Origin: Cyanobacteriota bacterium
GTDB taxonomy: Bacteria > Cyanobacteriota > Vampirovibrionia > JBFMGH01
Direction: 5' to 3'
Length of the DNA stretch: 64,000 bases
NCBI GenBank assembly: GCA_040752795.1
Contig: JBFMGH010000608.1
Coordinates: 110,325 to 174,324 of the forward strand
In this document: in pieces, positions 1 through 64,000 of the stretch
How positions within the stretch are numbered: position 1 is the stretch's first letter
How the letters are laid out: every line of letters begins with the position of its first letter
Position numbers and translations under genes: made by a program
Notes under the pieces: model-generated
What the model was told of the DNA's origin: nothing
The model's input: the letters and a program-made list of their open reading frames with translations, nothing else
Databases searched by the model: none

Positions 1-563
1 ATGTTTGATCTTTCAATACGGTCTTGAACAGTTTCCAGTTCTTTTGTGGCTTGCTCAATTCTTCTGTCAAATTCTGTAACCCCGGCAAGATCATCAATAA
101 TTCTTCTTCTTTCTGTTGGTCCCATATTAATAATACCGGTAACATCACCCTGCATCATAACGTTGTAGCAGCCAGGTGAAACGTTGAAACCACTTAACTT
201 TCTATGTACATCTGACAATGTAGAGACATGGCCATTAATGTAGTATGTACTTGTGTAGCCATTAGAGCCTTCTTTAATTTTTCTTTTTATCTCAAATTGC
301 TCTTCATGATTATCCTCTTCTGCAAAAGCTATTCTAACAGAAGCCTCGCGTCGTTGATTGTTGTTATTTATTAAGTCTGTTAGTTTTTCAGCCCTGAGTG
401 TTCTAGAAGTTGAAAGACCTAAGCCAAAAAGCAGGCAGTCTATTATATTACTCTTGCCTGAGCCGTTGGGTCCTGAAATAGTTGTAAATCCATCTAAGAA
501 AGGTATGGTAGTTTTTGAACGGAAAGACTTAAAGTTATCAATTTCAATCTCTTTTATTCTCAT
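1..563 (-). CDS. smc: Chromosome segregation protein SMC, N-terminal part; the gene's 3' end runs off the window
   Basis: Reverse-strand translation from the ATG at 561-563 reads MRIKEIEIDNFKSFRSKTTIPFLDGFTTISGPNGSGKSNIIDCLLFGLG... This is a Walker A motif followed by the conserved SMC head sequence. The reading frame stays open to the window edge. Confidence 0.75.
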   Translation of the reverse strand, partial: MRIKEIEIDNFKSFRSKTTIPFLDGFTTISGPNGSGKSNIIDCLLFGLGLSTSRTLRAEKLTDLINNNNQRREASVRIAFAEEDNHEEQFEIKRKIKEGSNGYTSTYYINGHVSTLSDVHRKLSGFNVSPGCYNVMMQGDVTGIINMGPTERRRIIDDLAGVTEFDRRIEQATKELETVQDRIERSN

Positions 564-786
564 TTGGCCTCAACAAAACTAAATACTACACGCAAACATT
601 GATCTACACATAAATTAATTAAAATATATGTTGTCCCTCATGTCAAAGACATGGTTAAGATCTCTGAAACTGGCTAATATTCTCAAAAAAACGTTACAAA
701 TCCTTAATAAAAATCTTTTGATAAGGTTTTTACTAATAAAATAAGAATATTGCAATATAAAGCTTTAGGCAGGGGTATTTGAGAGT

Positions 787-1521
787 TTAGATATCTTTTT
801 TATCCCCATCTTTAATACCTTGCATAACATCTTGAGGTTTAAAGATTTCTATGGCCATTTTTTGAACGAAATCAAGTGCTTCTTGATCTCTGGCAATGGC
901 TTCTCTTAGGGATATAATCTCTTCCTTTGTCATTCTTTTAACATCTTCAATGCCAAAGGAGGGGTCAAAAATTTTTTTAAAATTATTTATTGTTTCTTCT
1001 GTATAGCCAGGAAGCTCATTATAGAAAGAAAGCCAGTGATGAATCTGGTGTACCATGTAGCCCATTGGTGGATCTTCGGCTCCGAATACAAACATTGGGG
1101 GTGTTTTGTTTGTAGCTGGTCCTTCCCAGGCACCTGTGATTCGCAGGGCAAAAGTTATTAATTTTGCTCTAAATCCTATTATTGGAGGAATAAAGCCTTC
1201 TATCTCTCCGAATAGTCTTATTACCTTTAGCGCATTATTATTGCGTATAACCTTTGTGCCTCTGCGCTCTACAAATTCAAGCAGCCCATTAACATCATTA
1301 AGATAGCCTTTTATTAAATCTCCAGCATCTTTATTTATTTCATCAAGTTTTTTTTGCTTATTGCCAATTAATTTTAGAGAGTCAAATGATAGTTGTCTGA
1401 CTTTTCTTGGGTCAAATCCTGCTTTGCCGGGGCCGAATTTTCTGCAAAAATCCAAAAATCCATTTAGGAACTTTTTAAAGGGACTTTTAGAACTCTCTGC
1501 TTTCTTTTTATTTTCCACCAT
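787..1521 (-). CDS. Hypothetical protein, 244 aa; possibly a heme-oxygenase-like or iron-dependent redox fold (HQIHHW motif), unverified
   Basis: Clean 244-aa ORF with coding-like composition. No confident family assignment from sequence alone. Confidence 0.4.
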   Translation of the reverse strand: MVENKKKAESSKSPFKKFLNGFLDFCRKFGPGKAGFDPRKVRQLSFDSLKLIGNKQKKLDEINKDAGDLIKGYLNDVNGLLEFVERRGTKVIRNNNALKVIRLFGEIEGFIPPIIGFRAKLITFALRITGAWEGPATNKTPPMFVFGAEDPPMGYMVHQIHHWLSFYNELPGYTEETINNFKKIFDPSFGIEDVKRMTKEEIISLREAIARDQEALDFVQKMAIEIFKPQDVMQGIKDGDKKDI

Positions 1522-1839
1522 AATTATTTAATATTATACAGACTCTTAAATAAGATGGATAGATAGTTACGTTGTGAAACATAAGTTAAAACAGTTTGTG
1601 CTTTTTCTCTTTCATTGTTTTTTAAATTGTCTTTAGTTGAGAAAATTAGCCAATTGTAATATCTTAAATAATTAAATAGAGGCTATTTGGTGTTTGTTTT
1701 GACCTGTTTTTAAGTAATAGGTAATTTAAGTAAAAGTAATAATTGAGGAATATTATACTATTCGATATTGTTAATGTTAGTGTTTTATTTTATTCTAGTA
1801 TTGTTTCGTAAAAAGCGATGAATCTGGAGTTAATCCTTT

Positions 1840-2283
1840 ATGGTGGCATGTTATTCTCCAAAAATATGGAAGAAACAGGATACAATTTTGATCAACCTTC
1901 CGTATAATGATTTTGATTTAAGTGCTAGTGAGCATTTTAAGCAAATGGTAAATACAATAATATCAAAGCATAACTGTTATTCGATAATTTTAGACTTCTC
2001 AAATGTTGTATTGATTGATGGTAATGGATTAGCCGCAATAGTCAACGCTTTTAATGCTTGTTCTAACAAAGATATTAAATTAATATTATGTTCTTTAAAA
2101 GATACTATAATTGATGTGGTAGCTAAAAAAGGTATTAATACTATGCTCGATATTTTTGATAGTATTCATGATGCTGTTGATGTTGCTACCAGTTATTCTT
2201 ATTTAAGGCAAAGGTCTATAGAACAGCTTAAAGGTATGGAGAGCGTTTTTGGTGACCCTTTCGAAGAGAGTATAAGTTACTAA
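1840..2283 (+). CDS. STAS-domain anti-sigma-factor antagonist (SpoIIAA/RsbV-like)
   Basis: The ~110-aa core, ILDFSNVVLIDGNGLAAIVNAF...KLILCSLKDTIIDVV, is typical of the STAS/anti-anti-sigma fold. Confidence 0.65.
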   Translation: MVACYSPKIWKKQDTILINLPYNDFDLSASEHFKQMVNTIISKHNCYSIILDFSNVVLIDGNGLAAIVNAFNACSNKDIKLILCSLKDTIIDVVAKKGINTMLDIFDSIHDAVDVATSYSYLRQRSIEQLKGMESVFGDPFEESISY

Positions 2284-2289
2284 TAGATG

Positions 2290-3078
2290 TTAATTTAGGA
2301 TCTTGATAATGTATCCGATTAATAGACCTTGAAGCATTTTAATGAATTTGGGGTTGGTTATATAGTAATTGTCTACAAGCTTTATAGATGTTGAGAGTAT
2401 ACCAGGGGTAACTTCTTTTTGTCCTTCCATCATTGCCAGGCTTCTTGCGTACCATATAACAAGCTCAATAATTATTTCTATATATAAACGAAGTGTAAAT
2501 ATAGAACATCCCTGAGATAAGAGTGCTGTTCTGGTTAAAATGTTTATAATATAATCTTCAAGTTCATGTGTAGCACTGAATTTTACTTGAGAATGTTTTT
2601 TTAAATCGATGGTTCTGTTTAATATAGAAGAGTAAAAATCCCCCTGGCCTTTGAGTATGCTTAAAAAATCTTTCAAGGAAGCTTCTTTTTTTATAAAAAG
2701 TGCCGTAAGTATTTGTCTTTTTATGATTTTAACTTTACTGGGTTTCGTTATAGTTATTTTTGAATCAATTGTTTTGTTAAAAGCCGTTTTTAGCACTTCC
2801 TGAAAAATTTCTTTATTTGCAATCGGGTCTGTTATGACTAATGTATGATCTTCTTTAAGTATCCCTTTGTTGATTAATTCCCTCAGAATATGATTAAAGA
2901 AAGCGTTACATTGTTTTAGTTTTTCTTCAATACGGATATCTTGTTTAAATAGTTCTGTAAGATAACCTTTAAAGTGTTCCAGCGATGAATAACTTATCTT
3001 TAACCTGTCAGGGTAAAAATAAACAGTGTTTTCATTCTCGTTGAAACTGGTATGTGTTATTTTATTTGAAAAGGGCAT
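2290..3078 (-). CDS. Hypothetical protein, 262 aa; probably co-transcribed with the upstream HTH/zinc-ribbon gene
   Basis: ORF overlaps the preceding gene by 22 nt (3057-3078), implying translational coupling. No recognisable domain. Confidence 0.5.
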   Translation of the reverse strand: MPFSNKITHTSFNENENTVYFYPDRLKISYSSLEHFKGYLTELFKQDIRIEEKLKQCNAFFNHILRELINKGILKEDHTLVITDPIANKEIFQEVLKTAFNKTIDSKITITKPSKVKIIKRQILTALFIKKEASLKDFLSILKGQGDFYSSILNRTIDLKKHSQVKFSATHELEDYIINILTRTALLSQGCSIFTLRLYIEIIIELVIWYARSLAMMEGQKEVTPGILSTSIKLVDNYYITNPKFIKMLQGLLIGYIIKILN

Positions 3079-3479
3079 TTTTTACATCGTGCTTTAGGGT
3101 GTGTTACAGGTTTATCTTCAAGATCTCTTAGCGTTACAGTTTTACATATCAGTGGGTTATTACATTTTGGACAATTATGTCCCTCAAGTTTACCTGACAT
3201 AATGTTGAATTTAATGTTATCTATTATATCTTGATCTGTATATTCTATGTTTGAAACTTTCTTTTCAACCTCTTTTATTGTATTAAGAGAGACTCTTAAT
3301 GCTTTAGAAAGTTTTTGTCTTACTGTAACAGATAAGAATATATCTCTTCCTTCTTCTATATCGTTAATAATAGATAGCTGTAAGTTGCTGGAAGTAGCTA
3401 ACTGCTCTTTAGAGAGGTTATTTAATTCTCTAAGATATTGAACTCTTCCTGCTAAAGTATTTGGTAGATCTTTTTTCAT
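3057..3479 (-). CDS. XRE-family helix-turn-helix protein with a C-terminal CxxC...CxxC zinc ribbon
   Basis: N-terminal RVQYLRELNNLSKEQLATSSNLQLSIINDIEEG is a Cro/C1-type HTH. The C-terminus carries CPKC...CKKCPF. Confidence 0.6.
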   Translation of the reverse strand: MKKDLPNTLAGRVQYLRELNNLSKEQLATSSNLQLSIINDIEEGRDIFLSVTVRQKLSKALRVSLNTIKEVEKKVSNIEYTDQDIIDNIKFNIMSGKLEGHNCPKCNNPLICKTVTLRDLEDKPVTHPKARCKKCPFQIK

Positions 3480-4088
3480 AATAAAGCTTATTTTTAATGG
3501 CTCTTATTGTGGTAATTTAGTCTTTAACGTTTGCTCTTCTGAAATTTTATAAAATTAAATTATGATAAAAGTTCTCTCTATTGTAAAAAGTAGCACAAAT
3601 AAATGAAAAGTGTTGTAAAGATTTATTTTGAGTGTTTTTATAAACAAGTAAAATGTTAAGCTTTGTAACGAAGGCGAAAGTTTTTGTTTCAATTGCTTAA
3701 TGCTTTGTTACTTTTCACTTGAACTTTGATTGTTTATTTGTTAATATGAAATATAATCTAGGTACGGTGCGCATAAATTGTTGTTATAAAACTTTAATAG
3801 CTTTTTACCTATCCAGTTATATTTTTATAACTGAGACTTTAACTACTCAGATTATTTTATTCCTCCCACTTTGCAGCTATTAAATTTTTGACGGTGCTAT
3901 TGGTTATACAGTTGAGGAATATCAAAGGTTACTTTACTAAGGATGAGGAGAAGAAAGTTACCTTAGAAGCGTTGTAGTTGTTATTATATTTAAATAACTT
4001 TTAAAAGAGCCCTGATGGTCTGTACGGCGGTGGCTTTGGTATGCTTTCTTTAAATGATCATTAAAGAAACTAAAGGAGGGCAAGTACT

Positions 4089-5060
4089 TTGGTTACTTTA
4101 ATTTCGCGTACTCTCGGAAACAAGGCAAACAGGGGCAAGAAAAATGTAGTTAACGGCAAACAAAGAAAGGAATACGAGGAAACAGAATCACTTTCAAACA
4201 GCATTCAAGATGAACACTTAACCCCCGGCTTTTTTGATGATTCAGTAAAAATTTATTTAAAAAAACTCTCTCAAATACCTTTATTAACTGCTAAAGAAGA
4301 GCTAGCTCTTGCTGAAAGAGTTGCACAAGGTGATCTCAAAGCAAAACGCCATTTGATAAGGTCTAATTTAAGGTTAGTAGTTAGTATTGCTAAAAAATAT
4401 GTTAATCGTGGTATGACTTTTATGGATCTGATTCAGGAAGGAAACCTTGGACTTATTAAAGCTGCTGAGAAATTTAATTATACTTACGGTTATAAATTTA
4501 GCACATATGCAACATGGTGGATAAGGCAATCTATATGCAAGGCAATTGCTGATCAATCTAAAGGCGTTAGGCTTCCTGTGCACGCTTTTGATACTATTAG
4601 CAAGATCACACGTATTAAAAGGCAGCTAGAGCTCAACCTTGACAGATCACCAAGTATATCTGAAATTGCTAAAGCCATAAAAATTGAAGCTGATAAAATT
4701 GAAGAGCTTTTAAATGTTTCAACATCTCCTATTTCTTTAGAATCACAGGTTACGATGAAAGATGGTAATTCGCTTACTGTAGAAGATTTTATTGAAGATT
4801 ACACTTCTTCACCTGAAGAGAGGCCGATTAAAGAAAATCTTAAAAATGATATTGATACAGTTTTAAATACTTTAAAAGGGCGTGAAAGTGGTGTTTTGAA
4901 TATGCGATTTGGTTTAAATGGCCAGCGAAACAAAACCCTGGAAGAAATTGGAAGAATTTATGGTGTTACCAAAGAGTGTATAAGACAAACTGAAATCAGA
5001 GCTATAAACAGACTGCGTAATTCTAATAAAGCAGCCCAGCTTTTAAAAGTCTATCTTTAA
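4089..5060 (+). CDS. RNA polymerase sigma-70 factor, RpoD family; short, group-2-like
   Basis: Regions 2-4 are recognisable: [14 protein letters not shown]...[19 protein letters not shown]...[12 protein letters not shown]...[30 protein letters not shown] start at 4089, preceded by the strong RBS AAAGGAGGG at 4071-4079. Confidence 0.85.
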
Positions 5061-5333
5061 AATTTTCATATTGTAAATTTAAATTAGCTATCTATTTAAA
5101 TCATATTTAGTCAATAAGTATTTATGTGCTTTAACATTAATAAAGTTGTTTAGCAGGATTAAGTTTAATTTTTAATTAGCTATCCTGCTTTTTGTATTAA
5201 ATTTAAAATTTACATTTTAACTATACTATCTGCTTTCATAATACTTTTAGTCTAGTTTTACCCAAAAAATACACTTGTTATAGGATTAACGAAAAAAATT
5301 AAAAACATAATAATATGTTAAGAAATTTATGTT

Positions 5334-5354
5334 TCTTACACCTACTGTTATAAT
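5334..5354 (+). promoter_or_regulatory. Candidate extended -10 promoter (TGtTATAAT) upstream of rpsA
   Basis: TGTTATAAT at 5346-5354, about 55 nt upstream of the rpsA start. No good -35 box. Confidence 0.3.
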
Positions 5355-5408
5355 ATTAACAGTATAGTGTAGCTTTGCCGGATTGTTTTTCTTGGAGGTT
5401 AAATTTTA

Positions 5409-6536
5409 ATGAAACCCGGAACCGGAGGGACAATATGGGACTCAAACAAACCTGAAGAAGAACTAAGTGAATTTGAACTCTTACTTAGAAAATATGACTA
5501 CAATTTCAATCGTGGGGATGTTATTAAGGGTATTGTAGTTGGTTATGAATCAAATGGTCTTTTAATTGATGTTGGAGCTAAAACAAATGCCTTTGTACCT
5601 CCAAGAGAAGTGGCTCCGGAAAAAGTTGATAAACTACAAGATTACATAGAAATAGGCGAAGAGAGAGATTTTTATATACTTAAAGAAGAAGATGACGATG
5701 GGCAAATAACACTTTCTCTTAAGCGTGTTGCTCTTGCGTACAGCTGGTCTAAACTTGAAGAACTTAAGAATGAAGATGCTGTTGTTGAGTGTGAAGTAAT
5801 GTCTGTCGTTAAAGGTGGAATTCTGGTTGATGTTATGGGCCTAAGAGGCTTTGTTCCAGCAAGTCACCTGAGAGTTAGATCATCTGATGCTATGGTCGGA
5901 CAGGTATTGCCATTAAAGATTTTATCTATAGAACCAAAGAAAAACAACCTTATAATGTCTCATAGAAAAGTAGTTTCAGAGCAACAGGCAGAGCAAAGAA
6001 AAGATACTTTTGAAAAACTTGAAGTCGGTGAATCTGTAATGGGTGAAGTGGTTAGATTAGCTGATTTCGGAGCCTTTATAGATATAGGTGGAATAGATGG
6101 GTTGCTTCCTCTTTCACAAATGTCCTGGCGATGGGTTGATCACCCTTCGGACATATTAAGCGTGGGTGATCGTATAAAAGTTGAAGTCATTGGTATAGAT
6201 TATGAGAAACAACGAGTAAGCCTTAGCTTAAAGAGCCAGCAACCAGATCCATGGGAAGAAATTTCAAAAATGTATAGTGTCGGGCAGAAACTTCCAGGAA
6301 AAGTCACCAGAATAAAACATTTTGGGGCATTCGTTGAGGTTTATCCCGGTGTTGAGGCTTTATTGCCTAGCAAAGAAGTTATTGAGTATGAGAAAGATAA
6401 CAATACAAAACTTTCTTTAGGGCAAGAAATTACTACTACTATAATCAGGTTTGTTCCGGAAGATAGAAGAATGAGCCTCAGTTATACTGGCCAGCTTGAT
6501 GAAGATGAAGAATTACCTCCACCACCAATGGATTAA
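5409..6536 (+). CDS. rpsA: 30S ribosomal protein S1, short 3-4 S1-domain form
   Basis: Repeated S1 domains (GDVIKGIVVGYESNGLLIDVG..., GESVMGEVVRLADFGAFIDIG..., GQKLPGKVTRIKHFGAFVEV). GGAGG RBS at 5392-5396. Confidence 0.8.
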   Translation: MKPGTGGTIWDSNKPEEELSEFELLLRKYDYNFNRGDVIKGIVVGYESNGLLIDVGAKTNAFVPPREVAPEKVDKLQDYIEIGEERDFYILKEEDDDGQITLSLKRVALAYSWSKLEELKNEDAVVECEVMSVVKGGILVDVMGLRGFVPASHLRVRSSDAMVGQVLPLKILSIEPKKNNLIMSHRKVVSEQQAEQRKDTFEKLEVGESVMGEVVRLADFGAFIDIGGIDGLLPLSQMSWRWVDHPSDILSVGDRIKVEVIGIDYEKQRVSLSLKSQQPDPWEEISKMYSVGQKLPGKVTRIKHFGAFVEVYPGVEALLPSKEVIEYEKDNNTKLSLGQEITTTIIRFVPEDRRMSLSYTGQLDEDEELPPPPMD

Positions 6537-6541
6537 ATAAT

Positions 6542-7162
6542 TTAATTGCCTTGTTTAGAGGCATTATAAAGTATATTAATTCCAAATGGCTTTAAAGCTT
6601 CAGATAGTTTATATATTGGTAGCCCTACAATGTTATTATAGCAACCGTTTATACCTGTTATAAAAGTGCTTGCGTAGCCCTGTATTGCATAAGCTCCGGC
6701 TTTATCCATTGGCTCGCCAGTTTTTATGTAATTGATAATTTCTTCATCACTTAATTCTTTAAAGATTACCCGGGATGAAACACTATCTACATAAGTTCTT
6801 TTGAGTTCCCTGTCAATTATTGCTATACCTGATATTACACTATGTGATCGACCACTTAAAATAGAAAGCATTCTATGGGCGTCATTATCATCTTCGGGTT
6901 TTCCTAAAATCATATTATCTATTGTAACAGTAGTATCAGAGCCAATAACTATTGCAGGATAATCAAGCTTTTTAGCTATATCTTCAGCTTTTTTTAATGC
7001 CAGTAACCTTACTATTTCATCTGGTGTAAGTTCATTATTCTCTATTGTTTCATCAATATCTGATGGTATAATTTTAAAGGATAGGCCCAGTTTCTCTAAT
7101 AGCTCTTTTCTTCTTGGTGAAGCTGATGCTAGAACCAGTATCTTAGAATTTATTTCTGACAT
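6542..7162 (-). CDS. maf: Maf-like nucleoside triphosphate pyrophosphatase (septum formation protein Maf)
   Basis: N-terminal ILVLASASPRRKELLEKLGLSFKI followed by the Maf-family core. Confidence 0.85.
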   Translation of the reverse strand: MSEINSKILVLASASPRRKELLEKLGLSFKIIPSDIDETIENNELTPDEIVRLLALKKAEDIAKKLDYPAIVIGSDTTVTIDNMILGKPEDDNDAHRMLSILSGRSHSVISGIAIIDRELKRTYVDSVSSRVIFKELSDEEIINYIKTGEPMDKAGAYAIQGYASTFITGINGCYNNIVGLPIYKLSEALKPFGINILYNASKQGN

Positions 7163-7194
7163 TTCCTTCCCTTTAAATTTATCAGCTTTGCAGA

Positions 7195-7458
7195 TTATTT
7201 AAATATTTCTATATCATAGTATACATTATTATTGCTGTCATAAGCTGTTATATCATTGGAATATTCATCTTCAAGCTCTAATATCAGATTGTTTTCATTG
7301 GATAATTCAATAGTTACAGTGCCACTATCTATGTCAACTTCAGCACTATAGCAGTCACCTGTGTCATGGTTACAGGCTTCGGCATCATAATCTTGAGCTG
7401 AGGCCGGATTAAAGCTTATTAACAGTATAAATAGTAAATAAATAAAGAGTTTATTCAT
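7195..7458 (-). CDS. Small secreted acidic protein, hypothetical
   Basis: N-terminal signal peptide MNKLFIYLLFILLISFNPASA. 87 aa, D/E/N-rich. Confidence 0.45.
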   Translation of the reverse strand: MNKLFIYLLFILLISFNPASAQDYDAEACNHDTGDCYSAEVDIDSGTVTIELSNENNLILELEDEYSNDITAYDSNNNVYYDIEIFK

Positions 7459-7459
7459 A

Positions 7460-8632
7460 TTATTTTACCATCGTTTTAACAGATTCTTCGTAGATTCTTT
7501 TAACATCAGCTTTATTTACAGATGCTGCATTTATATCAACACAGAATTGCATAGTTTTAAATGTATCTTCAGTCAGACGATCTAAGTCTTGAACGGATGC
7601 ACCTAGTTCTGTTATATCACGATTTAGTTCTAATGGTTCATAAAAATCTTTTAAAGTTGTAAGAACTTTTTCTAAGGCATTAGGATCGTCTTTAGCTATA
7701 TTTGATCCCATTAAATTAGCCATATTAATATATTTATCTTTTTCTGAATTGAAGTTGTGTCTGACAATAGCTATTGATATGCTGGCAAGAGCCTCTCCAT
7801 GTGCGCAATCATAGTGACCACTTAATGGGTGTGCCATTGCATGAATTAGTCCTGTGCCAGCCAGTTGAATTGCCATGCCTCCAAGTGTATTGGCAATTGC
7901 CATATTCTCTCTGGCTTCTTTATCCTTGCCGTTTTTATAAGCTCTATGTAGATATTTAGCCACAAGTTCTATAGCTTTTTCACAATAAAGATCTGATATA
8001 GGATTAGCTATCCTTGATGTATAAGCTTCTATGGCATGAAAAAATACGTCAATACCTACAGAAGCAGTTGGCCTTGGCGGCATTGGTTCTGTAAGATCAG
8101 TATCTATAATTGATTCAACAGGAAACATACATTCAAAACCGATCCCTGGTTTTTCATTTGTTTCAGGGTTTGTTATTACAGCATATGTATTGGCTTCACT
8201 GCCTGTGCCTGATGTGGTTGTAATGCAAATAACCGGCAAAGCTTTTTTAGGAGGGTTTGTGGTGCCAATATAGTCCCAAGCATTTCTTCCATCTTTAGCG
8301 ATAAGAGCTATTACTTTGCTTGAATCCATTGGGCTTCCGCCACCAAGGCCAATAACAACATCGCATTTTTCTTTTTTAGCAAGCTCTCCACCTTCATCTA
8401 TTGTTGTTGATCTTGGGTTAGGTTCAATGTTATCGTACACAATATAATTAAGCCCTTCTGCTTTTAAAGAATTTATTACTTTGTCAAGGGCTCCTATTTT
8501 TTTTGAACTACCTTTTCCGGTAACAATAATTGCTTTCTTGCCATATTTCTTTGCTATTTTACCTGTGTCATTAATTTTACCAGCGCCAAAATGTAGTTTT
8601 GTAGGTATAAAATGTTGAAAATTGCCTGTCAT
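7460..8632 (-). CDS. Iron-containing (group III) alcohol dehydrogenase
   Basis: GGGSPMD motif plus the His-rich metal-binding segment HAMAHPLSGHYDCAHG. RBS GAAGGAAG upstream. Confidence 0.85.
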   Translation of the reverse strand: MTGNFQHFIPTKLHFGAGKINDTGKIAKKYGKKAIIVTGKGSSKKIGALDKVINSLKAEGLNYIVYDNIEPNPRSTTIDEGGELAKKEKCDVVIGLGGGSPMDSSKVIALIAKDGRNAWDYIGTTNPPKKALPVICITTTSGTGSEANTYAVITNPETNEKPGIGFECMFPVESIIDTDLTEPMPPRPTASVGIDVFFHAIEAYTSRIANPISDLYCEKAIELVAKYLHRAYKNGKDKEARENMAIANTLGGMAIQLAGTGLIHAMAHPLSGHYDCAHGEALASISIAIVRHNFNSEKDKYINMANLMGSNIAKDDPNALEKVLTTLKDFYEPLELNRDITELGASVQDLDRLTEDTFKTMQFCVDINAASVNKADVKRIYEESVKTMVK

Positions 8633-8796
8633 ATAAACTTCCTTCTTTCATAGTTAATGTCTAAAACTAATATAAATACTAAAACAATATATATTGCGTA
8701 AAATCATATCACAAAGATGAATCCAAAACATTAGAAACTTCTTACATAGATGGGGTGTTTTAAATAACAGAGGGTTTAAAAGTGTTTCTATTCGTA

Positions 8797-8967
8797 TTAA
8801 GAAGATTTTTGCTTTTCTGTTTCATTTACTATTCCTAAAATGGCTCCACAGGAACTGCAATAAACTATTATAGCCGAGGTTTTATAAAACTTTTTTTGTT
8901 GTGTGGAAAAATTCTTACCTTCACATTTAGGGCACATTGGAAAAACCCTGGGCGTTGGAATAGCCAT
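8797..8967 (-). CDS. Small Cys4 zinc-ribbon protein, 56 aa; absent from the ORF track because it is under 60 aa
   Basis: ATG at 8965-8967 is preceded by AAAGGAG (reverse complement of 8971-8977). Translation MAIPTPRVFPMCPKCEGKNFST...VYCSSCGAILGIV has two CxxC pairs. Confidence 0.4.
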   Translation of the reverse strand: MAIPTPRVFPMCPKCEGKNFSTQQKKFYKTSAIIVYCSSCGAILGIVNETEKQKSS

Positions 8968-9109
8968 ATATAACTCCTTTAAATTTATGCATAATACATA
9001 AGACTTCTTTCAGAGCTAAATTCAATATAAAATTTTGCATATAAGCTTAAAAATTAATTATATTCAGAAATAATTGGTAAAAATATTATAAAAAAGTGAA
9101 CGTAGCTAT

Positions 9110-9559
9110 TTAATTGGAGTTAACGCTTTCTTCCTCTTCTTCTTGAATTACATCAATCTGGATAATATCTTCACCTAATTGAATATCTGGTGCTTCGTCA
9201 TCGTGTTCTTCAGGTAGACGAGCCTCTCTGATTGTTGAGGCCCCTGTCCTCGACTTTGCTCTGTTGACAAGTTTTGTTTTATGTTTTCTGATCTGGCGTT
9301 CTACTTTGTCAGCTAACAAATCTATACTTGCATACATGCTTTCAGAAGCTTCCTTGGCCTGAATTCTTCCTTTTTTTAATACTACACTAACTTCTGCTAC
9401 CTGATTGTTAGTGATACTGGGATTTCTTTCTACGCTTAAAATAGCGGTAATCTCCATTATCTGGTCAAATAATTTATTTATTTTACCTAGCTTTTCAGCT
9501 GCATATTGTTTTAGAGCTGGTGTCAATTCTATATTACGACCTTTTATGCTAAGGCGCAT
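9110..9559 (-). CDS. hpf: Ribosome hibernation-promoting factor (sigma-54 modulation protein/S30EA family) with an acidic C-terminal tail
   Basis: MRLSIKGRNIELTPALKQYAAEKLGKINKLF...VSVVLKKGRIQAKEASESMYASIDLLADKVERQIRKHK. GGAGG RBS 7 nt upstream of the ATG. Confidence 0.85.
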   Translation of the reverse strand: MRLSIKGRNIELTPALKQYAAEKLGKINKLFDQIMEITAILSVERNPSITNNQVAEVSVVLKKGRIQAKEASESMYASIDLLADKVERQIRKHKTKLVNRAKSRTGASTIREARLPEEHDDEAPDIQLGEDIIQIDVIQEEEEESVNSN

Positions 9560-9851
9560 TTAGATTCCTCCTTAAGCGTTATATTAAGAGCTTTGATGAT
9601 TATAACCAATTATATTTTTTTCCTCAACGAAAAATTTAAAAATTTTTAAGTGAGAGGTTTTGAGGTTTTAAAAAAAATATTTGTGTTTTAGTTCCTGAAT
9701 TCTTTGATAATAAGATCATTTTTGTGCTTTAAAGTTCCTGCAATTTAACAAAAAAATATTTTAAAAAAGATAATTAGTATTAATTTGTATTCAATTTAGC
9801 TCTTTAGTAACTGAAAACGGTATTCTTGCAAAGCTTTATGAGACAAGAGAG

Positions 9852-9895
9852 ATGATCCATATGAGAAAAATTCTCATGTAGATCATCTAAATGGA
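9852..9895. promoter_or_regulatory. 17-bp imperfect inverted repeat (GATGATCCATATGAGAA / TTCTCATGTAGATCATC); candidate operator or hairpin in the hpf upstream region
   Basis: Two mismatches between the arms. Contains a perfect inner palindrome ATGAGAAaaaTTCTCAT. Confidence 0.35.
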
Positions 9896-10140
9896 GTATT
9901 AAGAAATATTAATTTTTCCCGATATCTATTATGTAATCCAAAACACACGCATCCTCCTCCCAACCCAACCAAACCAAACCAACGTACATTGTCCTCCTCC
10001 TAATCATCGTCCTCCTAACACACACTTAGTATGTCGAAGATATTTTACTACCGAACCTGAATGGATCGGTTTTTTTTTGCTTTAATAAACAGGCAGTTAA
10101 TTAAACTTCAAGGACTGTTTTTCTAGTTGTGTATTTAACT

Positions 10141-10773
10141 TTAGCTTTTTGGTGTTTTGTAAGCATCCACGGCTGAATACAAACTAATTACTCCAGTTGC
10201 AAAAAATGCTTTTCTGGCGGCAATTATGTTACCTGTTAATGCAAACTTTGCTGCTATTAAAGCTGTTGCCATGGATCCTGTAAATAAACCAAGACCTTTT
10301 AAAACCTGGCCGTTAAGCATTTGACCGATACCGGGTAGTATATATGAAGCAATAGATTCTCCAGTGTTTCTTGGATTCTTGGAATCTTTGTCGTTATATT
10401 TGAAAGCATTAATTACTGAATATAAAGTGAGCCCGATGAAACCAGCTAGAGCTGTAAACCCTGCTAAACTTTTTGATTTTAGAGCTAGTTTCTCAGTTTT
10501 TAATAATATTTTAGGATCTGCTTTATCTAGAATAGAGCTAATATGGCAGGATTTTAATAATTTATTTGCCATATATTCAAGCCCGAGAGCACTGGCAAAT
10601 ATTTTTATGCCTTTTGAGCTTTCACCATTTAACATTTGGCCGCTCCCCGGAATAAATAATGATGATATTGCAGGGTAATAATTTTTCTTCTCTGTTTTAT
10701 TTTGCCCTGAAAAAGACAAGTTCCTTTTTTTTGTGAATGTTGCAGGAGGAAGAGTATGAATAGATTCAATCAT
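10141..10773 (-). CDS. Predicted membrane protein with an internally duplicated PGxGQMLNG...KG(L/I) motif
   Basis: Two copies of (I/L)PG(S/I)GQMLNG(E/Q)..KG(I/L). followed by hydrophobic stretches. No family assigned. Confidence 0.5.
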   Translation of the reverse strand: MIESIHTLPPATFTKKRNLSFSGQNKTEKKNYYPAISSLFIPGSGQMLNGESSKGIKIFASALGLEYMANKLLKSCHISSILDKADPKILLKTEKLALKSKSLAGFTALAGFIGLTLYSVINAFKYNDKDSKNPRNTGESIASYILPGIGQMLNGQVLKGLGLFTGSMATALIAAKFALTGNIIAARKAFFATGVISLYSAVDAYKTPKS

Positions 10774-10880
10774 GAGAGCCTTATTCCTTTCATCATAAGT
10801 CTGAGATATTGCTTATATAAAGCTTATCAATATTTATAAATGTTAGTAATAATTACCTAAACTTTTACAAAAATTACCTA

Positions 10881-10915
10881 TACTGATCCTTGAAAGTAAT
10901 TTATAGATTCTAGAT
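10881..10915. repeat. Copy 1 of a 35-bp intergenic motif (tactgATCCTTGAAAGTAATtTATAGATTCTAGAT)
   Basis: Matches 43846-43880 at 33 of 35 positions. Contains the palindromes ATCTATAGAT and TCTAGA. Confidence 0.6.
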
Positions 10916-11196
10916 CTATTGTGCTCTGTAAGAATCGATTCATTATTTATGTGGAATAGATTCTATTGAACTGAATTTTGTTGAGGCTTCTTTAAACAAT
11001 TTTCATTTTTGTCTGTAGAGTCATTTTTATATATATACATGTAAATCATGTCATGAGGCCTCAATAGATCTCATTGGATAATTAATTCTGGTGAAAAAAA
11101 ATCCTTTTTTGTAGTATTTTAGCAATATAGAGTTTTAAAAAATTTGTTTTTAAATTAAGGGTTTTGTTTATTTGATAGAGTTGAGAGGTTAAAAAC

Positions 11197-12036
11197 ATGT
11201 ATAAGATAGCCAGTGCAAAGAATTTAACAGGCGACCTTTATGAATTTAAGATAGAAGCTCCTCATATTACAAGACATGGTAAGCCGGGTCAATTTATAAT
11301 ACTAAGAGTTGATGCAAAAGGCGAAAGAATACCATTGACTATTGCGGACATAGATAAGAAAAACGGCCTTTTAACTATTGTTTTTATGGCAGTTGGCTTT
11401 ACAACTAAAAAACTTGCTGCTCTGAAAACAGGTGAATCAATACAGGATATCGTTGGCCCATTAGGTGTTGCTACTGAAACAACAGAAAACTTTGGAACAG
11501 TTGCTGTTGTGGCAGGCGGGTACGGAGCGGCCCCGGCATATTTAATTGCTCAATCATATAAAGAAAATGGTAATAAAGTTTATATGATATTTGGTGCAAG
11601 AAATGAAGAACTGCTTTTCTGGCAGGATAAAATGAAAAATGCCTGTGATGAACTCTATATAACTACTGATGATGGCTCTTTTGGTATTAAGGGGCTTGTT
11701 ACTGATCCATTAAAGATGATTATTGAAAGAGAAAAAGTAGATCACGTAATGTGCATTGGCCCTATTCCTATGATGAGAGCTGTGGCCAGGCTTACTAAAG
11801 AGTATGATATTTATACTATTGCCAGTATGAACCCATTAATGGTTGATGGTACTGGCATGTGTGGCGGATGCAGGGTTAGTGTTGATGGTGAAATCAAGTT
11901 TGCCTGTGTTGATGGGCCTGATTTTGATGCCCATAAGGTTGACTTTGATGAGCTTATTAATAGAAACAAAGTTTATGATCACTATACCTGTAAGCTGGAA
12001 TCAAAGGTTAATGAACTGGAAGCTCAAAAGTTTTAA
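11197..12036 (+). CDS. PyrK/NfnA/SudB-family FAD/NAD(P)-binding oxidoreductase subunit with a C-terminal 2Fe-2S cluster motif
   Basis: RHGKPGQFIILRV, a GG.GAAP dinucleotide-binding motif, and C-terminal MCGGCRVSVDGEIKFACVDGPDF. Confidence 0.7.
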   Translation: MYKIASAKNLTGDLYEFKIEAPHITRHGKPGQFIILRVDAKGERIPLTIADIDKKNGLLTIVFMAVGFTTKKLAALKTGESIQDIVGPLGVATETTENFGTVAVVAGGYGAAPAYLIAQSYKENGNKVYMIFGARNEELLFWQDKMKNACDELYITTDDGSFGIKGLVTDPLKMIIEREKVDHVMCIGPIPMMRAVARLTKEYDIYTIASMNPLMVDGTGMCGGCRVSVDGEIKFACVDGPDFDAHKVDFDELINRNKVYDHYTCKLESKVNELEAQKF

Positions 12037-13208
12037 AATGTTAGTGTAATCTTGTCAGAGTTTTTTCTTGCAAATTGAAGATTATTAAGTAACATTTTTT
12101 CCAGTTCTTCAAATAATATAACTTCATCAAATAATTGATAATGTTTAGCAAAGCATTTCAAAGGGTAAATAAGAGCATTTTCTGCATCGGGAATACCCTC
12201 AGGAATGCTTTTAGCTTTAATCATATTCTTGAAACATTGCAAGCTACTACTTATGTGCTCACTATCATGTTTTAAAATCTGTTCTTTGCGTGGATACCAT
12301 ACTTTTTCAAAGGTGTCAGATTCTGTGAACCCACCGGCTTTCTGGCCTATTTTAAATATTGCTTTTTGTATGTCTTTTACAAAAGCAGCTTGAATAACGT
12401 CAGATGGGTCAAGAGCTTCTTTTATAGTCATTGCCTTTAGTAGTGCATTTTGACGGTCCAGTGCAAAAATCATCGCAATACTATTTGTTGCTATATTAAC
12501 CATTGCTTTCTCGAATTCAACCCTGTGAGGGTTGGTGTGTATTGAAAAAACGTAGTTCTTAGATGTTAGTAGTTCAACAGCCTGGCCAAATAAAGAGAAT
12601 TTTGGTAGAGCCAGTTTTATTAACCCTTTTTTATGCGGGTAATAAAGGTTGTTTTCTCTATAGGCACCCTGCATAATGCTCGCTCTGACTACTTTGCTGC
12701 AAATATTATTTATTATTTGCTCTGATAAATCTAACTCAACAAGATTCTTGTTAAGATTATAGATTATTTCATCGTATATTATACCGTTAGATGCCAGAAT
12801 AATTGCAGGAAAATAAAACCTGCTCAAATTAGTATATCCTATAAGCAGCTTTTTAGAGTTTAAATATGACACAAGATTTGTTAACTCATTTACCATATCA
12901 TTAATAAAGCAATATGGTGGAGTGCATAATATTGCAGAAGGTAGGATCTTTTTATGAGCTGCATCTAAAATGCCATTTACAAAACAATCTGCAATACCTA
13001 TTTCTTTTGTATTTCCATCTATTTTAATATTTAATGTAGGGTTTTTAGAGAAAATACCCGCTGTAACACCGTCTTTTCTGCAAATCAGAAGATCAACAGT
13101 GCAATGATAATAAAATGAAACCCCAAGTGATGTTACAGGGTAGATTCCTATAGTTGGCTGTATTATATCTTTAACGCCTGAAACGTTTGTTTGAGGTTTA
13201 GTTTCCAT
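12033..13208 (-). CDS. Hypothetical protein, 391 aa
   Basis: Long clean ORF overlapping the upstream methyltransferase gene by 11 nt (operon). No confident domain. Confidence 0.5.
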   Translation of the reverse strand: METKPQTNVSGVKDIIQPTIGIYPVTSLGVSFYYHCTVDLLICRKDGVTAGIFSKNPTLNIKIDGNTKEIGIADCFVNGILDAAHKKILPSAILCTPPYCFINDMVNELTNLVSYLNSKKLLIGYTNLSRFYFPAIILASNGIIYDEIIYNLNKNLVELDLSEQIINNICSKVVRASIMQGAYRENNLYYPHKKGLIKLALPKFSLFGQAVELLTSKNYVFSIHTNPHRVEFEKAMVNIATNSIAMIFALDRQNALLKAMTIKEALDPSDVIQAAFVKDIQKAIFKIGQKAGGFTESDTFEKVWYPRKEQILKHDSEHISSSLQCFKNMIKAKSIPEGIPDAENALIYPLKCFAKHYQLFDEVILFEELEKMLLNNLQFARKNSDKITLTF

Positions 13209-13905
13209 ATGATCCTATGATAAGCAGGGCGCCAATATGTTCTTTAAAGAAAATTAGTTCTTCTACAGTGTTGTAACCCCACTTTGGTTCAAATGTATTT
13301 TTGTCTACAGGCCTGGGGTCAAAGATTCTTTTTGTTTTAATATGGCTAAAACCTGCTTCAATGAATAGTTCTTTATATTCTGATTCAGATAAATAATGCA
13401 TTTTTAGGGGTATATAATCAGCCCATACCGCGCTATTTGTGTGTTCTTTGTAGAAATAAGTTATACAATAAAATTTCCCATAGGGTTTTAGAACACGTTT
13501 GACTTCCTTTAGAGCATTTAGCAGGTTTTCAGCATAATAAATAGACTCAACAGAAGTTATAATATCAAAAAAATCATTATCAAATGACAGGTTTGAAAAA
13601 TTGCCAGTTTTAAAATGAACATTATTAAACTCTTTGCTAAGTGTTTTAGCCCTGTTAAGCATTTTTTCAGATATATCAATGCCATAAGCATTACCATCAG
13701 GGGTAATGTGTTCAGCCATGATACGAACAGTGTAGCCATTACCACAACCAATATCAAGTGTGTTAATACCAGGAGTTAATTGCATTTCTTTTAAGGCTGC
13801 TTCAACAGCTATAATATGTTCATTTTGCATTGAATCAGCCCTGCCCAAGTCATGCCAGTTGTCAAATTCTTTTGATACAATTAATTGATGTTCTTTATTG
13901 ATCAT
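13198..13905 (-). CDS. Class I SAM-dependent methyltransferase
   Basis: Motif I LDIGCGNGYTV. Post I and motif II fit the MTase_11/25 family. Confidence 0.75.
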   Translation of the reverse strand: MINKEHQLIVSKEFDNWHDLGRADSMQNEHIIAVEAALKEMQLTPGINTLDIGCGNGYTVRIMAEHITPDGNAYGIDISEKMLNRAKTLSKEFNNVHFKTGNFSNLSFDNDFFDIITSVESIYYAENLLNALKEVKRVLKPYGKFYCITYFYKEHTNSAVWADYIPLKMHYLSESEYKELFIEAGFSHIKTKRIFDPRPVDKNTFEPKWGYNTVEELIFFKEHIGALLIIGSYGN

Positions 13906-13906
13906 T

Positions 13907-14890
13907 TTAGTTCTTTCTTTGTTTTAAAAGTTCAATTTCTTGTTTGATTTTTTCTCTATCAGAAGCCTCCGGAAATGTTTTTAAGTAGCTTTTCAATACT
14001 AAAATAACATTTACGTAATTGTTAGTTTTCTTTAGTGTGTTTGCGAGAGCTTTATAGCTATCAGGGTTTTTGGTATTATAACTAATAGAGCCATTAAAAG
14101 CATTTATGGCTTCTGGATAATTGTTTAAAGCTTGATAAGTAAGACCTGTATTGAATAAAATTTCCGATTTTAGCTTATTTTCAGTATTCTGTTTCAGTGC
14201 CATGTTAAGATTATCTAATGCTGAACTATAGTTTTGAGACAGAAAATAGGCAAATCCTAGCCGGTTAAGAGTAATGGCAGAGTTTGGATTAATAGATTTT
14301 GATTTTTCCAGAGCGTTAATAGCTTCAGGATAATTTTGTTGTTTTATATAAGCCAGGCCAAGATTGTTATAAGCACTAAAAAAATTGGGATCAATGTTAA
14401 GAGCGATATTTAAATGTTCAAAAGCTTCAGGAAATCGGGCTGCTTTGATGTATGTATGGCCAAGATTATTATGTACCAGTGCACTGTTTGATTTAAATGA
14501 GATAGCTTTTTTGTATGTTTCTATAGCTCGGTCATATTCTCCTATTTCGTCATATGCACCGGCCAGGTTGTTATAGGCAGTAGGATAGTTTGAATTTAAT
14601 TCTATAGCTTTTTTATATTCTTCAATTGCCAGTTGAAACCTTTTCTGAGCATAGTAGGTAAACCCAAGTTCATTATGATAAAGAGCGTTTGCAGGGTCTA
14701 ATTTTACTGCTTCTTTAAATTTTTCTTCAGCATCAGAAAGATTACCAGATTCAAGTGATTTTGAACCAAAAGTATAGAGCCCAAATGCCTCTTTATTGCT
14801 TGTATCTGGGTTGTCATAGTTGCAATAAGCGGGTCTAATACCAGATGTAATTAATATTATTGAGATAATAAAAATAAAAAAATTTTTCAT
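13907..14890 (-). CDS. Tetratricopeptide-repeat (TPR) protein with an N-terminal signal or lipoprotein-like peptide
   Basis: Multiple 34-aa TPR units (A..YNNLG.AY...Y.EAI..YKKA...P). N-terminal hydrophobic segment. Confidence 0.75.
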   Translation of the reverse strand: MKNFFIFIISIILITSGIRPAYCNYDNPDTSNKEAFGLYTFGSKSLESGNLSDAEEKFKEAVKLDPANALYHNELGFTYYAQKRFQLAIEEYKKAIELNSNYPTAYNNLAGAYDEIGEYDRAIETYKKAISFKSNSALVHNNLGHTYIKAARFPEAFEHLNIALNIDPNFFSAYNNLGLAYIKQQNYPEAINALEKSKSINPNSAITLNRLGFAYFLSQNYSSALDNLNMALKQNTENKLKSEILFNTGLTYQALNNYPEAINAFNGSISYNTKNPDSYKALANTLKKTNNYVNVILVLKSYLKTFPEASDREKIKQEIELLKQRKN

Positions 14891-15060
14891 TGTATTTATA
14901 TTGTTTTACGTATTAAATTCTACATTAGTAAGTTTAAAACAAATTATATTAACTAAACAAAACAAAAAAAGATATCAGGTAATTTTTGTGTTCTATAATA
15001 AGAACTGAAATTCTTTTTTTAAAAAAAATTTGTAATTCAAGCATATATAGGTTTTTTATA

Positions 15061-16701
15061 GTGAAAATAGTTATATTATGTGCTGGTAGAGGTTCAAGGC
15101 TTGGGGATATGACAGATTATATACCTAAATCAATGATAACTATCAATAGAAAACCTATTATATCTTTTATACTAGATCACATTTATACAGGGTGCTCTTT
15201 TAAATGCAGAGTAGAAGTTGGTGTTGCAGTTGGATATAGAGCTGAGATACTTCAGAACTATATAGAAGGTTTTTATCCTGATAAAGATATAAAGTGTATA
15301 AAGGTAGACAAGTATCAGGGGAGTGGTGCAGGGCCTGGGTATTCTTTATTGCAAATGAAAAAATTTGTTGCAGGTGAACCGTTTATACTTATTTTGGGTG
15401 ATACATTATGTTTTGATGATCTGGCTACAATCGTGCAAGAGGAGAATGTTGTAGGAGTTTATGGGGTAGATAACCCGGCAAGATTTACAACCTGTGAGAT
15501 TGATAATGATTATCATATTCAAAAGTTCTATGATAAGGAAGTGAATGCCCCATCAAATCTGGCTATAATTGGTGTATATTATATAAAAGAATCAGAATTG
15601 TATTTTGAGGGCCTTGAAAAAACTAAAGAACTTCTCATACAGAATGAGTTACAGATAAGTAACGGGTTGAATTATCTATTAGAAAAAGGTAAGCAAATAA
15701 GAGCATTAGTTTGTGATTGGTATGATGCAGGAATTGAAGAAACCCTTCAGTCAACCAGGTTTTGTCTGGGAGACCATGATACAGTTTTCAAGAATAATAC
15801 ATTAACTATTATTCAGGATGAAAAAGTAAGAAAGTTCGGGTTTGATGAGTCGTTTGATGAACTAATAAAATATTATAAAGAAATACAGAATCTGCCAGCT
15901 AGAGAACTCTACGATGAGGTTCTTTGTGTTTCTGAAGAGCATCCTAAATATTTTGATTTTAAATATAATAAAAACCAGAAACTGGCGGCTATATTTTTAA
16001 ATAAGCAAGTAGGTATAGAAAAAGCTTATAACATGATTAGGAATGTTATAGTAAAACTTAAAGAATGCATGTATACACCTGTAAAAAATATTGCTAATTC
16101 AGAAGATGTTTTATATGAATATAAAACAAGTATTCTTGAATTGTTAAAGGCTGATAGTGTGATAAAAGAGTATATTGAGCAGGAGAGGGTAATAATCAAT
16201 GGAATCGAACAGGAAAACCCTGTAAGGCTTTTAAAATCTATGGATACAGGGTGTTTAGCACCTGATTTTTATGTGCCTATTCATGGCAAGCTTTATCTTG
16301 GAAACATACTTTATAACGTTGATACAGAAGACTTTAAGCTTATTTATCCTGATATGAGATTTGGAAAGACATTTATATATGGAGATTATGCCTGTGATTT
16401 AGCAATGCTAAAGCAGTGTTTTAACGGTAAATATAATATGATCAAAGCAGATAAATTTGATTTAAAAATAAATTCAGCTAGTAGTTTTGAATATAAATTA
16501 TTTAATAATGAGCTTTTAGAAGAAATTAATAATAGATTTGAAAGCCTTGTGAGGGAAGTTTTTGGAGATGATTCTTTGATAAATAAGATAAATTTATTAG
16601 AAGGAATATTGTTTCTTAAAAATATTAGTCAGGTAAGTAAAAAAGAGCAGAAAATAGGTTTTTTATTAACAGCTACCAATATAATTAATAAATATGTTTA
16701 G
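15061..16701 (+). CDS. Fusion protein: N-terminal sugar-phosphate nucleotidyltransferase domain plus a C-terminal kinase-like (APH/choline-kinase fold) domain
   Basis: N-terminus KIVILCAGRGSRLG is the NTP-transferase G-loop. C-terminus has IHGKLYLGNILY (Brenner-like motif with K in place of the catalytic D) and DMRFGK....GDYACDLA (D.E....G....DLA). I chose the GTG at 15061 over the upstream ATG at 14986, which lies in AT-rich promoter-like sequence. Confidence 0.6.
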   Translation: MKIVILCAGRGSRLGDMTDYIPKSMITINRKPIISFILDHIYTGCSFKCRVEVGVAVGYRAEILQNYIEGFYPDKDIKCIKVDKYQGSGAGPGYSLLQMKKFVAGEPFILILGDTLCFDDLATIVQEENVVGVYGVDNPARFTTCEIDNDYHIQKFYDKEVNAPSNLAIIGVYYIKESELYFEGLEKTKELLIQNELQISNGLNYLLEKGKQIRALVCDWYDAGIEETLQSTRFCLGDHDTVFKNNTLTIIQDEKVRKFGFDESFDELIKYYKEIQNLPARELYDEVLCVSEEHPKYFDFKYNKNQKLAAIFLNKQVGIEKAYNMIRNVIVKLKECMYTPVKNIANSEDVLYEYKTSILELLKADSVIKEYIEQERVIINGIEQENPVRLLKSMDTGCLAPDFYVPIHGKLYLGNILYNVDTEDFKLIYPDMRFGKTFIYGDYACDLAMLKQCFNGKYNMIKADKFDLKINSASSFEYKLFNNELLEEINNRFESLVREVFGDDSLINKINLLEGILFLKNISQVSKKEQKIGFLLTATNIINKYV

Positions 16702-16806
16702 ATTAAATATTTATCAAAAATTAAGTATAAATAATTAACACTGGGCTTTACAAAGAAAATGAGCGTTGCTATAATTCTTATAGACAAAAAATAGTATTAA
16801 AATTGT

Positions 16807-16878
16807 TCCTCAGTAGCTCAATGGTAGAGCATGCGGCTGTTAACCGCAGGGTTGTAAGTTCGAATCTTACCTGAGGAG
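16807..16878 (+). tRNA. tRNA-Asn (anticodon GUU)
   Basis: Cloverleaf folded by hand: acceptor UCCUCAG/CUGAGGA, D-arm GCUC..AGAGC, anticodon stem UGCGG/CCGCA with loop CUGUUAA, T-arm GUAAG-UUCGAAU-CUUAC, discriminator G. CCA is not encoded. A T-run follows. Confidence 0.85.
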
Positions 16879-17667
16879 CTTTTTAATTGACAGGCTGTAA
16901 ACACTTGTTATAAAGACTTTTAAGGCACTTGGGTTATTATATAAAAATATGTATGAATTCAGGTGTGTATAAAAATAACAGCTTTTTTTAACATTAACGT
17001 AAGATTTTAATAGAGAAAAAATAAGTTGATTTATAAATAATAATTTGGGTTTTCTTGTTCGAATTGTTCCATTCTATTTTCATTCAAAATGATTGCTAAA
17101 AGTGAATAGAAATAACTCCGATGGTTATATTACTCACTATAAAATGAACAATCAAAATGAACATCTAATAAAGCAAAAGAAAACAATTTTTTTACTGATT
17201 CAATAAAGGTAATAAATATTCGAACAATTTTTCTGTTTAAAAGTATAGTAAGCTGTAAAGAAAAAAAAATTTTTCGATATTTTCCATAGGGCTTAGATCG
17301 TTAATTTACATATAATTAGAAAAAAGTATTTTTCTGGAGCCAAGAATTTATAACTAAATCAGGTAAAATATAAATTTAAAAAATTTACATATTGTTGCAT
17401 TTGGCCAAAAGGAGTTTCTCGTAAGTATTATGCTTAAATTGATCCGAATGCTAGTGATGTAGCATCTTCACTATTCTTAACTTTTAAGCAAAATAGGTTC
17501 CGTGAAATGTAGACGTGTAAACAATGTTAGCTTGCTAGTAGGTTAAAAAAAACCAAATCTTTTTTTTGGTGTAACAGTTGTTGTTAAAGTAGATCAGTGG
17601 CCCACCCGCCCGCCCAAAGCTTTGCCAGTTAGAAAAACAATGAAAAAAATCTGTTAACATAAAATAA

Positions 17668-17695
17668 AAGAGGAACACCTTGGCATGGTTCCTCT
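17668..17695 (-). terminator. Rho-independent terminator of the 17732-18148 gene
   Basis: 8-bp stem AGAGGAAC/GTTCCTCT with an 11-nt loop. On the minus strand it is followed by UUUUAUUUUAU. Confidence 0.55.
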
Positions 17696-17731
17696 CAAAC
17701 TTTGGATTTTTGGTTAAAGAATTATCTCCCT

Positions 17732-18148
17732 TTACCGGAGCTCTTCTAATAGTAATTGAGCTTTTTTCATAAGTTCTGGTTTATCCAGATCGGGTTTGAG
17801 TTCCAGATATTTATCCAGAGCTTTTAAGGGAGATTTGTAGAACGTAGCATTTAGCTCAGGGAGGTTAGTTCTTGACGGATTTTGAACTACAACCGGAGTT
17901 ATGCTACAAAAGGAGGTTCTAGTAAGTTTTTCCTTAAGTTTTCCTACGTTTATAGAATGAACCTGTTCGGGAGAGACAGAGTATATTATTTTTATGACAC
18001 AGTCTTCTATTTCGTGGTTTTCAATAGTAGAAATAATTTTTTGTTGTGGGTCAGAGTCATTAACAGCATCAATAACGATAGTTTTAAACTTGCTAGGTTT
18101 AAATAGTACAGTATTTCCTTTGAATCGATCTTTATGAAAGCTTGCCAC
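17732..18148 (-). CDS. Hypothetical protein, 138 aa
   Basis: ORF with a downstream terminator. No recognisable domain. Confidence 0.45.
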   Translation of the reverse strand: MASFHKDRFKGNTVLFKPSKFKTIVIDAVNDSDPQQKIISTIENHEIEDCVIKIIYSVSPEQVHSINVGKLKEKLTRTSFCSITPVVVQNPSRTNLPELNATFYKSPLKALDKYLELKPDLDKPELMKKAQLLLEELR

Positions 18149-18473
18149 GTTAAGTCCTTTAACCCAAAAATATGTCTAAACCCACACCAAGTGTGGTGGC
18201 AGAAAATCTAGCCACTATTAATGTGTTTGTTGTATAAATACCTTTAGTGTCGTCCTGTGTAATACATGATTAAAAAAAACCGCTTAACTGTCAAGTTTTG
18301 ACCTTCAAATATTTTTTTAAAAAATCTTCATTAAGTCTAAATTTTCTTTCGTGATCTAGGTATATGTTGAGTATTATTCATAAAAAAATTTACATTTTAA
18401 CCTTAATATTTCTTGAATTAATTTTTTAATAGTATTTAAGGTTTAAGCGTAAAAAGTTTATTTGAGATAGATT

Positions 18474-20438
18474 TTAGAGTCTTCTCATATCTTTATCAGC
18501 TATTATAAAAAGATTTATAAGGTCATCCAGCTCTTTAGCTCTTCTCTGATAATAACTTATATCATCTTCTAATTGTCTGATAAGTTGTTTCTGTTCTTCA
18601 ATTTTATTAATATTATCTTTCATATATTTTTGCAGTTTAGCTTGTGCGCCCTGAGCATCTGAAAGAACTTCAGACATTGAAATGCCCATTGCTTCCATAG
18701 TTTGCCTGATTATTTGAGCTCCGGTTTGTCTTGTAACACCTGGAGGCAAAGTAGAAACCAGTTTTATAAGAGTTTCAACATTTGAATTAAATAATTCTAC
18801 CCTTCTACGAGTGGCCCTTTCATCTCTTCTAGGATCAAAATCTCTATCTCTTGACATATCATTGTACGACCTGTCATCATATCTGTGATAATCTCTTGAT
18901 GAATCGTGATAAAGCCTATCATCATATCTGTGATAGTCGCGAGATGATTCCTGATAAGATCTATCATCATACCTGAGAGAATCTCTATGTGGTTCATGGT
19001 AAGATCTGTCATCGTGCTTGTTGTAACCTCTATCATCAGGTCTATAAGGTTCAGGATGTGTTTCACGATAGCCTCTATCATCAGGTCTATAAGGTTCAGA
19101 ATGTGTTTCACGATAGCCTCTATCATCAGGTCTATAAGGTTCAGGGTGTGTTTCACGATAGCCCCTATCATCAGGTCTATAAGGTTCAGGGTGTGTTTCA
19201 CGAGGCCTGTAGTGATCAGACTGATCTTGCGCATAATGTTTACGAGGTTCAGGTTGAGGTTCGTGATAGCTTCTATTGTCAGGTTTGTAAGGTTCAGGTT
19301 TAACAGGTGGAGATGTTATATGAGGATCCCTCTCTTGTGATACATTATAGTCTTTAGGCTGATATTGATCAAGATCTAAAGGAGACTTTGAAGGTTCTTG
19401 AGGTTTAGCATACTGTGGCTCAACTCCCGGGTGAATAGAGTCAAGATCAATAGTTCTTTGAGGTTCCTGTCTCCTAGGAATCTCTTCCCATTGCTGATTT
19501 TGATTCATTTGTTGTTGTGGGTATCCTATTTGAACTTCTTGTGGTTCATAACTATCGTAAGTCGACATTTCTTGCTTATGCGGTTGATATGGCTCAGGTT
19601 CATACTGCTCTGGTTCTAATTGTTGATTGTAATCATCCTCCTGATAGGAGTATTGATTATAACCAATATTTGCTTGAGCATGAGAAGCATGGGCAGGTTG
19701 TGGAGTATATTCCTGGTATTCCTGAGTCTCGTAAGGTTGATATTCTGTAAACTCCTGGGGATAATCTTCTGTTTCAGGAGGATCCACCTCTTCAAGTGCT
19801 GGCTGTTGTTGCATCTCTTGATAAGCTCTCCCCTGAGAATATCCTAATTGAGGGGGCTGATATTCTGGTACATCAGAATCATCTTCAAATTGTTGAATAT
19901 CATCACTAAAGTCATCATAAGATTGTTGATTGTAATTAAAATCATCTTGAGCCTGTTGCTCATATCTTTGAGGGTCAAAGCTTTGTGGATCATAAGATTG
20001 CTGATCATATGACGGCTGATCATATGATTGTTCATTGTAATCAATAGACATAGGGGTTTCTTCTGACATCATTTGTTCTTCAATTGGTGCAAAACTTCCG
20101 TATTGGGGAGTATCCGTAGTAGTAGTCATACCGTCTAGGTCAGGTAATTCTGAAGTCATTTCGGGCTGAAATTCAGTGGGTTCAAGAGGACCAGGTTCTT
20201 CATCATAGTGCATTTCTTGAGATCCAAAATCCATATGTGAAATAGTTTCCAGACCATGATTAGCATCAGGTTGATGAGCAGCATAAGGATCAACAGGTAC
20301 TTCTTGATAAGTTGATTGAGCAGCTGCTTGACCTGTTTGAACTTCAGGGTCTTGGGTTTTTAAAGCCTGAATGATTTTCTTACCTAATCCATCTGGAAGT
20401 TTACTTTGTCTTTTAGAATCCACTAATATGCTCTCCAA
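18474..20438 (-). CDS. Large intrinsically disordered Q/Y/D/P/E-rich repeat protein (654 aa) with a short structured C-terminal domain
   Basis: About 540 aa of low complexity (SYDQPSYDQQSYDPQSFDPQRYEQQ). Four or five tandem copies of ETHPEPYRPDDRGYR, then RYDDRSY..SSRDYH repeats. Ends with a ~110-aa non-repetitive, helical-looking domain (VELFNSNVETLIKLVSTLPPGVTRQTGAQIIRQTMEAMG...). Confidence 0.6.
   Translation of the reverse strand: MESILVDSKRQSKLPDGLGKKIIQALKTQDPEVQTGQAAAQSTYQEVPVDPYAAHQPDANHGLETISHMDFGSQEMHYDEEPGPLEPTEFQPEMTSELPDLDGMTTTTDTPQYGSFAPIEEQMMSEETPMSIDYNEQSYDQPSYDQQSYDPQSFDPQRYEQQAQDDFNYNQQSYDDFSDDIQQFEDDSDVPEYQPPQLGYSQGRAYQEMQQQPALEEVDPPETEDYPQEFTEYQPYETQEYQEYTPQPAHASHAQANIGYNQYSYQEDDYNQQLEPEQYEPEPYQPHKQEMSTYDSYEPQEVQIGYPQQQMNQNQQWEEIPRRQEPQRTIDLDSIHPGVEPQYAKPQEPSKSPLDLDQYQPKDYNVSQERDPHITSPPVKPEPYKPDNRSYHEPQPEPRKHYAQDQSDHYRPRETHPEPYRPDDRGYRETHPEPYRPDDRGYRETHSEPYRPDDRGYRETHPEPYRPDDRGYNKHDDRSYHEPHRDSLRYDDRSYQESSRDYHRYDDRLYHDSSRDYHRYDDRSYNDMSRDRDFDPRRDERATRRRVELFNSNVETLIKLVSTLPPGVTRQTGAQIIRQTMEAMGISMSEVLSDAQGAQAKLQKYMKDNINKIEEQKQLIRQLEDDISYYQRRAKELDDLINLFIIADKDMRRL
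18860..19210. repeat. Tandem 45-bp (15-codon) repeat array inside the disordered-protein gene
   Basis: Near-identical 45-bp units cctctatcatcaggtctataaggttcagRRtgtgtttcacgatag begin at 19027, 19072, 19117 and 19162. More diverged 45-bp units lie at 18862-19020. Confidence 0.8.
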
Positions 20439-20701
20439 AACCTCACTATTTAAACAATATTATATTTCAATAAACGACAAACATAAAATTCTATAATAAA
20501 ATATAAAATATCTTTAACTATACAATTTCTAGTAATATTGGATTTGTTGCACATAATTATTATTTATCTGTTGTGAAGATATAGTTACAAAAAATGAAAT
20601 TTATTGCAAATAAATAATTGATTTCATATAGCTGGTTGGCCTAAAATAAACTGTTTCTATGTTATACTTTTTGAGATATTGCTTTAGGAGAGAAAGTAAT
20701 T

Positions 20702-22057
20702 ATGCAAAAATCCCCAAACCAAAATATATATCCTATTACGATGAATGTTAACTCCAGAGCCCATCTAGAAATAGGTGGATGTAGTGCCATTGAACTGTCT
20801 TCTAAGTTTGGTACGCCTCTATATATTATAGATGAAGATACTTTAAGAAAAACTATACAGGATTATAAATTGCAATTTTCTTCAAAATATGAAGATAGCC
20901 TTGTTTTATATGCAGCTAAATCTTTTGTTTGTGAGTCAATATGCCATATATTGCACGAAGAAGGTATAGGTATAGATGTTGTGTCAGGTGGTGAATTATA
21001 TCTTGCTCTTAAAGCAGGGATTCCATCATCTAAAATATATTTTAATGGTAATAATAAATCAAAAGAAGAGATTGTATTGGCTATTGATAATGAAATAGGG
21101 GCTATCATTGTAGATAATTTTTATGAACTTCAGATTTTAAATAAAATTGCAACATCAAAATCTAAATCCTGTCCTATAATGTTACGTATTACTCCTGGAA
21201 TTGAGTGTCATACCCATGAATATATTAAAACAGGTCAGATAGATAGTAAATTTGGCTTTGATTTAACTCAAATAGAAGAAGCAGTCAGACAAATTACCTC
21301 TAAATATAAAAAATTGGATCTTCAGGGGTTGCATGCTCATATAGGTTCACAAATATTTGAACTGGATTCTTATGCAGATCTAGTTAGTATCTTACTTGAG
21401 CAATATGCAAAAATTAAAAATGATTATGGCCTCGAATTGACAAAAATAAACGTTGGAGGAGGCCTTGGAATAAAATATACCGAAGAAGATCAACCTCCTC
21501 ATATCTCACAGGTAGCCAGTATTATATCCCGGTCTATTAATGAAAATGCTTCAAAGCTTTCTTTAGAAAAACCGATGTTGTTGTTAGAGCCTGGCAGAAG
21601 CATAATAGGCCCATCGGGCGTTACTTTGTATGAAATAGGAAGTATTAAAGAGGTGCCTGGTATCAGAAAATATGTTTCTGTGGATGGAGGTATGGCGGAT
21701 AACCCCAGACCTGCTATGTATCAATCAGTTTATACCGCATGTGTAGCTAATAAAATGTTAGAAAAAAATAAGGAAGTTGTTACTGTAGCTGGTAGATTTT
21801 GTGAATCTGGTGATATACTTATAAAAGATATTGAACTAGCGAAAACTGTTAGTGGAGATATATTAGCTGTATTTGCAACTGGAGCCTATAATTATTCAAT
21901 GTCAAGCAATTATAATATGGTGCCAAGGCCAGCTTGTGTCATAGTAAAAGATGGTAATGCCGATATAATAATAGAAAGAGAATCTTATCAAGATTTAATT
22001 GCCCATGATAAGGTTCCTTCTAGATTGCTGAAGTATAAAAATATGCCTGTAGTTTAG
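20702..22057 (+). CDS. lysA: Diaminopimelate decarboxylase
   Basis: Orn/DAP/Arg decarboxylase family 2 (PLP-binding barrel; LYAAKSF..., GGG.GI, EPGR..). AGGAG RBS. Confidence 0.9.
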   Translation: MQKSPNQNIYPITMNVNSRAHLEIGGCSAIELSSKFGTPLYIIDEDTLRKTIQDYKLQFSSKYEDSLVLYAAKSFVCESICHILHEEGIGIDVVSGGELYLALKAGIPSSKIYFNGNNKSKEEIVLAIDNEIGAIIVDNFYELQILNKIATSKSKSCPIMLRITPGIECHTHEYIKTGQIDSKFGFDLTQIEEAVRQITSKYKKLDLQGLHAHIGSQIFELDSYADLVSILLEQYAKIKNDYGLELTKINVGGGLGIKYTEEDQPPHISQVASIISRSINENASKLSLEKPMLLLEPGRSIIGPSGVTLYEIGSIKEVPGIRKYVSVDGGMADNPRPAMYQSVYTACVANKMLEKNKEVVTVAGRFCESGDILIKDIELAKTVSGDILAVFATGAYNYSMSSNYNMVPRPACVIVKDGNADIIIERESYQDLIAHDKVPSRLLKYKNMPVV

Positions 22058-22069
22058 AGGATACATATT

Positions 22070-22999
22070 GTGCCTTTTAACATTCCTGAATATTTAAATG
22101 TTTTTGACTTTATCTACAAACCTTTTGAGGGGTTCGTTGATCAGATATGGATGAAGCCTATTAATATTTTCCAAATAGCTCTTCTGGCGTTTATAGTTTG
22201 GAAAATATACACACGTATTAAAGGCACTCAGGCTGAACAGCTTTTAAAAGGTATACTGGTTATTGTTTTTGCTCTAATATTGAGCCAGGCCTTTCAGCTT
22301 GAAATTATAAGTAAGGTATTAGAGAATCTTGTAAGCGTTGTATTGGTAGGTCTTGTTGTTATATTTCAACCTGAACTCAGACGAATATTAGGCTACCTTG
22401 GCCAAACAGGTGTTTTCTCAAAAAATATTTTTGGTTTTGGAACCGAAAGTGATATTAAAAGGCTCATTGGTTTAGTATGTGAAGCAATAAAGCATCTTAG
22501 CAAAAAACATATTGGAGCTTTAATTGTACTAGAAGATACTGCTTCTCCTGAAACTTTTCTTGAAGTGGGGACACCACTAAATGCAGATATAAGTACAGAG
22601 CTTATATTAACAATATTTCACCCTAATACTCCCCTGCATGATGGGGCTATTGTTGTTAATGGAAATAAAATAGTTGCAGCTGGAGTATTGCTACCTCTGA
22701 CAGAAGACCCTAAACTTAGCTGGCAATATGGAACAAGACATAGAGCTGCTATCGGAATGAGTGAAATTTCTACTGCCATGTGTATTGTTGTTTCAGAAGA
22801 AACCGGCGAAGTCTCACTGGCAAAAGAAGGTGTTTTGAAAAAATATTCAGATATAGAAGAAATGAAAAGAGTTCTTGAGGAAACTTATACTAAAGCCTAT
22901 TCTTCTAAGCAAAAAGGCGATCCATCAAATACTTTTCAGGATATATTATCATCAGATATTACAAAACTATCGAATATATTACCCGGCAAAAAGAAATAA
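22070..22999 (+). CDS. cdaA: Diadenylate cyclase CdaA (DisA_N domain) with N-terminal transmembrane helices
   Basis: DAC-domain motifs DGA (PLHDGAIVVNG) and GTRHRAA (QYGTRHRAAIGMSE), preceded by ~3 TM helices. GTG start 13 nt after lysA, with RBS AGAGGA. Confidence 0.85.
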   Translation: MPFNIPEYLNVFDFIYKPFEGFVDQIWMKPINIFQIALLAFIVWKIYTRIKGTQAEQLLKGILVIVFALILSQAFQLEIISKVLENLVSVVLVGLVVIFQPELRRILGYLGQTGVFSKNIFGFGTESDIKRLIGLVCEAIKHLSKKHIGALIVLEDTASPETFLEVGTPLNADISTELILTIFHPNTPLHDGAIVVNGNKIVAAGVLLPLTEDPKLSWQYGTRHRAAIGMSEISTAMCIVVSEETGEVSLAKEGVLKKYSDIEEMKRVLEETYTKAYSSKQKGDPSNTFQDILSSDITKLSNILPGKKK

Positions 23000-23006
23000 A
23001 ATCAAT

Positions 23007-23031
23007 CACACCACCTCTAATGGGTGGTGTG
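23007..23031. terminator. Perfect 9-bp stem-loop (CACACCACC-TCTAATG-GGTGGTGTG) immediately after cdaA; probable terminator or RNA-stability hairpin without a strong U-tract
   Basis: Read directly from the sequence. 7-nt loop. Downstream is A-rich, not U-rich. Confidence 0.4.
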
Positions 23032-23703
23032 CTATTAAAAACGTGTTATTAATTTGTTTAACTTTTTAAATGGTTAAATTATCACGCACCTTTCGTGTCT
23101 TTACCAAGATATTACTAATATGCCCTGCTTGTTAAATTTTTAAACTTATTATATTAATGTTTGTTACAAAAAAGAATTTAGTCTGCATGTTTGTAGAATA
23201 CTCTTAGATTTTCGCCTTAACAAATTGTTGAACAATTGTCTTAATCTGTGTCATGCTTGACCAAAATTTGAAAACGCTTAATTGACCATATTGGTTGAAT
23301 TTCTAAAGTTAGTTCAAATTAGAAATCAAATATAATGTCATGTTTGACTTTTATAGTAAGTAACATTATTTATATTTAAGAAAAACAGGCGAAAAATTCC
23401 CCATAATCGGTACTTCAATGAGTTAAGAAGAAATATAAAGTAAATTTTATGAAACATTTTAGCAAAAATTTTTTTGCCTTGAACTTCTTATAAAATAAGA
23501 GTTTTAGTTCGTGAAATAAAAATTTTCAAAAAAACTTGTTTCATGTTTTTCTACTCCTGTTATAATTATTCTACTAAGAGTTTCACTACGAAGATTGTTG
23601 TGCTCATAGGATAATAGTATACAAACAAATGTGTAATCAATAAACAAGTTACTAGTCACCTTACAGGGTAACTAGGAGTGGATAAATACGTTTTTTTGAT
23701 GAT

Positions 23704-24288
23704 GTGGATAACGTAAAAGCAAAAAAAGTTGGAGGGATCTATTTGTTAAAGAATGGTTATGTACAGATCTATACCGGTGATGGTAAAGGCAAAACCACAG
23801 CATCCTTAGGGTTGGCACTGAGAGCAATAGGTCATGGCTGGAAAGTTTTAATTATACAGTTTACAAAAGGTGAAAAAGAAGAAAACGGAGAAAACTTTTA
23901 CGGAGAATTGAAAGCTGCATCTAAATTCATGGCAAACCTTGAAGTTATGCAGTTTGGGCTTGATAGGGTTGTTTATTCCTCCAACATTAGTATTGAAGAT
24001 TACAAAGAAACCCGTAAAGGTTGGGAACGAGCCAAAGAAGCCGTTGCCAGTGGAGAATATGGTTTAATTATTCTTGACGAAATTAATGTTTGCATTGATC
24101 TTAATATGATTAAACTCTCTGAGGTTAAAGAACTTCTTATAAATAGACCCAAGCATCTTGAAGTTGTTCTTACCGGAAGAAGAGCTCATCCTGAATTAAT
24201 TTCAATGGCCCATCTGGTTACAGAAATGAAACCAATCAAACATTATTTCGATGTAGGAGTAAAGGCAAGAAGAGGAATTGAATACTAA
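23704..24288 (+). CDS. cobO: Cob(I)yrinic acid a,c-diamide / cob(I)alamin adenosyltransferase (CobA/CobO/BtuR family)
   Basis: P-loop YTGDGKGKTTASLGLALRAIGHG. LIILDE and C-terminal KHYFDVGVKARRGIEY are typical of CobA. Confidence 0.8.
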   Translation: MDNVKAKKVGGIYLLKNGYVQIYTGDGKGKTTASLGLALRAIGHGWKVLIIQFTKGEKEENGENFYGELKAASKFMANLEVMQFGLDRVVYSSNISIEDYKETRKGWERAKEAVASGEYGLIILDEINVCIDLNMIKLSEVKELLINRPKHLEVVLTGRRAHPELISMAHLVTEMKPIKHYFDVGVKARRGIEY

Positions 24289-24297
24289 AGCGTAACT

Positions 24298-24323
24298 CCC
24301 CGGCATTTAGTCGGGGTTTTTTT
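24298..24323 (+). terminator. Rho-independent terminator of cobO
   Basis: CCCCGGcatttagtCGGGG followed by TTTTTTT. Confidence 0.7.
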
Positions 24324-24545
24324 ATTTCTGTTGGTCTCTTTGAACCGTTTGTAATTCACAAAATTCTTCTACCTGTATTTATTCTTTATGATTGTTTGTA
24401 TGAGAAATAATTAAAAATTTATTTGTACCGTAATTACATTAAAAAATTCATAAAAAAACTTCTCTTTTCATGTATTTTCGCTTTGTTTGATATACACTTG
24501 GAAAAATATGCGAAAACAAAATGTTGATAAGAGAAATAATTTTTT

Positions 24546-25295
24546 ATGACTACTAAACAAACATCTTTATTTGAAACAGCAAAAGAAATAGTAATAGAAA
24601 CCCCCATAAGACACGTTGCTGTTATTATGGATGGTAATAGACGTTGGGCGAAAAAACATAATTTCATAAAAACAGTTGGACACGATAATGGTAGAAAAAC
24701 TTTTAAAAATATAGTTAAACATTCAGCAAAATTAAAACTACACTGTCTTACTACGTATGCTTTTTCAACTGAAAATTGGGGAAGAGACCCGGATGAAGTT
24801 AAATTTTTAATGGGCTTGTTGGTGGAATCTCTTAAAAACGAAATTAAAGAGCTTTGCGAGAATAATATAAGGCTTAGATTTATTGGTAGAAGAGATAGGC
24901 TAAATAAAGATGTGGTTAAAAAAATGGAAAATGCTGAAAATAGCACAGCTGAAAATACTGGCCTGATTCTTCAAATTGCCATTGATTACGGTAGCAGGTA
25001 TGAAATTACATATGCTTTAAGACAAATAACTCAAAAAGTCCAGAATGGTGAACTGTCTATTAATGATATAGATGAAAATCTTATTGGTTCTTGCCTGTAT
25101 ACTAGTACTGTTCCGGATCCAGACCTTATTATAAGAACTGGTGGGGAATACAGATTGAGTAATTACCTTCTATGGCAGGCTGCCTATAGTGAGTTATATA
25201 TAACAGACACTTTCTGGCCTGACTTTTTAGAGAATGAATTTGACATGGCTATAATAGATTTCAGTAAAAGACATAGAAGATGGGGAAAAGACTAA
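24546..25295 (+). CDS. uppS: Isoprenyl transferase (undecaprenyl diphosphate synthase)
   Basis: HVAVIMDGNRRWAKK, and the ...RTGGE.R.SN.LLWQ.AY.E... cis-prenyltransferase signature. Confidence 0.9.
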   Translation: MTTKQTSLFETAKEIVIETPIRHVAVIMDGNRRWAKKHNFIKTVGHDNGRKTFKNIVKHSAKLKLHCLTTYAFSTENWGRDPDEVKFLMGLLVESLKNEIKELCENNIRLRFIGRRDRLNKDVVKKMENAENSTAENTGLILQIAIDYGSRYEITYALRQITQKVQNGELSINDIDENLIGSCLYTSTVPDPDLIIRTGGEYRLSNYLLWQAAYSELYITDTFWPDFLENEFDMAIIDFSKRHRRWGKD

Positions 25296-25298
25296 AAA

Positions 25299-25880
25299 AT
25301 GCTGGATAAAATAGTATTTGCTTCTAAAAATAAGGGCAAAATACGCGAAGTTAAACAGCTTTTTTCTAATATAAATGTAGAAGTTTTACAGGTGCCCGAA
25401 GATTTTGATGTAATTGAGAATGGAGAAACTTTTCTTGATAATGCATTGATTAAAGCAAAAAAGGCAGTAGGCCTTACCAGACAGGTCTCACTAGCAGATG
25501 ATTCAGGATTAATGGTCGATGCTCTTAATGGTGAACCAGGTGTGCATTCTTCTCGTTATGCTGATACTGATATTGCTAGAATTAGTAAGTTGCTTAAAGC
25601 TTTAGAAGGAATACCATGCGATAAAAGAACTGCAAGATTTGTATGCTCTCTGGTTCTGGTTTCAACAAAAGGGGAAGTATTACATTCAACATCTGGTGTT
25701 TGTGAAGGTACAATCATTTTTGAACCAAGAGGTTCTGATGGCTTTGGCTTTGATCCTGTGTTTCTTGTGCCTGAATTGAATCTTACTATGGCTCAAATTC
25801 CCCTGGAACAAAAGAATACCCTGAGTCATAGAGCCAGGGCTTTTAACCAAATGCTCAAATGGATTTCTGTAAATAATTAG
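25299..25880 (+). CDS. rdgB: Non-canonical purine NTP pyrophosphatase (RdgB/HAM1 family)
   Basis: IVFASKNKGKIREV...ADDSGL.VDALNGEPGV.S.RYA...FGFDPVF. Confidence 0.9.
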   Translation: MLDKIVFASKNKGKIREVKQLFSNINVEVLQVPEDFDVIENGETFLDNALIKAKKAVGLTRQVSLADDSGLMVDALNGEPGVHSSRYADTDIARISKLLKALEGIPCDKRTARFVCSLVLVSTKGEVLHSTSGVCEGTIIFEPRGSDGFGFDPVFLVPELNLTMAQIPLEQKNTLSHRARAFNQMLKWISVNN

Positions 25881-25907
25881 TATATAGATATATAGAGAGG
25901 TTAGATT

Positions 25908-28900
25908 ATGGTTAGCATCTTTTTAAAATGGTTTAAATCTTTATTCATTTTATGTTTATTAGTAATGACTGCAAATAATTTTACTTATGCTTATGACAAC
26001 CTTTCTAAAGAAGAAAAAACGATTTTTTACTCTTCTAATATTCTTGGAGAATGCTCTTTTTTAATCTCAGATGTATTGTCTAATAGCCAGATCATGGGCG
26101 TTGCAAATTTAGATGCTAAACTGGAGTATGTTAAAAAGCAACTTACACTTGAACCTCCTCTTGTTGAAGATTTAAAAGTTTCTAAAAAAACATTACAAAC
26201 ACTAAAAAAATTTATTGAAGAAGTTAATGAATCCTATAATGAAAAGACATTTAAACTAAAAAAACTAGAACAGGCTAATAAAACTTTTGGCGATTATTCT
26301 GTAGAGCTAAGAGAAGACATTAATAAGTTGTATGGCCCTAAGTATACCTGGCTGTTTGATACAGGTTTCCTTGTTTCTTTTACCAAAGCTTCAATGATAT
26401 CAGATTATAAGAATAAACTTGTATTGTTAGAGTACAAATTTCTGCTTGATTATGTGCCCTATAATATGCCTACCAGTGTAATAAGCTCGTTATCATCTAT
26501 TGCTACTGTTAAAGATGAGGAATTAACACAAAATCAGGTAGAGATACTAAAAGAAGCATCTGATAATATGATATCTTACTTTACAAGCCCCGAGACATAT
26601 TCGCCACCGGCTACTTTAAGAGATCTTGTGGGGAAATGGGAAGGAAGACTGGCCCCTCCTAATGGAGATTATCATAAAGCAAATATTTCAATTACCCCAG
26701 ATATGAGTGCTATATTAAATGTTGAAGGCATGTTTAAAGATATGCCAGTGAATGACTTAACAGTAACTCAGAGTTTGGTTAGCTTTAATATTAAACCCTT
26801 TGCTGATGAACAGCTTATAATAAGATTTTCTGGAAGAATAGTCGATGATGTATTATCGGGCGAAGCTATTGATGTATCTGGTAAAAAAGGTTTATGGCAA
26901 TTTTTGAAAACCCCACAGGTTGATCTAAGTGAATTAGTTAATGCTGAAATAAAAACAGAACCAACAGCCCTTGATAAATTATCAGGTGTTTGGAAAGGTA
27001 AAATACTCGAACAAGATGGAGCAATATCTAATTTAACCCTTCGATTCAATATAGTTGATGATAGTGTGATGTTTGTTGAAAATCCTAACCATAAAAAGAC
27101 TCTTAAGCTTAATTCTGTAGCTGCTAATGATAAGGCAGTCAGGTTTAGCATTTCTCCTGATAATGGTGATATCAATATTACATTTATGGGTGAAATTAAG
27201 GGTAGAATATTAGAAGGGAATGCAATAGGAACAGATGGCAATAAGGCCTATTGGAAAATTATTAAAGTTGAAGATAAACTTACTAAGCCTCAATTAAAGA
27301 GTGATGCTGGTTTTTTTTTCTTGGATCATTTATGTGATCCTATTGTAGACAATTCCTTTATTGAAGGCTTCACGTTAGTTTCTAAAAATATAATTGTGCC
27401 GCCACCTAAAATTAATGAAGGCAAATATAAAGGCCATCTTATTTTTGAAGATGGCTCTAGGGCAGGGCTTGTTCTTGTTTTGTCTAATAAGCAGTCCAAG
27501 ATGTACCTTTTTAGCAAGGAGGATAACTCAAAAATATCTTTAGATATTGATTTAATGAATATTACAGATAGAGAAATAACAATAGATACAACAATAGATG
27601 GCAATAAAGATACTCTGGTTAAGTTTAAAGGCAAAGTTTTTGGAGGATATATTTATGGCGATGCTGTAAATATTGCTGGTGAAAATCTTAAATGGGAACT
27701 TATGGCTGTTGATAAAGCAGATACATTTTTAAGCAATGTTAATTCTTCAAATGTAAAAAGAATAAAAGGCTTATGGAATGGAATGGTGACCTTCTCTAAC
27801 TTGTTTGAGGTGCCTGTAAAACTTGTTATTTCAGATGATGAAACAAAAATGTACTTCGATGACGCAAAAATCTTACTAATATCAGATATTATTCTTGATG
27901 GGACATCGGTTAGCTTCGTTGCAAAGAATGAAGCTGATCCCATGCAAACCATAACCTTTAATGGCAACCTAGAAGAACAGAGTATAACTGGAAAAATAAC
28001 TACAGTTAATGGTCTGGGGCTTGATGTGGTGCTTTCTATGTCTGAAAAATATCAAGAAGATCCATTGAAAGGTATCTGGGCAGGGAGAATTATGCTAGAT
28101 AATGCTTCTGCTGATATTGTATTTGACTTTGTAGAAGATAAAAAGAAAGTTTATATTGATGACTCTAGAGCAGAATCAGGTAGAGTAGAACTATTAATAA
28201 GTAATTTAGTTAAAGATTCTAAAGGAATTAAATTTACAGCTAATACATCTAAAAGCCCTTCAAAAATTGAATTTGTTGGTACTTTTGATAGAGAACTTCT
28301 CAAAGGATCTGCAAAAAATCAGATACAGGGATCTAATAAACTTAATTGGGAAACTTCTAAATCTAATCTAAGTAAGTATGATCCCGAAAGTATTGAGATA
28401 GTATTACATTCTGAACCTGAAAATGCAGGGTATAAAAAAACGTTTTCTTTTCTTGATGAAATGGATAACCTTAATGACAGCAAAATAGATAATGAAACTA
28501 ATGATAAAGTTACTGAAAAAGAAGATAAAACAACTTCAACTATAGATAAAAAACCAGATGAAACTGAAATAAAAGAAAATAAAACAGATGAAATCCTTTC
28601 TCAAAAAGTGATAAATGCAGATGAGATAGATAAAACCAAACAAGATAAAAAAGATAAAGATGTTGATATTGATGAAAGTTCTTCAGAAAAAGAGATTACG
28701 AAAAAAAATGATAAAGAAAGTAAGATAGATAAAAAGATAAAAAAAGATAAATCTAAAAAATCAAGTGAAAATATCAATAAAGAGGAAAATAACAGATCTT
28801 CAGATAAGAAATCAAAGAAAACTAAAAAAACTAAATCTAAAAAAGAAAAACCTGACAAAGTAAAATCAGAAAAAGATACTAAAACAAAGGATAAAAGTAA

Positions 28901-29807
28901 ATCTGAAAAAGAAGATAAGTCTAAACAGTCTGAAGAAGAGAAAATGTCTGATAATAAAAAACCTTCGGATAAGAAATCAAAGAAAACTAAGAAAACTGAA
29001 TCTAAAAAAGAAAAACCTGACGAAATAAAGTCAGAAAAAGATACTAAAACAAAAGATAAAAATAAATCGGTAAAGGATGATCAATCTAAACAGCCTAAAG
29101 AAGAGAAAATATCTGATGAAGATCTGTTTGAAAAATCTAAAATTAAAAAGGCCAGAGAAAATTTAAATTCTGAAACACCTAAAACAGATAAATTAAAAGA
29201 AAAGAAAAAGGATAAGAAAAAAAGAAGATGGCCTTTTGGACGCAAGGACAAAGATAAAACACAAAAAAATAAGCAAAAAGAAGTCGATGTAATACAAGAA
29301 AATCCTGTTAAAGTTGAAGATAATACTGAAGTAATACAGGAAGAGACCTCTGATAAAGATGATAATAAAGAGGAAAATATAAAAAACCCTGAAGAAGATA
29401 AAAGCATTGAATCCAAAGATTTACAGATAAATACTGAAGATAAGCAAATAGAAGAATCTGATGAGATACAAGAATCTAAACAAGAAGATATGCAAGTAGC
29501 TATTGGAGATGAGCTTATTGGTAAATGGGTAGGAGAATTATTTAATCCTCAGGGTGATAAAGGGGAGATATTAATAGATCTTAAGAAATCTGATAGCTAT
29601 ATCTATGTTAATAAAGAAGGTGAAAAAGTTCCGTTTAAATTACTTGACTTAAAAATAAATGGTAAGAATATATATTTTAAAATAAAGCCATCACCTGATT
29701 CAGACTATGGCATAATATTTGATGGGTCTTTAATACAGGGAGTATTGTCCGGAACAGCAACTGACCCCACAGGCAACAAAGGCAAATGGCATGCGCAAAA
29801 GCCCTGA
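25908..29807 (+). CDS. Giant secreted modular protein (1299 aa): signal peptide, six ~95-aa GxWxG...GxKxxW modules, and a K/D/E-rich low-complexity spacer
   Basis: N-terminal signal (MVSIFLKWFKSLFILCLLVMTANNFTYA). Module starts: LVGKWEGRL, LSGVWKGKI, IKGLWNGMV, LKGIWAGRI, LIGKWVGEL, plus one degenerate. Each module ends G.A.D..G.K..W. The ~350-aa spacer is rich in K, D and E. Confidence 0.6.
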   Translation: MVSIFLKWFKSLFILCLLVMTANNFTYAYDNLSKEEKTIFYSSNILGECSFLISDVLSNSQIMGVANLDAKLEYVKKQLTLEPPLVEDLKVSKKTLQTLKKFIEEVNESYNEKTFKLKKLEQANKTFGDYSVELREDINKLYGPKYTWLFDTGFLVSFTKASMISDYKNKLVLLEYKFLLDYVPYNMPTSVISSLSSIATVKDEELTQNQVEILKEASDNMISYFTSPETYSPPATLRDLVGKWEGRLAPPNGDYHKANISITPDMSAILNVEGMFKDMPVNDLTVTQSLVSFNIKPFADEQLIIRFSGRIVDDVLSGEAIDVSGKKGLWQFLKTPQVDLSELVNAEIKTEPTALDKLSGVWKGKILEQDGAISNLTLRFNIVDDSVMFVENPNHKKTLKLNSVAANDKAVRFSISPDNGDINITFMGEIKGRILEGNAIGTDGNKAYWKIIKVEDKLTKPQLKSDAGFFFLDHLCDPIVDNSFIEGFTLVSKNIIVPPPKINEGKYKGHLIFEDGSRAGLVLVLSNKQSKMYLFSKEDNSKISLDIDLMNITDREITIDTTIDGNKDTLVKFKGKVFGGYIYGDAVNIAGENLKWELMAVDKADTFLSNVNSSNVKRIKGLWNGMVTFSNLFEVPVKLVISDDETKMYFDDAKILLISDIILDGTSVSFVAKNEADPMQTITFNGNLEEQSITGKITTVNGLGLDVVLSMSEKYQEDPLKGIWAGRIMLDNASADIVFDFVEDKKKVYIDDSRAESGRVELLISNLVKDSKGIKFTANTSKSPSKIEFVGTFDRELLKGSAKNQIQGSNKLNWETSKSNLSKYDPESIEIVLHSEPENAGYKKTFSFLDEMDNLNDSKIDNETNDKVTEKEDKTTSTIDKKPDETEIKENKTDEILSQKVINADEIDKTKQDKKDKDVDIDESSSEKEITKKNDKESKIDKKIKKDKSKKSSENINKEENNRSSDKKSKKTKKTKSKKEKPDKVKSEKDTKTKDKSKSEKEDKSKQSEEEKMSDNKKPSDKKSKKTKKTESKKEKPDEIKSEKDTKTKDKNKSVKDDQSKQPKEEKISDEDLFEKSKIKKARENLNSETPKTDKLKEKKKDKKKRRWPFGRKDKDKTQKNKQKEVDVIQENPVKVEDNTEVIQEETSDKDDNKEENIKNPEEDKSIESKDLQINTEDKQIEESDEIQESKQEDMQVAIGDELIGKWVGELFNPQGDKGEILIDLKKSDSYIYVNKEGEKVPFKLLDLKINGKNIYFKIKPSPDSDYGIIFDGSLIQGVLSGTATDPTGNKGKWHAQKP
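28804..29125. repeat. ~165-bp (55-codon) tandem duplication within the K/D/E-rich spacer of the giant protein
   Basis: Two near-identical DNA units encode SDKKSKKTKKTKSKKEKPDKVKSEKDTKTKDKSKSEKEDKSKQSEEEKMSD and SDKKSKKTKKTESKKEKPDEIKSEKDTKTKDKNKSVKDDQSKQPKEEKISD. Confidence 0.75.
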
Positions 29808-29844
29808 TGGTTACTGTTAGGGTGTTTAGGTCTTTGTAATGGTT

Positions 29845-32064
29845 TTATTTGCGTTTGTGCTTTTTAGACTTGGTTTTTTTAACACTTTTAGTTTGAATGG
29901 CAGTACCAACTTGCTGTCGTTTAACATTTACAACATCACTAATGTCATATAATGATTTAATTATTGAATCAAAATGCTGTTTACCGCTTACTTCCACAGA
30001 CATTTCTATAACAGCAGTATTATCCTGCCTTGTTTTTACTCCTGCGTAAGTAACGTTAGTATTTAAATCCGCTATCTTTCCTAAAATGTCTTTAAATACT
30101 CCAATCCTGTCTATTACTTCAACAATAAAGCTTACAGGGTAATTTTTTGCTTCTGAAATCTGGCTTTTTTCTGACCATGTAATATTCATAACTCTTTCAG
30201 GAGCTACTTTAGATAAAGATTTACAATCTTCTCTATGAACACTTATACCTCTTGATCTTGTTATAACACCTACTATATTCTCGCCTGGCAAAGGGAAACA
30301 GCATTTAGAAATATGATAAAGCATGCCTTGTAGTCCATCTATGTTTTTTTCGGATTTAGAGGCTTTGCCAGATGCATATCTTGGTTTGTTTCTTAGAACT
30401 TCCAGCGATTCTTTGTCTTCTTTTTTAATTTTATTAGTAACTTTAGGGGTATTGATTTCACCATATCCTATAGCCGCATAAAGATCATCCAGGGCGTTGT
30501 AATTCAGTTGATTAGCAATTTCAAGTAATTTCCCTGATTTACTGACATCTTCGAGTTTCTGCTTGCTTAGTTCTGCTTCAAGAAGCATTTTACCCTGTGA
30601 GATATGCTCTTCACGACGATTTTTCTTGAACCAGCTTCTTATTCTGCCTTTGGCACTGTTAGTAGCGACAAGGTTTAACCAATCTAGCCTGGGGTGCGAA
30701 TTTTTACTTGTTAATATTGAGACAATATCCCCACTCTGAAGTGGAGTATCTATTGGTACCATTTTGTTATTAACAAGAGCTCCTACGCAGGTATGGCCTA
30801 CTTCCGTATGAACTCTGTAGGCAAAGTCTAAAGGGATAGCGCCTTTAGGTAAATCGTATACATCTCCTTTAGGGCTGAATACAAATACCTCATCTCTGAA
30901 AAGGTCTAGCTTTACGGAATCAACGTATTCTTGTGCATCTTTTACATCTTGTTGAAATTCAACCAGCTTTCGTAGCCATACAAATTTTTTATCCAGCTCA
31001 TTATTAGCTGCAATACTACCCTTCTCTTTGTATTTCCAGTGAGCAGCAATACCGTATTCGGCAATTTGATGCATTTCTTGTGTTCTTATTTGTACTTCTA
31101 GTGGTTTGCCATTTGATCCCATAACTGTTGTATGTAGTGATCTATATAGATTACTTTTGGGCATGGCTATGTAGTCTTTAAATCTTCCAGGTATTGGTTT
31201 GAATGCTGAGTGGATTACTCCTAAAACTTCATAGCATTCTTTTTCGCTGTCTACAATAACTCTTACTGCACTAATATCATATAACTCCTGGAATGTTTTA
31301 TTTTGAAATGTAATTTTATTATAAATACTAAAATAATTTTTCGCTCTACCATATACAGTGGCATTAATGCTATGTTTTATAAGTAGCTCCTGAAGTTTAT
31401 CTAGAGAGTTCTTAATAGCCTCTTCACGGTCTTTCTTGCTTTGAGAAACAAGTTGTGCAATTTCAAGATATTCTTTAGGGTGAAGATAGTTCAGGCACAG
31501 GTCATCCATTTCTGATTTAAGTTTCCACATACCTAACCTGTTTGCAAGAGGAGAGAATATTTCCATTGTTTCTTTTGCGATTCTTTTTTGTTTGTCTGGT
31601 GTCATGTGATTAAGAGTTCTTATATTGTGAAGTCTATCGGCTAGCTTTAGCAATATAACTCTTATATCACTCGCCATAGCAAGAAACATTTTCCTGAAAT
31701 TTTCTGCCTGTCTTTGTTCTTTAGATCTAAATTCGAATTTACTAAGTTTTGTTACCCCATTAACGAGGTTTGCGATTGTTTCACCAAACTCTTTTTCAAG
31801 AATTTCAGGTGTTACATCGGTGTCTTCTACGGTATCATGTAGCAAAGCAGCTGCAATAGTTTCTGTATCTGATTGAAACTCTGTTAATATACAAGCAACT
31901 TCGACTGGATGAGTTATATATGGTTCTTCACTGGCCCTGTATTGACCATCATGATGTTTGGCAGCAAAATCAAAAGCTCTTTTAATTGTGTCTATATCTT
32001 CTGTTAATCTATTTTGTTCTGCTAGAATATTTTCTAAACTTTTAAATAAAGTACTGTTTTCCAT
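29845..32064 (-). CDS. rel: Bifunctional (p)ppGpp synthetase/hydrolase (RelA/SpoT homolog: HD, synthetase, TGS and ACT domains)
   Basis: HD motif (HDTVEDT), synthetase motif (DISAVRVIV...RFKDYIAMPKSNLYRSLHTTV), TGS domain and C-terminal ACT. Confidence 0.9.
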   Translation of the reverse strand: MENSTLFKSLENILAEQNRLTEDIDTIKRAFDFAAKHHDGQYRASEEPYITHPVEVACILTEFQSDTETIAAALLHDTVEDTDVTPEILEKEFGETIANLVNGVTKLSKFEFRSKEQRQAENFRKMFLAMASDIRVILLKLADRLHNIRTLNHMTPDKQKRIAKETMEIFSPLANRLGMWKLKSEMDDLCLNYLHPKEYLEIAQLVSQSKKDREEAIKNSLDKLQELLIKHSINATVYGRAKNYFSIYNKITFQNKTFQELYDISAVRVIVDSEKECYEVLGVIHSAFKPIPGRFKDYIAMPKSNLYRSLHTTVMGSNGKPLEVQIRTQEMHQIAEYGIAAHWKYKEKGSIAANNELDKKFVWLRKLVEFQQDVKDAQEYVDSVKLDLFRDEVFVFSPKGDVYDLPKGAIPLDFAYRVHTEVGHTCVGALVNNKMVPIDTPLQSGDIVSILTSKNSHPRLDWLNLVATNSAKGRIRSWFKKNRREEHISQGKMLLEAELSKQKLEDVSKSGKLLEIANQLNYNALDDLYAAIGYGEINTPKVTNKIKKEDKESLEVLRNKPRYASGKASKSEKNIDGLQGMLYHISKCCFPLPGENIVGVITRSRGISVHREDCKSLSKVAPERVMNITWSEKSQISEAKNYPVSFIVEVIDRIGVFKDILGKIADLNTNVTYAGVKTRQDNTAVIEMSVEVSGKQHFDSIIKSLYDISDVVNVKRQQVGTAIQTKSVKKTKSKKHKRK

Positions 32065-32137
32065 ATAAATTATTTATTCTATTATTATTTATGTAATTTA
32101 TTCATAAATTGTACATTATTTCTTCAGGTAAAAGAAG

Positions 32138-32440
32138 TTGTCTGCAAAAATTACTAAAACTTTAAAGGGTATAAAATTTAGTATTAGAGTTGTACCTAAA
32201 TCTTCAAAGAATCAACTTTCTTTGAATGAAGATGGTACGATAAAACTAAAAATAAATGCTCCTCCAGTAGATGGGAAGGCTAATGATGCATGTATTAAGT
32301 TTTTATCTAACATTTTAGAAGTGAACAAATCTGATATTTCTATTACTTCAGGTTTAAAGTCAAAAACAAAAATCTTAGAAGTGTTAGGAGATTCTAACGT
32401 TCTTTATGATAAGATTCTTACTTCCCTGGAAAAAGAGTAA
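32138..32440 (+). CDS. DUF167/YggU-family (UPF0235) protein
   Basis: ...RVVPKSSKNQL....DGTIKLKINAPPVDGKANDACIKFLSNIL is the characteristic YggU core. TTG start. Confidence 0.65.
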   Translation: MSAKITKTLKGIKFSIRVVPKSSKNQLSLNEDGTIKLKINAPPVDGKANDACIKFLSNILEVNKSDISITSGLKSKTKILEVLGDSNVLYDKILTSLEKE

Positions 32441-32447
32441 TAAAGCC

Positions 32448-33323
32448 TTAAGGCATAATAGTTGATCTATCCATTAGAGCACTAAGAAGATTATCAGCAA
32501 GATTTATGCTTGAACCAGAAAGGTTAGCACTTCTTAAGTCAGTTTGTTCAACATTTGCTCTGTCCAGTTCAGCATTTTTAAGGTTGGCATGTTTCAGGTC
32601 AGCTTTAAGAAGATTTGCTTCTTTTAGATTAGCGTTTTCAAGGTTGCAATTTCTCATAATAGTCTTTTCAAGGTTACTTTTGTTGAGGTTAGCATTACTT
32701 AAATTGCCTTCAGATAAATCGCACCAGAATAAGGTAGCGCTTTCTAGATTGCACTTAGATAAATTAGAAAACCTTAGATCGGCTTTTTCAAGATTTACCC
32801 CTTGTAAATTTGCACCGGATAAATCTGCATTGCTAATATCTGTCCAGTAAAGGTTTGACTCAGTCAAGATTGAATCTTTTAGTATGGAATTTGTAAGGAA
32901 AGCCTTGTTTAGAGTGCTATTAGTTAATTCTACAGATGTTAAATTGCTATTTTCAAGATTTGTTCTTGTTAGTTTTACTGAATTAAGCTTACTTCCAGTT
33001 AGGTCAGAGTTAATTATTTCTGCCCAATCTAGATCAGAACCACTTAAATCAGCATTGCAGATCTTAGCATTGTTAATCATACAACCTTTAAGGTTGGCAT
33101 TAGTTAAATTGGCTTCATTTAATATAGCACTGACAAGCTTTGTATTTACCATTGTGATATTTGATAGATTAGCTTTGCTAAAATCAATTCCAGGTAAAGC
33201 CATACCTGTTAAATCTGTTCCACTTAGATCTATTTCATCTTCCGGATTATCTTTTCGATATTCGTTAAACTTTTCAGGGTCAGCGGTTAATAAATCTATT
33301 AGCTCTGTTTTTGTTAAACTCAT
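32448..33323 (-). CDS. Pentapeptide-repeat protein
   Basis: Long runs of A(D/N)L..A.L..A.L pentads. I set the start at the ATG at 33321-33323, which has an AAGGAG RBS 8 nt upstream; that RBS overlaps the trxB stop codon. Confidence 0.75.
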   Translation of the reverse strand: MSLTKTELIDLLTADPEKFNEYRKDNPEDEIDLSGTDLTGMALPGIDFSKANLSNITMVNTKLVSAILNEANLTNANLKGCMINNAKICNADLSGSDLDWAEIINSDLTGSKLNSVKLTRTNLENSNLTSVELTNSTLNKAFLTNSILKDSILTESNLYWTDISNADLSGANLQGVNLEKADLRFSNLSKCNLESATLFWCDLSEGNLSNANLNKSNLEKTIMRNCNLENANLKEANLLKADLKHANLKNAELDRANVEQTDLRSANLSGSSINLADNLLSALMDRSTIMP

Positions 33324-33333
33324 ATATGACTCC

Positions 33334-34287
33334 TTATGCAGGTATAGAATTTTCTTCAAATACCTCATCCAAGTATTTTATAGCATCTGTAGCAGCTATT
33401 GCACCATCAGAAGCAGATACTACTAATTGTCTGAGATTGGTTTTACGAACGTCCCCAGCCGCATAGACTCCAGCAACATTTGTTTTCATCGTTTCATCTG
33501 TTAAAATATAACCTGTTTCATCAAGATTTATTTGACCTTTGAATAAACCAGTATTAGGATTAGCACCAATATAAGGGAATACACCATCTGTTTTATATTC
33601 TTCTATTTTTCCAGTTTTAACGTTTTTAACCATTATGTCTGTTACTGCTCTATCGTTACCTTTGATTTCTTCGATAACAGAGTTCCAGATAAATTTAATT
33701 TTAGGATGATTAAGAACTTTTTCCTGATATGCTTTACTGGCTCTGAGTTCATCTCTCCTGTGTACTATAGTTACAGAGCTGGCATATCGTGTTAAATATA
33801 AGCTTTCTTCAATAGCAGAATTCCCTCCTCCTGCTACAGTGATATTTTTTTCTTTGAAAAAAGCCCCATCGCATACTGCACAATAGCTAACACCTCTTCC
33901 AATAAATTCTTTTTCTCCGGGTACGCCAAGCTTTCTTGGATTAGCACCGGTAGCGATAAGTATAGATTTTGCTCTATAAGTACCTTCTAATGTTTCTATA
34001 ATCTTTACTTGTTTGGTTAAGTCTACTTTTTGTATTTCCTGAAATTGTTTAATTTCAACATTTAAGTTTTCAAGCTGTTCTCTGAATTTCTCTATAAGTT
34101 CAAATCCAGATATTTTTAGGTATCCAGGGTAGTTCTCTATTGTTTCTGTCCAGTTTAATTGTCCACCAAGTGTTGCAGTATCGAGAATAAAGCAGTCAAT
34201 CATGCCTCTAGCTGCATAAATAGCCGCAGATACACCTGCTGGTCCGCCACCTAGTATTATAAAATCTCTAATTCTTGACTCTTCCAT
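33334..34287 (-). CDS. trxB: Thioredoxin-disulfide reductase
   Basis: GGGPAG FAD motif, CAVC redox-active disulfide, GGGNSA NADPH motif. Confidence 0.9.
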   Translation of the reverse strand: MEESRIRDFIILGGGPAGVSAAIYAARGMIDCFILDTATLGGQLNWTETIENYPGYLKISGFELIEKFREQLENLNVEIKQFQEIQKVDLTKQVKIIETLEGTYRAKSILIATGANPRKLGVPGEKEFIGRGVSYCAVCDGAFFKEKNITVAGGGNSAIEESLYLTRYASSVTIVHRRDELRASKAYQEKVLNHPKIKFIWNSVIEEIKGNDRAVTDIMVKNVKTGKIEEYKTDGVFPYIGANPNTGLFKGQINLDETGYILTDETMKTNVAGVYAAGDVRKTNLRQLVVSASDGAIAATDAIKYLDEVFEENSIPA

Positions 34288-34356
34288 GTTATATCCTCTA
34301 TTTATTATTCATTTGAGTATACTACCAAGTTGCATGTATTTAAATAACTATTTTCT

Positions 34357-35022
34357 TTAGTGGTTAGATTTTGAAGGTGATGTGTTAAATATTGATGGGG
34401 TAGGACCAGAAATTTTTGTTGCGTTTAAATTGAAAAATGCCTGCTCAACACGAATTAATGTTTTTTTAAGAAAAAACTGAATCTCCATTACACTTACTCC
34501 GCTGAAATTATCACCATCTACAGTAATTGTAATCTTTTCAAATTGAGAAAACTTTCTATCAGGTGTTGTGTTAACAGTAAAAGTTGCCATATTATCTTTA
34601 ACTTCGTTGACAGTAATAAATGTTTCAGTCTGAGTATCTGGATTGGCTAACCGGATTTTTTTCTCTACTTGTTGGAGAATCCATATGTCACTGGTTTTTC
34701 TTTTAAATCTATAAGGAGCATTAGTGCTTAATAATGTACCTGATACTTGCCATGTGCCATACAATGCTGGAGGTAAATATTGAGCTTCAACAACATGGGC
34801 TTGAAAAGTAGGCTTATTAGGGTTGGAATACTCTGGCTTTGAATTTTCTTCGACCTCAGGTGGGTCATAAATTTTGGGGTTTGTATCTAATGCTGGTTCT
34901 TGGGCTAAAACCACAGGAATAACTATCAATAATAAAATTGATAAAAAGACGTTAACCAGTAACCGTAAAATCATCAAAATTGCCACTATATTGCTTTTTA
35001 AAAGTTTCAACTTGTGTAACAT
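34357..35022 (-). CDS. Hypothetical secreted or membrane-anchored protein
   Basis: N-terminal hydrophobic segment, then a Pro-rich linker and a ~150-aa domain. Start is uncertain: an alternative ATG at 34974 would reduce the overlap with acyP. Confidence 0.45.
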   Translation of the reverse strand: MLHKLKLLKSNIVAILMILRLLVNVFLSILLLIVIPVVLAQEPALDTNPKIYDPPEVEENSKPEYSNPNKPTFQAHVVEAQYLPPALYGTWQVSGTLLSTNAPYRFKRKTSDIWILQQVEKKIRLANPDTQTETFITVNEVKDNMATFTVNTTPDRKFSQFEKITITVDGDNFSGVSVMEIQFFLKKTLIRVEQAFFNLNATKISGPTPSIFNTSPSKSNH

Positions 35023-35248
35023 ATGCCATAGGAGGCCCCTGGTGACACCATGATAACATTTGATCTACTAATTCTGCTTCACCTTCAAAGAGGGCTTCTA
35101 CCCTGCCATCATAAAGATTTTTAACCCAGCCTTTTAGCCCGAGTTTTTTGGCTTGTATAACAGTGCTATAACGATAATTTACGCCCTGAACCCTTCCTGA
35201 TACATAAACATGTAGACCAACTAGAGCCACGGATATTCCTCCTGACAT
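34952..35248 (-). CDS. acyP: Acylphosphatase
   Basis: V.GRVQGV.YR motif and G.V.N...G.VE....G. Confidence 0.8.
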   Translation of the reverse strand: MSGGISVALVGLHVYVSGRVQGVNYRYSTVIQAKKLGLKGWVKNLYDGRVEALFEGEAELVDQMLSWCHQGPPMAYVTQVETFKKQYSGNFDDFTVTG

Positions 35249-35258
35249 GAATTATTGT

Positions 35259-35807
35259 TTAATTGTCTTCTAACTCACCATCAAACAACTTTTCTTCGAA
35301 GTCATCATCTTCATAATTAAGATGATTACTATAGTCAGTATCGAAATCTTCCGGTAAATTGTGACTATCTGGCCATACAGTAAATTTATCAAACTTAGCC
35401 TGTGAAAGATTAAAGCTGGAAGATAATTCGGCATCGCTTAAATCAGCTTCTCTTAGATCAGCTCCATTAAGATTAGCTTCTGTAAAATCTGACTCAGTAA
35501 GGATTGCGCCGGTTAAGAGTATGCCACTCAGGTTAGCATTGTTGAAACAACAGAACTGCATTGAAGTGCTTGTTAGATTGGCAGCACTTAAATTAGCTTC
35601 TGTAAAATCCGCATTATCTAAATTACAGTCTCTAAGATCAGAACCGTTTAGATCAGTATAGCTTAAATCAATGCCGTTTAAGTTTAGACCGCTTAAATCC
35701 ATTTCAGATAAATCTAAGTCTGTTATATTATTTTCTTCCTTTAGCTGATTAAAGGCTTCAACTTCTTCTGTAAGTAATAAATTTGTTAGTTCATCGTTTA
35801 AACTCAT
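35259..35807 (-). CDS. Acidic pentapeptide-repeat protein
   Basis: Repeats of (D/N)L(S/N)(G/E)(A/I)(D/N)L. D/E-rich termini. Confidence 0.7.
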   Translation of the reverse strand: MSLNDELTNLLLTEEVEAFNQLKEENNITDLDLSEMDLSGLNLNGIDLSYTDLNGSDLRDCNLDNADFTEANLSAANLTSTSMQFCCFNNANLSGILLTGAILTESDFTEANLNGADLREADLSDAELSSSFNLSQAKFDKFTVWPDSHNLPEDFDTDYSNHLNYEDDDFEEKLFDGELEDN

Positions 35808-35830
35808 AAGGTAACTCCTAAAACATATTG

Positions 35831-36463
35831 TTAGTCTAACAAGTTCATTTGAATGGCAGATAGAACGGCTTGTGTTCTATTTGAAACATTTAATTTTTTA
35901 AAGATACTATTAAGATGTGTTTTAACAGTAACTTCTCTAACAACTAGTTTTTCTGCAATTTCTTGGTTGTTAGCACCCTGAGCAACGAGTTTCAAAACTT
36001 CTTTCTCTCTAGAAGTCAGAGGTGCTACAGGCTCTTCAGCGGAAAAAGGAATATTTACAGTGCTTGCTTGCTGGTTTTTTTCTCTCCACTTTGAACGTCT
36101 TAGCAGAGCTTCTATTCTGGCGAGCAGATTTGGTAAGACAAAAGGCTTAACTATATAGTCATCTGCTCCAAATTTTAAACCATATACTTGTTTTTGGTCA
36201 CTATCTAATGCCGTTATCATTATTATTGGTATATATTCGTAATGAGAGTCTTTTCTGATGGCTTTTAATACTTCCCAGCCATCCATATTAGGCATCATTA
36301 CATCTAGCAATATTAAATCAAACTTTTGTTCCTTATCGCTTAGAACTCTTAAACCCTGTAAACCATCGTTGGCTACAACTACTTCGTAGCCATACATAGG
36401 GAGAACATCTCTTAAATATTTAGGGTTATCATCTACAAGTAAAATTTTAGCTATTGAAGACAT
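35831..36463 (-). CDS. Two-component response regulator, NarL/LuxR family (REC + HTH_LuxR); no histidine kinase adjacent
   Basis: ILLVDDNP...DLILLDVMMP.MDGWEVL (REC domain) and LTSREKEVLKLVAQGANNQEIAEKLVVREVTVKTHLNSIFKKL (LuxR HTH). Confidence 0.85.
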   Translation of the reverse strand: MSSIAKILLVDDNPKYLRDVLPMYGYEVVVANDGLQGLRVLSDKEQKFDLILLDVMMPNMDGWEVLKAIRKDSHYEYIPIIMITALDSDQKQVYGLKFGADDYIVKPFVLPNLLARIEALLRRSKWREKNQQASTVNIPFSAEEPVAPLTSREKEVLKLVAQGANNQEIAEKLVVREVTVKTHLNSIFKKLNVSNRTQAVLSAIQMNLLD

Positions 36464-36599
36464 GAGCTAATTTCATTTCCCTCACTACCATGAATTATAA
36501 TATCAGATTTATTAGGTTTTTGTATGATTAAATTTTTGGAATTTTCTATATTATTATGTAAAAGTAGTTTTTAATTTAGATTTAATTTCATAGGTTCTT

Positions 36600-37637
36600 G
36601 TGATGAAGAAATTTAAGGTTGATAAGATTATATTAAATTGGTTTCGTAATACGTTGATTTTAATCTTTATAATGATTATTCTTTCTCCTGCTGCTTTTGC
36701 TGATAAGAATGTTCTGGCTGCTGGTATTGTTTTTTACAATCAAGGCAAATATGATCAAGCATTATCATATTTGTCAAGAGCTGTTAAAGATGACCCTAAT
36801 GATATTAAATCAATGTATTACTTTGCTAATACACTTGTAAAGACATATAACCTTGGATATGCAGAAAAATATTATAGAAAGATAATTGAAATACAGCCTT
36901 ATTCAGAAATAGCAGAATTGTCAAAACAGGCTCTTGTGGATATATCAGATTATAAAGCCAATATAAGAACACCTCATGAGAGCTTGCTTGTTAAAGACAA
37001 GCAGTTGTATAGTTCTGTCAATTCTTATATTCAGGAAATCATAGATAATGGAGTAATAGTTCACTGGCAAAAAGATAAAATGCCCCTTAATGTCTATATT
37101 TCTCCTTCAACGTATAAAGAATACGAAGCTTTTGCCTGGGATGCTTTTGAAGACTGGGAAACTTCTTTAGGTGGTTTAATATCTTTTAATAAGGTTGATA
37201 AAGAGGAAAATGCACACCTGAAAATAATATGGGATAAAAACTTTTCAAATGAAATTGAATATGATTTAAATGGTTATACATATCCTGTGATTGATGGAAA
37301 TGAACTAACAAAATATAATATATGTATTGTAGAACGTGGTATGGATGGGAAAATATTATTACCAACTACTTTATATACCTATGTCTTGCATCAGATAGGG
37401 CATGCTCTTGGTGTAAGTTCTCATAGTAAGAATGAAAAAGATATAATGTTTGTTAGTGGTAATGAAGGTAAGCTAACTAGAAGAGATGTATCTACTCTTC
37501 ATGTTCTTTATAGCTTAAAACCTGATATTTCAAACTTTAATGACACCAGAGTTGAAACAGTACAACAACAGCCTCAAAACACTGAAAGCCAGGTTGTGCC
37601 TGAAGAAAATAATAAATCAGAGGCCGGGAATCAGTAG
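36600..37637 (+). CDS. TPR-repeat plus matrixin-like (zincin) domain protein with a variant HQxxHxxGxxxH motif
   Basis: N-terminal signal and TPR units. The C-terminal domain carries LHQIGHALGVSSHS where matrixins have HExxHxxGxxH (Q replaces the catalytic E). Confidence 0.5.
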   Translation: MMKKFKVDKIILNWFRNTLILIFIMIILSPAAFADKNVLAAGIVFYNQGKYDQALSYLSRAVKDDPNDIKSMYYFANTLVKTYNLGYAEKYYRKIIEIQPYSEIAELSKQALVDISDYKANIRTPHESLLVKDKQLYSSVNSYIQEIIDNGVIVHWQKDKMPLNVYISPSTYKEYEAFAWDAFEDWETSLGGLISFNKVDKEENAHLKIIWDKNFSNEIEYDLNGYTYPVIDGNELTKYNICIVERGMDGKILLPTTLYTYVLHQIGHALGVSSHSKNEKDIMFVSGNEGKLTRRDVSTLHVLYSLKPDISNFNDTRVETVQQQPQNTESQVVPEENNKSEAGNQ

Positions 37638-37639
37638 AT

Positions 37640-39565
37640 TTAAATGGAACCTAAAAATTCTTCGATCTCTTCTAATGAGTTTACAATAGGGCTTTTAGGC
37701 AGACTGTTTAATATAATCTGACCGTATGCTTTGGTAAGCAAACGTGGGTCTAGGATACTGACCATGCCTGTATCATTTTTGGATCGTATTAATCTGCCAA
37801 ATCCCTGCTTGAGTTTTAATGTGGCTTCAGGTAACATATATTCCATAAACCAACTTTTATTTGCGGATTTCATATAGTCTACTGTAGCACTTATAATTGG
37901 GTCATCTGGAGCGCTAAAAGGTATTTTGTCTATTATTACGCAAATAAGGTCTTCTCCTGGTATGTCAATCCCCTCCCAGTAGGTGGAAGTAGCAAACAGA
38001 ACACTATTATCGATTTCTTTAAACCATTCAATAAGTTTTTTCCTTGGCAAATCACCTTGCACTTTGGTCGGGAATTCTAATCTTTCTATTACTGCTGAGC
38101 TAACATCTTTCATGGCACTTATACTGGTGAATAATACAAGGCTTCTTCCTTTAGTTATATTTAATATTTCTATTATTAGATTTGATATTGCCGAGTTATA
38201 TTCTTGCGAGTTTGGTAAGGTCTTAAGTCTAGGTAAATGAAGTCTTGATTGGTTGGCGTAGCTAAAAGGGCTATCAAGAATTAATTCATCGGCGTTCAGC
38301 CCTAGTTGATTTTTAGTGTAATTACAATTTTTATCTACAGCCAGTGTAGCACTTGTTAGTATTGAAGGTTTTTTGTTCCAGAGATGCTCTTTTAGTATAT
38401 TTGATACAAATATTGGTGCCGAATTAATCTCAAAACTGAGCTTATGTTTATTAGTTTCTGCCCAATTAACTCTTAAATCTTCATCTTCAATTATGTCTTG
38501 CTCAAGAAAATATTCCCATCTGCTTATTAGATTAGATGCTTGAGATGTTAATCGGTCTTTGTGACTCATTTTGAGCGTTTTATTGTCTGTGTCAAACAGT
38601 TCTATGTGGTCAATTTCAAGTTCATTTAACCAGTTTCGCAGTCTTTTTAATTCATCTATTTCATTGGCAACAAGCGAATAAAAGTTGCTATCAGGGAATA
38701 TTCTAAATGAGTCCTTTCCTTTAGAAAGTAACCAGCTTAGAATATCTGATTCAATGTTTGTTAAATTAGATGTTATAGTATGTGGTACAGGTGATATGCG
38801 TTTTTGTATCTTTTGTAAAAGTTTTGTTGAAGCCCATTTGCCAATAGTAATGGTAAAAGCTCTAGTAGCAACACTTTTTATGTGATGAGCTTCATCAAAA
38901 ATTACGTAATCATGGGGAGGTAAAATAGTACCTCCGCCTGCAAGATCAGTAAAATATAGCGCATGATTGGCTACAATTATATCAGCATCAGACAGTTCAG
39001 CTCTGGCTAGCCTGAAGGGGCATTCACTAAAATGCTGGCATTTATGGTTTATGCAATCATCTTTATCTGAATTAATTTCTTGCCAGATAAGATTTTGAAC
39101 TATAAAATCAAGTTCTGCCTGGTCTCCTTTCCAGCCTTTTAAATATTGTTTTTCTATCTTTTGAATAATGCTTCCTTCTTTAGATTTTGGAGGTATAGCT
39201 CGTTGAGTTTCAAAGAACTTCATCAGGCAAAGATAGTTACCTCTCCCTTTAGCAAGGGCATATTTAAGATTAGTGTTATAGTTATCTACAACAAATGGCA
39301 CATCCTTGTGAAGTAATTGTTCTTGTAATGCTATAGTACCGGTTGAAACAACAACCTTGTATTCTGAAGTAGCAATAGGTACTAAATAACCAAATGATTT
39401 ACCAGAACCAGTACCAGCTTCTATTATTAAACTTTTATTTTTATCGAATGATTTTACTATGGCTTCTGCCATTTCAAACTGTTGTGGTCTGGGTTCATAG
39501 TTGTCTAAAGTTTTTACAACTTTTTCAAGTACTTCTTTAATATTTAATTTGTCTGTTATATTCAT
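37640..39565 (-). CDS. dinG: ATP-dependent DNA helicase, DinG/Rad3 (XPD-like) family
   Basis: Walker A AGTGSGKSFGYLVP, DEAH box (VIFDEAHH), and a C-terminal helicase_C_2 region. Confidence 0.8.
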   Translation of the reverse strand: MNITDKLNIKEVLEKVVKTLDNYEPRPQQFEMAEAIVKSFDKNKSLIIEAGTGSGKSFGYLVPIATSEYKVVVSTGTIALQEQLLHKDVPFVVDNYNTNLKYALAKGRGNYLCLMKFFETQRAIPPKSKEGSIIQKIEKQYLKGWKGDQAELDFIVQNLIWQEINSDKDDCINHKCQHFSECPFRLARAELSDADIIVANHALYFTDLAGGGTILPPHDYVIFDEAHHIKSVATRAFTITIGKWASTKLLQKIQKRISPVPHTITSNLTNIESDILSWLLSKGKDSFRIFPDSNFYSLVANEIDELKRLRNWLNELEIDHIELFDTDNKTLKMSHKDRLTSQASNLISRWEYFLEQDIIEDEDLRVNWAETNKHKLSFEINSAPIFVSNILKEHLWNKKPSILTSATLAVDKNCNYTKNQLGLNADELILDSPFSYANQSRLHLPRLKTLPNSQEYNSAISNLIIEILNITKGRSLVLFTSISAMKDVSSAVIERLEFPTKVQGDLPRKKLIEWFKEIDNSVLFATSTYWEGIDIPGEDLICVIIDKIPFSAPDDPIISATVDYMKSANKSWFMEYMLPEATLKLKQGFGRLIRSKNDTGMVSILDPRLLTKAYGQIILNSLPKSPIVNSLEEIEEFLGSI

Positions 39566-39580
39566 ATGAAAATCTACTAT

Positions 39581-40702
39581 TTAACTTTCTACCTTTGTAA
39601 TTTTGGTTTTATTAATTAAATAACTACCTATAACAGCTGTTATAGGAATACATAGAACTAAACCAATGCTACCTGCAAGAGCAGCTGTAATTTCACTTAC
39701 TATAGAATCTAGATTAAGTAATTTTATTAATGATACATTATTATTTACCAATAATAAAAGAAACATAGCACTACCAGTATAAGCAAGAAGTAAGGTATTA
39801 GTCATTGTGCCCATTATATCTTTCCCTACATTCATTCCGGACTTAATTAAATCTTTTATAGAGATCTCAGGGCTAACTTGTTTTACTTCCATGATACAAC
39901 TGGCTACTGATATAGCTACGTCCATGGCAGCACCAAGAGCTCCAATAATCATGGCAGAAGCTAATATGCCTTTAAAATCAAGATCTGGAAACTCTGTCCA
40001 CAAACCTACAGCTTCATGATTTGGAATTCCAGAAAGGGTGGCAACTTTTATGGTAAATAATGATACTATGGCAGCAGCGACTACACCTCCAATAGTGCCA
40101 ATGACAGCACTTAAGCTTTTCATATTGATACCAGAAATGATAAAAATAGTAACACATGTTGCCAGAAAGCAAATTATTACTGTGAGAAATAGGGGGTTAT
40201 ACCCTTTTAAAAGACCAGGTATTAGGAAATAAAAGATCATTAAATATGTTAAAACCAAACATATAATTGCTTTAAGTCCTTTTAGTCCTCCAAAAATTAG
40301 TATTAATAATGCAAAAACACAAACAAGAATTGTCAAGGCATGAGTTCGATATAGATTTGAAATGTTAGCTATAAGCACTCCATTTGTGTCTTCTTCAATA
40401 TCTAATACGACTTTATCACCTTTTTTAACAGGTATATCGTAAGCAGGATTTCCGGAAAGAATATTTTCTGTGGTGAATTCTTTACCTTCTAACTCTCCAC
40501 TCAGTACCTTAACTTTAACAGTTTGTATAGTATGTCCTTCACCAAATACGTCAAGGCTTTTATCTTGGTTATCGTTGATTATATTAATTACCTGACCTAC
40601 TTCTTCTATGTAATTATCAGAGATATTATCTTCTGCTAGAAGGTTAAGGTTGCTAAATAGTAGTATTAATAATGTAAAAATTAGTGAAAAAACGAATCTC
40701 AT
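39581..40702 (-). CDS. YibE/F-family integral membrane protein
   Basis: N-terminal signal or TM segment, a ~110-aa soluble segment, then ~7 TM helices, as in the YibE/F topology. Start set at the MRFVFS ATG to limit overlap with ruvB. Confidence 0.55.
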   Translation of the reverse strand: MRFVFSLIFTLLILLFSNLNLLAEDNISDNYIEEVGQVINIINDNQDKSLDVFGEGHTIQTVKVKVLSGELEGKEFTTENILSGNPAYDIPVKKGDKVVLDIEEDTNGVLIANISNLYRTHALTILVCVFALLILIFGGLKGLKAIICLVLTYLMIFYFLIPGLLKGYNPLFLTVIICFLATCVTIFIISGINMKSLSAVIGTIGGVVAAAIVSLFTIKVATLSGIPNHEAVGLWTEFPDLDFKGILASAMIIGALGAAMDVAISVASCIMEVKQVSPEISIKDLIKSGMNVGKDIMGTMTNTLLLAYTGSAMFLLLLVNNNVSLIKLLNLDSIVSEITAALAGSIGLVLCIPITAVIGSYLINKTKITKVES

Positions 40703-40715
40703 AGTGAAACCTTGT

Positions 40716-41786
40716 TTAAAATAATGATTGTTGATAACCATGTGATTTAAAATTCAAGTGTTTATAGGCAAAATGAGTTGCCATTCTGCCTCTTGGCGTT
40801 CTATTAAGAAACCCGGCTTGAAGCAAATAGGGTTCATAGACGTCTTCAATGGTTTTAGAATCTTCTCCAAGTGCTGCGGCAAGTGTATCGATGCCAACAG
40901 GCCCACCATTATGTTTTTCAATGATTAGCTTTAGTAGTTCTCTGTCTGTTGTTTCTAGCCCATAGGAATCAACTTTAAGCATATCAAGAGCATTATTGGC
41001 AATATCACTATTAATAAGTTCTTCATTATGGACCTGAGCGAAATCACGAACTCTTTTTAGTAGTCTATTGGCAATTCTAGGTGTTCCTCTTGCTCTTGAA
41101 GCGATAGCCATGGAACCGTCTTCTGAAATAGTTACTTCGAGAATTTTAGCAGATCTTTTAATAATGGTTGATAAATCTTCTATGGTATAAAACTCTAGTC
41201 GATGCACGATTCCAAAACGATCCCGTAACGGTCCAGAAAGTGCACCAGCTCTTGTGGTAGCGCCTATTAGTGTAAATTTTGGTATTGGAATTCTAATTGT
41301 TTTTGCACTATGACCTTTGCCTGTGGTTCTATCAAGTTTATAGTCTTCCATCGCCGGGTATAATATTTCTTCAGTAACTTTATTTAATCTGTGAATTTCA
41401 TCAATAAAAAGAACTTCGCCATCTTTCATTCCCATTAAAATACCAACAATATCTCTAGGCCTTTCAAGTGCAGGAGCAGAGCTAATACGAATATTTACAT
41501 CCATTTCATTGGCTATAATGGTAGCCAGAGTGGTTTTGCCCAGCCCAGGTGGCCCATATAAAAGTAAATGATCAATGGATTCTTGGCGTTGTGTTGCGGC
41601 GTTAATGCTTATTAAAAGGTTATTTTTAAGGTGTGTTTGGCCAATGTATTCTGACAAGATTTTAGGCCGAAGTGATTTATCCAAAGTTCTGTCAATACTG
41701 GTTTCTTTGGTTACTATGTTTCTGTTTCTTTTCTTTTTATCATTATCTTTATTATTTTCGCTATTGTCTGCAGATATGATAGTCAA
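40716..41786 (-). CDS. ruvB: Holliday junction branch-migration helicase RuvB
   Basis: [11 protein letters not shown] Walker A, sensor motifs, and a C-terminal winged helix. The N-terminal ~35 aa are a lineage-specific extension or an over-called start. Confidence 0.9.
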
Positions 41787-41924
41787 TATTTAATTCCTTC
41801 AAATAAAAAATTGTTTTTGATATCAACATTATAAAACACTCAAAAATAAAAAATTTTTTTCCTTGTCGGCTTATTAAAAAATGTGCTTTACTATTATTGA
41901 GCTTTAACAAAGTAGGAAGAATAA

Positions 41925-42455
41925 ATGAAAAAAGTTTTGTTGATAATTATTCCGTTGTTGTTAATTATTATAATTTACTTTTCTTATATTTTATTGAATA
42001 ATACCCCCAAAAAATCTGAAGTAAACCTTGGTGAATACGTATACGCTGAAGACAACTCAGTTAATGATGTCAATGAAATGCTAAAAACATCAATTAATGG
42101 AGATAGACCAGTAATATTAATGTTTTATTCTCAGTGGTGTGGCTCATGCAGAAAAATAAGACCAGCATATGAAACGGTTAGAGATGAATATTCAGATAAA
42201 GCTGTTTTTATAGATGTTGATGTAGATGAAAATCCTGATTTAGCGGGCCAATTTAAAGTATTTTTTGTACCATCTTTATTTGCATTAAATACTGACACTA
42301 AAGAAGTATATGGCTTGCCTGCACATAAAATGGCTACTGTAACGTCATTCAAATCAGTTTTAGATGACCTTTTTGATACTTTTACTACAATAAAAACTGG
42401 CAAGCAAAAAGATAAAGAGCCAGAGGCAGAACCTGAAAAAAATTCAGAGAACTAA
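41925..42455 (+). CDS. Membrane-anchored thioredoxin-family protein (WCGSC active site)
   Basis: N-terminal TM helix, then a thioredoxin fold VILMFYSQWCGSCRKIRPAYE. Confidence 0.7.
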   Translation: MKKVLLIIIPLLLIIIIYFSYILLNNTPKKSEVNLGEYVYAEDNSVNDVNEMLKTSINGDRPVILMFYSQWCGSCRKIRPAYETVRDEYSDKAVFIDVDVDENPDLAGQFKVFFVPSLFALNTDTKEVYGLPAHKMATVTSFKSVLDDLFDTFTTIKTGKQKDKEPEAEPEKNSEN

Positions 42456-43795
42456 AGCAATTCTCCTCTTAAAGACCAGGCTGTGATATCAGTGATTCTA
42501 ACTGTTATTAATTGTCCAATTAGTTTTGTATTACCTTCAAAGTGCGTTATTTTATTGTTTCTTGTTCTTCCGCTGAGAATAGTTTTGCCTTCTTTCTCTG
42601 AAGAATTTTCAACCATTATTTCTTGAATTGTCCCCAGATATTTCTTATTTGCTTTTAATGCAGACTTTTTAACGTGTTTATTAAGTAAATTAATTCTTTC
42701 CTTTTTAATGTGTTTATTTAGTTGAAGGTCTTTCCAGGTAGCAGCGGGCGTTTGTTTTCTTGGCGAATACATGGCAGTATTGCATTGATCAAATACAAGA
42801 TAATCTACAGCCTTAACAGTATCTAGAAATTGATCTTCAGTTTCTCCCGGAAATGCTACTATAAAATCAGAAGTGATGCCTACATCCTGAACTTTTTCTC
42901 TTATTTTTTTTACCAGATTATAGTATTCTTCAGCAGAGTAGTCTCGTTTCATTTTTTTGAGTATCTCAGTATTTCCGCTTTGCATTGGAATATGGAAATA
43001 TTCACATACTTTGTCGAGTGTTGCTACTGTATCTATTAATTCATCAGTAATATCATTAGGGTGTGAAGTTACAAACCTTATTCTATAAATATTATCAATT
43101 TGGTTCAATCTTTTGAGCAGGTTAGTCAAGTTTATATTAATATCATCAATGTCATTGCCGTAAGAATCAACGGTTTGTCCCAGCAATGTAATTTCTTTAA
43201 AGCCTTGATCTGCAAGGGATTGAACTTCCTTAACTATTTCATCGAAATCCCTGCTGCGTTGTCTTCCTCTGACATACGGTACAACGCAATATGTGCAAAA
43301 GTAGTCACATCCTTCTATAATATTAATCCATGCTGTTAGAGCACTGTCTCTAAATGATTTAAAGTTTATTTTATCTCCCTGATAAGGTTGATTTAGTATA
43401 GAGCATTGATGTTCTTTAGTAGTTTTAAACTTGTTTATTAGTACTGGAAGCTCATCAATGTTTTGTGTTCCGAATATTATATCAACGTAAGGTGCCTGTT
43501 TAAAAATGGTTTCTTTTTTTTGCTGTGCTACACAACCACATATGGCTATAATTAGTTCTGGTTTAGATTTTTTCATTTTTCCCCAGACCCCCAGATAGCT
43601 GAAAGCTTTGTCTTCCGCAGATCCTCTTATTGTACATGTGTTTATAATAAGCAGATTAGCTTCTTTGGGGTTAGTGGTGTTTTTATATCCTATTGAATCT
43701 AGTATGCCTAAAATCTTTTCGCTGTCGGATTTGTTCATCTGGCAGCCTAATGTTTCTATATAAACCTTTTTGTGGTTTGTTTGCAATGTTTGCAC
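42452..43795 (-). CDS. miaB: tRNA-2-methylthio-N6-dimethylallyladenosine synthase (radical SAM methylthiotransferase)
   Basis: UPF0004 N-domain cysteines (C..C..C), radical-SAM CDYFCTYCVVP, and a TRAM C-terminus. Confidence 0.9.
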   Translation of the reverse strand: MQTLQTNHKKVYIETLGCQMNKSDSEKILGILDSIGYKNTTNPKEANLLIINTCTIRGSAEDKAFSYLGVWGKMKKSKPELIIAICGCVAQQKKETIFKQAPYVDIIFGTQNIDELPVLINKFKTTKEHQCSILNQPYQGDKINFKSFRDSALTAWINIIEGCDYFCTYCVVPYVRGRQRSRDFDEIVKEVQSLADQGFKEITLLGQTVDSYGNDIDDININLTNLLKRLNQIDNIYRIRFVTSHPNDITDELIDTVATLDKVCEYFHIPMQSGNTEILKKMKRDYSAEEYYNLVKKIREKVQDVGITSDFIVAFPGETEDQFLDTVKAVDYLVFDQCNTAMYSPRKQTPAATWKDLQLNKHIKKERINLLNKHVKKSALKANKKYLGTIQEIMVENSSEKEGKTILSGRTRNNKITHFEGNTKLIGQLITVRITDITAWSLRGELL

Positions 43796-43845
43796 TCGAT
43801 TTGTCTTAAATACAGATTAAAGTATATCACAACTGATTCTTGCTA

Positions 43846-43880
43846 TACTTATCCTTGAAAGTAATCTATAGATTCTAGAT
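43846..43880. repeat. Copy 2 of the 35-bp intergenic motif (tacttATCCTTGAAAGTAATcTATAGATTCTAGAT)
   Basis: 33 of 35 identical to 10881-10915. On the minus strand a perfect TATAAT lies just beyond it (from 43879-43884), about 85 nt upstream of the miaB start. Confidence 0.6.
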
Positions 43881-43889
43881 TATAGAGGC

Positions 43890-43926
43890 AGGGTGTTTTT
43901 GTCTGCTGCGTAGGCAAAAACACCCT
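43890..43926. terminator. Long perfect hairpin (12-bp stem AGGGTGTTTTTG/CAAAAACACCCT, extendable to ~17 bp); probable terminator of the 44018-44776 gene and insulator before miaB
   Basis: Read directly from the sequence. On the minus strand it is followed by CCUCUAUAAUCU, only weakly U-rich. Confidence 0.45.
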
Positions 43927-44017
43927 ATAATAATTTAAAGCCATATATCGTTTACTTGCGTGGATTGGTATAAATAATCAGGTTATAAATTATAAAAAAA
44001 CTGTAATAAAAGAAAAC

Positions 44018-44776
44018 TTAAATATTTATAGCGTATTTTTTAAATATGCTTTTGGCTTTTGGCGAAGAAAGGAATTGATTGAACTTATATATAGCTGAAT
44101 TACTATCTGCTTCTATGTTAATACCGCTTGAATAAATAATAGGCTTATGCAATGTAGGGTTTAAATAGTCTGATATTTGTATGAAAGATCTTTTTGCAAA
44201 GCTACAATACATAATGCCTCCATCATAATTTCCTCTAGAAACTGTAGAGGCTATGTCATTATTATTTTCAAAAAAAATAATCTTTTTAGCTGCTTTTTCC
44301 CAGAGGTTTAAATTACTTAATGCTTCTTTAGTATGTCTCCCTAGTGAGGTTATAGAAGGGTTACTTACAATTAAGCCTTTCATTACACTTGTTTTAGGGT
44401 ACAGCATAAATGCTCTCATCTCTATACTTTTTTTTACAACAACACAGAGTTGATCTTTTCCAAGTTCTTTAATGCTTTTTTTATTTATAAAATTCTGTTT
44501 TGAGAGCTCTTCCAGTGTATATTTATTATCAAGAAAGATCATATCAATAAAGGTATCAGGGCTTTGGAATATTTCAACAAGTTCACTTTCTTTACCTGTA
44601 ATAAAGTTGATTATTATATTAGGGTTATCTTCTTCAAAAGAGCTTTTGAGGTCTTGTGCCAGGGGTTTTAAGTCTTTTATTGTGCCTATGATGATTTCTT
44701 CAGATCTACAGGCTGAAATAAAAATCATTGAAGATATAATAAGGCTTGCTATATATGTAATTATAGTTTTATACAT
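44018..44776 (-). CDS. Periplasmic substrate-binding-like protein (possibly ModA/WtpA-type), hypothetical
   Basis: N-terminal signal with a Cys (lipoprotein-like), an α/β composition, and the length of a type-II periplasmic-binding fold. Weak similarity only. Confidence 0.4.
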   Translation of the reverse strand: MYKTIITYIASLIISSMIFISACRSEEIIIGTIKDLKPLAQDLKSSFEEDNPNIIINFITGKESELVEIFQSPDTFIDMIFLDNKYTLEELSKQNFINKKSIKELGKDQLCVVVKKSIEMRAFMLYPKTSVMKGLIVSNPSITSLGRHTKEALSNLNLWEKAAKKIIFFENNNDIASTVSRGNYDGGIMYCSFAKRSFIQISDYLNPTLHKPIIYSSGINIEADSNSAIYKFNQFLSSPKAKSIFKKYAINI

Positions 44777-44778
44777 AG

Positions 44779-45936
44779 TTAGTTTAGTAAATTTACCAGG
44801 CCTCTTTTAGATAATGCGGGTTTTTTTCCGATGTTATAAAAGGTTGATAAACCAAACCAGATTACGTTTTGAGAATAATAGTCTTTAGGATTAGCCCAAA
44901 AACCTTTGATATATTCAGCAGCTATTTTTTTATGGTAAATTTCTTTTCCAACCTTTTTGTTTACTAAGGCAATGGCAGGTAGTGCACAACCGTATATTGC
45001 GTATGAATCATGAGGTTCCCTTATAATGCCATCAATTGTTACAGCTGTTGGGAGGTTGTCATTGATTTCCCAGTATTTTATTAGGCTTTTAGTGGATTTA
45101 TTTAGATAATTGAGAGCTGATTTGTCATTATTTAATATGTAATCCAGTGCTATCCTCCAGTGAACTCTAATTGCATCATATGAATAATCGCTTTCTTTCG
45201 GGTTTATTTGCTTGTCAATTGTTATGTTGCCTGTTTTTTTGTTTATATAACACCAGTCAGGTGGCAGGTAAAACGCTGATTGTTGAGAAGCCTTGTTTAA
45301 TACATCATAAGAACTACTGACAAGACTTAACCAGTCATGTTTGTTGTCATACTTAGCAAAAATTCTATATGCATAAGGCGAAAAGTAAGAAGGGTTTAAT
45401 TTTATATTTTCATCTTTAGTTGCCCAGTCACCCGCAGTAAGATAATTATTGCCTTTAATGTTAACTACAGTTTTATTCCAGATGTCTTTTAGAGTATTTT
45501 TCGCTTGCGCTAGATATTTTTTATCGTTCCATTTTTCATAAGCAAGAATAAGAGCCAGTGCAATGTCTTCATCAGCATCTGTAGCATTAGAACGATCGAT
45601 TATAGTCCATTCACCATTTTTATTTTCTCCCCATTTCCAGCTATATAAATTATCTCCTCTAGCTTTTAAGTTGCTATTTGTCCAATTGAGAACATTATCG
45701 AATGTATTTTTATCATTAAGCCATACAGACCTCAAAAGAGCATATGATTGCCCTTCGGAAGTCGTTATACTATTGGAATAGAAGTCCATAACTCTTCCAT
45801 CATTTTGTATGAAATAGCTTTTATAAATTTGCCATGATTGTTTGAGCTGTTCGTAACTGCTTAATTCTGAAGAATATGATTTGCTTGCATAAATAACTAA
45901 CAAAAATAACAGCAGCAATAGGAGTATTTGCTTCAT
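44779..45936 (-). CDS. Glycoside hydrolase family 8 (endoglucanase/BcsZ-like), secreted
   Basis: Signal peptide. The GH8 signature ATDADEDIALALILAYEKW fits A-[ST]-D-[AG]-D-x2-[IM]-A-x-[SA]-[LIVM]. Confidence 0.75.
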   Translation of the reverse strand: MKQILLLLLLFLLVIYASKSYSSELSSYEQLKQSWQIYKSYFIQNDGRVMDFYSNSITTSEGQSYALLRSVWLNDKNTFDNVLNWTNSNLKARGDNLYSWKWGENKNGEWTIIDRSNATDADEDIALALILAYEKWNDKKYLAQAKNTLKDIWNKTVVNIKGNNYLTAGDWATKDENIKLNPSYFSPYAYRIFAKYDNKHDWLSLVSSSYDVLNKASQQSAFYLPPDWCYINKKTGNITIDKQINPKESDYSYDAIRVHWRIALDYILNNDKSALNYLNKSTKSLIKYWEINDNLPTAVTIDGIIREPHDSYAIYGCALPAIALVNKKVGKEIYHKKIAAEYIKGFWANPKDYYSQNVIWFGLSTFYNIGKKPALSKRGLVNLLN

Positions 45937-45962
45937 ATTGTTTCCTCATATACGACCTGGAA

Positions 45963-46646
45963 TTACACTATACCATCTTTTAATGCTTTTATAGCAGCCT
46001 GGGTTCTGTCGTCTACGGATAACTTTTGGAGAATGCTGCATACATGGGCTTTAGCGGTATGTATGCTTACCACTAATTTTTTGGCGATTTCAGCATTTGA
46101 ATTACCATCAACCAGTAACTTCAGAACTTCTAGCTCTCTTTCAGTTAGCAGAGACTTCTCAATATGAGACTCAATAGATACAGTGCTCCCAACTTTTTTA
46201 CTGGACTGGTTGGAAATAGATTTAAGAACTATGTTAGCTATTGAAGGATCTAGCCATGCTGCACCCTCATGTATTGACTCTACAACATGTATTAGTCTAT
46301 CAGGTTCAATGTCTTTTAAACAATAAGCATTAGCACCAGCGCCAAGAGCTGCCCATACTTCTTCTTCGTTATTGTGGGAGGTCAAGATTACAATTTTAAT
46401 ATCTTCATTTAAAGATTTAATTTTTTGGGTAGCGTCAATACCGTTCATTCCAGGTAAACCCAAATCCATTAATACAACATCAGGATTAAGCTGTGATACC
46501 ATTGAAATACCTTCTTCTCCTGTCTCAGCTTCTCCTATGACTTGTATTGTTGGTGCCTCTTCGAACGCTGTTTTTAAACCAAACCTGGTTAAAGTATGAT
46601 CTTCAACCAGTATAATCTTTATTTTATCAATGGGTGATTTATTCAT
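45963..46646 (-). CDS. Two-component response regulator, NarL/LuxR family; second orphan in the window
   Basis: REC domain (IILVEDH...[14 protein letters not shown]) and LuxR HTH ([36 protein letters not shown]). Confidence 0.85.
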
Positions 46647-47086
46647 TTTCTCAACCTCTATTGTTTTAGAAAGTTAAAAAACATTATTTGCATTTTAATT
46701 TAAGGTTTTTGTTTATCTATAGTTTTAATGATTTAATTTGTCAGGTTTTGTTCCTATTTCATTTAAATAATACCACTCTTCTGTTTTTAAGTCTTAGTAA
46801 TTTGAATAAAACTTAAAGAGGCGCTTTCTAGCTGCTACCTAATTATATGAATTAGCTGTAAGTATTTTATTGTTTTTGAATATAGTTATTAAATTGGATT
46901 ATTAATTCATATATGAGTTACTTTATATTGTTATTAGTGCTAATAAACTTATAAAATAACGCACTTAAAGATAATTGCTTTAATTTTACATAAGAAAAAC
47001 TTCATTATTAGTTAAATCAAGAAATGAACTTATGTTATTCTTGAATGAAATGCTAATAAGAGAAAAAAAATAAAATTAATTTAACC

Positions 47087-47866
47087 ATGGATTTAGTTTT
47101 TTCTATCTTTTTATTTGTAGTAGGTACAGTTGTAGGCTTGTTTTCAGGTCTTTTGGGTATAGGAGGAGCACTTTTAATGCTTCCCATACTTCTTTATGTT
47201 CCTGGTTTATTTGGCCATGATAAAATACCTGTACATATGATAACAGGAATGGTTTCTATGCAATCACTTTTCGGTACTGCAACATCTTCTTTTTTTCACC
47301 ATAAAACTGGAAATGTAAACTATTACCTTGTTTTAAATATAGGTATAGGCATGGCAATAGGAGCCTTTACTGGTGCAGTATTTTCTAAGTATCTTCATGG
47401 CAATATAATAATATGGATTTATATATTTGTTTTAGCATTTTCAGCTATTTCAATGATATTTCATAAAGAAAAAGAACCTGAAGAACTACCAGAGAAGAAA
47501 ATATCCAGATATAAATATATAATATTTGGATTGTTGGTAGGCCTTCCTGCTGGAGCTATAGGTTTTGCAGGTTCGGTTGTGGTTATACCGCTTTTGAATA
47601 CACTATTTGATGTACCTATAAAAATATGTATAAGCTCTAGTACGCATATTGCTTTTATTGCCTCGCTTCTAACGTTTATTGGCAAATCTGCTACCGGCCA
47701 GATTGAGTTTTTAAGTGCCCTTATAATATCTGTTTCGGCAATGATAGGAGCTTTTATAGGTACCAAATTGAATAAAAAAGCTGATCCCAGACTATTAAAA
47801 AACATACTATTAACCTTGATAGTTCTGGTATTTTTAAGATTACTTGTAGATATGCTCTGGAATTAG
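47087..47866 (+). CDS. TSUP-family (TauE/SafE) membrane transporter
   Basis: Duplicated 4-TM halves with GLLGIGGALLMLP-type motifs. Confidence 0.8.
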   Translation: MDLVFSIFLFVVGTVVGLFSGLLGIGGALLMLPILLYVPGLFGHDKIPVHMITGMVSMQSLFGTATSSFFHHKTGNVNYYLVLNIGIGMAIGAFTGAVFSKYLHGNIIIWIYIFVLAFSAISMIFHKEKEPEELPEKKISRYKYIIFGLLVGLPAGAIGFAGSVVVIPLLNTLFDVPIKICISSSTHIAFIASLLTFIGKSATGQIEFLSALIISVSAMIGAFIGTKLNKKADPRLLKNILLTLIVLVFLRLLVDMLWN

Positions 47867-48085
47867 CTAGTCTTGAATAATAGATTCAATCATTGATACT
47901 ATTCTCTCGTGGCTATTGTCTATTTCTTCAGCAGGTATTTCTTCTTCAATTTTGCTGACTAGTAAATCTACATTAATGTATTCAATATTTTTAAGCTTTT
48001 GAGTGGTATCTTTGAGTTGATTTTGATAATAAGCACGGAGAACTTTAATTATAGACTGAACAATTATATAATTTGGCTGGTTCAT
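47867..48085 (-). CDS. Hypothetical small acidic protein, 72 aa
   Basis: ORF only. No RBS checked. Low confidence. Confidence 0.3.
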   Translation of the reverse strand: MNQPNYIIVQSIIKVLRAYYQNQLKDTTQKLKNIEYINVDLLVSKIEEEIPAEEIDNSHERIVSMIESIIQD

Positions 48086-48354
48086 CGTGCCTCCTGGCTT
48101 GTTTTACCTGATTCTTAGGTGAAATAAATTCTTGTTCTACTTTAATAATAAAGTACTTTTTCCCTACTTTGAATACAACTTTAGTTTAAAAAACATGGTA
48201 CTTTTGCTCTAACTTTTAGGAATTATTCCTAAAAATACCAAAGCATTATTGAAAAGTAGTAGTATGTTTATATACTACTTAGCCTGTATTTATAAGTAAT
48301 AAAGAGAATAATTAGAATAATTCTTTAGACGAATTAGAAAATAATAAGTTCTTT

Positions 48355-48981
48355 TTAGTCTTCTATCATTATATAATTTGATTTTTGTTGCGCTGTAATA
48401 GCTGGTTTTATTTGAGGAGCATTGATAGGCTTATAAGCATAGTACTTACTTCTTTTGTATGCAACGTATTTTAGATATTTAGGCAATTTTTGCAGGTAAT
48501 CTATTGGATTAACATAACCACCATTGTAGTGAACTTCAAAGTGTAAGTGTGGACCTGTTGACCTGCCTGTAGATCCTACCTGTGCTATAATATCTCCCCT
48601 TCTTACGTATTGCCCAACTTTAACTAAATTATCTGAGTTATGAGCATACATGGTTTCAACTATAGGCAACTCAGGAATATCAGGGTATTGATGCCTTATA
48701 ATAACAGCTTTACCATAACCACCTTTTATATCTGAATATACCACATACCCTTCCTGGAGGGCGTAAATAGGAGTTCCTGATTTAGCAGCCACATCTAGAC
48801 CACAATGGAAGGCTGTTTTTTTACTGAAGGGGTCACTCCTCCAGCCAAACAAAGACGATATGCTTCCTCTTGTTGGCCCTATAAAGGTTTTGGTAGACTT
48901 GGTTTCGCAATAAGCTTCTGTGGCTAAGCTGATAGACAGTATTAGGCTTATTATTAATCCTGTTGTTAACCTTTTAAGCAT
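48355..48981 (-). CDS. M23-family (LytM-like) metallopeptidase, secreted
   Basis: Signal peptide. HCGLDVAA...GD.IA.VGSTGRSTGPHLHFEV (H.G.D and H.H motifs). Confidence 0.8.
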   Translation of the reverse strand: MLKRLTTGLIISLILSISLATEAYCETKSTKTFIGPTRGSISSLFGWRSDPFSKKTAFHCGLDVAAKSGTPIYALQEGYVVYSDIKGGYGKAVIIRHQYPDIPELPIVETMYAHNSDNLVKVGQYVRRGDIIAQVGSTGRSTGPHLHFEVHYNGGYVNPIDYLQKLPKYLKYVAYKRSKYYAYKPINAPQIKPAITAQQKSNYIMIED

Positions 48982-49211
48982 AATCGCTTACTCCAGTTGC
49001 TTATTTTGAATCCCTAATATACTATGCCCCTAATATCATAATAATAACTATATTAACAAAATTCTACATCCAGCAAATAATGTAAAATTTATTTAATGAC
49101 TGATTATGTTAAAATTTGATTTTGATTGAGTTAAAAATATTTAAAGGATAACGTTTTGAATATCTTTATTAAGATGTTTTATATTTTGTTAATAGTTGTT
49201 ATTGTTTCAGG

Positions 49212-50078
49212 TTGTGGCCCAATTTGAATTTCATTGAGTTATTAAAAGTTAACCTTAAAATAGCAAGTTTATACTTACAAGGTTATCAAGTAGAAACCTC
49301 AGATTTTAGAAGAAGCTATAAATATTTGGCTTCTAGTTATGATGATGAATGGTTTGTTTATCTTAGCTCAATTACAGAAGATGTTTTATCTAAAATTTCA
49401 GACCAGAAACCTAAATATATTTTAGACTTAGGCTGTGGTACGGGCGGTGCAACCTTAAAGCTAAAATATATGTTCCCAGAGGCTAAAATTATAGGAATGG
49501 ATTGCTCTAAACACATGCTGAGACAGGCCAGACCTAAATTAGGTTCTGATAGTGTTATACTTTTTAGAGATACTATGGAGAGAGGTCTAACAAAACTTTC
49601 AGATAATCAGTTTGACCTGATTACATGTGCTTGGAGCTTGGGATATGCTAGGCATAAAAAAGTTTATAAAGAGCTTTATCGTGTTTTATCAAAAAATGGT
49701 TATTTATTAACGCTTACTAATAAAAGAGATACTCTGAAAGCAGTCCAAAAAACCATGAAATATACTATGTATAACCACTATAAAAGTCTAAAGAAATTAC
49801 CTCTTCATAAATTCCCTGAAAATAAAGAATATTTGTTAAAAAAATTTGGTAAACGGTTTAAAGAAATTGATTATGGAGAAGGTAATTTTTCTATTGACCT
49901 GACTAACAAGCAATCTATTTTAGACTGGCTTTTAAATACAGGTATATTAGCTGGTTATGAATATGTTCTTGATCTTAAGAATGATAAAAAGTGCAGAAAA
50001 ACTTTTGAAGATTATATAAAATCAAATTTTAAAGATGTTACGCATGAATATATGTGGATATTACTCCAGAAACAGTAG
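49212..50078 (+). CDS. Class I SAM-dependent methyltransferase
   Basis: ILDLGCGTGGATLKL (motif I), then D (post I) and motif II. TTG start. A 6-nt gap to the next gene suggests an operon. Confidence 0.7.
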   Translation: MWPNLNFIELLKVNLKIASLYLQGYQVETSDFRRSYKYLASSYDDEWFVYLSSITEDVLSKISDQKPKYILDLGCGTGGATLKLKYMFPEAKIIGMDCSKHMLRQARPKLGSDSVILFRDTMERGLTKLSDNQFDLITCAWSLGYARHKKVYKELYRVLSKNGYLLTLTNKRDTLKAVQKTMKYTMYNHYKSLKKLPLHKFPENKEYLLKKFGKRFKEIDYGEGNFSIDLTNKQSILDWLLNTGILAGYEYVLDLKNDKKCRKTFEDYIKSNFKDVTHEYMWILLQKQ

Positions 50079-50084
50079 TATTTA

Positions 50085-51377
50085 ATGTTTGATAAGTTTA
50101 AAAAGCTTTATACCCTCTATAAAATTCTCCGGACAAAGGAAATAACTACTGTTCCAATAGAAGTTTTGAATAAATTACCAGCTAAAAGATTGCCAGATAA
50201 AATTTTTGATGAAATAAAACAAAAAAAAAGTTTTATACCATTTAAAACCTTAGTTTATATGTATAACTGGCTTAAAAATGAAACAATTACGCAAATGTTA
50301 GATGGTCGTTATGTTATAAATGCATTTTTGCCACCAATGCCTGGTAAGGGGCATGATAGAATGTTTGTAAATATGCTTTCTGGCAGAAAAATTAGCCCTG
50401 TATCTGCGTACATTGCTATAACATCTAAGTGTTGCTACAATTGCTGGCATTGCAGTTATAAAAATCGTTCAGGAGAAGATTTAACCTATAATCAAATATC
50501 TGATTTAATTGACCAGCTATTGTCTATAGGTACAAGTATTATAGGTATTACAGGTGGAGAACCAACTTTAAGAGAAGATCTAGTTGAAATAATTGAAAAA
50601 GCCTCAGCCGAAACAGACTGCATGCTATTTACTAACGGGGTTAATTTTACAGAAGATCTTGCTATAAAACTTAAAAAGGCAGGTCTATGGGCTGTTGCTA
50701 TAAGTGTAGATAGTCATATACCGGATATTCATAATAAAAAGAGGTCTAATGAAAAGGCATATGAAACTGCAATAAGGGCTATAAAACTTAGTAATAAGTA
50801 TTCATTTTATACAATGCTTACTACTGTTCCAGATATGGAGATACTTAAGGATGGTACATATAAAGAAATTTACAAACTAGCAACAGATTTACAGGTTGAT
50901 GAGTATAGAATAGTTGAACCAATGCCTACAGGAAAACTGATTGATTGTAATAATTGCTTTTTAGATAATACTCTTAGAGATGAAATAAAAGATTTTCATA
51001 AGCAAATAAACAAAAGAAATCTTAAACCAAAGGTGTGTTCATTTGCTCTGGTTGAGTCTGGAGAATATTTTGGTTGTTGTGCTGGCACTATGCACCTTTT
51101 TATAGATAGTTTTGGAAATGTTTGCCCCTGTGACTTTACACCATTGAGTTTTGGCAATATTAAAGAAATCCCACTTAAAGAGGCCTGGAAAAGACTTAAT
51201 GAAGCCTTTAAACTGCCACGTTATAATTGTTTTATTCAGGAAAATTACAATATTATTCGAAAATATTATAAGGGAACTCTTCCAATTAGCTTTGAAAATA
51301 TTGAAGAAATCTTTAAAGAGGTTCCAGAATCTGATTTACCTGCTTATTTTAAACATGTTTTATCACGTAGAAATTAA
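50085..51377 (+). CDS. Radical SAM protein with a C-terminal SPASM/twitch-like Cys cluster and a ~100-aa N-terminal extension
   Basis: CCYNCWHC (CxxxCxxC-like). GGEPTL. C-terminal cysteines CNNC ... C..........CC.............CPC. Confidence 0.75.
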   Translation: MFDKFKKLYTLYKILRTKEITTVPIEVLNKLPAKRLPDKIFDEIKQKKSFIPFKTLVYMYNWLKNETITQMLDGRYVINAFLPPMPGKGHDRMFVNMLSGRKISPVSAYIAITSKCCYNCWHCSYKNRSGEDLTYNQISDLIDQLLSIGTSIIGITGGEPTLREDLVEIIEKASAETDCMLFTNGVNFTEDLAIKLKKAGLWAVAISVDSHIPDIHNKKRSNEKAYETAIRAIKLSNKYSFYTMLTTVPDMEILKDGTYKEIYKLATDLQVDEYRIVEPMPTGKLIDCNNCFLDNTLRDEIKDFHKQINKRNLKPKVCSFALVESGEYFGCCAGTMHLFIDSFGNVCPCDFTPLSFGNIKEIPLKEAWKRLNEAFKLPRYNCFIQENYNIIRKYYKGTLPISFENIEEIFKEVPESDLPAYFKHVLSRRN

Positions 51378-51492
51378 CTTTAACTAGATTATTGTTAATT
51401 AATATACTTAATACAAAGGTCTTATGCTTGCTAAACATCTTATTTAACAATACAATCATCAATATTAAGTTAGTACACTTTGTGAGAAGAAT

Positions 51493-52764
51493 ATGACGGA
51501 TAAGATTATAAATATTGGTATATTAGGTCTTGGAACAGTTGGAACGGGTGTCGTTAAGGTATTAAAGAAATATGATTGTTTGAAAATAAAAAAAATTGCA
51601 GTTAGAAACACAAATAAAAAGCGAGATGTTGATATAGAAGGTATTCTAACTGATAATCCTTTTGAAATTACAAATGATCCAGATATATCAATTGTTGTTG
51701 AGGTGATGGGAGGAACTGACCCAGCGTTTCAGCTTGTGACAGATGCTATAAGGAACGGCAAGCATATTGTTACTGCTAACAAGGAGTTGTTGGCTAAAAG
51801 AGGTCCTGAAATATATGAGTTAGCAAGAGAAAAGAATGTAGCAGTTTTGTATGAAGCCTCTGTTGGTGGTGGTATACCTATAATAATGCCAATGAAACAA
51901 AGCCTTGCTGCTAACAAAATTACTTCTATGGCTGGTATTCTTAATGGTACTACAAATTATATTTTAACTAAAATGGAGCAAGAGAATTCTGAATTTGCTG
52001 ATGTTTTGAAAGAAGCACAGGAATTAGGTTATGCTGAACCCGATCCTACCAGTGATGTAGAAGGACATGATGCAGCATATAAACTTTCTATTCTTGCATC
52101 AATAGCTTTTGGATACAGAATTAATATCAATGATATTTATTGTGAAGGAATAAGCAATATTACTCCTGTTGATATAGCTTATGCTTCAGAGCTTGGCTAT
52201 AAAATAAAACTAATTGCAATGGCAAGCATAAAAGATGATAACAAACTTGATGTGAGAGTTCATCCGGCACTTGTTTCCAAGACACATCCACTGGCAAGTA
52301 TAAATGGTGTTACAAATGCCCTTACTGTTTATGGTGATGCTGTTGGCCAGGTTAATTTCTCTGGCCCTGGAGCAGGTCAAATGCCTACAGCTAGTGCTGT
52401 AGTTGGTGACATCTTAGCAATTGTACGTGAAATGGATATGACAGTTAATGTATTACCATCTATGAAGTGTACACACAAACTAAATGCAACTATTGTGCCA
52501 ATAGAAGATACAGTTAGTAAGTTTTATGTTAGATTTAATTCTTTAGACCAGCCTGGTGTTATTGGCCACATGGGAATGTCATGTGGTAATCATGGTGTTA
52601 GCCTTCTTGGAGTGATTCAAAAGGATATGTTACTTGGTGGTCAGGCACGTATAATTTTGTTAACACATGAGGTAAAAGAGTCAGCTTTACGTGCAGCAAT
52701 TGATGAGATTTCATTACATTTCTCTACTAAACAGATAGCTAATGTTATAAGAGTATTTAGATAA
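51493..52764 (+). CDS. hom: Homoserine dehydrogenase
   Basis: NAD-binding IGILGLGTVGTGV, the homoserine-DH catalytic domain, and a C-terminal ACT domain. Confidence 0.9.
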   Translation: MTDKIINIGILGLGTVGTGVVKVLKKYDCLKIKKIAVRNTNKKRDVDIEGILTDNPFEITNDPDISIVVEVMGGTDPAFQLVTDAIRNGKHIVTANKELLAKRGPEIYELAREKNVAVLYEASVGGGIPIIMPMKQSLAANKITSMAGILNGTTNYILTKMEQENSEFADVLKEAQELGYAEPDPTSDVEGHDAAYKLSILASIAFGYRININDIYCEGISNITPVDIAYASELGYKIKLIAMASIKDDNKLDVRVHPALVSKTHPLASINGVTNALTVYGDAVGQVNFSGPGAGQMPTASAVVGDILAIVREMDMTVNVLPSMKCTHKLNATIVPIEDTVSKFYVRFNSLDQPGVIGHMGMSCGNHGVSLLGVIQKDMLLGGQARIILLTHEVKESALRAAIDEISLHFSTKQIANVIRVFR

Positions 52765-52773
52765 GGAAATAAA

Positions 52774-53856
52774 ATGGATAGTACAATGACAACAAAAAGC
52801 TTTGTCCCTTTAATCGAACATTATAAAGAATTTTTGCCTGTAACCGATAAAACTCCTATAGTGTCAATTAATGAAGGTTTTACACCATTAATAAAAGCAG
52901 ATAGAATAGCAGAAAAAACAGGCATCAAAGGGCTAAAACTTTATCTTAAATATGATGGGGCTAATCCTACTGGAAGCTTTAAAGACCGTGGAATGACTAT
53001 GGCAATAAGCAAAGCTTTGGAAGAAGGGTCAAAATCTGTAATGTGTGCTAGTACAGGAAATACAAGCGCATCTGCAGCTGCATATAGTGCAAAGGCAGGT
53101 CTTAAATGTTATGTTCTAATACCTGATGGCTATATTGCATTAGGTAAATTATCTCAGGCAATGCTTTATGGGGCTGATATTATTGCTATTGATGGAAACT
53201 TTGATGAAGCTCTTGAGATAGTTTTAGAACTAACAAAATCATCCCCTATTACTCTTGTTAATTCACTAAACCCTTATAGAATTGATGGACAACAAACATC
53301 AGCTTTTGAGATATGTGATAAGCTTAACAGGGCGCCTGACTACTTATGTATACCAGTGGGCAATGCCGGAAATATTACTGCTTACTGGAAGGGATTTAAA
53401 GCATACTATAATGCAGGAAAAATTTCACAGAAACCTGTTATGTATGGTTTTGAAGCTGAAGGAGCTGCAGCAATAGTTAAAGGTGAGAGAATTCTGAAAC
53501 CTGAGACAATTGCTACTGCTATAAGAATAGGTAATCCTGCTAGCTGGGAACATGCAGTGAATGCCGCAAATGAATCAAATGGTAAAGTTGATTTTGTTAC
53601 AGATAATGAAATATTAAATGCGTATAGAGACCTGGCTAGACTAGAAGGAGTATTTTGTGAACCTGCTAGTGCAGCCAGTGTAGCAGGATTATATAAAGCC
53701 GCATGTCATGGAAAACTTAAAGAAAACTCTTTAGTTGTATGTGTATTAACTGGAAATGGTTTGAAGGATCCTGATTGTGCAATAAATAATTCTAATTGTG
53801 TAGTCAAGAAAACTTCATCTAACCTTGAAGATATAAAGCAGATGCTTGCATTATAA
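52774..53856 (+). CDS. thrC: Threonine synthase
   Basis: PLP-lysine motif TGSFKDRG and the fold-type II core. Confidence 0.9.
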
Positions 53857-54064
53857 ATAATATTCATTGAGATATAGTATTGAAAAGAAAACATTCTTAT
53901 AAAAAGGTGTTTTCTTTTAGTTATTATACAATATGCTTGTTTGATGTTTAAAAATGTTAAGCTAATATTAAAAACTACACCAATTTTTAAAATGCTGGTA
54001 CTATTAGATTTGTTGAGTACACACTACCATTAATTTGTATATAAAAACTTAAGCAGGTTGATTA

Positions 54065-54628
54065 TTGGATAATAAATGGTTAGAAATTAGAGAAGCATCC
54101 GAAGTTTTAGACGTAGAACTTGAATATTTGTGTGATCAAGTCATAAATGGAACTGTTAAAACCTCAACATGTGATGATCTTTTAATGATTGATGTATTAT
54201 CACTACCAGATTTCTCTGAAGTATCTTATGACCGTAATGCAATGTCTGTAGAAACTGTAAGGAAAGAACTTGAGAAATTTAAGGTTGAATATGCCTGGCT
54301 AAAATCTGAAAACTTGATGAATGCAAAGCTTATAGAAGATTATCATGTTAGATTTAGCGAATTAAAACGTATACAAACTGAGCTTATTGAAGTTATTAAT
54401 CATCAGTCTGAAACAATAAGAGCTTTAAAGGGTTATAATTCTATAACAAGATGCAACCAGGAGACTCAGTTAGAAACAATGCCTCAAGCTAAACGGGTAA
54501 ATACAGGCTTTTCTCTATGGATGTTTTTACCTATTTTAGGGCTCTCTATGGCTGCTATAGTTGAAATATTTAAGGTCCAGCATATCTATAGTTTTGATGA
54601 CTTTCTTAGATACATAGGTATGCTGTAG
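54065..54628 (+). CDS. Hypothetical coiled-coil protein with a C-terminal transmembrane anchor
   Basis: ORF with a predicted C-terminal TM segment (LWMFLPILGLSMAAIV). TTG start; uncertain. Confidence 0.4.
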   Translation: MDNKWLEIREASEVLDVELEYLCDQVINGTVKTSTCDDLLMIDVLSLPDFSEVSYDRNAMSVETVRKELEKFKVEYAWLKSENLMNAKLIEDYHVRFSELKRIQTELIEVINHQSETIRALKGYNSITRCNQETQLETMPQAKRVNTGFSLWMFLPILGLSMAAIVEIFKVQHIYSFDDFLRYIGML

Positions 54629-54641
54629 AATGCATTAAAAA

Positions 54642-55538
54642 TCATGCAAAAACTATTTCTGGTTTTATTAAATCATTAATACTGTCATATCTACCTACAG
54701 CCTGAATTTGATTATTATTATTTATAAGAAAAATTCTTTGATTGTGTTCGAAGAAAGTGTTTTCTAGCTTGATAAACTGTCCCAAAAAAACTTTATTAAT
54801 AAGATCATTGTTTATAATACAGGCTGGCCAGTTTATTAACTCTCTTGGATCAACAAGGAACTGTTCAAGTGTGTTTGTATCAACGATATGAGATAGTTCA
54901 TCTAAGGTAATACTATCATCTAAATGTAACCCTGATGATTTAGTGCGTATAAGGTTACTCAGATAGGCTCCGCAATTAAGATCTTTACCGAGATCATTAG
55001 CAATACTTCTAATATAAGTACCTGCACTACATTCTATTTTGACCTTTATAACCGGGTGGTCTATTTCAATATAGGAAATATCAAGCAGTTCAATATTATA
55101 AATAGTAACAGGTTTAGAAGGCAGGTCATCTATAATGATGCCTTTATGTGCATATTTATAGAGTTTCTTGCCTTTATAGTGTGTAGCTGACTTTAAAGGC
55201 ACTTGTTGTTGAATAGTTCCTGTATAATTTAGTAATTTTTCAGTGATAATAGTTTGATTTGTTTCACCTTTTTGTTTTGAGAGAATTTCGCCTTCAGAGT
55301 CGTAGCTGTCTGTAGTAATACCAAGGGTTATCTCAGCAATATATTCTTTTTCTCCTGGTAAAAACTGAATAAGTTTTGTGTATTTACCTATAAAAACAGG
55401 TAAAACACCAATAGCAAGAGGGTCTAATGTTCCAGCATGCCCTATCTTTTTAGTTTTTAATATTTTTCGAAGTTTGTTTATAGTGTCATGTGAAGTAAAG
55501 TTTATAGGCTTATTTATATTTAATATTCCGGTAAGCAA
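54642..55538 (-). CDS. truB: tRNA pseudouridine(55) synthase
   Basis: GILNINKP...HAGTLDPLA.GVL catalytic Asp motif. Confidence 0.9.
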   Translation of the reverse strand: MLTGILNINKPINFTSHDTINKLRKILKTKKIGHAGTLDPLAIGVLPVFIGKYTKLIQFLPGEKEYIAEITLGITTDSYDSEGEILSKQKGETNQTIITEKLLNYTGTIQQQVPLKSATHYKGKKLYKYAHKGIIIDDLPSKPVTIYNIELLDISYIEIDHPVIKVKIECSAGTYIRSIANDLGKDLNCGAYLSNLIRTKSSGLHLDDSITLDELSHIVDTNTLEQFLVDPRELINWPACIINNDLINKVFLGQFIKLENTFFEHNQRIFLINNNNQIQAVGRYDSINDLIKPEIVFA

Positions 55539-55541
55539 TGT

Positions 55542-55892
55542 TTAGACTTCACCCCTTGCTATTTTTTCCAGCAATTTAGTAACTCTTACGCCTCTTTCAA
55601 GTGAATCATCTATCATGAACTTTATTTCAGGAGTGAATCTAAGAGAAATTCTTTTTCCTATTTCTGTTCTTATAAAGCCAGTTGATGAAGCAAGTGCCTC
55701 CATTGTGTTATTTTGATCATCTGCTTCTCCAAGTATGCTAACAAAAACTTTAGCATGTCTGCAATCTGCTGAAAGCTCTACGTCAGTGACGGAAACAATA
55801 CCTGATATTCTAGGGTCTTTTAGGCGTGTTTGTAATAAATCACTAACCTCTCTAATAAGAGCTTTCCTGACCTTATCTACTCTGCTAACCAT
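55542..55892 (-). CDS. rbfA: Ribosome-binding factor A
   Basis: R..KV..LI.EV...L........I..V.VS.D...A.VFVS KH-like fold. Confidence 0.9.
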   Translation of the reverse strand: MVSRVDKVRKALIREVSDLLQTRLKDPRISGIVSVTDVELSADCRHAKVFVSILGEADDQNNTMEALASSTGFIRTEIGKRISLRFTPEIKFMIDDSLERGVRVTKLLEKIARGEV

Positions 55893-55919
55893 TTTATCTT
55901 CCTTATTTATGATGGAGTG

Positions 55920-58900
55920 TTAATTGAGGCTTTCTCTTTCAATTTCGACCATAGTGGTGACTTTAATAAGGTCACCTTTTTGCAGGTCGTTGAATTTATT
56001 GAATGAAATACCACATTCGTATCCTGAAGCAACTTCTTTAGCGTCGTCTTTAAATCTTTTTAAGTTATCAAGATTGCCTTTGTAAATTTCTTTATTCTCT
56101 CTCAGTACAGTTGCTGTTCTATTCCGTACAACTTTACCATCGAGAACGTAACAACCTGCAATAACTAAATTTTTTCCAACTGTAAATAAGTCTCTAACTT
56201 CAGCTACACCTAGTTCAATCTCTTTAAGCTCTGGTTTAAGGAGGCCCAGCATGGTTTTTTCAATATCTTCTGAGATCTGGTAAATGATTTCATATGTTCT
56301 TATGCTAACGCCTTCTTCTGCTGAAACTCTTAGAGCGTTTGGATCTTCTTTTACACCAAATCCAATTATTATTGCATCACTGGTGGCTGCTAACATAACG
56401 TCAGCTTCAGATATATCACCAACGCCGCTGTGTATAAGTTTTACTTTGATTTCTTTAGATTTAAGTTCTTGTAAAGCTGTTTCAACAGCTTTTGCTGAGC
56501 CATCAGTGTCGGATTTTATAATAATATTAAGTTCTTTGATTTCGTTATCAGTTTTTTTCTTCTGTTTAGCTGTAAAGATGGTATCTTTTTGAAGTTTAAT
56601 TGGTCCCTGGCTGCTAAGTCTTTTTTCTCTATCTTCTTCTTTACGCTTACTAACAATTTGTTTGAGTTCTTTATCGCTTTCAACTACTGCAAATGTGTCT
56701 CCTGCATTAGGAACATCGCCTAACCCCAAAATTTCTACTGGAGTACTTGGACCTGCTTCAACAACTCTTTCCCCATGGTCATTGATAAGAGCTCTTACTT
56801 TACCTCCAACGCTTCCTACAACAACAAAATCTCCGATGTATAATGTGCCATTTTGAACTAAAACTCTTGCTACAGCACCTTTGCCTTTGTCTAGTTCGGC
56901 TTCAATGACAACACCAGTTGCCTTGGCGGTTGAATCTGCCTTAAGCTCTTGCATTTCAGCGACAAGTGTTATCATTTCAAGTAAGTCGTCTATGTTTTCA
57001 CCTTTAAACGCACTTATTTTTACAGTTACAGTTTCACCGCCCCATTCTTCGGGTATGAGGTTGTGTTCAGTAAGTTGTTGTAAAATTCTGTCGGGATCAG
57101 CATTAGATTTATCAATTTTATTAATAGCCACAATAATTGGCACTTCTGCGGCTTTAGCGTGGTTTATAGCTTCAACAGTTTGAGGCATAACGCCATCATC
57201 TGCAGCAACAATCAAGATTGCTATATCAGTTGCCTGAGCTCCTCGAGCTCTCATCGCTGTAAATGCTTGGTGGCCTGGTGTATCAATAAATACAATTTTA
57301 TTATTGTTATATTCAACGGTATAAGCACCAATTGACTGGGTTATACCACCAACTTCTGCGTCTACAAGTTTGTGTTTAGAGGCTCTAATAGAATCAAGAA
57401 GCGTTGTTTTACCGTGATCAACGTGCCCTAATATTGTAACAATGGGTGCTCTTTTTTCTAATTTGCTTTTATCTATTGTTGATTCTTTTTCTTCATCTTC
57501 TTTTTTGTCTTCAATTTCAGGTTCTTTTTCTTTTATTATTTCTTCTATAATTTGATATCCTAATTTTTCAGTTACTTCTTTTGCTAAATCTTCACTAATG
57601 GTTTCGTTTATAGTTGCAAATACACCAGCTTTCATAAGTTCTTTAATGATTTCAGCAGCACTAATTTTCAATAATTTAGCTAGTTCTGCTATAATCATTG
57701 CCTCTTTGATACATACTTCGGTAGGAATCTCTTCCACGACCTCTTTTTTAGGAGGTTTCTTTTTCTTGAAGATTTCTGTTATAGGTTTTAGATCTTGATA
57801 TTTATCTTTTTTCTTTGGAAGTTCTTTTTTGTGTCCGTGTTTTACACCAGGTTTTGCGGCTGGTTTATTACCGTCTGTTGTTGCTGAATTTACTCTAATA
57901 GGTCCATTATCCTCTTGTTTTGGCTTTTCTTTATACCTTATATCAGGACGATCTACTGGTCTGATATCTTTTTTATCCCGAGGTTCAAATCTTCTATCTG
58001 TAGATCTTTCTCTAGGTCTGTCATCAGGTCTATCTCTTCGCTTATCTCTAGGTCTGTCATCAGGTTTTACATGATGTCTCTTTTCAAATCTTTCACCTGG
58101 TTGGCGCTCAGTTTTAGTGGCTGGTGCGGTTTCTTCTTTTAGAAGAGTTTTAGTTTCAGCTGTTTGATCAATACTTTCTACAGTTGTAATGTCTGGTTTT
58201 TCTGCTGGTTTAAAATCAGTTTTTCCTTGAATCGTTTCGTCAGTTTTAATATTATGTTGTGTGGAATGTTTAAAGTATTGAGGTTTTCTGCCGGTTGGTT
58301 TCCCTCTCTGTTGTTGTTTAGCTCCAGCTCCAGGTGCTGGAGTAGATGGTTTAAGTCGATACTTATTACCAGAGATACCAAATGGTTTATCTCCTCCGAA
58401 GGGTTTTCTGAATTTTTCATGAGGAGATTCTGATTGATTTTGTTCAGTTGATTGTTGTTGTGGATTCTGGCCAGGTTTTTGGTGTTGTCTGTTTAAATCC
58501 CTTTGTTGTTTGTACATGTCTGGTCTTTTATGTACTGACCTGTCAGGAACATAGCCTTTAGAAGGTGTTCTGTCTCCAGATGATTGCTCAGCATTAGTTC
58601 TTGTAGGTGCGTGTGGTTGTGCTTGTTGCACTTTTCTTTCTGCGGGTTGGGCTTCCATTGGAGCTGGCTTTGGTTCTTTTTTGGGTTCAGTTGCAGGCTC
58701 TGATAATTTAGTTTGATTTGTTTGTGGACTAGTTATTTCAGCTATTGTTTCTGGTTTTATCGATTCTTCAGATTTTGATTCTGGTGTTGGCTCTGGTGCA
58801 GAGGGTTGTTTTTTACTGGAACTATCAGAACCTGTAAAAGCTCTAAGCTTATCTGCCACATCTTGACTAATAGTGCTTGAGTGACTTTTTACGGATATAT

Positions 58901-58991
58901 TAAGCTTATCTTTTAAGAGATTAATCAAAACCTTATTAGGAGTTCCTAACTCCCTTGCAAGGTCATAGATTCTTACTTTTTCAGGTGACAT
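55920..58991 (-). CDS. infB: Translation initiation factor IF-2, with a long low-complexity N-terminal region
   Basis: G-domain GHVDHGKTTLLD...DTPGH...NKID, and a conserved C-terminal β-barrel. Confidence 0.95.
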   Translation of the reverse strand: MSPEKVRIYDLARELGTPNKVLINLLKDKLNISVKSHSSTISQDVADKLRAFTGSDSSSKKQPSAPEPTPESKSEESIKPETIAEITSPQTNQTKLSEPATEPKKEPKPAPMEAQPAERKVQQAQPHAPTRTNAEQSSGDRTPSKGYVPDRSVHKRPDMYKQQRDLNRQHQKPGQNPQQQSTEQNQSESPHEKFRKPFGGDKPFGISGNKYRLKPSTPAPGAGAKQQQRGKPTGRKPQYFKHSTQHNIKTDETIQGKTDFKPAEKPDITTVESIDQTAETKTLLKEETAPATKTERQPGERFEKRHHVKPDDRPRDKRRDRPDDRPRERSTDRRFEPRDKKDIRPVDRPDIRYKEKPKQEDNGPIRVNSATTDGNKPAAKPGVKHGHKKELPKKKDKYQDLKPITEIFKKKKPPKKEVVEEIPTEVCIKEAMIIAELAKLLKISAAEIIKELMKAGVFATINETISEDLAKEVTEKLGYQIIEEIIKEKEPEIEDKKEDEEKESTIDKSKLEKRAPIVTILGHVDHGKTTLLDSIRASKHKLVDAEVGGITQSIGAYTVEYNNNKIVFIDTPGHQAFTAMRARGAQATDIAILIVAADDGVMPQTVEAINHAKAAEVPIIVAINKIDKSNADPDRILQQLTEHNLIPEEWGGETVTVKISAFKGENIDDLLEMITLVAEMQELKADSTAKATGVVIEAELDKGKGAVARVLVQNGTLYIGDFVVVGSVGGKVRALINDHGERVVEAGPSTPVEILGLGDVPNAGDTFAVVESDKELKQIVSKRKEEDREKRLSSQGPIKLQKDTIFTAKQKKKTDNEIKELNIIIKSDTDGSAKAVETALQELKSKEIKVKLIHSGVGDISEADVMLAATSDAIIIGFGVKEDPNALRVSAEEGVSIRTYEIIYQISEDIEKTMLGLLKPELKEIELGVAEVRDLFTVGKNLVIAGCYVLDGKVVRNRTATVLRENKEIYKGNLDNLKRFKDDAKEVASGYECGISFNKFNDLQKGDLIKVTTMVEIERESLN

Positions 58992-59052
58992 TTAATAAAT
59001 TTCAACTCCAATTTCATTTAATCTTTATCATAACATTTTAAAAGAAGTATAG

Positions 59053-59304
59053 TTATTTGGCTATGTTCTGTAACATTTCCGTAATTTCGGAATTAACCTT
59101 TTTCCGCAGTGCTTTTTGCAATTTACCTTTCTTTAAGCATGTCTTAATACATGTTTTGTTGTAACAAATATAAGCACTTCTTCCCTGTAATTTTGAGGAT
59201 GGCTGTAAATGCAGATATTTAGTTTTGTTATTTACCATTATTCTGATTAAATCAGATTTTGGTAGTAGCTTTCTGCAAGATACACACTGCCTTTCTGAAA
59301 TCAA
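59053..59304 (-). CDS. ylxR: YlxR-family (DUF448) RNA-binding protein of the nusA-infB operon
   Basis: RQCVSCRKLLPKSDLIRI. Sits between nusA and infB, as in Firmicutes and Cyanobacteria. Confidence 0.75.
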   Translation of the reverse strand: MISERQCVSCRKLLPKSDLIRIMVNNKTKYLHLQPSSKLQGRSAYICYNKTCIKTCLKKGKLQKALRKKVNSEITEMLQNIAK

Positions 59305-60410
59305 TACTCCTCTTCCTCGTAGTATTCTTCTTCTAAGACGTATGCTTCATCGTTCTCGATCTGACTTAAACTCTTGATATCTAGTTTCCAGGAGGTTAGT
59401 TTAACTGCAAGTCTTACGTTTTGTCCTTCTCTTCCAATGGCTAAACTCAGTTGGTCATCAGGTACAACTACAAGAGCTTGAAGGTTTTCAGGGTCGTCGT
59501 TTAATATTTCAACAGAGATTATTTTAGCAGGAGACAAAGCATTGATAATATATTCAACAGGATCAGGCGAGTATCTGATAATGTCTATTTTTTCATTTTT
59601 TAGTTCATTAACGATAGCTTGAATCCGGCTGCCTCTTGGGCCGATGCAGGCTCCAACCGGATCAACTTCAGGGTCGTTGCTTGCAACGCTTATTTTAGTT
59701 CTGTAACCTGCTTCTCTTGCTATAGATTTAATTTCAACTATAGTATCTTCGATTTCTGGTACCTCGAGTTCAAATAATTCCTGAACTATCATAGGGTGAA
59801 CTTGAGAAATAATAACACGCGGCAGTCTTGATGTTTCTGTAACATCAAGTACATAGACTCTAAGCCTGTTACCAACTCTATAATATTCACCTGGTATTTG
59901 TTCTTTAGGAGGTAATAGAGCCTCTGTTCTTCCTATGCTGACTATGACATTTCTACCTTCCATTCTTTGTATAATGCCTGTAGTCATAGTTCCTTTTTTA
60001 TCAAGGAATTCTTCGAGAATAAGTCTACGTTCAGCTTCTCTTATTCTTTGTGTAATGACCTGTTTAGCTGCTTGTGCTGCGATTCTTCCGAAATCTTCCG
60101 GGGTAACTTCTTCAGTAATGATGCTTCCTACTTGAGAATTTTCATCAATATCTCTTGCATCTTCAATAGAAATTTCTGTTTGATCATTGGTAACATGTTC
60201 AACAACAATCTTTTCAGAGTAAATACCAATCTCTCCTGTTTGTTCTTCAACTTTGGCGTAAATTCCGGTGGTATCGTGAAGTTTGCTATATTTTCGATAT
60301 GCAGCCATCATGGCATCACAAAGTGAGTCTAAAACAACTTGTTTAGGAATACCACGTTCTCTTTCAAGTTGGTCTGTTGCATCCATTAAGGCTGAACCAA
60401 TTTTAATCAC
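59301..60410 (-). CDS. nusA: Transcription termination/antitermination factor NusA (S1 plus two KH domains), with an acidic C-terminus
   Basis: [26 protein letters not shown]... N-terminal domain, S1, KH1/KH2. Confidence 0.95.
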
Positions 60411-60429
60411 TATCTTTTCTCCTTATAGC

Positions 60430-60939
60430 TTATTCATCTAGCTGAATAGTTTTAATGTCGCTTAAATTAATGACTTTTGTTGCTTCTTCCACCTTTATAA
60501 TAGCACTTTCCATATCCTCAGTTAGTCCGATGAGTTCGCCCGTAAAAACATTATTTTTTTCTTCAGGTTTTTTAAGTATGACTTTGACAGTTTTCCCTTT
60601 AAAGACGTCAAATTCTACAGGATTTTTAAGTTTTCTATTTATGCCCGGGCTACTTATTTCTAGTGCGTATGGCACAGGAATCAGGTCTGTTTCATCTATA
60701 ATGCAGCTTAAAGATCTTGTAAGGTCAGAACATTCACCATGTGTTATAGGTTTTTTCTCACTATAAATGAAAATTCGTAAAAAGTATTTGCCGTGTTCTC
60801 TGTTAAAGCTAACTTCTAATACGGTTAGTCCGAGCTTTTCAGCTGTCTCTTCTACTATAGGAATCAGTGTATCAAGTATTTTAGCTTTATTGACAGATAC
60901 GTTAACTTTATTAATTTTTTTATTAAATGGTTTAGTCAT
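60430..60939 (-). CDS. rimP: Ribosome maturation factor RimP
   Basis: LEVSFNREHGKYFLRIFI...LEISSPGINR. Confidence 0.85.
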   Translation of the reverse strand: MTKPFNKKINKVNVSVNKAKILDTLIPIVEETAEKLGLTVLEVSFNREHGKYFLRIFIYSEKKPITHGECSDLTRSLSCIIDETDLIPVPYALEISSPGINRKLKNPVEFDVFKGKTVKVILKKPEEKNNVFTGELIGLTEDMESAIIKVEEATKVINLSDIKTIQLDE

Positions 60940-60948
60940 TTCTATTAT

Positions 60949-60980
60949 TTAAACAAAAAAGTGGGTAAAATAACCCACTT
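60949..60980 (-). promoter_or_regulatory. Terminator-like hairpin with a U-tract in the rimP-nusA-infB leader; candidate transcription attenuator
   Basis: Minus strand reads AAGUGGGU-UAUUUU-ACCCACUU followed by UUUUUUGUUU, ending ~19 nt before the rimP ATG. Confidence 0.4.
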
Positions 60981-61185
60981 CCTCTAACGAGAAGCTTCAC
61001 ACATCTTAGCACGTAAAAATCCAAATTACAATAATCTTTTTGCAATTTTGTATTAGCCCTATTTCTGAAACTTTTGTAGTTTTGCAAACATTTTTGTGTG
61101 ACCAAATCAATTTTTTGTAGTATTTATTATTCTAATTATTAAGTTAAACTGTTTTTTAACATAAATTATTTTAATATTTAAGAGC

Positions 61186-63483
61186 TTGACGTTAGTGGAA
61201 AATATAAATAAAGATAAAAATACTCTGGGTAAATATTTAAGCTATTTATCATCTCTGGAAGGTCAAAGATTAATAGTAACTGTAATTGCTGTTATATTGG
61301 TTACCTTTATTCTTTGCAGTCGTTACTTTTCTTTTCAGTCAGTTATTTCTGATAATATAGCAAAACAAGAAATTATTGCCAATAAAACAATTGAGGTAGT
61401 TGATGTTAGGGCTACTGAATTAAAAAGAAAAGAAGCTGCAGCAAAAGTTAAACCTGCTTTTAAACCTGTTGAAGGTGATGTTGATGAAGCAATTGAAAAT
61501 AGACTTCTAAACATTTTCAGGCTTGTTTCTCAGTTGCGTCAGGATATTGTTAAAGATAGTACTAAAGCTTACAAGCTTGATACGCTGGTAAAAACCACAC
61601 CATTGGAAACTCTGGATACTTCAATAGTTGCGTATCTTCTTGTTGAAGCGAGTGATTATAACTGGGAAATTATTCAAAGTGATTGTGATAAAATTCTAAA
61701 AAAAATATTAAAACAGGGTATATCCGGTAAAGAACTGGGAAATAGTAAAGTTAAACTTATAAAGTCCTATTTATCAAGAACTACAACTGAAGAAAATAAG
61801 AAATCTATAATAGTTCTGGTTGATTATACTATTGATAAGCCAAACATTGAGATAGATAATGAACAGACAAACCTTGCTAAAAAAAATGCTATGGAAGCAG
61901 TTGAAGATGTTAAGGTTTATTTTAAAAAAGGTCGTTTAGTAGTAGAAAAAGGTCAAAGTGTTACACCAGTTCAATATGAAGCACTTAAAAAATTAGGGTA
62001 TACAGTGGATAAAATGGACTGGTTACTTATGTTTGGTGTCTTCTGCTTTGTTATAATTGCATTTTATGTAGTATGGTACTATTTGTCTCGTTATGAACCT
62101 AGATATGCTAATTCTCCGAAATATTTAGCTTTACTGGGTACACTTGCAGTAGTTAGTGTTGCTGTTGCCAGAATAATTCCTGATTTTCCCAGAATTTATA
62201 ATGAATCAATGCCTGTCTATATATTGCCTATAGCGGCAGTAACTTTAATAATATCATTCTTTACTAATCCAAGGATATCCTTGTTAGTTACCTCTATGAT
62301 AATGTTTTTAATTACTGTTATTTTCCATTTCCCTATAGAGGATGTATCTGTATTACTAATAGGAATAATTGTAGCGGTTTTTAAGTCTAGTAAAATGACT
62401 TATTATAGAGACACTTACCTTATTGAATGTGGCGTTGCAGTCGGTTTAGCACAGGTTTTAGTTGTATTAAGCAACTTCCTTATTGGTAGTACGATGTACT
62501 TTGATTATGATTTGCAGACACTATTTTATAAATCATTATTTGCCCTGGTAGGTGGCTTCATAACAGGTGCAATTACTATTGCAGCAATGCCTCACCTTGA
62601 AGCACTCTTTAAAATTGTTACGGCACATGGCCTTATGGAACTATCTGATCAAAATCAACCACTCTTAAGGAGATTGCAGTTTGAAGCCCCTGGTACATAC
62701 CACCACAGTCTCATGGTTAGCACACTAGCAGAGGCAGCTGCAGAAGCTATAGGCGCTTCATCTATACTGGTTCGGGTTGGTGCCTTCTATCATGATATAG
62801 GTAAGCTTAAAAGACCTTCTTTCTTTATTGAAAATCAGTCATACTTTGGCTCTGAAAACCCTCATAATAAACTTAACCCAAGATTGAGTAAGATGGTTTT
62901 AACAGCGCATACCAAAGATGGCCTTGAACTATCAAGACAATATCAAATACCAGAAGCAATTCAGAATATTATTGTTGAACACCATGGTGATGGTGTTATG
63001 CTTTATTTTTATATGTCAGCACTTGAATCTGAAGGCCCTGATAAGGTAATTAAAGATCAGTTTAGATATTCTGGGCCTAAACCTTCATCAAAAGAAAGCG
63101 CCATAGTAATGCTAGCAGATGCTACTGAGTCGGCTGTTAGGTCGTTAAATAACCCTAGTATAACTGATATTGAAGAAATGATTAAAAAAATTATTAATGA
63201 AAGAGTTGAAGATGGTCAACTTTCTGATTCACCTTTAACTCTTAAAGACATAAAAGTTATTCAATCTACTTTTATAAGAGTCTTAAGAGGTATGCAGCAT
63301 CACAGAATTGAATATCATGATAATATGTTAGAAGAATTGGGTAAAAAACAATCTGAAAGTGCCAGGCTAAAACAAGATAAAAACTCTGTTCAGCAACAAA
63401 ATCAGCCACAAATTAAAAATAAAGAAATACAAATAAGTAATAAAGAAGAAGATATTGAAAAGAAGGAGAATAAAAATAGGTAG
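61186..63483 (+). CDS. pgpH: 7TM-receptor with intracellular HD phosphohydrolase (7TMR-HDED + 7TM + HD domain; YqfF/PgpH-like c-di-AMP phosphodiesterase candidate)
   Basis: Large extracytoplasmic N-domain, ~7 TM helices, then an HD domain (HHSLMVSTLAEAAAEAIG...FYHDIGK...HHGDG). Immediately followed by ybeY, as in B. subtilis yqfF-ybeY. Confidence 0.75.
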   Translation: MTLVENINKDKNTLGKYLSYLSSLEGQRLIVTVIAVILVTFILCSRYFSFQSVISDNIAKQEIIANKTIEVVDVRATELKRKEAAAKVKPAFKPVEGDVDEAIENRLLNIFRLVSQLRQDIVKDSTKAYKLDTLVKTTPLETLDTSIVAYLLVEASDYNWEIIQSDCDKILKKILKQGISGKELGNSKVKLIKSYLSRTTTEENKKSIIVLVDYTIDKPNIEIDNEQTNLAKKNAMEAVEDVKVYFKKGRLVVEKGQSVTPVQYEALKKLGYTVDKMDWLLMFGVFCFVIIAFYVVWYYLSRYEPRYANSPKYLALLGTLAVVSVAVARIIPDFPRIYNESMPVYILPIAAVTLIISFFTNPRISLLVTSMIMFLITVIFHFPIEDVSVLLIGIIVAVFKSSKMTYYRDTYLIECGVAVGLAQVLVVLSNFLIGSTMYFDYDLQTLFYKSLFALVGGFITGAITIAAMPHLEALFKIVTAHGLMELSDQNQPLLRRLQFEAPGTYHHSLMVSTLAEAAAEAIGASSILVRVGAFYHDIGKLKRPSFFIENQSYFGSENPHNKLNPRLSKMVLTAHTKDGLELSRQYQIPEAIQNIIVEHHGDGVMLYFYMSALESEGPDKVIKDQFRYSGPKPSSKESAIVMLADATESAVRSLNNPSITDIEEMIKKIINERVEDGQLSDSPLTLKDIKVIQSTFIRVLRGMQHHRIEYHDNMLEELGKKQSESARLKQDKNSVQQQNQPQIKNKEIQISNKEEDIEKKENKNR

Positions 63484-63487
63484 TTAG

Positions 63488-63997
63488 ATGAATTTAAATG
63501 TTTCTTATTCCTGTAGTGACAGTATTAATGATAAAATTGAATATACAGAAGAGTTTTTTGAGGTAGTTATTGAAGATATATTCCGTTATATTCTAGATAC
63601 TGACTATGTTAAAAACAACTTAAAGATATATAATTCCTTAATAAGTAACTATGAAGTGGTAGAGTTAAGTTTATATCTTTGTGATAATGAAGAAATAAAA
63701 TATTTGAATTCTAAATATAGGGGTATTGACTCATCTACAGATGTTTTATCATTTCCGATGTCAGCAGAAGAAAATCTAATAGATTTACCAATATTGCACC
63801 TCGGTGAAATAATTATATCTATTGAAAAACTAAGAGAGCAAGCTAAACAAAATAGCCATGATGAAATGCATGAAATGCTATATCTTATATCTCATGGTAT
63901 GTTGCATCTATTAGGTGCTCATCATGAAACAGTAGAAAACTACAATAATGTAGTTGATCTGCAGAATAGAGTTGTGGAATATATCACAAATAGGTAA
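63488..63997 (+). CDS. ybeY: Endoribonuclease YbeY (rRNA maturation factor)
   Basis: H..H.....H zinc motif (HGMLHLLGAHHE). Confidence 0.85.
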   Translation: MNLNVSYSCSDSINDKIEYTEEFFEVVIEDIFRYILDTDYVKNNLKIYNSLISNYEVVELSLYLCDNEEIKYLNSKYRGIDSSTDVLSFPMSAEENLIDLPILHLGEIIISIEKLREQAKQNSHDEMHEMLYLISHGMLHLLGAHHETVENYNNVVDLQNRVVEYITNR

Positions 63998-64000
63998 GTT

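Follow-up and report, generated by a model that had tools for sequence, protein, structure and literature searches.

Within the 64-kb stretch of DNA analyzed here, which we call the window throughout, the minus-strand gene hpf (raiA) is preceded by a region that holds an inverted repeat, a near-invariant sequence block, a C/A-rich tract with several CCTCC motifs, and a hairpin followed by a run of T residues (Table 1). The CCTCC region lies on the plus strand and is divergent from hpf, whose canonical promoter ends about 40 nucleotides before the hpf ATG and likely places the hpf transcription start about 30 to 35 nucleotides 5′ of this codon. This conserved promoter is located between the element and hpf, so that the CCTCC region is situated upstream of where hpf transcription is likely to start. 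This arrangement speaks against the original prediction, which had read the whole region as a structured leader of hpf, while all the parts that it described are present. The inverted repeat exists, as do the CCTCC copies, the C/A-rich tract and the minus-strand mini-ORF, which is preceded by GGAGG at each of its two possible starts. The hairpin with its T9 run is also present, slightly downstream of the claimed position (~10040 to 10070). The CCTCC copies belong to an 18-nucleotide direct-repeat family, whose members lie at 9950-9967, 9990-10007, and 10005-10022. The region is depleted in G: only three G residues were counted by reading in the 73 nucleotides from 9950 to 10022, and between 9900 and 10019 the GC skew drops as low as -0.72 and -0.80. 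The first seed copy is followed by a C/A-rich, nearly G-free spacer (9961-9985). The sequence CCTCCTCC occurs four times in the window against 0.46 expected, a count that none of 100 shuffles reached, with two of the copies in the CCTCC region and the other two inside long ORFs.

Table 1. Features of hpf and the region upstream of it, in window coordinates
Feature	Position	Strand	Remarks
hpf / raiA	9110-9559	-	149 aa; Ribosomal_S30AE domain only
hpf promoter TTGAGG-17-TATAAT	9599-9627 (read 9627-9599)	-	10/12 consensus match; kept in all ten close relatives
Inverted repeat, arms 9850-9867 / 9871-9888	9850-9888		18-nt arms, 16/18 complementary, 3-nt loop
Near-invariant upstream block AGATCATCTAAATGGAGTATTAAGAAATATTAA	9880-9912	+	From the alignment; no indels
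Candidate sigma-28-like -35 element TAAGAAAT	9900-9907	+	Within invariant GTATTAAGAAAT; inferred
Mini-ORF	9909-10007	-	32 codons (26 from the ATG at 9989, 9909-9989); judged not a gene
Candidate sigma-28-type -10 element CCCGATAT	9918-9925	+	CGAT (9920-9923) invariant in all orthologues
Predicted small RNA, ~146 nt	9933-10078	+	5′ end set by the candidate sigma-28-like promoter
Seed copy 1, CCUCCUCC	9953-9960	+	Predicted unpaired 0.99-1.0; three-seed orthologues only
Seed copy 2, CCUCCUCC	9993-10000	+	Predicted unpaired 0.97-0.98
Invariant core GTCCTCCTAACACACACTTAGTATGTCG with seed copy 3, UCCUCCU (10010-10016)	10009-10036	+	Predicted unpaired 0.63
Rho-independent terminator, stem 10050-10057 / 10063-10070 (ACCGAaCC / GGaUCGGU)	10050-10078	+	Loop UGAAU; T9 at 10070-10078

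Vampirovibrionia are non-photosynthetic relatives of cyanobacteria, and most of them are uncultured. The same element was found in the same position and orientation beside hpf in 11 distinct Vampirovibrionia loci, whose HPF proteins are 68-91% identical to that of the window; in all of them hpf is transcribed divergently and is the sole constant neighbor. The comparative alignment that had been proposed as a check revealed a CCUCC core, an upstream box, and a terminator that are conserved in the relatives. The 28-nucleotide core, which reads GUCCUCCUAACACACACUUAGUAUGUCG as RNA and embeds the last CCUCC copy, is identical in 11 of the 12 aligned sequences apart from a difference in AC-repeat length, and the remaining sequence (L098) differs at two bases. 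The hpf coding DNA of the same genomes shows 73% nucleotide identity and no invariant run longer than 5 nucleotides. The number of seeds varies: five relatives (5 of 11 species) carry a single CCUCC seed, in an RNA predicted at about 75-80 nucleotides, and there are three seeds in the window and in five other loci, where C/A-rich, G-poor spacers set them apart (~146 nucleotides). On a neighbor-joining tree of HPF, which is too weak to interpret, the one-seed and three-seed forms are interspersed. An nhmmer profile of the element, run on the window and 99 loci, recovered one copy per orthologous locus; it found no second copy in the window and none in L092, an HPF relative with a different context, or in distant hpf loci of Bacillota and other phyla. 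Scanning metagenome contigs with the 20-mer TCCTCCTAACACACACTTAG yielded only two further copies, both from the L001 species.

The strand of the element is indicated by its 3′ end. In all 12 sequences, a hairpin of -6 to -10 kcal/mol directly precedes a U8-U10 tract on the plus strand. Across the orthologue alignment, 97% of the stem cells are paired, compared with 6-52% when the partners are slid, and in the upper stem the sequence varies while the pairing is kept, with four compensatory cells. Covariation is modest, with double changes in two of seven pairs, because the base of the stem (ACCG/CGGU) is itself conserved. Some of the pairs are G-U, which on the other strand become A-C. As judged from these features, the hairpin and T9 tract are predicted to function as a terminator for plus-strand transcription only. 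The gene beyond it differs between loci, being PyrK-like on the same strand, DUF5683-like on the opposite strand, or another gene altogether; as this neighbor is variable in both identity and strand, the terminator does not serve a gene downstream of it or one that converges on it. With a plus-strand terminator and preserved pairing in every orthologue, the comparison supports what had been put forward as a secondary suggestion, namely, an anti-Shine-Dalgarno (anti-SD)-like plus-strand small RNA that ends in the hairpin and T9. Apart from the terminator, folding predicts this RNA to be mostly unpaired, and the CCUCC motifs have predicted unpaired values of 0.44-1.0, most of them at least 0.6, whichever 5′ end is assumed.

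The sequence upstream of about position 9933 behaves differently from the sequence downstream of it. All indels of more than 3 nucleotides among the orthologues fall downstream of ~9933, whereas the 80 nucleotides upstream keep a rigid spacing and show no RNA structure across the orthologues, which is promoter-like behavior. Within this segment, the 12-nucleotide run GTATTAAGAAAT (9896-9907) is invariant and is followed by a spacer of fixed length and then by CGAT; the upstream box is unique in the 64-kb window. CGAT lies 10-11 nucleotides after TAAGAAAT, with a spacer whose sequence varies, so that TAAG and CGAT are invariant at a spacing like that of sigma-28 promoters. The sigma-28 consensus is TAAAGTTT-n11-GCCGATAA (PMC2859248), and the corresponding boxes are TAAGAAAT-n10-CCCGATAT in the window and TAAGAAAT-n11-GCCGATGT in L001, a partial match with four of eight positions in the -35 octamer and six of eight in the -10 octamer. 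No sigma-70-type promoter was found at a conserved alignment position, and a SigB-like reading (ATTTAA-N12-GAGTAT) was ranked below the sigma-28-like one because its boxes change in L096, whereas TAAG and CGAT stay the same there. Scanning the window with a loose sigma-28 pattern gave no useful information. For calibration, a Pfam scan of 50 window ORFs found no flagellar or fliA genes; complete flagellar gene sets occur in only some Melainabacteria (PMC4040986). Small RNAs that depend on sigma-28, the flagellar sigma factor, do exist, such as FliX and MotR in Escherichia coli and CjNC1/4 in Campylobacter (PMC10578931, PMC4626219); the likeness of our candidate boxes to such promoters is one of consensus resemblance only. 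On these grounds, the RNA is possibly driven by a sigma-28-like promoter.

The inverted repeat proved to be conserved in part. In the window it forms a hairpin of -20.5 kcal/mol, and the relatives share only the palindrome core TGAGAA-N3-TTCTCA (9862-9876), which is present in 10 of the 12 aligned sequences and absent from L096 and L098. Tested as duplex energy against shuffled flanks of the palindrome, the complementarity of the lower stem was significant in the window and L096 only and not across the orthologues (Fisher, combined p=0.06), and RNAalifold applied to the 5′ block gave a 5-bp consensus hairpin of -1.4 kcal/mol with 0 compensatory pairs. Given the outcome of the extended-stem test and the lack of compensatory change, the idea of a conserved 5′ stem-loop around the palindrome was dropped. 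The repeat, conserved only as a core palindrome of 5-7 bp, more likely belongs to the regulatory DNA ahead of the gene than to the RNA itself, and we regard the palindrome as a candidate regulator-binding site, located about 57-71 bp before the position where the RNA is proposed to start. No second copy, which might indicate a regulon, was found elsewhere in the 64-kb window. Alternatively, the 5′ end of the RNA could lie as far upstream as ~9850, and the 31-nucleotide near-invariant stretch before the proposed start, which exceeds what a promoter usually needs, could instead be part of the RNA.

Taken together, these observations suggest that the region is probably an independent plus-strand gene for a noncoding RNA that acts in trans, with anti-SD-like seeds that would pair with ribosome-binding sites. 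The analysis supports this reading through conservation, strand, terminator, absence of coding potential, and seeds that are predicted to be accessible; where transcription begins, which sigma factor directs it, what the RNA targets, and whether it is linked in function to hpf are matters that we infer from the sequence. In the proposed mechanism, transcription probably begins close to 9933, at a promoter that is not of the sigma-70 type, resembles the sigma-28 consensus, and consists of TAAGAAAT, 10-11 nucleotides, and nCCGATAn, in which case the palindrome would be the site of an upstream regulator, and a largely unstructured RNA would end at its own Rho-independent terminator. The anti-SD tail of 16S rRNA has the same sequence as the motif, CCUCC. 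Most likely, the exposed seeds would pair in antisense with other mRNAs, at ribosome-binding sites of the GGAGG type and the flanks upstream of these sites, the RNA segment proposed for this pairing being UUGUCCUCCUAACACAC, and such pairing would block translation initiation in the manner of the Yfr1 motif or of the C-rich seeds in RsaE/RoxS. In the long form, the extra seeds and G-poor C/A spacers may add pairing sites and keep the RNA single-stranded. The 64-kb window contains no match to the extended seed complement beyond the locus itself, and duplex energies against 55 crude translation-initiation regions singled out no outstanding target. AGGAGG precedes five long ORFs in the window, including hpf and a sigma-factor gene at 4089; the hpf ribosome-binding site pairs with the RNA over only 7 bp in the window and, as read from the sequence, over only 5 bp in L001.

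Of the other explanations, the one that survives best accepts the plus-strand RNA and assigns it a different task: it would be a decoy or sponge that titrates an RNA-binding protein or a GGAGG-bearing partner RNA rather than repressing mRNAs. RNAs with CA motifs, such as CrcZ, titrate Hfq/Crc in this way. One to three seeds set in G-poor, unstructured spacers form a repeat architecture typical of titrating RNAs, the 28-nucleotide invariant core is longer than a base-pairing seed usually needs, and in cyanobacteria Yfr1/Yfr10 pair with a complementary Yfr2 motif (PMC6778093). However, a single motif, as found in 5 of the 11 species, is poorly suited to titration, a complementary GUGUGUUAGGAGGAC-type RNA was not found in the window, and no candidate binding protein has emerged, so that we consider a sponge unlikely.

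Two further alternatives, both very unlikely in our view, dispense with a trans-acting RNA. In the first, the element would be a cis-acting leader or attenuator of the next plus-strand gene, with the terminator as the regulated element. This would suit L001, L086, L088, L090, and L091, where a gene for a PyrK-like oxidoreductase subunit follows on the same strand 130-300 nucleotides past the terminator, but an opposite-strand gene intervenes before the PyrK-like gene in the window, L082, and L087, and the downstream genes of L081 and L096 are unrelated. There is also no conserved alternative anti-terminator pairing, and the stable stem with its U8-U10 tract looks constitutive. In the second, the conserved features would act at the level of DNA only, as regulator sites for hpf or its neighbors beside a generic terminator, and no functional stable RNA would be made. 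The rigid spacing of the upstream block, its two palindromes, and the lack of RNA covariation there would fit such an arrangement. However, the most conserved stretch, 28 nucleotides long, is flanked by the putative promoter on one side and on the other by a strand-specific terminator that has no upstream plus-strand gene to serve, the core is 290-470 nucleotides from the hpf promoter, and large insertions are tolerated beside it, as in transcribed sequence and unlike in an array of protein-binding sites.

The comparative data contradict, and from sequence largely refute, the idea that the region is a long, structured minus-strand 5′ leader of hpf in which three SD sequences and a translated mini-ORF sequester ribosomes or encode a leader peptide, which leaves this reading highly improbable. 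In its favor, GGAGG-preceded ATGs and an ORF of 26-32 codons exist in the window, and cyanobacterial hpf homologues (lrtA) have long 5′ UTRs. Besides the position of the hpf promoter, the hairpin and T run argue against it, since every orthologue has them in the orientation that suits the opposite strand. Nor is the mini-ORF conserved: it is absent from five of the six single-seed relatives (L001, L086, L093, L096, and L098) and has no ATG in L088, and the three-seed relatives share only MYVGL, after which the frame shifts in L081, L087, and L082. As for the minus-strand G tract, to which G-quadruplex potential had been ascribed, the tract is present in the window, but it consists of GG and GGG runs only and is missing in 5 of 11 relatives; the quadruplex was rejected, as the C/A tract, and with it the minus-strand G runs, is absent from the single-seed forms, which also tells against the leader. 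Read on the complementary strand, a small RNA of the anti-SD type looks like a strong SD followed by a mini-ORF and can be miscalled as a leader peptide. A type I toxin-antitoxin pair, in which a hydrophobic minus-strand peptide (MYVGLVWLGW...) would be repressed by the antisense plus-strand RNA, draws on the strong SD and the overlap with the RNA gene in the window but is extremely improbable and was rejected on comparative grounds, since the length, frame, and presence of the peptide are not conserved and the RNA persists even in relatives that lack the ORF altogether.

Returning to the trans-acting small RNA, we compared it with known RNA families. Rfam scans of the whole window at gathering thresholds, and of positions 9500-10200 and L001 3570-3780 at E<=10, gave chance-level matches only: the RNA matches no Rfam family, including Yfr1, Cyano-1, and the raiA motif. 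The element resembles the cyanobacterial Yfr1/Yfr10 (RF01116): in both, a short RNA ends in a Rho-independent terminator and contains a C-rich motif, unpaired and perfectly conserved, in which CUCCU is followed by CACAC; the motif is ACUCCUCACAC in Yfr1, and the corresponding motif in our element is CUCCUAACACAC. Cyanobacteria, the hosts of Yfr1, are the sister group of the host lineage of the element. Yfr1 measures 54-69 nucleotides, with a 5′ stem-loop, an unpaired linker of 16-20 nucleotides, and a terminator, and its gene lies between guaB and trxA. The single-seed form of our element, if started after CGAT, is predicted to have 70-80 nucleotides and a terminator without a 5′ stem-loop; if started at the palindrome, its linker would exceed 40 nucleotides. 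The unpaired region is much longer than in Yfr1, half of the species carry more than one copy of the seed, and the element lies not between guaB and trxA but between hpf and variable genes. Only one gene with a thioredoxin domain was found in the window, at 41925-42455. In Yfr1, UCCU is required for target pairing, and some of the predicted sites are at the SD (PMC2190773, PMC6778093, PMC12873609). The Yfr1 undecanucleotide ACUCCUCACAC itself occurs neither in the window (at most one mismatch) nor in the 99 loci (exact match), the element having CCUCCUAACACAC instead, and model RF01116 gave no match at its gathering score or at E<=10 in the two scanned regions. Common descent with Yfr1 is possible.

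Other families also share features with the element. The raiA motif RNA is an independently transcribed, highly conserved RNA beside raiA/hpf, located upstream of raiA in 66% of cases and in varying orientation (PMC10861870). Our element, too, is a noncoding RNA gene that adjoins hpf in all 11 loci, but the raiA motif RNA has about 200 nucleotides and a complex P1-P8 fold with pseudoknots, whereas the element is predicted to be mostly unpaired, and the former is found in Bacillota and Actinomycetota, the latter in a different phylum. In the RsaE/RoxS-type small RNAs of Gram-positive bacteria, several exposed C-rich motifs pair with G-rich SD regions and repress translation. They show no sequence or Rfam similarity to the element, and their seeds are CCCC in hairpin loops rather than CCUCC in long, linear C/A-rich spacers. 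Finally, the minus-strand sequence GUGUGUGUUAGGAGGAC resembles the 5′ consensus UGUGUGAGGAGU of the Cyano-1/Yfr2 model (RF01701), which has a weak match in L001 (14.8 bits, E = 4.4, where the gathering score is 41) on the strand without the terminator; this match merely reflects the complement of the Yfr1-like motif.

The literature searched and the Rfam scans yielded no described small RNA for Vampirovibrionia/Melainabacteria, and the element would be a strongly supported first small-RNA candidate for this group. A more far-reaching proposal, which we regard as unlikely, is that the RNA imitates the anti-SD tail of 16S rRNA and is linked in function to its constant neighbor hpf, as an RNA arm of ribosome hibernation; it could also share a common ancestor with Yfr1/Yfr10. 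If the first part were true, the induced RNA would, with its one to three exposed CCUCC sites, occupy strong GGAGG sites genome-wide and lower initiation while HPF parks ribosomes; if the second were, this type of small RNA would be older than the divergence of Cyanobacteria and Vampirovibrionia. The fixed place of the element beside hpf recalls the unrelated raiA motif RNA, and a noncoding RNA gene paired with raiA/hpf for a second time, independently, would make that association look less accidental. The clear seed offers a handle for predicting targets in complete genomes and for reading metatranscriptomes, and the one-seed and three-seed variants form a natural series on the role of seed multiplicity in small-RNA action.

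All features listed by the original prediction (an inverted repeat, CCTCC copies, a G-poor tract and a mini-ORF) were located in the gap upstream of hpf (Table). The tract is strongly depleted in G, with a GC skew down to −0.80, the minus-strand ORF of 26-32 codons has GGAGG ahead of its start, and CCTCCTCC is enriched over the whole window (4 copies observed versus 0.46 expected). An Rfam scan of the gap returned no match, neither at gathering scores nor at E ≤ 10. These features had been read mainly as a structured hpf leader with Shine-Dalgarno (SD) sequences on the minus strand and, as a fallback, as a plus-strand anti-SD-like small RNA. The observation is real, but the main interpretation is wrong and the fallback probably right, given the plus-strand terminator and the comparative conservation described below.

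Features in and around the hpf gap and elsewhere in the window
Feature	Position	Strand	Remarks
STAS-domain protein	1840-2283		
sigma-70-family factor	4089-5060		TTG start, AGGAGG SD
ribosomal protein S1	5409-6536		
Cys-rich ORF	8797-8967	−	56 aa, CPKC...CSSC, zinc-ribbon-like; no Pfam match
hpf	9110-9559	−	149 aa, Ribosomal_S30AE domain
hpf promoter	9627-9599	−	TTGAGG-17-TATAAT, 10/12 match
inverted repeat, 18 nt	9850-9867 / 9871-9888		complementarity 16/18
upstream box	9896-9913	+	single variable base, ATATTAA / ATGTTAA
CCTCC-containing 18-mer	9950-10022		3 copies, all in gap
terminator hairpin	10050-10070	+	ACCGAaCC-UGAAU-GGaUCGGU, then nine T
next ORF past gap	10141-10773	−	gap to hpf 581 bp; 210 aa, weak DUF5683 match, internal repeat GSGQMLNG / GIGQMLNG
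ORF, 654 aa	18474-20438	−	no Pfam match at E ≤ 1e-5
ORF, 1299 aa	25908-29807	+	no Pfam match at E ≤ 1e-5
RelA/SpoT	29845-32064		

The source organism is a member of the Vampirovibrionia (Melainabacteria). For comparison, we retrieved the hpf loci of close HPF homologues; database labels of homologues include Vampirovibrionia (P0006, 78% identical to the window's HPF) and Melainabacteria (P0037, 48%). A homologous element is present in 11 distinct sequences, at the same place and divergent from hpf, with HPFs 68-91% identical to the window's; L098, the 12th sequence in the alignment, nearly duplicates L096. The element is absent from L092, which has another gene context, and from the distant hpf loci fetched from Bacillota and other phyla. 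Read 5′ to 3′ along the window's plus strand, the shared layout begins with a palindromic core, TGAGAA-N3-TTCTCA, which L096/L098 lack. Next come an almost invariant block ending in ATCATCCATATGGAGTATTAAGAAATRTTAA, 7-8 variable nucleotides and an invariant CGAT, about 9 nt and an invariant GTCCTCCTAACACACACTTAGTATGTCG, and finally a linker of 9-22 nt leading to a hairpin and T8-T10. The basic form with one CCUCC motif, or seed, occurs in five species, while the window and five others carry 70-100 extra nt ahead of the last seed. This insert holds two further CCUCC motifs, and its C/A-rich spacers resemble degraded copies of the seed module. One-seed and three-seed forms are interspersed on the (weak) HPF tree. 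The locus L001 (CAZFBA010000008.1) belongs to a record titled "uncultured Gammaproteobacteria bacterium," but its synteny with the Vampirovibrionia loci and an HPF identity of 77% suggest that this label is probably wrong.

Across 11 genomes, the hpf coding sequence has a mean nucleotide identity of 73% and a longest invariant run of 5 nt, compared with an RNA core, containing the last seed, that is invariant across 28 nt (bar one AC-repeat length difference) and an upstream box, 5′ of CGAT, invariant across 12 nt. Conservation of a noncoding stretch above that of the adjacent protein gene shows direct selection at the nucleotide level. In the low-coverage contig L098 (22-202, minus strand), two substitutions relative to L096 (1972-2152, minus strand) fall within the core that is invariant elsewhere (TTAGTATGTCG to TTACTATATCG) and could reflect either sequencing error or true variation; its terminator stem shows a compensatory C-G to U-A change.

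The strand is indicated by the terminator. On the minus strand the hairpin is preceded by an A-run and followed by sequence that is not U-rich, and several stem pairs are G-U, which become A-C mismatches on that strand. Since no plus-strand gene lies upstream for it to serve, hpf facing the opposite way, a plus-strand transcript must begin within the gap. In every orthologue the U-run directly follows a hairpin with a folding energy of −6 to −10 kcal/mol; these hairpins share the stem base ACCG/CGGU and differ in the upper stem. When all sequences were aligned with a covariance model built on three of them, standard pairs filled 97% of pair cells, versus 6-52% with partners slid, and two-sided changes occurred in 4 pair cells; covariation is modest, but the orthologues agree in structure, position and U-tail. 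They differ in the gene that follows: in five loci it is PyrK-like (an oxidoreductase subunit) and lies on the same strand, in three it is DUF5683-like and lies on the opposite strand, and in others it is unrelated, an inconstancy that argues for a free-standing RNA gene and against a leader or shared terminator. The window's DUF5683-like gene separates the RNA gene from the PyrK-like gene, of which the RNA gene is directly upstream in other relatives; L082 and L087 have an opposite-strand gene of 169-214 aa at the same position, with no Pfam match on record.

The hpf-leader reading does not survive the conserved hpf promoter, which is kept, spacer length included, in 10/10 close relatives and leaves a leader of only some 30-35 nt. 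The mini-ORF fails on comparison as well: five loci (L001, L086, L093, L096, L098) have no such ORF, L088 lacks the ATG, and the versions in L081, L087, and L082 share MYVGL alone, because the module-junction nucleotides are conserved, before frameshifts set in. What looks like SDs on the minus strand is no more than the plus-strand seeds read in complement. As for HPF itself, among proteins P0001-P0054 those of the window's clade are short (140-151 aa), with the S30AE domain only and an acidic C-terminal tail, and the RNA gene was seen only beside this short form; the PF16321 dimerisation domain is present in more distant Vampirovibrionia/Melainabacteria homologues (187-222 aa). The window's Cys-rich ORF lies just downstream of hpf, and ORFs of 50-56 aa were also called downstream of hpf in L083, L084, L086, L087, L090, L091, L092, and L093.

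No sigma-70-type promoter for the RNA was found whose position is conserved in the alignment; the orthologues do not preserve the long stem that the inverted repeat forms in the window (combined p = 0.06), and RNAalifold found in the 5′ block only a 5-bp hairpin with zero compensatory changes. The 80 nt from palindrome to CGAT keep a near-fixed spacing (apart from a single 1-nt indel and 3 nt in the degenerate palindrome of L096), and the larger length changes all lie downstream of TGT at about 9933; rigid followed by variable length is what promoter DNA and transcribed sequence usually display. The invariant letters partially match the sigma-28 (FliA/SigD) consensus TAAAGTTT-n11-GCCGATAA (PMC2859248): the window's boxes are TAAGAAAT-n10-CCCGATAT, and L001 has TAAGAAAT-n11-GCCGATGT. 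We consider the chances about even that a sigma-28-type promoter starts the RNA near 9933, which would make the single-seed RNA 70-80 nt long, with its seed at the extreme 5′ end, and the window's about 146 nt. Flagella occur in only some Melainabacteria (PMC4040986), and no flagellar gene for promoter comparison was found in the window. Alternatively, transcription may start near 9905 from a SigB/SigF-like ATTTAA-N12-GAGTAT, or upstream of the palindrome. The one variable base of the upstream box would still allow U-A or U-G pairing within a small potential stem-loop, AGUAUU-AAGA-AAURUU, which hints weakly at transcription of the box.

With either assumed 5′ end, the CCUCC motifs should be mostly unpaired, with predicted probabilities of 0.44-1.0, for most of them at least 0.6. 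The 16S anti-SD sequence has CCUCC as its core, so exposed CCUCC(U) seeds would base-pair with ribosome-binding sites of the GGAGG type, and the invariant flank UAACACACAC would make this pairing specific to sites that follow GUGUGUUA-like sequence. AGGAGG stands at SD distance before only five long ORFs in the window, including hpf and the sigma-70-family gene at 4089, and no site with extended seed pairing beyond AGGAGG was found in these 64 kb. Seed pairing with hpf amounts to 7 bp in the window versus 5 bp in L001 (by reading its sequence), and hpf therefore does not stand out as a direct target conserved in relatives. The main rival to pairing with ribosome-binding sites is titration of a protein or complementary RNA, a role that the multiplied seeds and the long invariant core suggest. 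Stress and translation genes are plentiful around 1840-6536, where the STAS-domain protein lies, and 29845-32064.

Among known RNAs, cyanobacterial Yfr1/Yfr10 follow the same logic with nearly the same motif (ACUCCUCACAC versus CUCCUAACACAC); in the cyanobacterial RNAs, UCCU is required for pairing (PMC2190773, PMC6778093). However, the exact undecamer is absent here, RF01116 gives no match, and synteny and architecture differ; the small RNA would work like Yfr1, yet it is not demonstrably a Yfr1 member. A weak Cyano-1/Yfr2 match on the opposite strand (14.8 bits versus 41) is the mirror image of this resemblance. The raiA motif RNA shares only the raiA/hpf neighbourhood (PMC10861870), being itself large and intricately folded, and the locus here gave no Rfam match. 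Our literature searches brought up no publication on a Melainabacteria small RNA, and both Melainabacteria and hpf go unmentioned in a survey that covers the RNA structures of 202 cyanobacterial genomes. Taken together, the sequence comparisons suggest a small-RNA family that is new, well conserved and mechanistically of a known type, in a lineage for which these searches gave no earlier example; it stands out for its constant linkage to hpf and for the multiplication of its seed module in some species.

Follow-up and report, generated by a model that had tools for sequence, protein, structure and literature searches.

The window, a 64,000-nt stretch from a member of the Vampirovibrionia (non-photosynthetic relatives of cyanobacteria), holds a divergent cluster in which three minus-strand genes, coding for a TPR-repeat protein, a methyltransferase and a 391-aa protein, lie opposite a plus-strand gene coding for a nucleotidyltransferase (NTase) fused to a kinase-fold domain (Table 1). 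This four-gene layout was first described in a reading of the letters alone (the sequence-only reading), and the ORF coordinates bear it out, including the tight packing of the minus-strand genes, with a 1-nt gap at one junction and an 11-nt overlap at the other. A promoter scan for the divergent intergenic region gave no useful signal, with 35 sites against 26 expected.

When called mechanically, the plus-strand ORF (14986-16701) starts at a TTG at 14986 and encodes 571 aa. Every homologue begins with MK[IV][VI]IL, which in the alignment to P0001-P0005 and L013 corresponds to a GTG at 15061, with an AGG ~10 nt upstream. The protein most likely starts at this GTG and has 546 aa; the figure of 547 aa given earlier equals these residues plus the stop.

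The genes flanking the cluster are housekeeping genes, and the whole 20-kb neighbourhood, including unrelated genes such as those for HPF, LysA, CdaA, CobO and UppS, is collinear among relatives, so that shared gene order says little about function at this locus. Within about 15 kb there is no gene for a glycosyltransferase or for any other step in glycan synthesis.

Table 1. Genes and features of the divergent cluster, in window positions
Feature	Position	Strand	Size and basis
Fusion gene (nucleotidyltransferase, then putative pseudokinase)	15061..16701	+	546 aa plus stop, probable GTG start
NTase domain, residues 1-225	15061..15735	+	Pfam PF00483, signature residues
APH/choline-kinase-fold domain, putative pseudokinase, residues ~240-546	15778..16698	+	
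Degenerate catalytic loop IHGKLYLGNILY, residues 407-418	16279..16314	+	Alignments, motif search
Lys410 codon, catalytic Asp position	16288-16290	+	
Tyr429 codon, Mg-binding Asp position	16345..16347	+	Family alignment; IDW on CK2 DWG
Class I SAM methyltransferase	13198..13905	-	235 aa; Pfam Methyltransf_31/11; PDB 6f5z match
TPR-repeat protein, predicted secreted	13907..14890	-	327 aa; Pfam TPR_1/2/11
391-aa protein, predicted PanE/ApbA fold	12033..13208	-	Structure model and Foldseek
Divergent intergenic region, TPR gene / fusion gene	14891..15060	.	170 bp, AT-rich

The two halves of the fusion protein

The N-terminal half was proposed to be a sugar-1-phosphate nucleotidyltransferase, and this assignment stands. 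It matches Pfam NTP_transferase (PF00483) with 45.8 bits (cutoff 21.2) and carries the full set of signature residues (GRGSRLG 9-15, PK23, GD114, DK159 and D222), which are invariant across 26 relatives. Its NCBIfam matches (range 1e-25 to 2e-15), namely rmlA_long (about 1e-24), Arch_glmU (2e-24) and HddC (2e-15), all fall under their equivalog cutoffs, and the GxGxR signature loop, PK, GD and (E/D)K can all be traced when it is aligned with ST0452 (2ggo) and RmlA. This half of the protein is apparently intact.

The APH/choline-kinase fold proposed for the C-terminal half was likewise supported, as 15 of 22 relatives match Pfam APH, and a family profile aligned to CK2 places HGD..N..IDW on the HRD..N..DWG motifs. 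The half retains the beta3 Lys258, His408, Gly409, Asn415 and GD442..D446, the last lying within YGDYACDLA at residues 440-448. The reported replacement of the Brenner Asp by Lys is real (HGK, within IHGKLYLGNILY), and no alternative H.D motif, such as a true HGD nearby, was found anywhere in the protein. The Asp of PDMRFGK, previously taken for the DFG equivalent, does not occupy that position: the Asp of the family's IDW/IDP motif aligns with Tyr429, and both catalytic Asp residues are therefore lost.

In a check of 176 family members, 169 had Asp at the two positions; both are missing only in the clade of the fusion protein (this protein and five relatives in the tally) and in P0006. The residue pairs at the two positions are K/Y, N/Y and N/N in the clade and N/G in P0006, and L013, a further clade member, reads HGN / LVNS. 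Weak activity persists in certain kinases whose loop reads HGN or HRN, e.g., JAK2 JH2 and HER3, and may persist in the C-terminal domain too; the retained beta3 Lys is compatible with nucleotide binding and residual chemistry alike.

The neighbouring genes

The methyltransferase matches PDB 6f5z (Hvo_0019) over its full length with an E-value of 2.8e-32. Hvo_0019 of Haloferax volcanii is a Trm112-binding class I methyltransferase whose active site is NodS-like; a substrate with a hexose ring was proposed for it (PMC6144793). That study names six active-site residues, of which our protein keeps five, W10, E111, Y114, Y115 and W152 corresponding to W17, E120, Y123, Y124 and W161, whereas R22 of the NodS-like site is a Glu in our protein. 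In each of the seven clade loci, the fusion and methyltransferase genes neighbour each other in divergent orientation, with no gene in between where the TPR gene is missing. This pair is the only remaining candidate functional unit, joined by a link that is plausible but weak; its adjacency may be plain synteny in a region that is collinear among relatives. In L009 both genes are lost together, leaving a 50-aa methyltransferase remnant. One deletion spanning neighbouring genes accounts for this joint loss.

The TPR protein was labelled a lipoprotein, a label that we drop: it has a signal peptide with no lipobox (the sequence reads ..RPAYC-N), and a comparison of N-termini shows that its orthologues carry AXA-type signal peptides in which no Cys is conserved. 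The gene occurs only in the nearer relatives (L001, L004, L014 and L015) and is missing in the more distant, 43-51% identical ones, with no copy in L006 and L013; it appears to be a neighbour by synteny, with no partnership demonstrable.

The 391-aa protein, formerly an unknown, has by structure modelling (pLDDT 92) the PanE/ApbA fold of ketopantoate reductase / D-mandelate dehydrogenase, with a Foldseek E-value of 3e-11 and TM-scores of 0.75-0.77 (normalised to the target). It scores 12.5 bits with TIGR00745 (cutoff 141), and all homologues found belong to the same lineage, with identities of 46% or more. The gene is kept in L009 and L010, which lack the methyltransferase or fusion genes, and its product probably functions independently of the fusion gene.

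What the fusion protein may do

The account that we favour, and consider fairly probable, is that of a working NTase fused to a retained pseudokinase with a non-catalytic role. The NTase domain, given its complete signature residues, would be a functional nucleotidyltransferase acting on a sugar-1-phosphate or a related phospho-sugar. The C-terminal domain would descend from a small-molecule kinase of the APH/choline-kinase fold. In hundreds of related fusion proteins that domain retains the HGD..N loop together with the Mg-binding Asp and, as known systems suggest, would supply phosphorylated sugar to the NTase, an ancestral role supported by the glycan clusters in which members with both Asp residues lie. 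In the narrow Vampirovibrionia clade these residues have changed from Asp to Lys or Asn at 410 and from Asp to Tyr, Asn or Ser at 429; with both Asp residues lost, phosphate transfer by the canonical mechanism is not expected, and the domain would thus be a pseudokinase, the outcome that the sequence-only reading had suggested and that now looks likely. Its non-catalytic role would probably lie in ligand binding (a nucleotide or a sugar) or in holding the NTase in an oligomeric or regulated state, and the NTase would then depend on sugar-phosphate obtained elsewhere. Among the neighbours, only the methyltransferase has a plausible functional link, possibly methylating a hexose or hexosamine moiety, while the TPR and ketopantoate-reductase-fold genes would be syntenic neighbours, their partnership not demonstrable.

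A different mechanism was also suggested. The domain would then be an active but non-canonical kinase, for example using Lys410 as the catalytic residue or working independently of metal, and the protein would be bifunctional like the rest of its family. Atypical kinases lacking the canonical residues are known, and this idea draws support from the invariance of the beta3 Lys258, His408, Gly409, Asn415 and GD442..D446 and from purifying selection on the domain. We nevertheless find it quite unlikely, since residue 410 is Lys in four of the seven clade members and Asn in P0004, P0005 and L013, the Mg-binding Asp was lost at the same time (residue 429 being Tyr, Asn or Ser, and Asp431 not being conserved within the clade), and the near-universal retention of both Asp residues among relatives points to strong constraint where catalysis is needed. 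The domain, moreover, changes roughly four times as fast as the NTase, with a dN/dS of 0.175 (20 synonymous and 16 non-synonymous changes, 36 substitutions in all) versus 0.044, in a single 96%-identical pair. This faster divergence (30% identity to P0005, versus 59% for the NTase domain), along with the loss of both Asp residues and the dispensability of the whole fusion gene in L009, could instead mark the domain as a slowly decaying, functionless relic beside an NTase half that alone matters. That is very unlikely: the domain is full-length, with no frameshifts, stop codons or truncations, in seven independent assemblies (43-96% identity), its dN/dS is well under 1, ~25 of its positions, structural kinase motifs among them, are invariant in the clade, and its structure model is confident (pLDDT 88). 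These comparisons indicate that the apparently dead kinase domain is still constrained by purifying selection.

The other alternatives concern the pathway. A LicC/LicA-like module, making an activated phospho-alcohol (CDP-choline or CDP-ethanolamine, for instance) instead of an NDP-sugar, with the methyltransferase acting as a phosphoethanolamine N-methyltransferase, is rather improbable, as the NTase half best matches enzymes acting on sugar-1-phosphates (the rmlA_long, Arch_glmU and HddC models; the ST0452, HddC-like and RmlA structures), the methyltransferase is by far best matched by Hvo_0019 (E 3e-32) with its NodS-like sugar-binding site, family members with both Asp residues sit among genes for glycosyltransferases, epimerases, GLF mutase and a cupin, and a dead kinase leaves no route from choline or ethanolamine. 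The earlier proposal that all four genes form a single cell-envelope or sugar-activation pathway fits the close packing of the minus-strand genes and the collinearity of the block in L001, L004, L014 and L015, and a single sugar could, in principle, be the substrate of reductase, methyltransferase and NTase alike. It is nonetheless unlikely and was not sustained: L006 and L013 have the other three genes but no TPR gene, the 391-aa gene survives the deletion of the fusion, TPR and methyltransferase genes in L009 and occurs in L010 with no methyltransferase gene upstream, and collinearity extends through 20 kb of housekeeping genes.

Comparison with known systems

The fusion of an NTase to a kinase, initially regarded as unusual, turned out to define a large family of 1,420 50%-identity clusters (E<1e-30) of proteins of ~510-540 aa. 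We found neither a curated NCBIfam model or informative source name for it nor a characterised member, and the labels 'kinase' and 'sugar-1-phosphate' are ones that we infer from fold and motifs. Its members (e.g., P0015, P0025, P0029 and P0182) share with our protein the two-domain architecture, full-length homology (E-values down to 1e-34 outside the clade), the NTase signature residues, the beta3 Lys, His-Gly, Asn and GD..D. Typical members, however, carry HGD and (I/L)D(W/P), where the clade has lost both Asp residues, and lie in glycan clusters with glycosyltransferases, epimerases, GLF mutase and a PMI-like cupin, whereas the clade's genes lie among housekeeping genes, adjoining the methyltransferase. 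Members with both Asp residues also adjoin or fuse with the PMI-like cupin, a small HAD phosphatase and a GatZ-like protein.

In logic and fold the fusion does resemble AmgK/MurU and LicA/LicC, as noted earlier, but not beyond, the MurU NCBIfam models giving 31 and 15 bits where the cutoffs are 250 and 370. AmgK/MurU (anomeric MurNAc/GlcNAc kinase and MurNAc-1-P uridylyltransferase) are encoded by separate genes, and in contrast to AmgK and NahK-type anomeric sugar kinases, our kinase half is predicted to be catalytically dead. LicA/LicC (choline kinase and CTP:phosphocholine cytidylyltransferase) are fused as LicCA in some bacteria, but our NTase half has more in common with enzymes for sugar-1-phosphates, and the choline-kinase motif IDFEY..N..FD and the Brenner Asp are both missing. 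In the GmhA-HddA-GmhB-HddC route to GDP-D-glycero-alpha-D-manno-heptose, our NTase half matches HddC (E 2e-15) and HddC-like structures (5xhw, 6jq8), and the scheme of isomerase, C1-kinase, phosphatase and NTase is paralleled by the cupin and HAD phosphatase of family members with both Asp residues; yet HddA is a GHMP kinase and not APH-fold, the route's isomerase is a SIS domain rather than a cupin, and no such partners are encoded near our fusion gene. As for the 391-aa protein, it shares the two-domain PanE/ApbA fold, and its EFEKAMVNIATN helix resembles, in our own reading of the sequence, the KPR K..N...N motif, but it is ~80 aa longer and its glycine-rich loop is degenerate (GIYPVTSLG for GxGxxG).

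The closest parallels to the putative pseudokinase domain are enzyme folds kept under selection without catalytic residues, beside or together with an active nucleotide-sugar enzyme, such as GMPPA, an inactive paralogue with a regulatory part alongside GMPPB, and the BSK4 subgroup of CotS/YtaA kinases, which are bacterial small-molecule pseudokinases (PMC2860764); homology to both is at the superfamily level only, and by this analogy the domain may have a regulatory role. The fusion gene appears to be a pseudokinase branch, confined to one lineage, of a large family that is uncharacterised, and not a new pathway: the NTase-kinase fusion itself is widespread, and what is new is its pseudoenzyme variant in a narrow Vampirovibrionia clade.

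An APH-like kinase fold without its two catalytic aspartates

The gene layout proposed by the sequence-only reading was reproduced by our ORF list, including the coordinates of the three minus-strand genes, the 1-nt gap and the 11-nt overlap between them, and the end of the plus-strand ORF. Called mechanically, this plus-strand ORF opens at a TTG and encodes 571 aa. The homologues all start at MK[IV][VI]IL, which corresponds in the window to a GTG with an AGG ~10 nt upstream, and the fusion protein is therefore 546 aa long; the 547 aa reported earlier describe the same protein with the stop codon counted in. As a promoter and terminator scan did not rise above background in this DNA (window GC ~33%), we make no claim of a divergent promoter.

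Features of the window discussed in the text, in window positions
Feature	Position	Strand	Length	Remarks
Predicted membrane protein	10141-10773	-	210 aa	two PG(S/I)GQMLNG copies; weak DUF5683 match
PyrK-like flavoprotein	11197-12036	+		DHODB Fe-S and NAD-binding domains; 71-84% identical in relatives
Reductase-fold gene	12033-13208	-	391 aa	
Methyltransferase gene	13198-13905	-	235 aa	
TPR gene	13907-14890	-	327 aa	
Plus-strand ORF, mechanical TTG start	14986-16701	+	571 aa	
Fusion gene, GTG start	15061-16701	+	546 aa	NTase domain, residues 1-225; kinase-fold domain, residues ~240-546
Sigma-70-like site	16747-16775			before tRNA-Asn; 11/12 match, extended -10 TG
tRNA-Asn (GTT)	16807-16879	+		immediately 3' of the fusion gene
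Conserved protein	17732-18148	-	138 aa	no Pfam match; 57-83% identical in relatives
Acidic repeat protein	18474-20438	-	654 aa	rich in Pro, Gln, Glu and Tyr; no Pfam match
45-nt tandem repeat in the acidic protein gene	19027-19203			3.9 copies, 96% identical; encodes RETHPEPYRPDDRGY units
ORF	25908-29807	+	1,299 aa	no Pfam match at E<=1e-4

The N-terminal half of the fusion protein matches Pfam PF00483 (NTP_transferase) at 45.8 bits (cutoff 21.2), over residues 28-249 of the 571-aa ORF, and in NCBIfam it comes closest to sugar-1-phosphate enzymes (rmlA_long, 1e-24; Arch_glmU, 2e-24; AglF; HddC, 2e-15). The signature of such nucleotidyltransferases (NTases) comprises a G-x-G-[TS]-R-[LM] loop, the Lys of PK downstream of it, GD and a second Asp as metal/phosphate ligands, and (E/D)K, which carries the sugar-phosphate Lys. 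The full set is present here (GRGSRLG at residues 9-15, PK23, GD114, DK159 and D222), and all of it, as well as W220 and G224, is unchanged in 26 relatives. Moreover, alignments to solved structures bring GRGSRLG, PK23, GD114, DK159 and an ELQIS segment into line with ST0452 (2ggo), an HddC-like protein (5xhw) and RmlA (3hl3). Judged by these motifs, the NTase domain is intact. Since the NCBIfam scan of the fusion protein reached no equivalog cutoff, this half is not assignable to a specific enzyme, and its sequence does not reveal which nucleotide and sugar it takes.

When the PDB was searched with the whole fusion protein, only NTases were matched, and the C-terminal domain of the window protein gave no significant Pfam match (Fructosamin_kin only, E 0.09). 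Among the aligned relatives, 15 of 22 match Pfam APH (PF01636; best E 6e-9), and a profile of the domain run against the PDB retrieves, weakly (E ~0.01), protein kinases, macrolide phosphotransferases and APH(3'), in an alignment that lays the family's HGD-x4-N...IDW exactly onto HRD-x4-N...DWG of CK2. On the strength of the relatives' PF01636 matches and the CK2 motif alignment, the proposal of a kinase fold is upheld: the C-terminal half has a bilobal, APH/choline-kinase-like fold.

Where the family consensus reads FHGDLxFxNIL ... LIDWRxxFGG ... GDxYYDLAKL, the window protein reads IHGKLYLGNIL ... LIYPDMRFGK ... GDYACDLAML. Its Brenner motif (H-x-D-x4-N) is H408-G-K410 ... N415, with Lys410 in place of the catalytic Asp. 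This substitution, already seen from the sequence alone, is real, there being no other H.D tripeptide anywhere in the fusion protein. The earlier description was incomplete, as it missed a second loss, that of the Mg-binding (DFG-equivalent) Asp of the family's IDW/IDP motif, which is replaced by Tyr429. The residue previously offered as the DFG-like Asp (Asp431, in 'D..FGK') lies two residues off the family's Asp column and was rejected: in the clade made up of the window protein, its relatives P0001-P0005 and the protein of locus L013, all other members have Lys or Arg there. Other positions are kept, namely His408, Gly409, Asn415, Phe434-Gly435, Gly441-Asp442, Asp446 and the beta3 ATP-binding Lys258, the last being invariant in all 26 aligned sequences.

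The rarity of the double loss was gauged by a tally of 176 domain-carrying members (149 top representatives of an exhaustive search, the domain-carrying matches found earlier and the window protein), in 169 of which both positions are Asp. The remaining seven are the window protein and P0001-P0003 (K/Y), P0004 (N/Y), P0005 (N/N) and the distant P0006 (N/G); outside the tally, the L013 clade member reads HGN and LVNS. Position 410 is thus Lys or Asn in every clade member, and position 429 is Tyr or, in P0005 and L013, Asn. Because the replacement at 410 varies and two catalytic residues are lost together, it looks as if catalysis was given up, and not as if a new mechanism based on Lys had arisen. 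P0006 (locus L007, 8001-9587; 27% identity; HGN / LGW) lies, unlike the window clade, inside a nucleotide-sugar cluster, beside a cupin gene and a GatZ-like gene.

An artefact or a pseudogene was also considered and rejected, for seven independent assemblies (43-96% identity) carry the domain at full length and without interruption, and its dN/dS is below 1. The kinase-like half diverges faster than the NTase half (30% vs 59% identity to P0005), and between the window and the 96% identical L014 locus its Nei-Gojobori dN/dS is 0.175, from 20 synonymous and 16 non-synonymous changes, against 0.044 for the NTase half. The former value is comparable to those of the methyltransferase (0.22) and TPR (0.10) genes in the same pair. 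Small as the counts are, they argue for relaxed yet still purifying selection, i.e., for a retained, non-catalytic role. Judged by fold and motifs, the fusion protein is an NTase joined to an APH-fold pseudokinase that lacks both catalytic Asp residues, a clade-specific derivative of a large bifunctional family.

The parent fusion family

Searched exhaustively as a profile, the C-terminal domain is matched by 5,846 representatives at E<=1e-3; at E<=1e-30 there are 1,420, each a 50%-identity cluster. Among the top 150, most have a length of 510-540 aa, with the domain beginning at about residue 220, and are the same NTase-kinase fusion. The fusion, which had been taken as unusual, is therefore common. 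Its members carry only generic source names ('dTDP-glucose pyrophosphorylase', 'sugar phosphate nucleotidyltransferase'), NCBIfam scans of six members with both Asp residues yielded no family-specific model, and our literature search, which covered NTase-APH kinase and AmgK-MurU fusions, LicCA and APH-type pseudokinases of bacteria, found no paper on this family.

Members with both Asp residues are found inside glycan clusters (loci L007, L032 and L033; proteins P0016, P0026, P0034, P0202 and P0206) containing glycosyltransferases, epimerases/dehydratases, UDP-galactopyranose mutase, a DegT aminotransferase and methyltransferases. Their neighbours or fusion partners are a PMI-like cupin, a ~120-aa HAD phosphatase and a GatZ/KbaZ-like protein; P0202 is an 897-aa NTase-kinase-GatZ fusion. 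Together, and with the GatZ-like epimerase as an optional member, the cupin, the APH-fold C1-kinase, the HAD phosphatase and the NTase of this parent family may constitute a previously undescribed four-step pathway to a rare NDP-sugar. By its predicted functions, this gene set resembles the isomerase / C1-kinase / phosphatase / NTase logic of the GmhA-HddA-GmhB-HddC pathway. Degeneration also occurs in the reciprocal direction: in P0039 and P0040 the GxGxR loop of the NTase is deleted (AA----RN and AA----KY) while HGD and IDP of the kinase are intact, which suggests, at the level of motifs, that a pseudoenzyme can arise from either half.

The clade itself is rare. A GTDB genome scan with the single fusion protein found none, and one with the clade alignment found a single true orthologue (locus L015, identical to P0004), its other 16 loci being unrelated NTases; in these strict-pattern scans of 185,579 species representatives, the one orthologue comes from the same species as P0004. 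Identical or close proteins bear the source names 'Cyanobacteriota bacterium' and 'Vampirovibrionia bacterium'. The GTDB record of L015 (CAZFBA010000008.1) is titled 'uncultured Gammaproteobacteria bacterium', a label that is probably wrong; the locus is collinear with the Vampirovibrionia-type loci L001-L003, and its fusion protein is identical to theirs. With 1,420 clusters at E<1e-30, no curated model found and members in glycan clusters, the large fusion family is probably the more valuable lead.

Gene content around the fusion gene

In relatives with 54-57% identity (L001-L004 and L015) the region is wholly collinear, running from Fe-ADH, HPF and the PyrK-like flavoprotein through the 391-aa, methyltransferase and TPR genes and then, divergently, to the fusion gene, tRNA-Asn, the 138-aa gene, a ~650-aa gene, LysA, CdaA, CobO and UppS. 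Because unrelated housekeeping genes share it, this synteny tells little about function. More telling are the loci of more distant relatives. In L006 (43% identity) and L013 (51%), which have no TPR gene, the fusion gene has the divergent methyltransferase gene as its direct neighbour. L009 shows a deletion between tRNA-Asn and the 391-aa gene that took out the fusion gene, the TPR gene and most of the methyltransferase gene; a 50-aa C-terminal methyltransferase remnant (6868-7017 of that locus; 36% identity) is left just upstream of an intact 394-aa reductase-fold gene. In L010 the 391-aa gene is present without an upstream methyltransferase gene. These patterns set the 391-aa gene apart as independent and mark the TPR gene as a later insertion; by adjacency and a single deletion event, the methyltransferase and fusion genes, and only these, hint at a unit. 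The four-gene envelope or sugar-activation pathway proposed earlier thus finds no support in gene presence and absence among the relatives' loci.

Several other genes keep their places. tRNA-Asn, which forms one edge of the L009 deletion, is at the same position in L001, L004 and L005, and the 138-aa gene always lies between it and the repeat protein, whose counterparts measure 630-661 aa in L001, L003, L004 and L005 and 552 aa in L009. The PyrK-like gene converges on the 391-aa gene with a 4-nt overlap, a pairing seen in every locus, including those without the methyltransferase and fusion genes, and the two may be the real functional pair.

For the window itself, the practical gain is a better annotation of the three minus-strand genes. 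Homologues of the 391-aa protein, previously an unknown, are found only at >=46% identity, all of ~391 aa and from the same lineage. Its structural model (pLDDT 92) is a two-domain Rossmann plus 6PGDH-like helical fold, which Foldseek matches (E 3e-11 to 1e-7) to more than 45 ketopantoate reductase (KPR) and D-mandelate dehydrogenase chains, with TM-scores, normalised to the target, of up to 0.77. By this model, the protein has a ketopantoate-reductase / D-mandelate-dehydrogenase fold. A KPR-like EFEKAMVNIATN helix is present; there is no Pfam match, TIGR00745 scores 12.5 bits against 141, and in place of the GxGxxG dinucleotide-binding loop stands a degenerate glycine-rich one, GIYPVTSLG. The TPR protein, with seven or so TPR units by Pfam and an N-terminal signal peptide, is secreted and not the lipoprotein it was called: it has no lipobox ([LVI][ASTVI][GAS]C), the window reading R-P-A-Y-C, and its orthologues show AXA-type cleavage ends (SPAPA/EE and LPCIA/EE) in which the Cys is not conserved.

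The methyltransferase is a class I SAM enzyme (Pfam Methyltransf_31/11/25), and its closest solved relative by far is Hvo_0019 (6f5z_A; E 2.8e-32; residues 10-231 against 3-223, full length), in which the authors of the structure saw a NodS-like active site and for which they proposed a hexose-ring substrate (PMC6144793). Of the six Hvo_0019 active-site residues W10, R22, E111, Y114, Y115 and W152 (PMC6144793), five are conserved in the window protein, and R22 aligns with Glu29. Residues 13-58, its N-terminal helix pair, give high-scoring but spurious-looking matches to engineered consensus TPR proteins (E 4e-13, 0 accepted stretches), probably a repeat-summing artefact.

Possible roles and relation to known systems

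If the motifs are a fair guide, the likeliest mechanism is one in which the NTase would still make an NDP-sugar from a sugar-phosphate supplied by another enzyme, with the kinase-fold domain as a ligand-binding, regulatory or structural appendage, and the Hvo_0019/NodS-like methyltransferase possibly acting on the same sugar. Secondary matches of the methyltransferase include phosphoethanolamine N-methyltransferases, so a CDP-choline-like module, in which the NTase activates a phospho-alcohol and the methyltransferase is such an enzyme, was weighed against the sugar substrate suggested by the Hvo_0019 match; we give it a low probability.

Staying with the sugar, we venture that the dead kinase might be a ligand-sensing or scaffolding module that binds ATP/GTP or the former sugar and gates the NTase allosterically, forming with the methyltransferase a two-gene unit for a methylated NDP-hexose(amine) in Vampirovibrionia; this is a speculative proposal, and one we think rather unlikely to hold as a whole. 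To our knowledge, bacterial pseudokinases derived from small-molecule APH-fold kinases have hardly been studied. The family offers a natural comparison, with hundreds of relatives that have both Asp residues on one side and, on the other, a small clade that lacks them, is still under selection and is still fused to an apparently active enzyme, so that one can test directly how a metabolic pseudokinase serves the enzyme to which it is fused.

The AmgK/MurU pair, to which the fusion had been likened, differs on two counts: the MurU equivalog models are far from matched (NF045761, 31.4 bits against 250; NF045697, 14.7 against 370), and in place of an active anomeric MurNAc/GlcNAc kinase there is a kinase-fold domain lacking both catalytic Asp residues, the annotated ~30 kb containing no stand-alone kinase gene. 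Should the gating reading hold, the window protein might be a single-chain bacterial counterpart of the GMPPA/GMPPB type of pseudoenzyme regulation of nucleotide-sugar synthesis.

Follow-up and report, generated by a model that had tools for sequence, protein, structure and literature searches.

The protein encoded on the reverse strand at positions 18474..20423 of the window (the whole 64,000-nucleotide stretch under analysis) is placed by profile searches and alignments in an unnamed family of Melainabacteria/Vampirovibrionia; it is not an orphan. With a linker of 513 aa, it is the longest known member of that family. We propose that it acts in the cytoplasm as an oligomeric hub or tether whose disordered spacer can be tuned through its repeats, a PopZ-like design. 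This proposal, which draws on analogy, we regard as evenly balanced between right and wrong. The original prediction had described a FUS-like or prion-like protein that could not be placed in a known family. The absence of a named family stands, as Pfam, NCBIfam, PDB searches and Foldseek gave no such match, but the protein clearly belongs to a family that is conserved throughout Melainabacteria and has no name.

An open reading frame is present at 18474..20438 on the reverse strand, and its predicted length of 654 aa, its composition and its 45-bp repeats were confirmed by the ORF listing, residue counts and TRF. The count of 654 aa belongs to the mechanical ORF, which reaches to a TTG at 20438. 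Translation from the GTG at 20423 gives 649 aa, and this sequence is that of P0014, identical to NCBI entry MEW5822412.1 (MDSKRQ...), labelled “hypothetical protein” from a Cyanobacteriota MAG. The syntenic ortholog L087 has its TTG in another frame; there the ORF opens at the GTG that aligns with window position 20423, and a conserved GGAGAG lies 7 nt before this GTG. Because L087 starts at the aligned GTG and P0014 is identical to the window protein, the true coding sequence is most likely 18474..20423 (reverse strand), which corrects the start codon to GTG 20423 in place of the TTG. The Shine-Dalgarno-like GGAGAG of the window, read from the sequence at 20431..20436 (reverse strand), 7 nt upstream of the GTG, is the same in L087 and L141, despite coding DNA that is ~70% identical. 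Further upstream, a -10-like hexamer, TATAAT (20459..20464, reverse strand; ~36 nt before the GTG), is invariant in the three-way upstream alignment, and we infer that it is a promoter element. Between this gene and the divergently oriented lysA, the intergenic region also holds a 23-nt block, TTTTGTAACTATATCTTCACAAC (20570..20592, reverse strand), which is invariant between species in all its columns (110-132 of the upstream alignment), contains a partial dyad (TTGT..ACAA) and is a candidate regulator-binding site. At the other end of the gene, the terminator that had been predicted was not borne out: a scan past the stop codon found none, and the RNA fold of the 3' region was no better than that of shuffles (z = 0.9).

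A phmmer search with the C-terminal 125 aa returned 12 homologs at 1e-17 to 1e-37. The family profile finds 280 representatives among 1.84 billion proteins and matches P0014 at 3e-67; it also finds at least 1871 clusters at 90% identity, all unnamed. The gene occurs in at least 112 species genomes, nearly all labelled Gastranaerophilales, Melainabacteria, Vampirovibrio or Caenarcanum, and the family is restricted to Melainabacteria/Vampirovibrionia, non-photosynthetic relatives of cyanobacteria. Two of its representatives, P0241 and P0249, turn up on hundreds of contigs in gut samples rich in Gastranaerophilales. Family alignments show a conserved N-terminal motif and a conserved C-terminal domain (C-domain), with the linker between them not conserved. 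Searches of Pfam, NCBIfam and PHROGs with the complete protein, with its C-domain and with short homologs yielded sub-threshold coiled-coil noise only (T3SSipB, Uso1, prefoldin and P8_CR were among these matches), as did PDB sequence searches with the single sequence and with a 19-sequence profile. PF19065, the central region of the PBCV-type minor capsid protein P8, scored 15–18 bits (E 0.002–0.02) against some gut-clade members, below the Pfam gathering threshold of 26.9 bits, and was set aside as helical noise; it did not match the window protein. Gene neighbourhoods showed no conservation across orders. The neighbours are housekeeping genes (among them hisD, ctpA, usp, aroE and lysA), recurrent ones being kept only within sub-clades. 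A search of the literature on division or scaffold proteins of Melainabacteria/Vampirovibrionia found nothing relevant.

As had been predicted, about 80% of the protein is of low complexity and a single helical/coiled-coil domain is folded at the C-terminus, according to AF2 and charge-hydropathy analysis. AF2 assigns pLDDT >90 (90–98) only to the last ~105 residues of the window protein, and the fold of this C-domain (18477..18791, reverse strand) is the same in the homolog P0010, where the C-terminal helices have pLDDT ~95. The domain comprises LPPGVTRQTGAQIIRQTMEAMGI and a coiled-coil helix of 65 residues in which an a/d heptad pattern can be seen. Its two short helices, the head LPPGVTRQTGAQIIRQTMEAMGIS, precede that long helix and are nearly invariant across the family, whose alignment has 34 invariant columns; the window protein carries LPxGV[TS][RK]QTGAQII[RK]QT[MI]EA[ML]GI and ends in ...[LI][IS]LF[IV]. 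The heptad pattern, read from a monomer model, suggests that the ~65-residue helix is a putative oligomerising coiled coil. It is very improbable that the domain instead belongs to a dimeric DNA-binding or nucleoid-associated regulator, whose helix-turn-helix (HTH) would be made up of the head and the first part of the long helix, and whose linker would be a DNA-mimicking auto-inhibitor. The stretch TGAQIIRQTMEAMG-IS-MSEVL does show a spacing (helix / G-[IV]-S turn / helix) that is usual in HTH motifs, and several non-significant Foldseek matches are HTH DNA-binding domains (MepR, CtsR, Fur, Sap1), with CsoR, a non-HTH helical repressor, and MukF listed beside them. However, all of these matches had E > 3 and probability < 0.15, no HTH family of Pfam matched, the would-be recognition helix (SMSEVLSDAQ) is acidic or neutral and has no conserved basic residue, and the third helix continues for ~65 residues as a coiled coil.

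The second conserved element is an N-terminal peptide, (M)DSKRQSKLPDGLGKKIIQALKTQ, at 20352..20423 (reverse strand), which matches the family motif LPxGxGKKIxxALK of alignments A1 and A3; this conserved 24-residue stretch had been overlooked by the original prediction. In its fuller form the motif reads LP[ED]G[VL]GKKI[IV]xALK and lies within the first ~25 residues, and the window protein, counted from the GTG, has KLPDGLGKKIIQALK at residues 8-22. An HMM of the motif matches most family members; among the 85 loci L001–L085, of which 80 came from a genome scan and five from an exact look-up, 80 have the motif, as do most metagenome loci. Vampirovibrionales members lack the motif as this HMM defines it. 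Within 1.39 Mb of related loci, no other protein carries it. AF2 places a helix at residues 13-23 of P0010, and the peptide is predicted to be a short Lys-faced amphipathic helix.

Two further readings give this peptide a role. We consider it distinctly unlikely that the protein works as ParB, McdB, PomX or MinE do, as an adaptor or partner to a positioning ATPase of the ParA/MinD type. The Lys-rich N-peptide would then stimulate that ATPase and the acidic linker would hold the protein off the nucleoid, and the C-domain would be a dimer that either binds the cargo or itself constitutes it. Partners of this kind are typically N-terminally disordered coiled-coil dimers, and the sequence-specific conservation of the N-peptide points to a protein partner. 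Moreover, G[LV]GKKI[IV]xAL in the first 25 residues resembles, as a lead only, the ParB/Spo0J peptide GLG[RK]GLxALL, an N-terminal ParA-stimulating element reportedly described by Leonard et al. in EMBO J in 2005. Yet GLGKKIIQAL has a one-residue insertion relative to the ParB consensus GLG[RK]GLxAL[LI], and the corresponding regular expression is unmatched in the family loci. The 1.39 Mb of related loci hold no ParB-type N motifs, no ParB boxes and a single deviant-Walker-A ORF, at most a putative ParA/MinD homolog, ~4.5 kb downstream of the family gene in L063. There is no conserved ParA/MinD neighbour gene, nor any ParB or McdB match in Pfam or PHROGs.

A membrane tether built on the logic of SepF, ZipA or FtsA has a similarly low probability. 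Here the N-helix would sit on the inner leaflet, while repulsion between the acidic linker and anionic lipids would push the C-domain out into the cytoplasm, where it would engage a cytoskeletal polymer (FtsZ or MreB, for example); the distance from membrane to filament would be set by linker length. For the predicted N-terminal helix VGKKIVEALKK, a helical wheel drawn by hand puts hydrophobic residues (V, I, V, A, L) on one face and Lys on another, an amphipathic character that is at most suggestive of a membrane anchor. SepF consists of a membrane-targeting helix, a linker and an FtsZ-binding domain. The tripartite order of the window protein matches this arrangement, its P/Q-rich linker recalls ZipA, and a near-invariant head found throughout the class would suit a partner as conserved as FtsZ. 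The linkers of division tethers (SepF, ZipA, FtsZ) vary greatly in length between species and are poorly conserved in sequence. The family shares with SepF, ZipA and the FtsZ C-terminal linker the combination of a short terminal binding element, a flexible linker and a folded or oligomeric domain, as well as a P/Q/E-rich linker with highly variable length between species and poor sequence conservation. Unlike those proteins, the window protein has none of their domains (no match to SepF, PF04472, or to ZipA or FtsA in Pfam/NCBIfam), no transmembrane segment and no genomic tie to division genes, with no division or cell-wall gene cluster nearby. The helix is also short, weakly hydrophobic and devoid of aromatic residues, and conservation as strict as that of LPxGxGKK is unusual among membrane-targeting helices.

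The linker joins these two modules. The window protein as a whole is rich in Q (11%), D (11%), E (10%), P (10%) and Y (8%), and the first part of the linker, an acidic, Q/P/E/D/Y-rich disordered segment (19290..20351, reverse strand), has a net charge of about -63 (-63 over residues 31-380). The part nearer the C-domain, residues 381-540, contains 32 K/R, 42 D/E and 22 aromatic residues; Arg makes up 18% and Asp plus Glu 27% of it, in short alternating runs such as RPDDRGYRE and RYDDRSY. Overall, the linker carries a net charge of about -70 (-0.14 per residue over its 513 aa) with 22–23% D+E. Charge-hydropathy analysis puts it far to the disordered side (<H> 0.295 versus a boundary of 0.462), and AF2 gives the equivalent region of P0010 pLDDT <50. 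Negative net linker charge was found in all 120 of 120 family representatives, at -0.13 to -0.19 per residue, so every family member has an acidic linker, whether or not it is rich in Tyr or Gln. Strong net negative charge works against homotypic condensation.

These values bear directly on the FUS- or prion-like interpretation, that is, self-assembly through uncharged Tyr/Gln stickers, and on the related suggestion of a hyper-variable surface protein. FUS LC is nearly uncharged and G/S/Q/Y-rich, with ~27 [GS]Y[GS] motifs. The linker resembles it in predicted disorder and in evenly spaced tyrosines beside Ser or Gln (SYDQ, SYDP), with 52 Tyr, 61 Gln and eight SY[DEQN] motifs, and its repeat copy number is variable. 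It differs in having one [GS]Y[GS] motif, 13 Asn, 15 Gly, the acidic content and net charge given above, and an acidity that is common to the whole family irrespective of Tyr or Gln content. As for the cell surface, no signal peptide, transmembrane segment or anchor was found in the window protein; the N-terminus is polar and basic, and the best 19-residue Kyte-Doolittle window reaches 0.66 and lies inside the C-domain, features that indicate a cytoplasmic protein. The FUS-like or surface reading is thus largely refuted by composition, and we rate what remains of it as extremely improbable. Of the roles originally suggested (scaffold or condensate factor, surface protein, cell-division protein), a scaffold or condensate factor stays the most plausible class and the surface role is unlikely. 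The repeat block is better termed an Arg-enriched mixed-charge, Tyr-rich region.

Typical family proteins have ~200 residues (176–220 aa) with linkers of ~70–115 aa. Linker lengths across the family range from 46 to 513 aa (median 114, 90th percentile 186), with none between 239 and 417, followed by a long group of 417–513 aa. In a tree of the C-domain, the long-form representatives, five of which cleared the filter on this domain, form a single clade together with the fragment P0001, and the window protein belongs to this monophyletic long-linker group. Two sets of islands stand out within the long linkers. The first, HGLETISHMDFGSQE (20214..20258, reverse strand), is a candidate short linear motif that is kept in seven of eight representatives of the long-linker clade (it has diverged in P0111), with D65, F66 and G67 invariant, and that is found also in L087 and L113. 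The second, TIDLDSIHP ... SPLDLD (19368..19454, reverse strand), contains a D-L-D that is invariant in the long-linker clade (D326, L327 and D328 in P0014 numbering). The intact frame of ~650 codons, kept in a genome of 33% GC, together with these conserved islands and a repeat core common to the clade, argues that the long form is under selection.

The repeats themselves fall into several arrays, all on the reverse strand. A mini-repeat in the SYDQ region (19988..20030; 15 bp x 2.9 copies by TRF) encodes SYDQ(P/Q)SYDQQSYDP, at a position where orthologs have (D/E)FDYNQQSY repeats. Beside the C-domain, the register listing and TRF delimit an Arg/Tyr/Asp/Glu/Pro mixed-charge array (18840..19289) of about ten 15-aa units with the common core Y-R-P-[DE]-[DE]-R-x-Y-x-E-P; homologous arrays occur in P0020, P0025, P0027, P0036, P0107, L086 and P0001. 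Within it, TRF reports 3.9 copies of a 45-bp unit with 96% match at 19027-19203 and 3.2 copies of a degenerate 45-bp array at 18868-19013, and the core AGACCTGATGATAGRGG has four exact occurrences (0.16 expected by chance). Four near-identical 45-bp units (19020..19199), encoding ETH(P/S)EPYRPDDRGY(R/N), represent the most recent expansion, in agreement with the recent origin claimed originally. L087 carries 9.0 copies of another 45-bp unit (96% match), and the 14–15-aa Arg/Tyr/acidic repeats have been homogenised separately in each lineage of the long-linker clade. The IF-2 of the same genome carries an R/D/P low-complexity stretch of the RPDDRPR type; because of this, the repeat composition may in part reflect how this genome tends to build linkers, and not a dedicated function.

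Comparison with related genomes, which had been proposed at the outset, did reveal a difference in copy number: L087 and L141, two assemblies of one related species with DNA 99.7–99.9% identical, encode proteins whose sole difference is a 75-aa (5-unit) gap in the array, leaving 4 versus 9 units. For the window protein, an exact-sequence contig look-up (from the TTG start, and with P0014) gave no match, and its nearest relatives share 64–66% identity in the C-domain. The copy number of the window array is uncertain, and may be an underestimate. There is a negligible probability that the ORF is spurious or the repeat region mis-assembled. Assembly from short reads can shorten or lengthen arrays of 45-bp units, and the two assemblies just mentioned disagree by 5 units. 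Against this, at least eight independent cluster representatives and the syntenic loci retain the gene in frame and with the same ends, along with an array of the same type in the same place, and diagnostic substitutions tell the four 45-bp units apart, which limits the doubt to copy number and leaves the existence of the array secure. The gene is genuine and conserved.

In the hub or tether that we favour, the coiled coil would oligomerise, the invariant head and the N-terminal peptide would each bind a conserved cellular partner, or one another, and the self-repelling polyanionic linker would be an entropic spacer setting reach, valency and material properties. This would be the PopZ design principle, arrived at without detectable common ancestry. 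In the clade of the window protein, the linker has grown from ~70–115 to ~420–510 residues, gaining several conserved short motifs and, beside the C-domain, the Arg/Tyr mixed-charge 15-residue repeat, which could make multivalent, cohesive contacts to the part that is acidic and rich in Tyr. Through slippage or unequal recombination, arrays of the 45-bp unit grow and shrink in frame, and linker length is therefore evolvable and probably polymorphic.

In PopZ, a helix at the N-terminus binds clients; it is followed by an acidic, Pro-rich IDR of 78 aa with a net charge of -0.28 per residue, whose length tunes condensate fluidity, and by a C-terminal helical oligomerisation domain (PMC9512792). 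The likeness, a design analogy only, lies in the three-part order of N-terminal helix, acidic proline-containing linker and C-terminal helical domain, in overall size (177 aa with a 78-aa IDR, compared with 176–220 aa and linkers of 70–80 aa in the gut clades), in the net negative linker and in natural variation of linker length. The differences are also considerable: the family C-domain has one 60–65-residue helix where PopZ has three short ones, proline makes up 7–12% in the family versus 23–29% in PopZ, PopZ (PF10691/DUF2497), a protein of Alphaproteobacteria, comes from another phylum, and the linker of the window protein is ~6.5 times longer and includes Tyr-rich and Arg mixed-charge blocks that are absent from PopZ. 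Homology was rejected: aligned by hhalign with PopZ of C. crescentus, family profile A1 gave a probability of 0.09 (the PopZ sequence itself matched PF10691 at 3e-24), and PF10691 gave no match at E <= 1.

We entertain a more specific version only tentatively, as rather unlikely: a convergent PopZ-like organiser peculiar to this non-photosynthetic sister group of cyanobacteria, an oligomeric hub that would form a cytoplasmic microdomain or condensate and recruit partners through the N-peptide and head. In that case, in-frame repeat expansion would tune material properties or reach over a 10-fold range of linker lengths, and the Arg/Tyr mixed-charge repeats of the long clade would offset the added polyanionic repulsion. 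Arg-enriched mixed-charge domains, such as the RD/RE regions of U1-70K among eukaryotic nuclear-speckle proteins, drive condensation, with cohesion that grows in a length-dependent manner (bioRxiv 10.1101/771592). Residues ~381-540 resemble them in their alternating runs of Arg and acidic residues. In contrast to U1-70K-type domains, this block is bacterial and embedded in a net-acidic protein; it is very rich in Tyr and Pro, repeats strictly every 15 residues, and has a slightly negative net charge where theirs is positive.

Melainabacteria/Vampirovibrionia include human and animal gut commensals and an algal predator, and to our knowledge almost nothing is known of their cell biology. The family offers a good entry point: it is class-wide and class-restricted, its head is near-invariant across the sampled orders, and it is unannotated in the databases searched. 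If its members are hubs or tethers, they would provide a natural series for studying how spacer length and charge affect bacterial scaffolds, a question so far addressed mainly with engineered PopZ variants: the two end modules stay the same, the linkers span 46 to 513 residues, and copy number apparently varies within a species. Even if the protein is a generic tether only, the result remains of use, as it puts a defined family, with the start codon corrected, in place of an orphan “prion-like” call.

The product of the minus-strand ORF at 18474..20438 is, on the evidence of its homologs, an extreme member of a conserved, wholly uncharacterised, class-specific family. Its C-terminal 125 residues retrieved 12 homologs at 1e-17 to 1e-37, some from Gastranaerophilales MAGs and most 176-219 aa long (two were shorter). 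Scanning one genome per species showed that at least 112 species carry the gene; they are labelled Gastranaerophilales, Melainabacteria, Vampirovibrio/Vampirovibrionales, Caenarcanum or "Cyanobacteria bacterium UBA...", except for a few MAG bins that bear other labels. When 1.84 billion representatives were searched exhaustively with the family profile, only 280 matched (243 at E <= 1e-10), so the family is small and sharply bounded. A word-indexed profile search yielded 1871 clusters at 90% identity, among which every source-given name was "hypothetical", and sequence searches of Pfam, NCBIfam, PHROGs and the PDB returned no known family or structure, only coiled-coil noise. Weak matches to PF19065 (chlorovirus minor capsid protein P8 central region) in three short gut-clade homologs (P0249, P0183, P0241) reached 15-18 bits against a 26.9-bit cut-off and are probably helical noise.

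The ORF was found as originally predicted, with 654 aa if counted from TTG. Translation most likely starts at GTG 20423 instead: the syntenic ortholog L087 has its TTG out of frame but shares the GTG, along with a GGAGAG lying 6-7 nt before it and an upstream TATAAT. The resulting 649-aa protein is identical to database entry P0014 (NCBI MEW5822412.1), and the gene is real. We found no sign of the terminator once ascribed to it: the terminator scan was empty past the stop codon, and the predicted RNA fold of the 3' region was no better than shuffled sequence (z = 0.9). The intergenic region shared with divergent lysA holds a 23-nt block, TTTTGTAACTATATCTTCACAAC (20570-20592), identical in the window, L087 and L141 (a second assembly of L087's species), whereas flanking coding DNA has only ~67-72% identity. 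With its partial dyad, TTGT-N12-ACAA, this block is a candidate regulator-binding site for lysA and/or the window gene.

The window is about 33% GC, with a tRNA-Asn at 16807-16879. On the plus strand (20702-25295), lysA is followed by cdaA (DAC-domain diadenylate cyclase), a cobalamin adenosyltransferase gene and uppS; lysA-cdaA-uppS linkage is typical of cyanobacteria and thus fits the Melainabacteria assignment. Further along lies a 1299-aa plus-strand ORF (25908-29807) with an N-terminal hydrophobic signal-like segment, several repeated ~100-aa modules and a K/E/D/S-rich low-complexity insert of ~350 residues, within which a ~60-aa segment (SDKKSKKTKKT.SKKEKPD..KSEKDTKTKDK) is nearly duplicated; the composition profile shows strong AT skew there (0.28).

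Alignment of the homologs revealed a shared plan, in which an acidic linker that is not conserved joins an N-terminal peptide, LPEGVGKKIVEALK, to a conserved C-terminal domain, LPPGVTRQTGAQIIRQTMEAMGISM..., with the ending ...LINLFI. Both end modules are present in the window protein, the N-terminal one having been overlooked in the original prediction. AlphaFold2 runs on the short homolog P0010 and on the window protein's own C-terminus gave an agreeing picture, with an N-terminal helix (residues 13-23 of P0010), a linker at pLDDT < 50, and a C-domain (pLDDT 90-98) of two short helices bearing the invariant motif and one 60-65-residue helix. This long helix has a clean a/d heptad pattern, which in the model suggests oligomerisation. 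Conserved binding partners are indicated both by the head motif, which hardly changes between Vampirovibrionales and gut Gastranaerophilales, and by the sequence-specific conservation of the N-peptide.

One such partner could be a ParA/MinD ATPase. ParB carries an N-terminal peptide, GLG[RK]GLxAL, which the family's GLGKKIIQAL resembles, but the pattern is not exactly matched and a ParA neighbour was not found. This reading is a rival to the hub or tether proposed below, as are a SepF/ZipA-like membrane tether and, with weak support, an HTH regulator. Gene context cannot separate the three, because neighbours at family loci are housekeeping genes that vary between orders.

Within the window protein, the N-terminal motif LPDGLGKKIIQAL (20352-20423) resembles the start of the head, LPPGVTRQTGAQIIRQT (18700-18760); both open with LPxG[VL] and continue with two basic residues and an I-I/V helix, which could reflect internal duplication or head-to-tail self-recognition. 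Four Vampirovibrionales loci (L081, L083, L084, L085) lack the LPxGxGKK N-motif as HMM-defined and share a conserved linker island, (I)SGGSMxDLSGYKDL[ST]KPP[VI], a possible relative of the ISHMDFGS island seen in the long-linker clade.

Linkers were compared in 120 representatives with both end modules. All 120 were net negative (-0.13 to -0.19 per residue), with a median length of 114 aa and a 90th percentile of 186 aa; gut-clade linkers measure about 72-78 aa. Lengths break off between 239 and 417 aa and resume in a long group of 417-513 aa, the window protein's 513 aa being the longest. The long forms are P0014, P0020, P0025, P0027, P0036, P0093, P0107 and P0111, together with loci L087, L113 and the fragment L086. 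Five long-form representatives passed the C-domain filter and, with the added fragment P0001, formed a single clade in the C-domain neighbour-joining tree. Linker sequence in this clade is not random, as judged by short conserved islands (EHGLETISHMDFGS, PQYGSF, DFDYNQQSYD, IPxYQxPxLG, VQIGY, LDLDAV, PLDLD), and in most members 14-15-residue Arg/Tyr/acidic/Pro repeats with a common core, YRP[DE][DE]RxYxEP, adjoin the C-domain. Downstream of the window gene, on the same strand, a 138-aa ORF (17732-18148) matched nothing in Pfam or PHROG; an ORF of exactly 138 aa occupies the equivalent position in L087 and L141, with a homolog in L086, which makes it a second conserved unknown specific to this clade's neighbourhood.

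Residue counts bear out the composition first described for the window protein (Q 11%, D 11%, E 10%, P 10%, Y 8%). Net charge is -63 over residues 31-380, and residues 381-540 contain 32 K/R, 42 D/E and 22 aromatic residues. A "FUS-like/prion-like" label does not suit a linker with a single [GS]Y[GS] motif, an acidic-residue share of 22-23% and a net charge of about -70. Neither a signal peptide nor a TM segment is present in the protein, making the suggested surface location unlikely, and the linker lies deep inside the "natively unfolded" region of the charge-hydropathy plot; the protein is thus predicted to be cytoplasmic and about 80% disordered.

The tandem 45-bp repeats were recovered by Tandem Repeats Finder at 19027-19203 (3.9 copies, 96% match), alongside a degenerate 45-bp array of 3.2 copies (18868-19013) and a 15-bp array of 2.9 copies encoding SYDQ(P/Q)SYDQQSYDP (19988-20030). 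In a 15-residue register, older units such as YKPDNRSYHEPQPEP lie upstream of four near-identical units, ETH(P/S)EPYRPDDRGY(R/N), and three or four RYDDRSYxxSSRDYH units lie downstream of them; the core occurs exactly 4 times against 0.16 expected by chance. Units have been homogenised separately in each lineage: the L087 array is built of another 45-bp unit, in 9.0 copies (96% match), and L113 has seven 21-residue units of unrelated sequence in place of the 14-15-residue repeats. L087 and L141, from different samples, share 99.7-99.9% DNA identity, and the only difference between their proteins is a 75-residue gap of exactly five 45-bp units (9 vs 4; L087:3426-3831, L141 gene 3001-4755). This is either real length polymorphism or short-read assembly collapse, and on either reading the copy number counted in the window is uncertain and possibly too low. 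The array itself is real, as its position and type are conserved across independent assemblies.

Support is good for family membership, domain structure and repeat dynamics; function we infer. Because acidity is universal while sequence and length vary freely, the linker suggests a self-repelling entropic spacer. In PopZ, a helix that binds clients at the N-terminus is joined by a 78-aa acidic IDR (net charge -0.28 per residue) to a helical C-terminal domain for oligomerisation, and the material state is tuned by IDR length and charge (PMC9512792). The family has the same three-part order, and its short members also equal PopZ in overall size. However, homology was rejected: aligning the family profile with PopZ (sequence verified as PF10691) gave an hhalign probability of 0.09. 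By analogy, we propose a PopZ-like hub or tether reached by convergence. In the long clade, Arg/Tyr mixed-charge repeats, comparable to Arg-enriched mixed-charge domains (bioRxiv 10.1101/771592), may give cohesive multivalent contacts that offset a much longer polyanion, and linker length would be able to evolve through in-frame slippage of the repeats.

In the IF-2 homolog of this genome (55920-58991, minus strand, 1023 aa), low complexity extends over ~400 N-terminal residues and includes RPDDRPRDKRRDRPDDRPRE as well as RPDDRPRDKRRDRPDDRPRERSTDRRFEPRDKKDIRPVDRPDIRY (about 58015-58031), the same RPDDR-type peptide that the window protein's repeats carry; some of this R/D/P-rich linker composition may therefore be a general tendency of the genome.

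The scaffold or condensate role first suggested is still reasonable, with family architecture as its basis instead of composition by itself. The window protein would represent a new, non-homologous version of the bacterial tripartite IDR-linked hub or tether.

Follow-up and report, generated by a model that had tools for sequence, protein, structure and literature searches.

The protein encoded at 25908..29807 (+) of the 64,000-nucleotide window, i.e., the whole stretch of DNA analysed here, is best explained as an envelope protein, exported via Sec and specific to a Vampirovibrionia clade, that combines a helical head, six barrels and a tether in a non-enzymatic binding scaffold, an interpretation to which we give roughly even credence. 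The open reading frame starts with ATG and comprises 1299 aa, in exact agreement with the coordinates and length given by an earlier, sequence-only reading of this DNA, and the gene is real and conserved within a small group of Vampirovibrionia, which are non-photosynthetic relatives of cyanobacteria. Once the signal peptide is cleaved, the mature chain would consist of a helical head of ~200 aa, five calycin/streptavidin-type barrels of ~104 aa, a disordered tether, and a C-terminal sixth barrel. The head and modules M1–M5 would form the body of the protein, and M6, tied on by a flexible leash, would be able to contact or catch a distant partner. The product would act as a modular binding scaffold retained in the periplasm or on the surface of the cell, a role suggested by the architecture.

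A Shine-Dalgarno-like GAGAGG, read directly from the sequence, is located 7 nt 5' of the ATG (25895..25900, +). The first 28 residues (25908..25991, +) form a predicted signal peptide with a basic n-region (K7/K10) followed by a hydrophobic core and small residues at -1/-3, with cleavage predicted between TYA and YD. The assignment relies on the -3/-1 rule applied to the sequence and to the alignment of 12 orthologues, where an x-[FY/L]-A site occupies one shared alignment column in 12/12 cases. By these rules the n-, h- and c-regions of a type I Sec signal peptide are present and a lipobox Cys is not, which supports the export proposed earlier, and we infer that the gene product is exported. 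No lipoprotein, integral outer-membrane or cell-wall-anchor features were seen in the sequence. The Cys residues of the window protein are C16 in the signal peptide, the non-conserved C49, and C476 in a CDP motif (LCDP in the window protein; 27330..27341, +, aa 475–478) of the M2–M3 linker; C-D-P is invariant in 12/12 orthologues and contributes the sole conserved Cys of the mature protein. Rfam and tRNA scans returned nothing bearing on the gene.

A search among relatives recovered 12 orthologue clusters, the only ones with the full architecture (200-aa helical bundle, five barrels, tether, sixth barrel), and a scan of GTDB genomes returned one locus. The window protein is known from one contig, and its A+T-rich, Lys-codon-rich spacer is of a kind in which assembly errors can occur, both of which would favor an ORF arising by chance or an artefact of assembly that joins unrelated pieces through a low-complexity stretch. 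This explanation is effectively refuted by the 12 clusters, in which the N-domain, the barrels and the spacer are all kept and the last barrel stays in frame, by the Shine-Dalgarno-like sequence ahead of the start codon, and by orthologue P0006, which is identical on 17 contigs (ENA, JGI, NCBI, Logan), so that the long ORF is no assembly accident.

The N-terminal domain (25992..26603, +, aa 29–232) is an all-α helical bundle of ~200 aa. A Pfam scan of this domain gave nothing meaningful, and its profile had no significant match among PDB sequences; matches to PDCD10 and Spc25 (E 0.005–0.03) involved helical stretches only and were discarded. The domain, like the architecture as a whole, is a lineage-restricted part.

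The six modules, all on the + strand, are encoded at 26604..26915 (M1, aa 233–336), 26958..27272 (M2, aa 351–455), 27393..27713 (M3, aa 496–602), 27741..28046 (M4, aa 612–713), 28044..28367 (M5, aa 713–820) and 29493..29807 (M6, aa 1196–1299 plus the stop codon). They are homologous, as a profile built from the module-6 orthologues of other genomes alone detects all five remaining modules. Pairwise identity between modules of the window protein is 12–37%, with M1 being nearest to M6 (37%). Across orthologues, M1 is the best-conserved module (58% mean identity), followed by M2 (50%), while M4 has the lowest identity (28%) and M5 is missing in 3/12 orthologues. The modules are ~102–108 aa long (~104) and lie 101–145 aa apart, which replaces the ~95-aa period proposed earlier. 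The GxWxG start attributed to all six repeats is present in five, M3 having GKYKG instead; G-x-W itself, with Tyr for Trp in M3, is nearly invariant in 53 orthologue and 44 distant modules. The proposed end motif, GxAxDxxGxKxxW, occurs literally in 3/6 modules and fails in the others, M4 lacking the terminal Trp; the module-end pattern found here is F-x-G...G...G...W-x-x-x-K. In most modules the last strand is followed by a basic residue (consensus WxxxK; 'R' in distant members), and the residues invariant across modules family-wide are Gly, Trp and Phe only, which look structural.

One module, M6, was modeled with AlphaFold2 and yielded a confident (pLDDT 92) eight-stranded antiparallel barrel with up-and-down (+1) topology; the assignment of this fold to the other five modules is based on homology. 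According to DSSP, a helical turn at residues 6–8 precedes strand 1, which carries G10-K-W12, as in calycins, whose barrels have eight to ten strands and a conserved Arg or Lys on the last strand that packs over the motif Trp. The top structural matches of the model in the PDB are designed Trp-corner barrels and quinohemoprotein amine dehydrogenase α-subunit barrels, together with avidins, FABPs and lipocalin-like proteins. Since these best matches are eight-stranded barrels, the lipocalin/calycin-like assignment made from sequence was correct at the fold level. GxW is known in designed barrels and lipocalins as the 'tryptophan corner', a folding motif at the barrel bottom (PMC9601869). In the present modules GxWxG is most likely a folding motif rather than a functional, catalytic or ligand site, and would close the barrel bottom together with the module-end pattern.

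A profile of the module matched 882 cluster representatives at E<=1e-3 (181 at <=1e-10). By sequence comparison, the module belongs to a large uncurated tandem-barrel family and is thus no orphan. This tandem Trp-corner barrel family is defined by our profile and has no published definition; the window protein fits it by virtue of a full ~100-aa module match, several copies, and a signal peptide ahead of them. The listed profile matches mostly have 3–4 matched stretches within 310–470 aa, nearly all 51 inspected relatives (P0010–P0060) have signal-peptide-like N-termini, and wherever a source names the cluster of a distant relative, the name is 'hypothetical protein'. The window protein would have arisen when a module that is widely found as 3–4 tandem copies in signal-peptide-bearing, uncharacterised bacterial proteins was duplicated internally. 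In distant members, the module is fused to a TonB C-terminal domain (P0139) or to a POTRA/ShlB outer-membrane transporter (P0105), and some 4-module relatives adjoin MacB-type double-FtsX ABC permeases. Pfam gave nothing meaningful for the whole protein, each window module or 53 orthologue modules, NCBIfam gave no match for the window protein, and no enzyme-like family match was returned by either anywhere in the protein; PDB sequence searches with a 6-module profile and a 44-module broad profile gave no significant match. The earlier suggestion of an undescribed family therefore stands as regards Pfam and NCBIfam coverage, but not as regards isolation, given the recurrence of the module in the cluster representatives above.

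The gene is preceded by uppS (24546..25295, +; Pfam Prenyltransf, E 6e-82) and rdgB/Ham1 (25299..25880, +; Pfam Ham1p_like, E 3e-60), with gaps of 3 nt between uppS and rdgB and 27 nt between rdgB and the gene. A strong terminator-like hairpin (24298–24316) lies ahead of uppS, and none was found between uppS, rdgB and the barrel gene; the gene order, gaps and hairpin suggest that the three genes probably share a single transcript. Consensus promoter matches were fewer than in shuffled sequence (31 vs 40.6), and no promoter is therefore claimed. The gene sits downstream of uppS-rdgB in 7/7 related loci (L001–L007; six metagenome contigs and one genome contig), and the order uppS-rdgB-X-<relA is kept, the most divergent orthologues included. 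This adjacency to uppS may be mere inheritance of gene order inside one clade. A long shot, in our estimate, is the broader proposal that the ~100-aa Trp-corner barrel is an unrecognised, widespread periplasmic module for handling ligands or partners, and that the specialised six-barrel version, co-expressed with UppS, ferries or passes on a hydrophobic envelope precursor; its cargo would be, for example, a polyprenyl-linked intermediate or a lipid, and its evolvable, disordered leash would let the terminal barrel act by 'fly-casting'.

Small-ligand binding is frequent among barrels of this fold, examples being streptavidin, FABP, nitrobindin and designed fluorogen binders. Each barrel of a poly-lipocalin carrier, which is essentially the idea of the sequence-only reading, would enclose a hydrophobic small molecule, e.g., a lipid, an isoprenoid (undecaprenyl derivatives), a quinone, heme or a pigment, that is buffered or shuttled across the periplasm. 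We consider such a carrier unlikely, as the modules showed no conserved polar/aromatic pocket signature apart from Gly, Trp and Phe, which look structural, and the modules diverge strongly, both from one another and, in M4, among orthologues. Moreover, ~104 aa places the module among the smallest barrels of its class, the lipocalin C-terminal helix is absent, and gene order shared inside a single clade says little about function.

The spacer between M5 and M6 (28368..29492, +, aa 821–1195) is the K/E/D-rich polyampholyte described earlier, with a length of 375 aa rather than ~350 aa. Its composition (K 26%, E 15%, D 13%) gives a net charge of about 0 and a charged fraction of 0.55, and because its normalised hydropathy (0.274) lies below the charge-hydropathy boundary (0.414) it is predicted to be disordered; its charges are mixed to the same degree as in shuffled sequence. 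Acidic-basic-acidic charge blocks in the window spacer were dropped as a functional feature because orthologues do not conserve them. The spacer contains the 165-bp (55-codon) tandem duplication (28798..29129, +, two copies), which is real but not near-perfect as had been claimed, the copies being 84–89% identical. TRF reports 28798–29117 with period 165, 1.9 copies, 89% matches and a score of 521, and in codon phase the copies at 28800–28964 and 28965–29129 differ at 26/165 nt (84% identical), and therefore do not reflect a collapsed or expanded repeat; they share 41/55 aa, with 14 non-synonymous vs 6 synonymous codon changes.

Among orthologues, the spacers vary in length between 37 aa, in P0012, and 375 aa, and in net charge between -17 and +17, and they are unalignable except for two short islands. 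The first, FSFLDE (28443..28460, +, aa 846–851), lies about 25 aa past M5 and is present in 8/12 orthologues, all eight of which have M5. The second, KISDEDLFEKSKIKKARENLNSE (29106..29174, +, aa 1067–1089), reaches into the end of the second copy of the duplication and may represent a short helix or a linear motif; its motif HMM scores 31–37 bits in 7/12 orthologues. Of two fragments, P0019, outside the training set, scores 26.8 bits, and P0021, a training instance, also matches. Repeats have expanded independently in the spacers of the window protein (55 aa x2), P0002 (42 aa x5-6) and P0007 (37 aa x2), and the leash would drift freely in length via tandem duplication and deletion.

A long, hydrophilic and predictedly disordered spacer flanked by folded domains is also what would be expected of an envelope-spanning tether that, by analogy with TonB, TolA and LpoA/LpoB, bridges the periplasm with the body at one layer and M6 at another, and the fusions in P0139 and P0105 are in line with this. 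We nevertheless judge such a tether decidedly unlikely: the tenfold range of spacer lengths suits a distance-setting element poorly, the presumably cleaved signal peptide is the only membrane anchor, and peptidoglycan-binding and outer-membrane-insertion domains were not found. Fast evolution, repeat expansion and module loss are common traits of surface proteins, and all three apply here, with 39–47% identity for the barrel protein vs 63–89% for its neighbors, i.e., much faster evolution, lineage-specific repeat expansions, and three orthologues that have lost an entire module. A secreted or surface adhesin or matrix protein, with the barrels as a beads-on-a-string stalk whose rapid evolution would be driven by hosts, prey or phages, is still quite improbable in our view, since no autotransporter, two-partner secretion (TPS) or secretion-type C-terminal domain and no lipobox was seen in the sequence, M6 is merely another barrel, and modules of this family otherwise occur in small, periplasmic-looking proteins.

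If the description given here holds, the module defines a domain family of >880 sequence clusters that is absent from Pfam and NCBIfam, is without a solved structure, and resembles in its fold the 'ideal' eight-stranded barrels at which protein design arrived independently. The spacer would provide a clean natural case of a disordered linker varying tenfold within one clade by independent tandem duplications, and the gene would serve as a lineage marker for a Vampirovibrionia subclade. The parts are of known kinds and current understanding is not overturned; the result is a well-characterised hypothetical protein, not a new system.

The periplasmic charged or Pro-rich linkers of TonB, TolA (domain II) and LpoA/LpoB are long, hydrophilic and of low complexity, and keep the folded domains of an exported protein apart. 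The spacer shares these properties and its position between folded domains, but has well-mixed K/E/D/S/T instead of Pro-Glu/Pro-Lys or Ala-rich helical patterns; it also differs in length between orthologues (37–375 aa) and lacks a membrane anchor. With respect to the modules, TIGR03067 and TIGR03066 are uncharacterised paralogous ~107-aa domains of Planctomycetes and Gemmata in the same length class. Distant members match them with E 7e-9 to 2e-6, at 28–36 bits and hence below the cut-offs of 40 (40.15 for TIGR03067) and 93, and the members that were inspected have signal-peptide-like N-termini; the window protein matches neither model, and a literature search found no mention of TIGR03067. 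The quinohemoprotein amine dehydrogenase α-subunit barrels (1pby_A, 1jju_A, 1jmx_A) have no significant sequence relationship to the module, and the window protein differs from that enzyme in having neither a di-heme cytochrome domain nor partner subunits near the gene; as those barrels form a structural shell, they have little bearing on its function. The designed Trp-corner barrels, with a ligand pocket engineered into the top half, are artificial and only 8–15% identical to the module, and the likeness is therefore convergence on the ideal barrel, not homology.

Avidin/streptavidin membership, which calls for a family HMM match and the biotin-binding residues, finds no support. Pfam GXWXG (PF14231) did not reach its gathering score, a single module of 53 giving E 0.15 and the others nothing, and the shared motif name is a coincidence arising from the common Trp corner. 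True lipocalins have 160–180 aa, a deep ligand calyx and a C-terminal helix packed on the barrel, whereas the module has ~104 aa and, in the model, no helix past the last strand; neither the whole protein nor any of the 53 modules matched kernel lipocalins (PF00061 type) in Pfam at E<=1 to 10. The calycin/lipocalin-like domains Lipocalin_4 (PF13648), GH43_C (PF16369), Calycin_like (PF13944) and HepII_C (PF18675) have the same 8-stranded up-and-down antiparallel barrel and share with the module a short helical turn, a G-x-W on the N-terminal strand, and a basic residue past the last strand. These four models match 0/53 orthologue modules, even at E<=1, and distant members give matches that range from sub-threshold to significant (GH43_C in 10/111, best E 2e-9; Lipocalin_4 in 7; HepII_C in 5; Calycin_like, E 6e-9). 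Unlike these calycin relatives, the window protein has six copies of the barrel in one chain, joined to a helical head and to a disordered tether.

The ORF at 25908..29807 on the + strand is uninterrupted, opens with an ATG that has a Shine-Dalgarno-like GAGAGG 7 nt on its 5' side, and comprises 1299 codons within a window that is uniformly A+T-rich (29–37% G+C). Residues 1–820 of the product, taken as a query, retrieved its own entry (NCBI MAG, 'Cyanobacteriota bacterium', AB1782_19650) together with eight relatives that match along the whole query at 37–50% identity; one of these is labelled Vampirovibrionia, and a profile search brought in three further orthologues. The sequence-only reading had proposed a look for the same gene in related organisms, and this yielded 12 orthologues, including the window protein, all with the same domain plan except that the fifth of the six modules (M5) is missing from three. 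Between genomes the protein is 39–47% identical, compared with 63–89% for the products of neighbouring genes, and it is on this ground that the gene is described as fast-evolving. It is a real and conserved gene, encoding a helical head (residues 29–232), five barrels, a tether predicted to be disordered, and a sixth barrel; that it should be an artefact is scarcely conceivable.

Motif searches combined with alignment place the modules at residues 233–336 (M1), 351–455 (M2), 496–602 (M3), 612–713 (M4), 713–820 (M5) and 1196–1299 (M6). Because pairwise identity among the six is only 12–37%, the repeat was examined in a non-circular manner, i.e., an HMM was built for each module from the orthologues of other genomes and run on the window protein. 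With the HMM for module 6, M1–M5 are matched at independent E-values of 1e-20 to 2e-7; the HMMs for the other five modules do the same, except that the one for module 1 misses M5. At the sequence level, the sixfold repeat is real. The start motif G-x-W-x-G proposed from sequence inspection is present in five modules, but M3 has Tyr for Trp; similarly, the long end motif occurs to the letter in three modules, but its terminal Trp is missing from M4. The residues invariant across all modules are G10, (W12), G14, F62, F76, G78 and G87 in module numbering. Among the orthologues, identity is highest for M1 (58%), M2 (50%) and M6 (46%), and lowest for M4 (28%).

The structure of M6 was predicted using an alignment of 53 modules from nine orthologues, and the resulting model is confident (mean pLDDT 92.2, pTM 0.83), with a short helical turn that leads into an unbroken meander of β-strands. 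As modeled, the module is a small calycin/streptavidin-type barrel, which bears out the calycin-like fold guessed from the start motif. The top structural matches are designed barrels, for which a 'tryptophan corner folding motif' in the bottom half near the termini has been described with reference to the lipocalin folding signature (PMC9601869). On the strength of this tryptophan corner and of the invariant module residues, we read GxWxG as a folding signature and not as a functional site. Pfam and NCBIfam gave no match for the window protein or its modules, and profile searches found no solved structure. That the protein serves as a small-ligand carrier is a reading we consider unlikely.

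The N-terminus of the window protein (MVSIFLKWFKSLFILCLLVMTANNFTYA followed by YD) displays all three regions expected of a type I signal peptide, and an Ala occupies the same alignment column in all 12 orthologues, after which the conserved mature sequence begins; no conserved lipobox was found at the N-termini of the window protein and the orthologues inspected. By rule, and from these signal-peptide features only, we infer Sec export. A C-D-P motif in the M2–M3 linker is invariant in 12 of 12 orthologues (LCDP in the window protein, residues 475–478, positions 27330–27341), and apart from its Cys476 no cysteine of the mature protein is conserved. A conserved cysteine without a partner is, in a putatively exported protein, suggestive of an intermolecular disulfide or of covalent attachment. 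A role as a surface adhesin appears quite improbable.

Residues 821–1195, between M5 and M6, form a 375-residue spacer rich in Lys (26%), Glu (15%) and Asp (13%). Charged residues make up a fraction of 0.55 of it, its net charge is zero, its hydropathy is very low (0.274, the boundary being 0.414), and its charge mixing cannot be told from that of shuffled sequence; an expanded, disordered polyampholyte is predicted on these grounds. Among the 12 orthologues, spacer length varies from 37 to 375 residues and net charge from −17 to +17, and the window spacer's acidic-basic-acidic block pattern is not conserved. The 165-bp tandem duplication noted earlier is clear (period 165 bp, 1.9 copies, 89% matches), but it is not near-perfect as had been claimed: in codon phase the copies differ at 26 of 165 nucleotides and 14 of 55 residues. 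The 14 non-synonymous as against 6 synonymous codon differences fit weak constraint on the exact spacer sequence. Independent, unrelated tandem repeats occur in three lineages, i.e., 55 aa ×2 in the window protein, 42 aa ×5–6 at near identity in orthologue P0002 (residues ~926–1135), and 37 aa ×2 in orthologue P0007 (residues ~950–1025), from which it follows that repeat expansion of the linker is recurrent and lineage-specific. Two short conserved islands stand out within the spacer: FSFLDE, ~25 residues past M5, in 8 of 12 orthologues, and a ~22-residue motif, [ST]-D-E-x-[LM]-[FY]-x-K...K-[AS], in 7 of 12 orthologues and two gene fragments, of which P0019 was left out of training of the motif model while the other is not independent. 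Both islands may be docking motifs.

An envelope-spanning tether is a rather improbable alternative. The reading we favor, to which we give about an even chance, is that the protein is exported by Sec and would reside in the periplasm or at the surface, where it would act as a non-enzymatic binding scaffold whose disordered tether lets M6 reach a partner.

On its 5' side the gene is preceded by lysA, cdaA, a ~700-bp ORF-free stretch, cobO, a strong terminator-like hairpin (24298–24316), uppS and rdgB/Ham1, and relA/spoT converges on it from the opposite side. With gaps of only 3 and 27 nt in the series uppS, rdgB/Ham1 and the window gene, these three are likely co-transcribed. All related loci with contigs reaching that far preserve the order uppS-rdgB-gene-<relA, even that of the most divergent orthologue (L004), in which the upstream region differs; the short contig L006 retains uppS-rdgB-gene and is cut off beyond it. 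The link to uppS may be one of inheritance only. In L004 (2548–3402) a flagellin gene lies two genes 5' of the conserved cobO-uppS-rdgB-gene block, with an AMIN-domain protein between, which fits a motile diderm lifestyle for the clade. Locus L007 (CAZFBA010000008.1, 723–11500) belongs to a GTDB genome contig titled 'uncultured Gammaproteobacteria bacterium' with ~36% G+C. Its ORF sizes, order and orientation match the lysA-cdaA-cobO-uppS-rdgB-gene-<relA series of Vampirovibrionia-type loci, and a 1111-aa ORF at the position of the gene holds a match to the N-terminal head domain (48% identity); the taxonomic label is probably wrong.

The stretch between cdaA and cobO (23000–23703) contains no ORF of more than 64 aa, and no gene is called there in any related locus. 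A terminator-like hairpin lies directly 3' of cdaA, and the stretch holds conserved blocks, e.g., GTTCAAATTAGAAATCA, AAGAAGAAATATAAAGTAAATTTT and TTATAATTATTCTACT, some of which are kept even in L004, whose upstream gene differs. Rfam returned no match at E ≤ 1, and the stretch may represent a regulatory region or a non-coding RNA, as yet undescribed, 5' of cobO. Two ORFs without Pfam matches, of 654 aa (18474..20438, − strand) and 221 aa (34357..35022, − strand), are further lineage-specific unknowns adjoining housekeeping genes; at corresponding positions in loci L001 and L003 there are gene calls of 629–630 aa for the former and, less similar in size, of 181 and 208 aa for the latter, again without Pfam matches.

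A profile of the 53 modules, searched against 1.84 billion cluster representatives, matches 882 proteins at E ≤ 1e-3, 181 at ≤ 1e-10 and 11 at ≤ 1e-30. The sequence-only reading, which recognized no described family in the architecture, is half right: novelty can be claimed for the architecture and for the head domain, but not for the module. The typical non-orthologous match has 310–470 residues with three or four matched stretches, a signal-peptide-like N-terminus is found in nearly all of the 51 matches inspected in this respect, and distant matches are named 'hypothetical protein' wherever the source gives a name. The family to which the module belongs is large and uncurated; to have defined it, as a family of barrels with hundreds of members and no solved structure, is the most useful by-product of the analysis.

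Two distant four-module relatives of the 'D..GTWQGKL' subtype, P0023 and P0030, have MacB-type neighbors (loci L008, 2859–7341, and L012, 2790–6775). An ABC ATPase and an 809-aa double MacB_PCD/FtsX permease are encoded 28 bp upstream of P0023, and P0030 adjoins an 803-aa double MacB_PCD/FtsX permease and a DUF3471 (lipocalin-like) protein; no such neighborhood surrounds the relative P0017, so that the association holds in two of three cases with usable context. Tandem-barrel proteins may be recurrently linked to MacB-type ABC systems; no MacB-type transporter was found among the annotated genes near the window gene (about 18.5–35 kb). Occasional fusions of the module in distant matches, with POTRA/ShlB, with TonB_C, and with a penicillin-amidase fragment and DUF4440, point to the cell envelope. 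Most of the 111 distant matches scanned carry no Pfam family; a minority hit models of lipocalin-like or calycin-like type, namely GH43_C (10, best 2e-9), Lipocalin_4 (7), HepII_C (5) and Calycin_like (2). P0015, scanned separately, matches Calycin_like at 6e-9, and some distant matches score below threshold with NCBIfam TIGR03067 or TIGR03066. These minority matches provide a transitive sequence link of the module to the calycin clan, in agreement with the predicted barrel fold.
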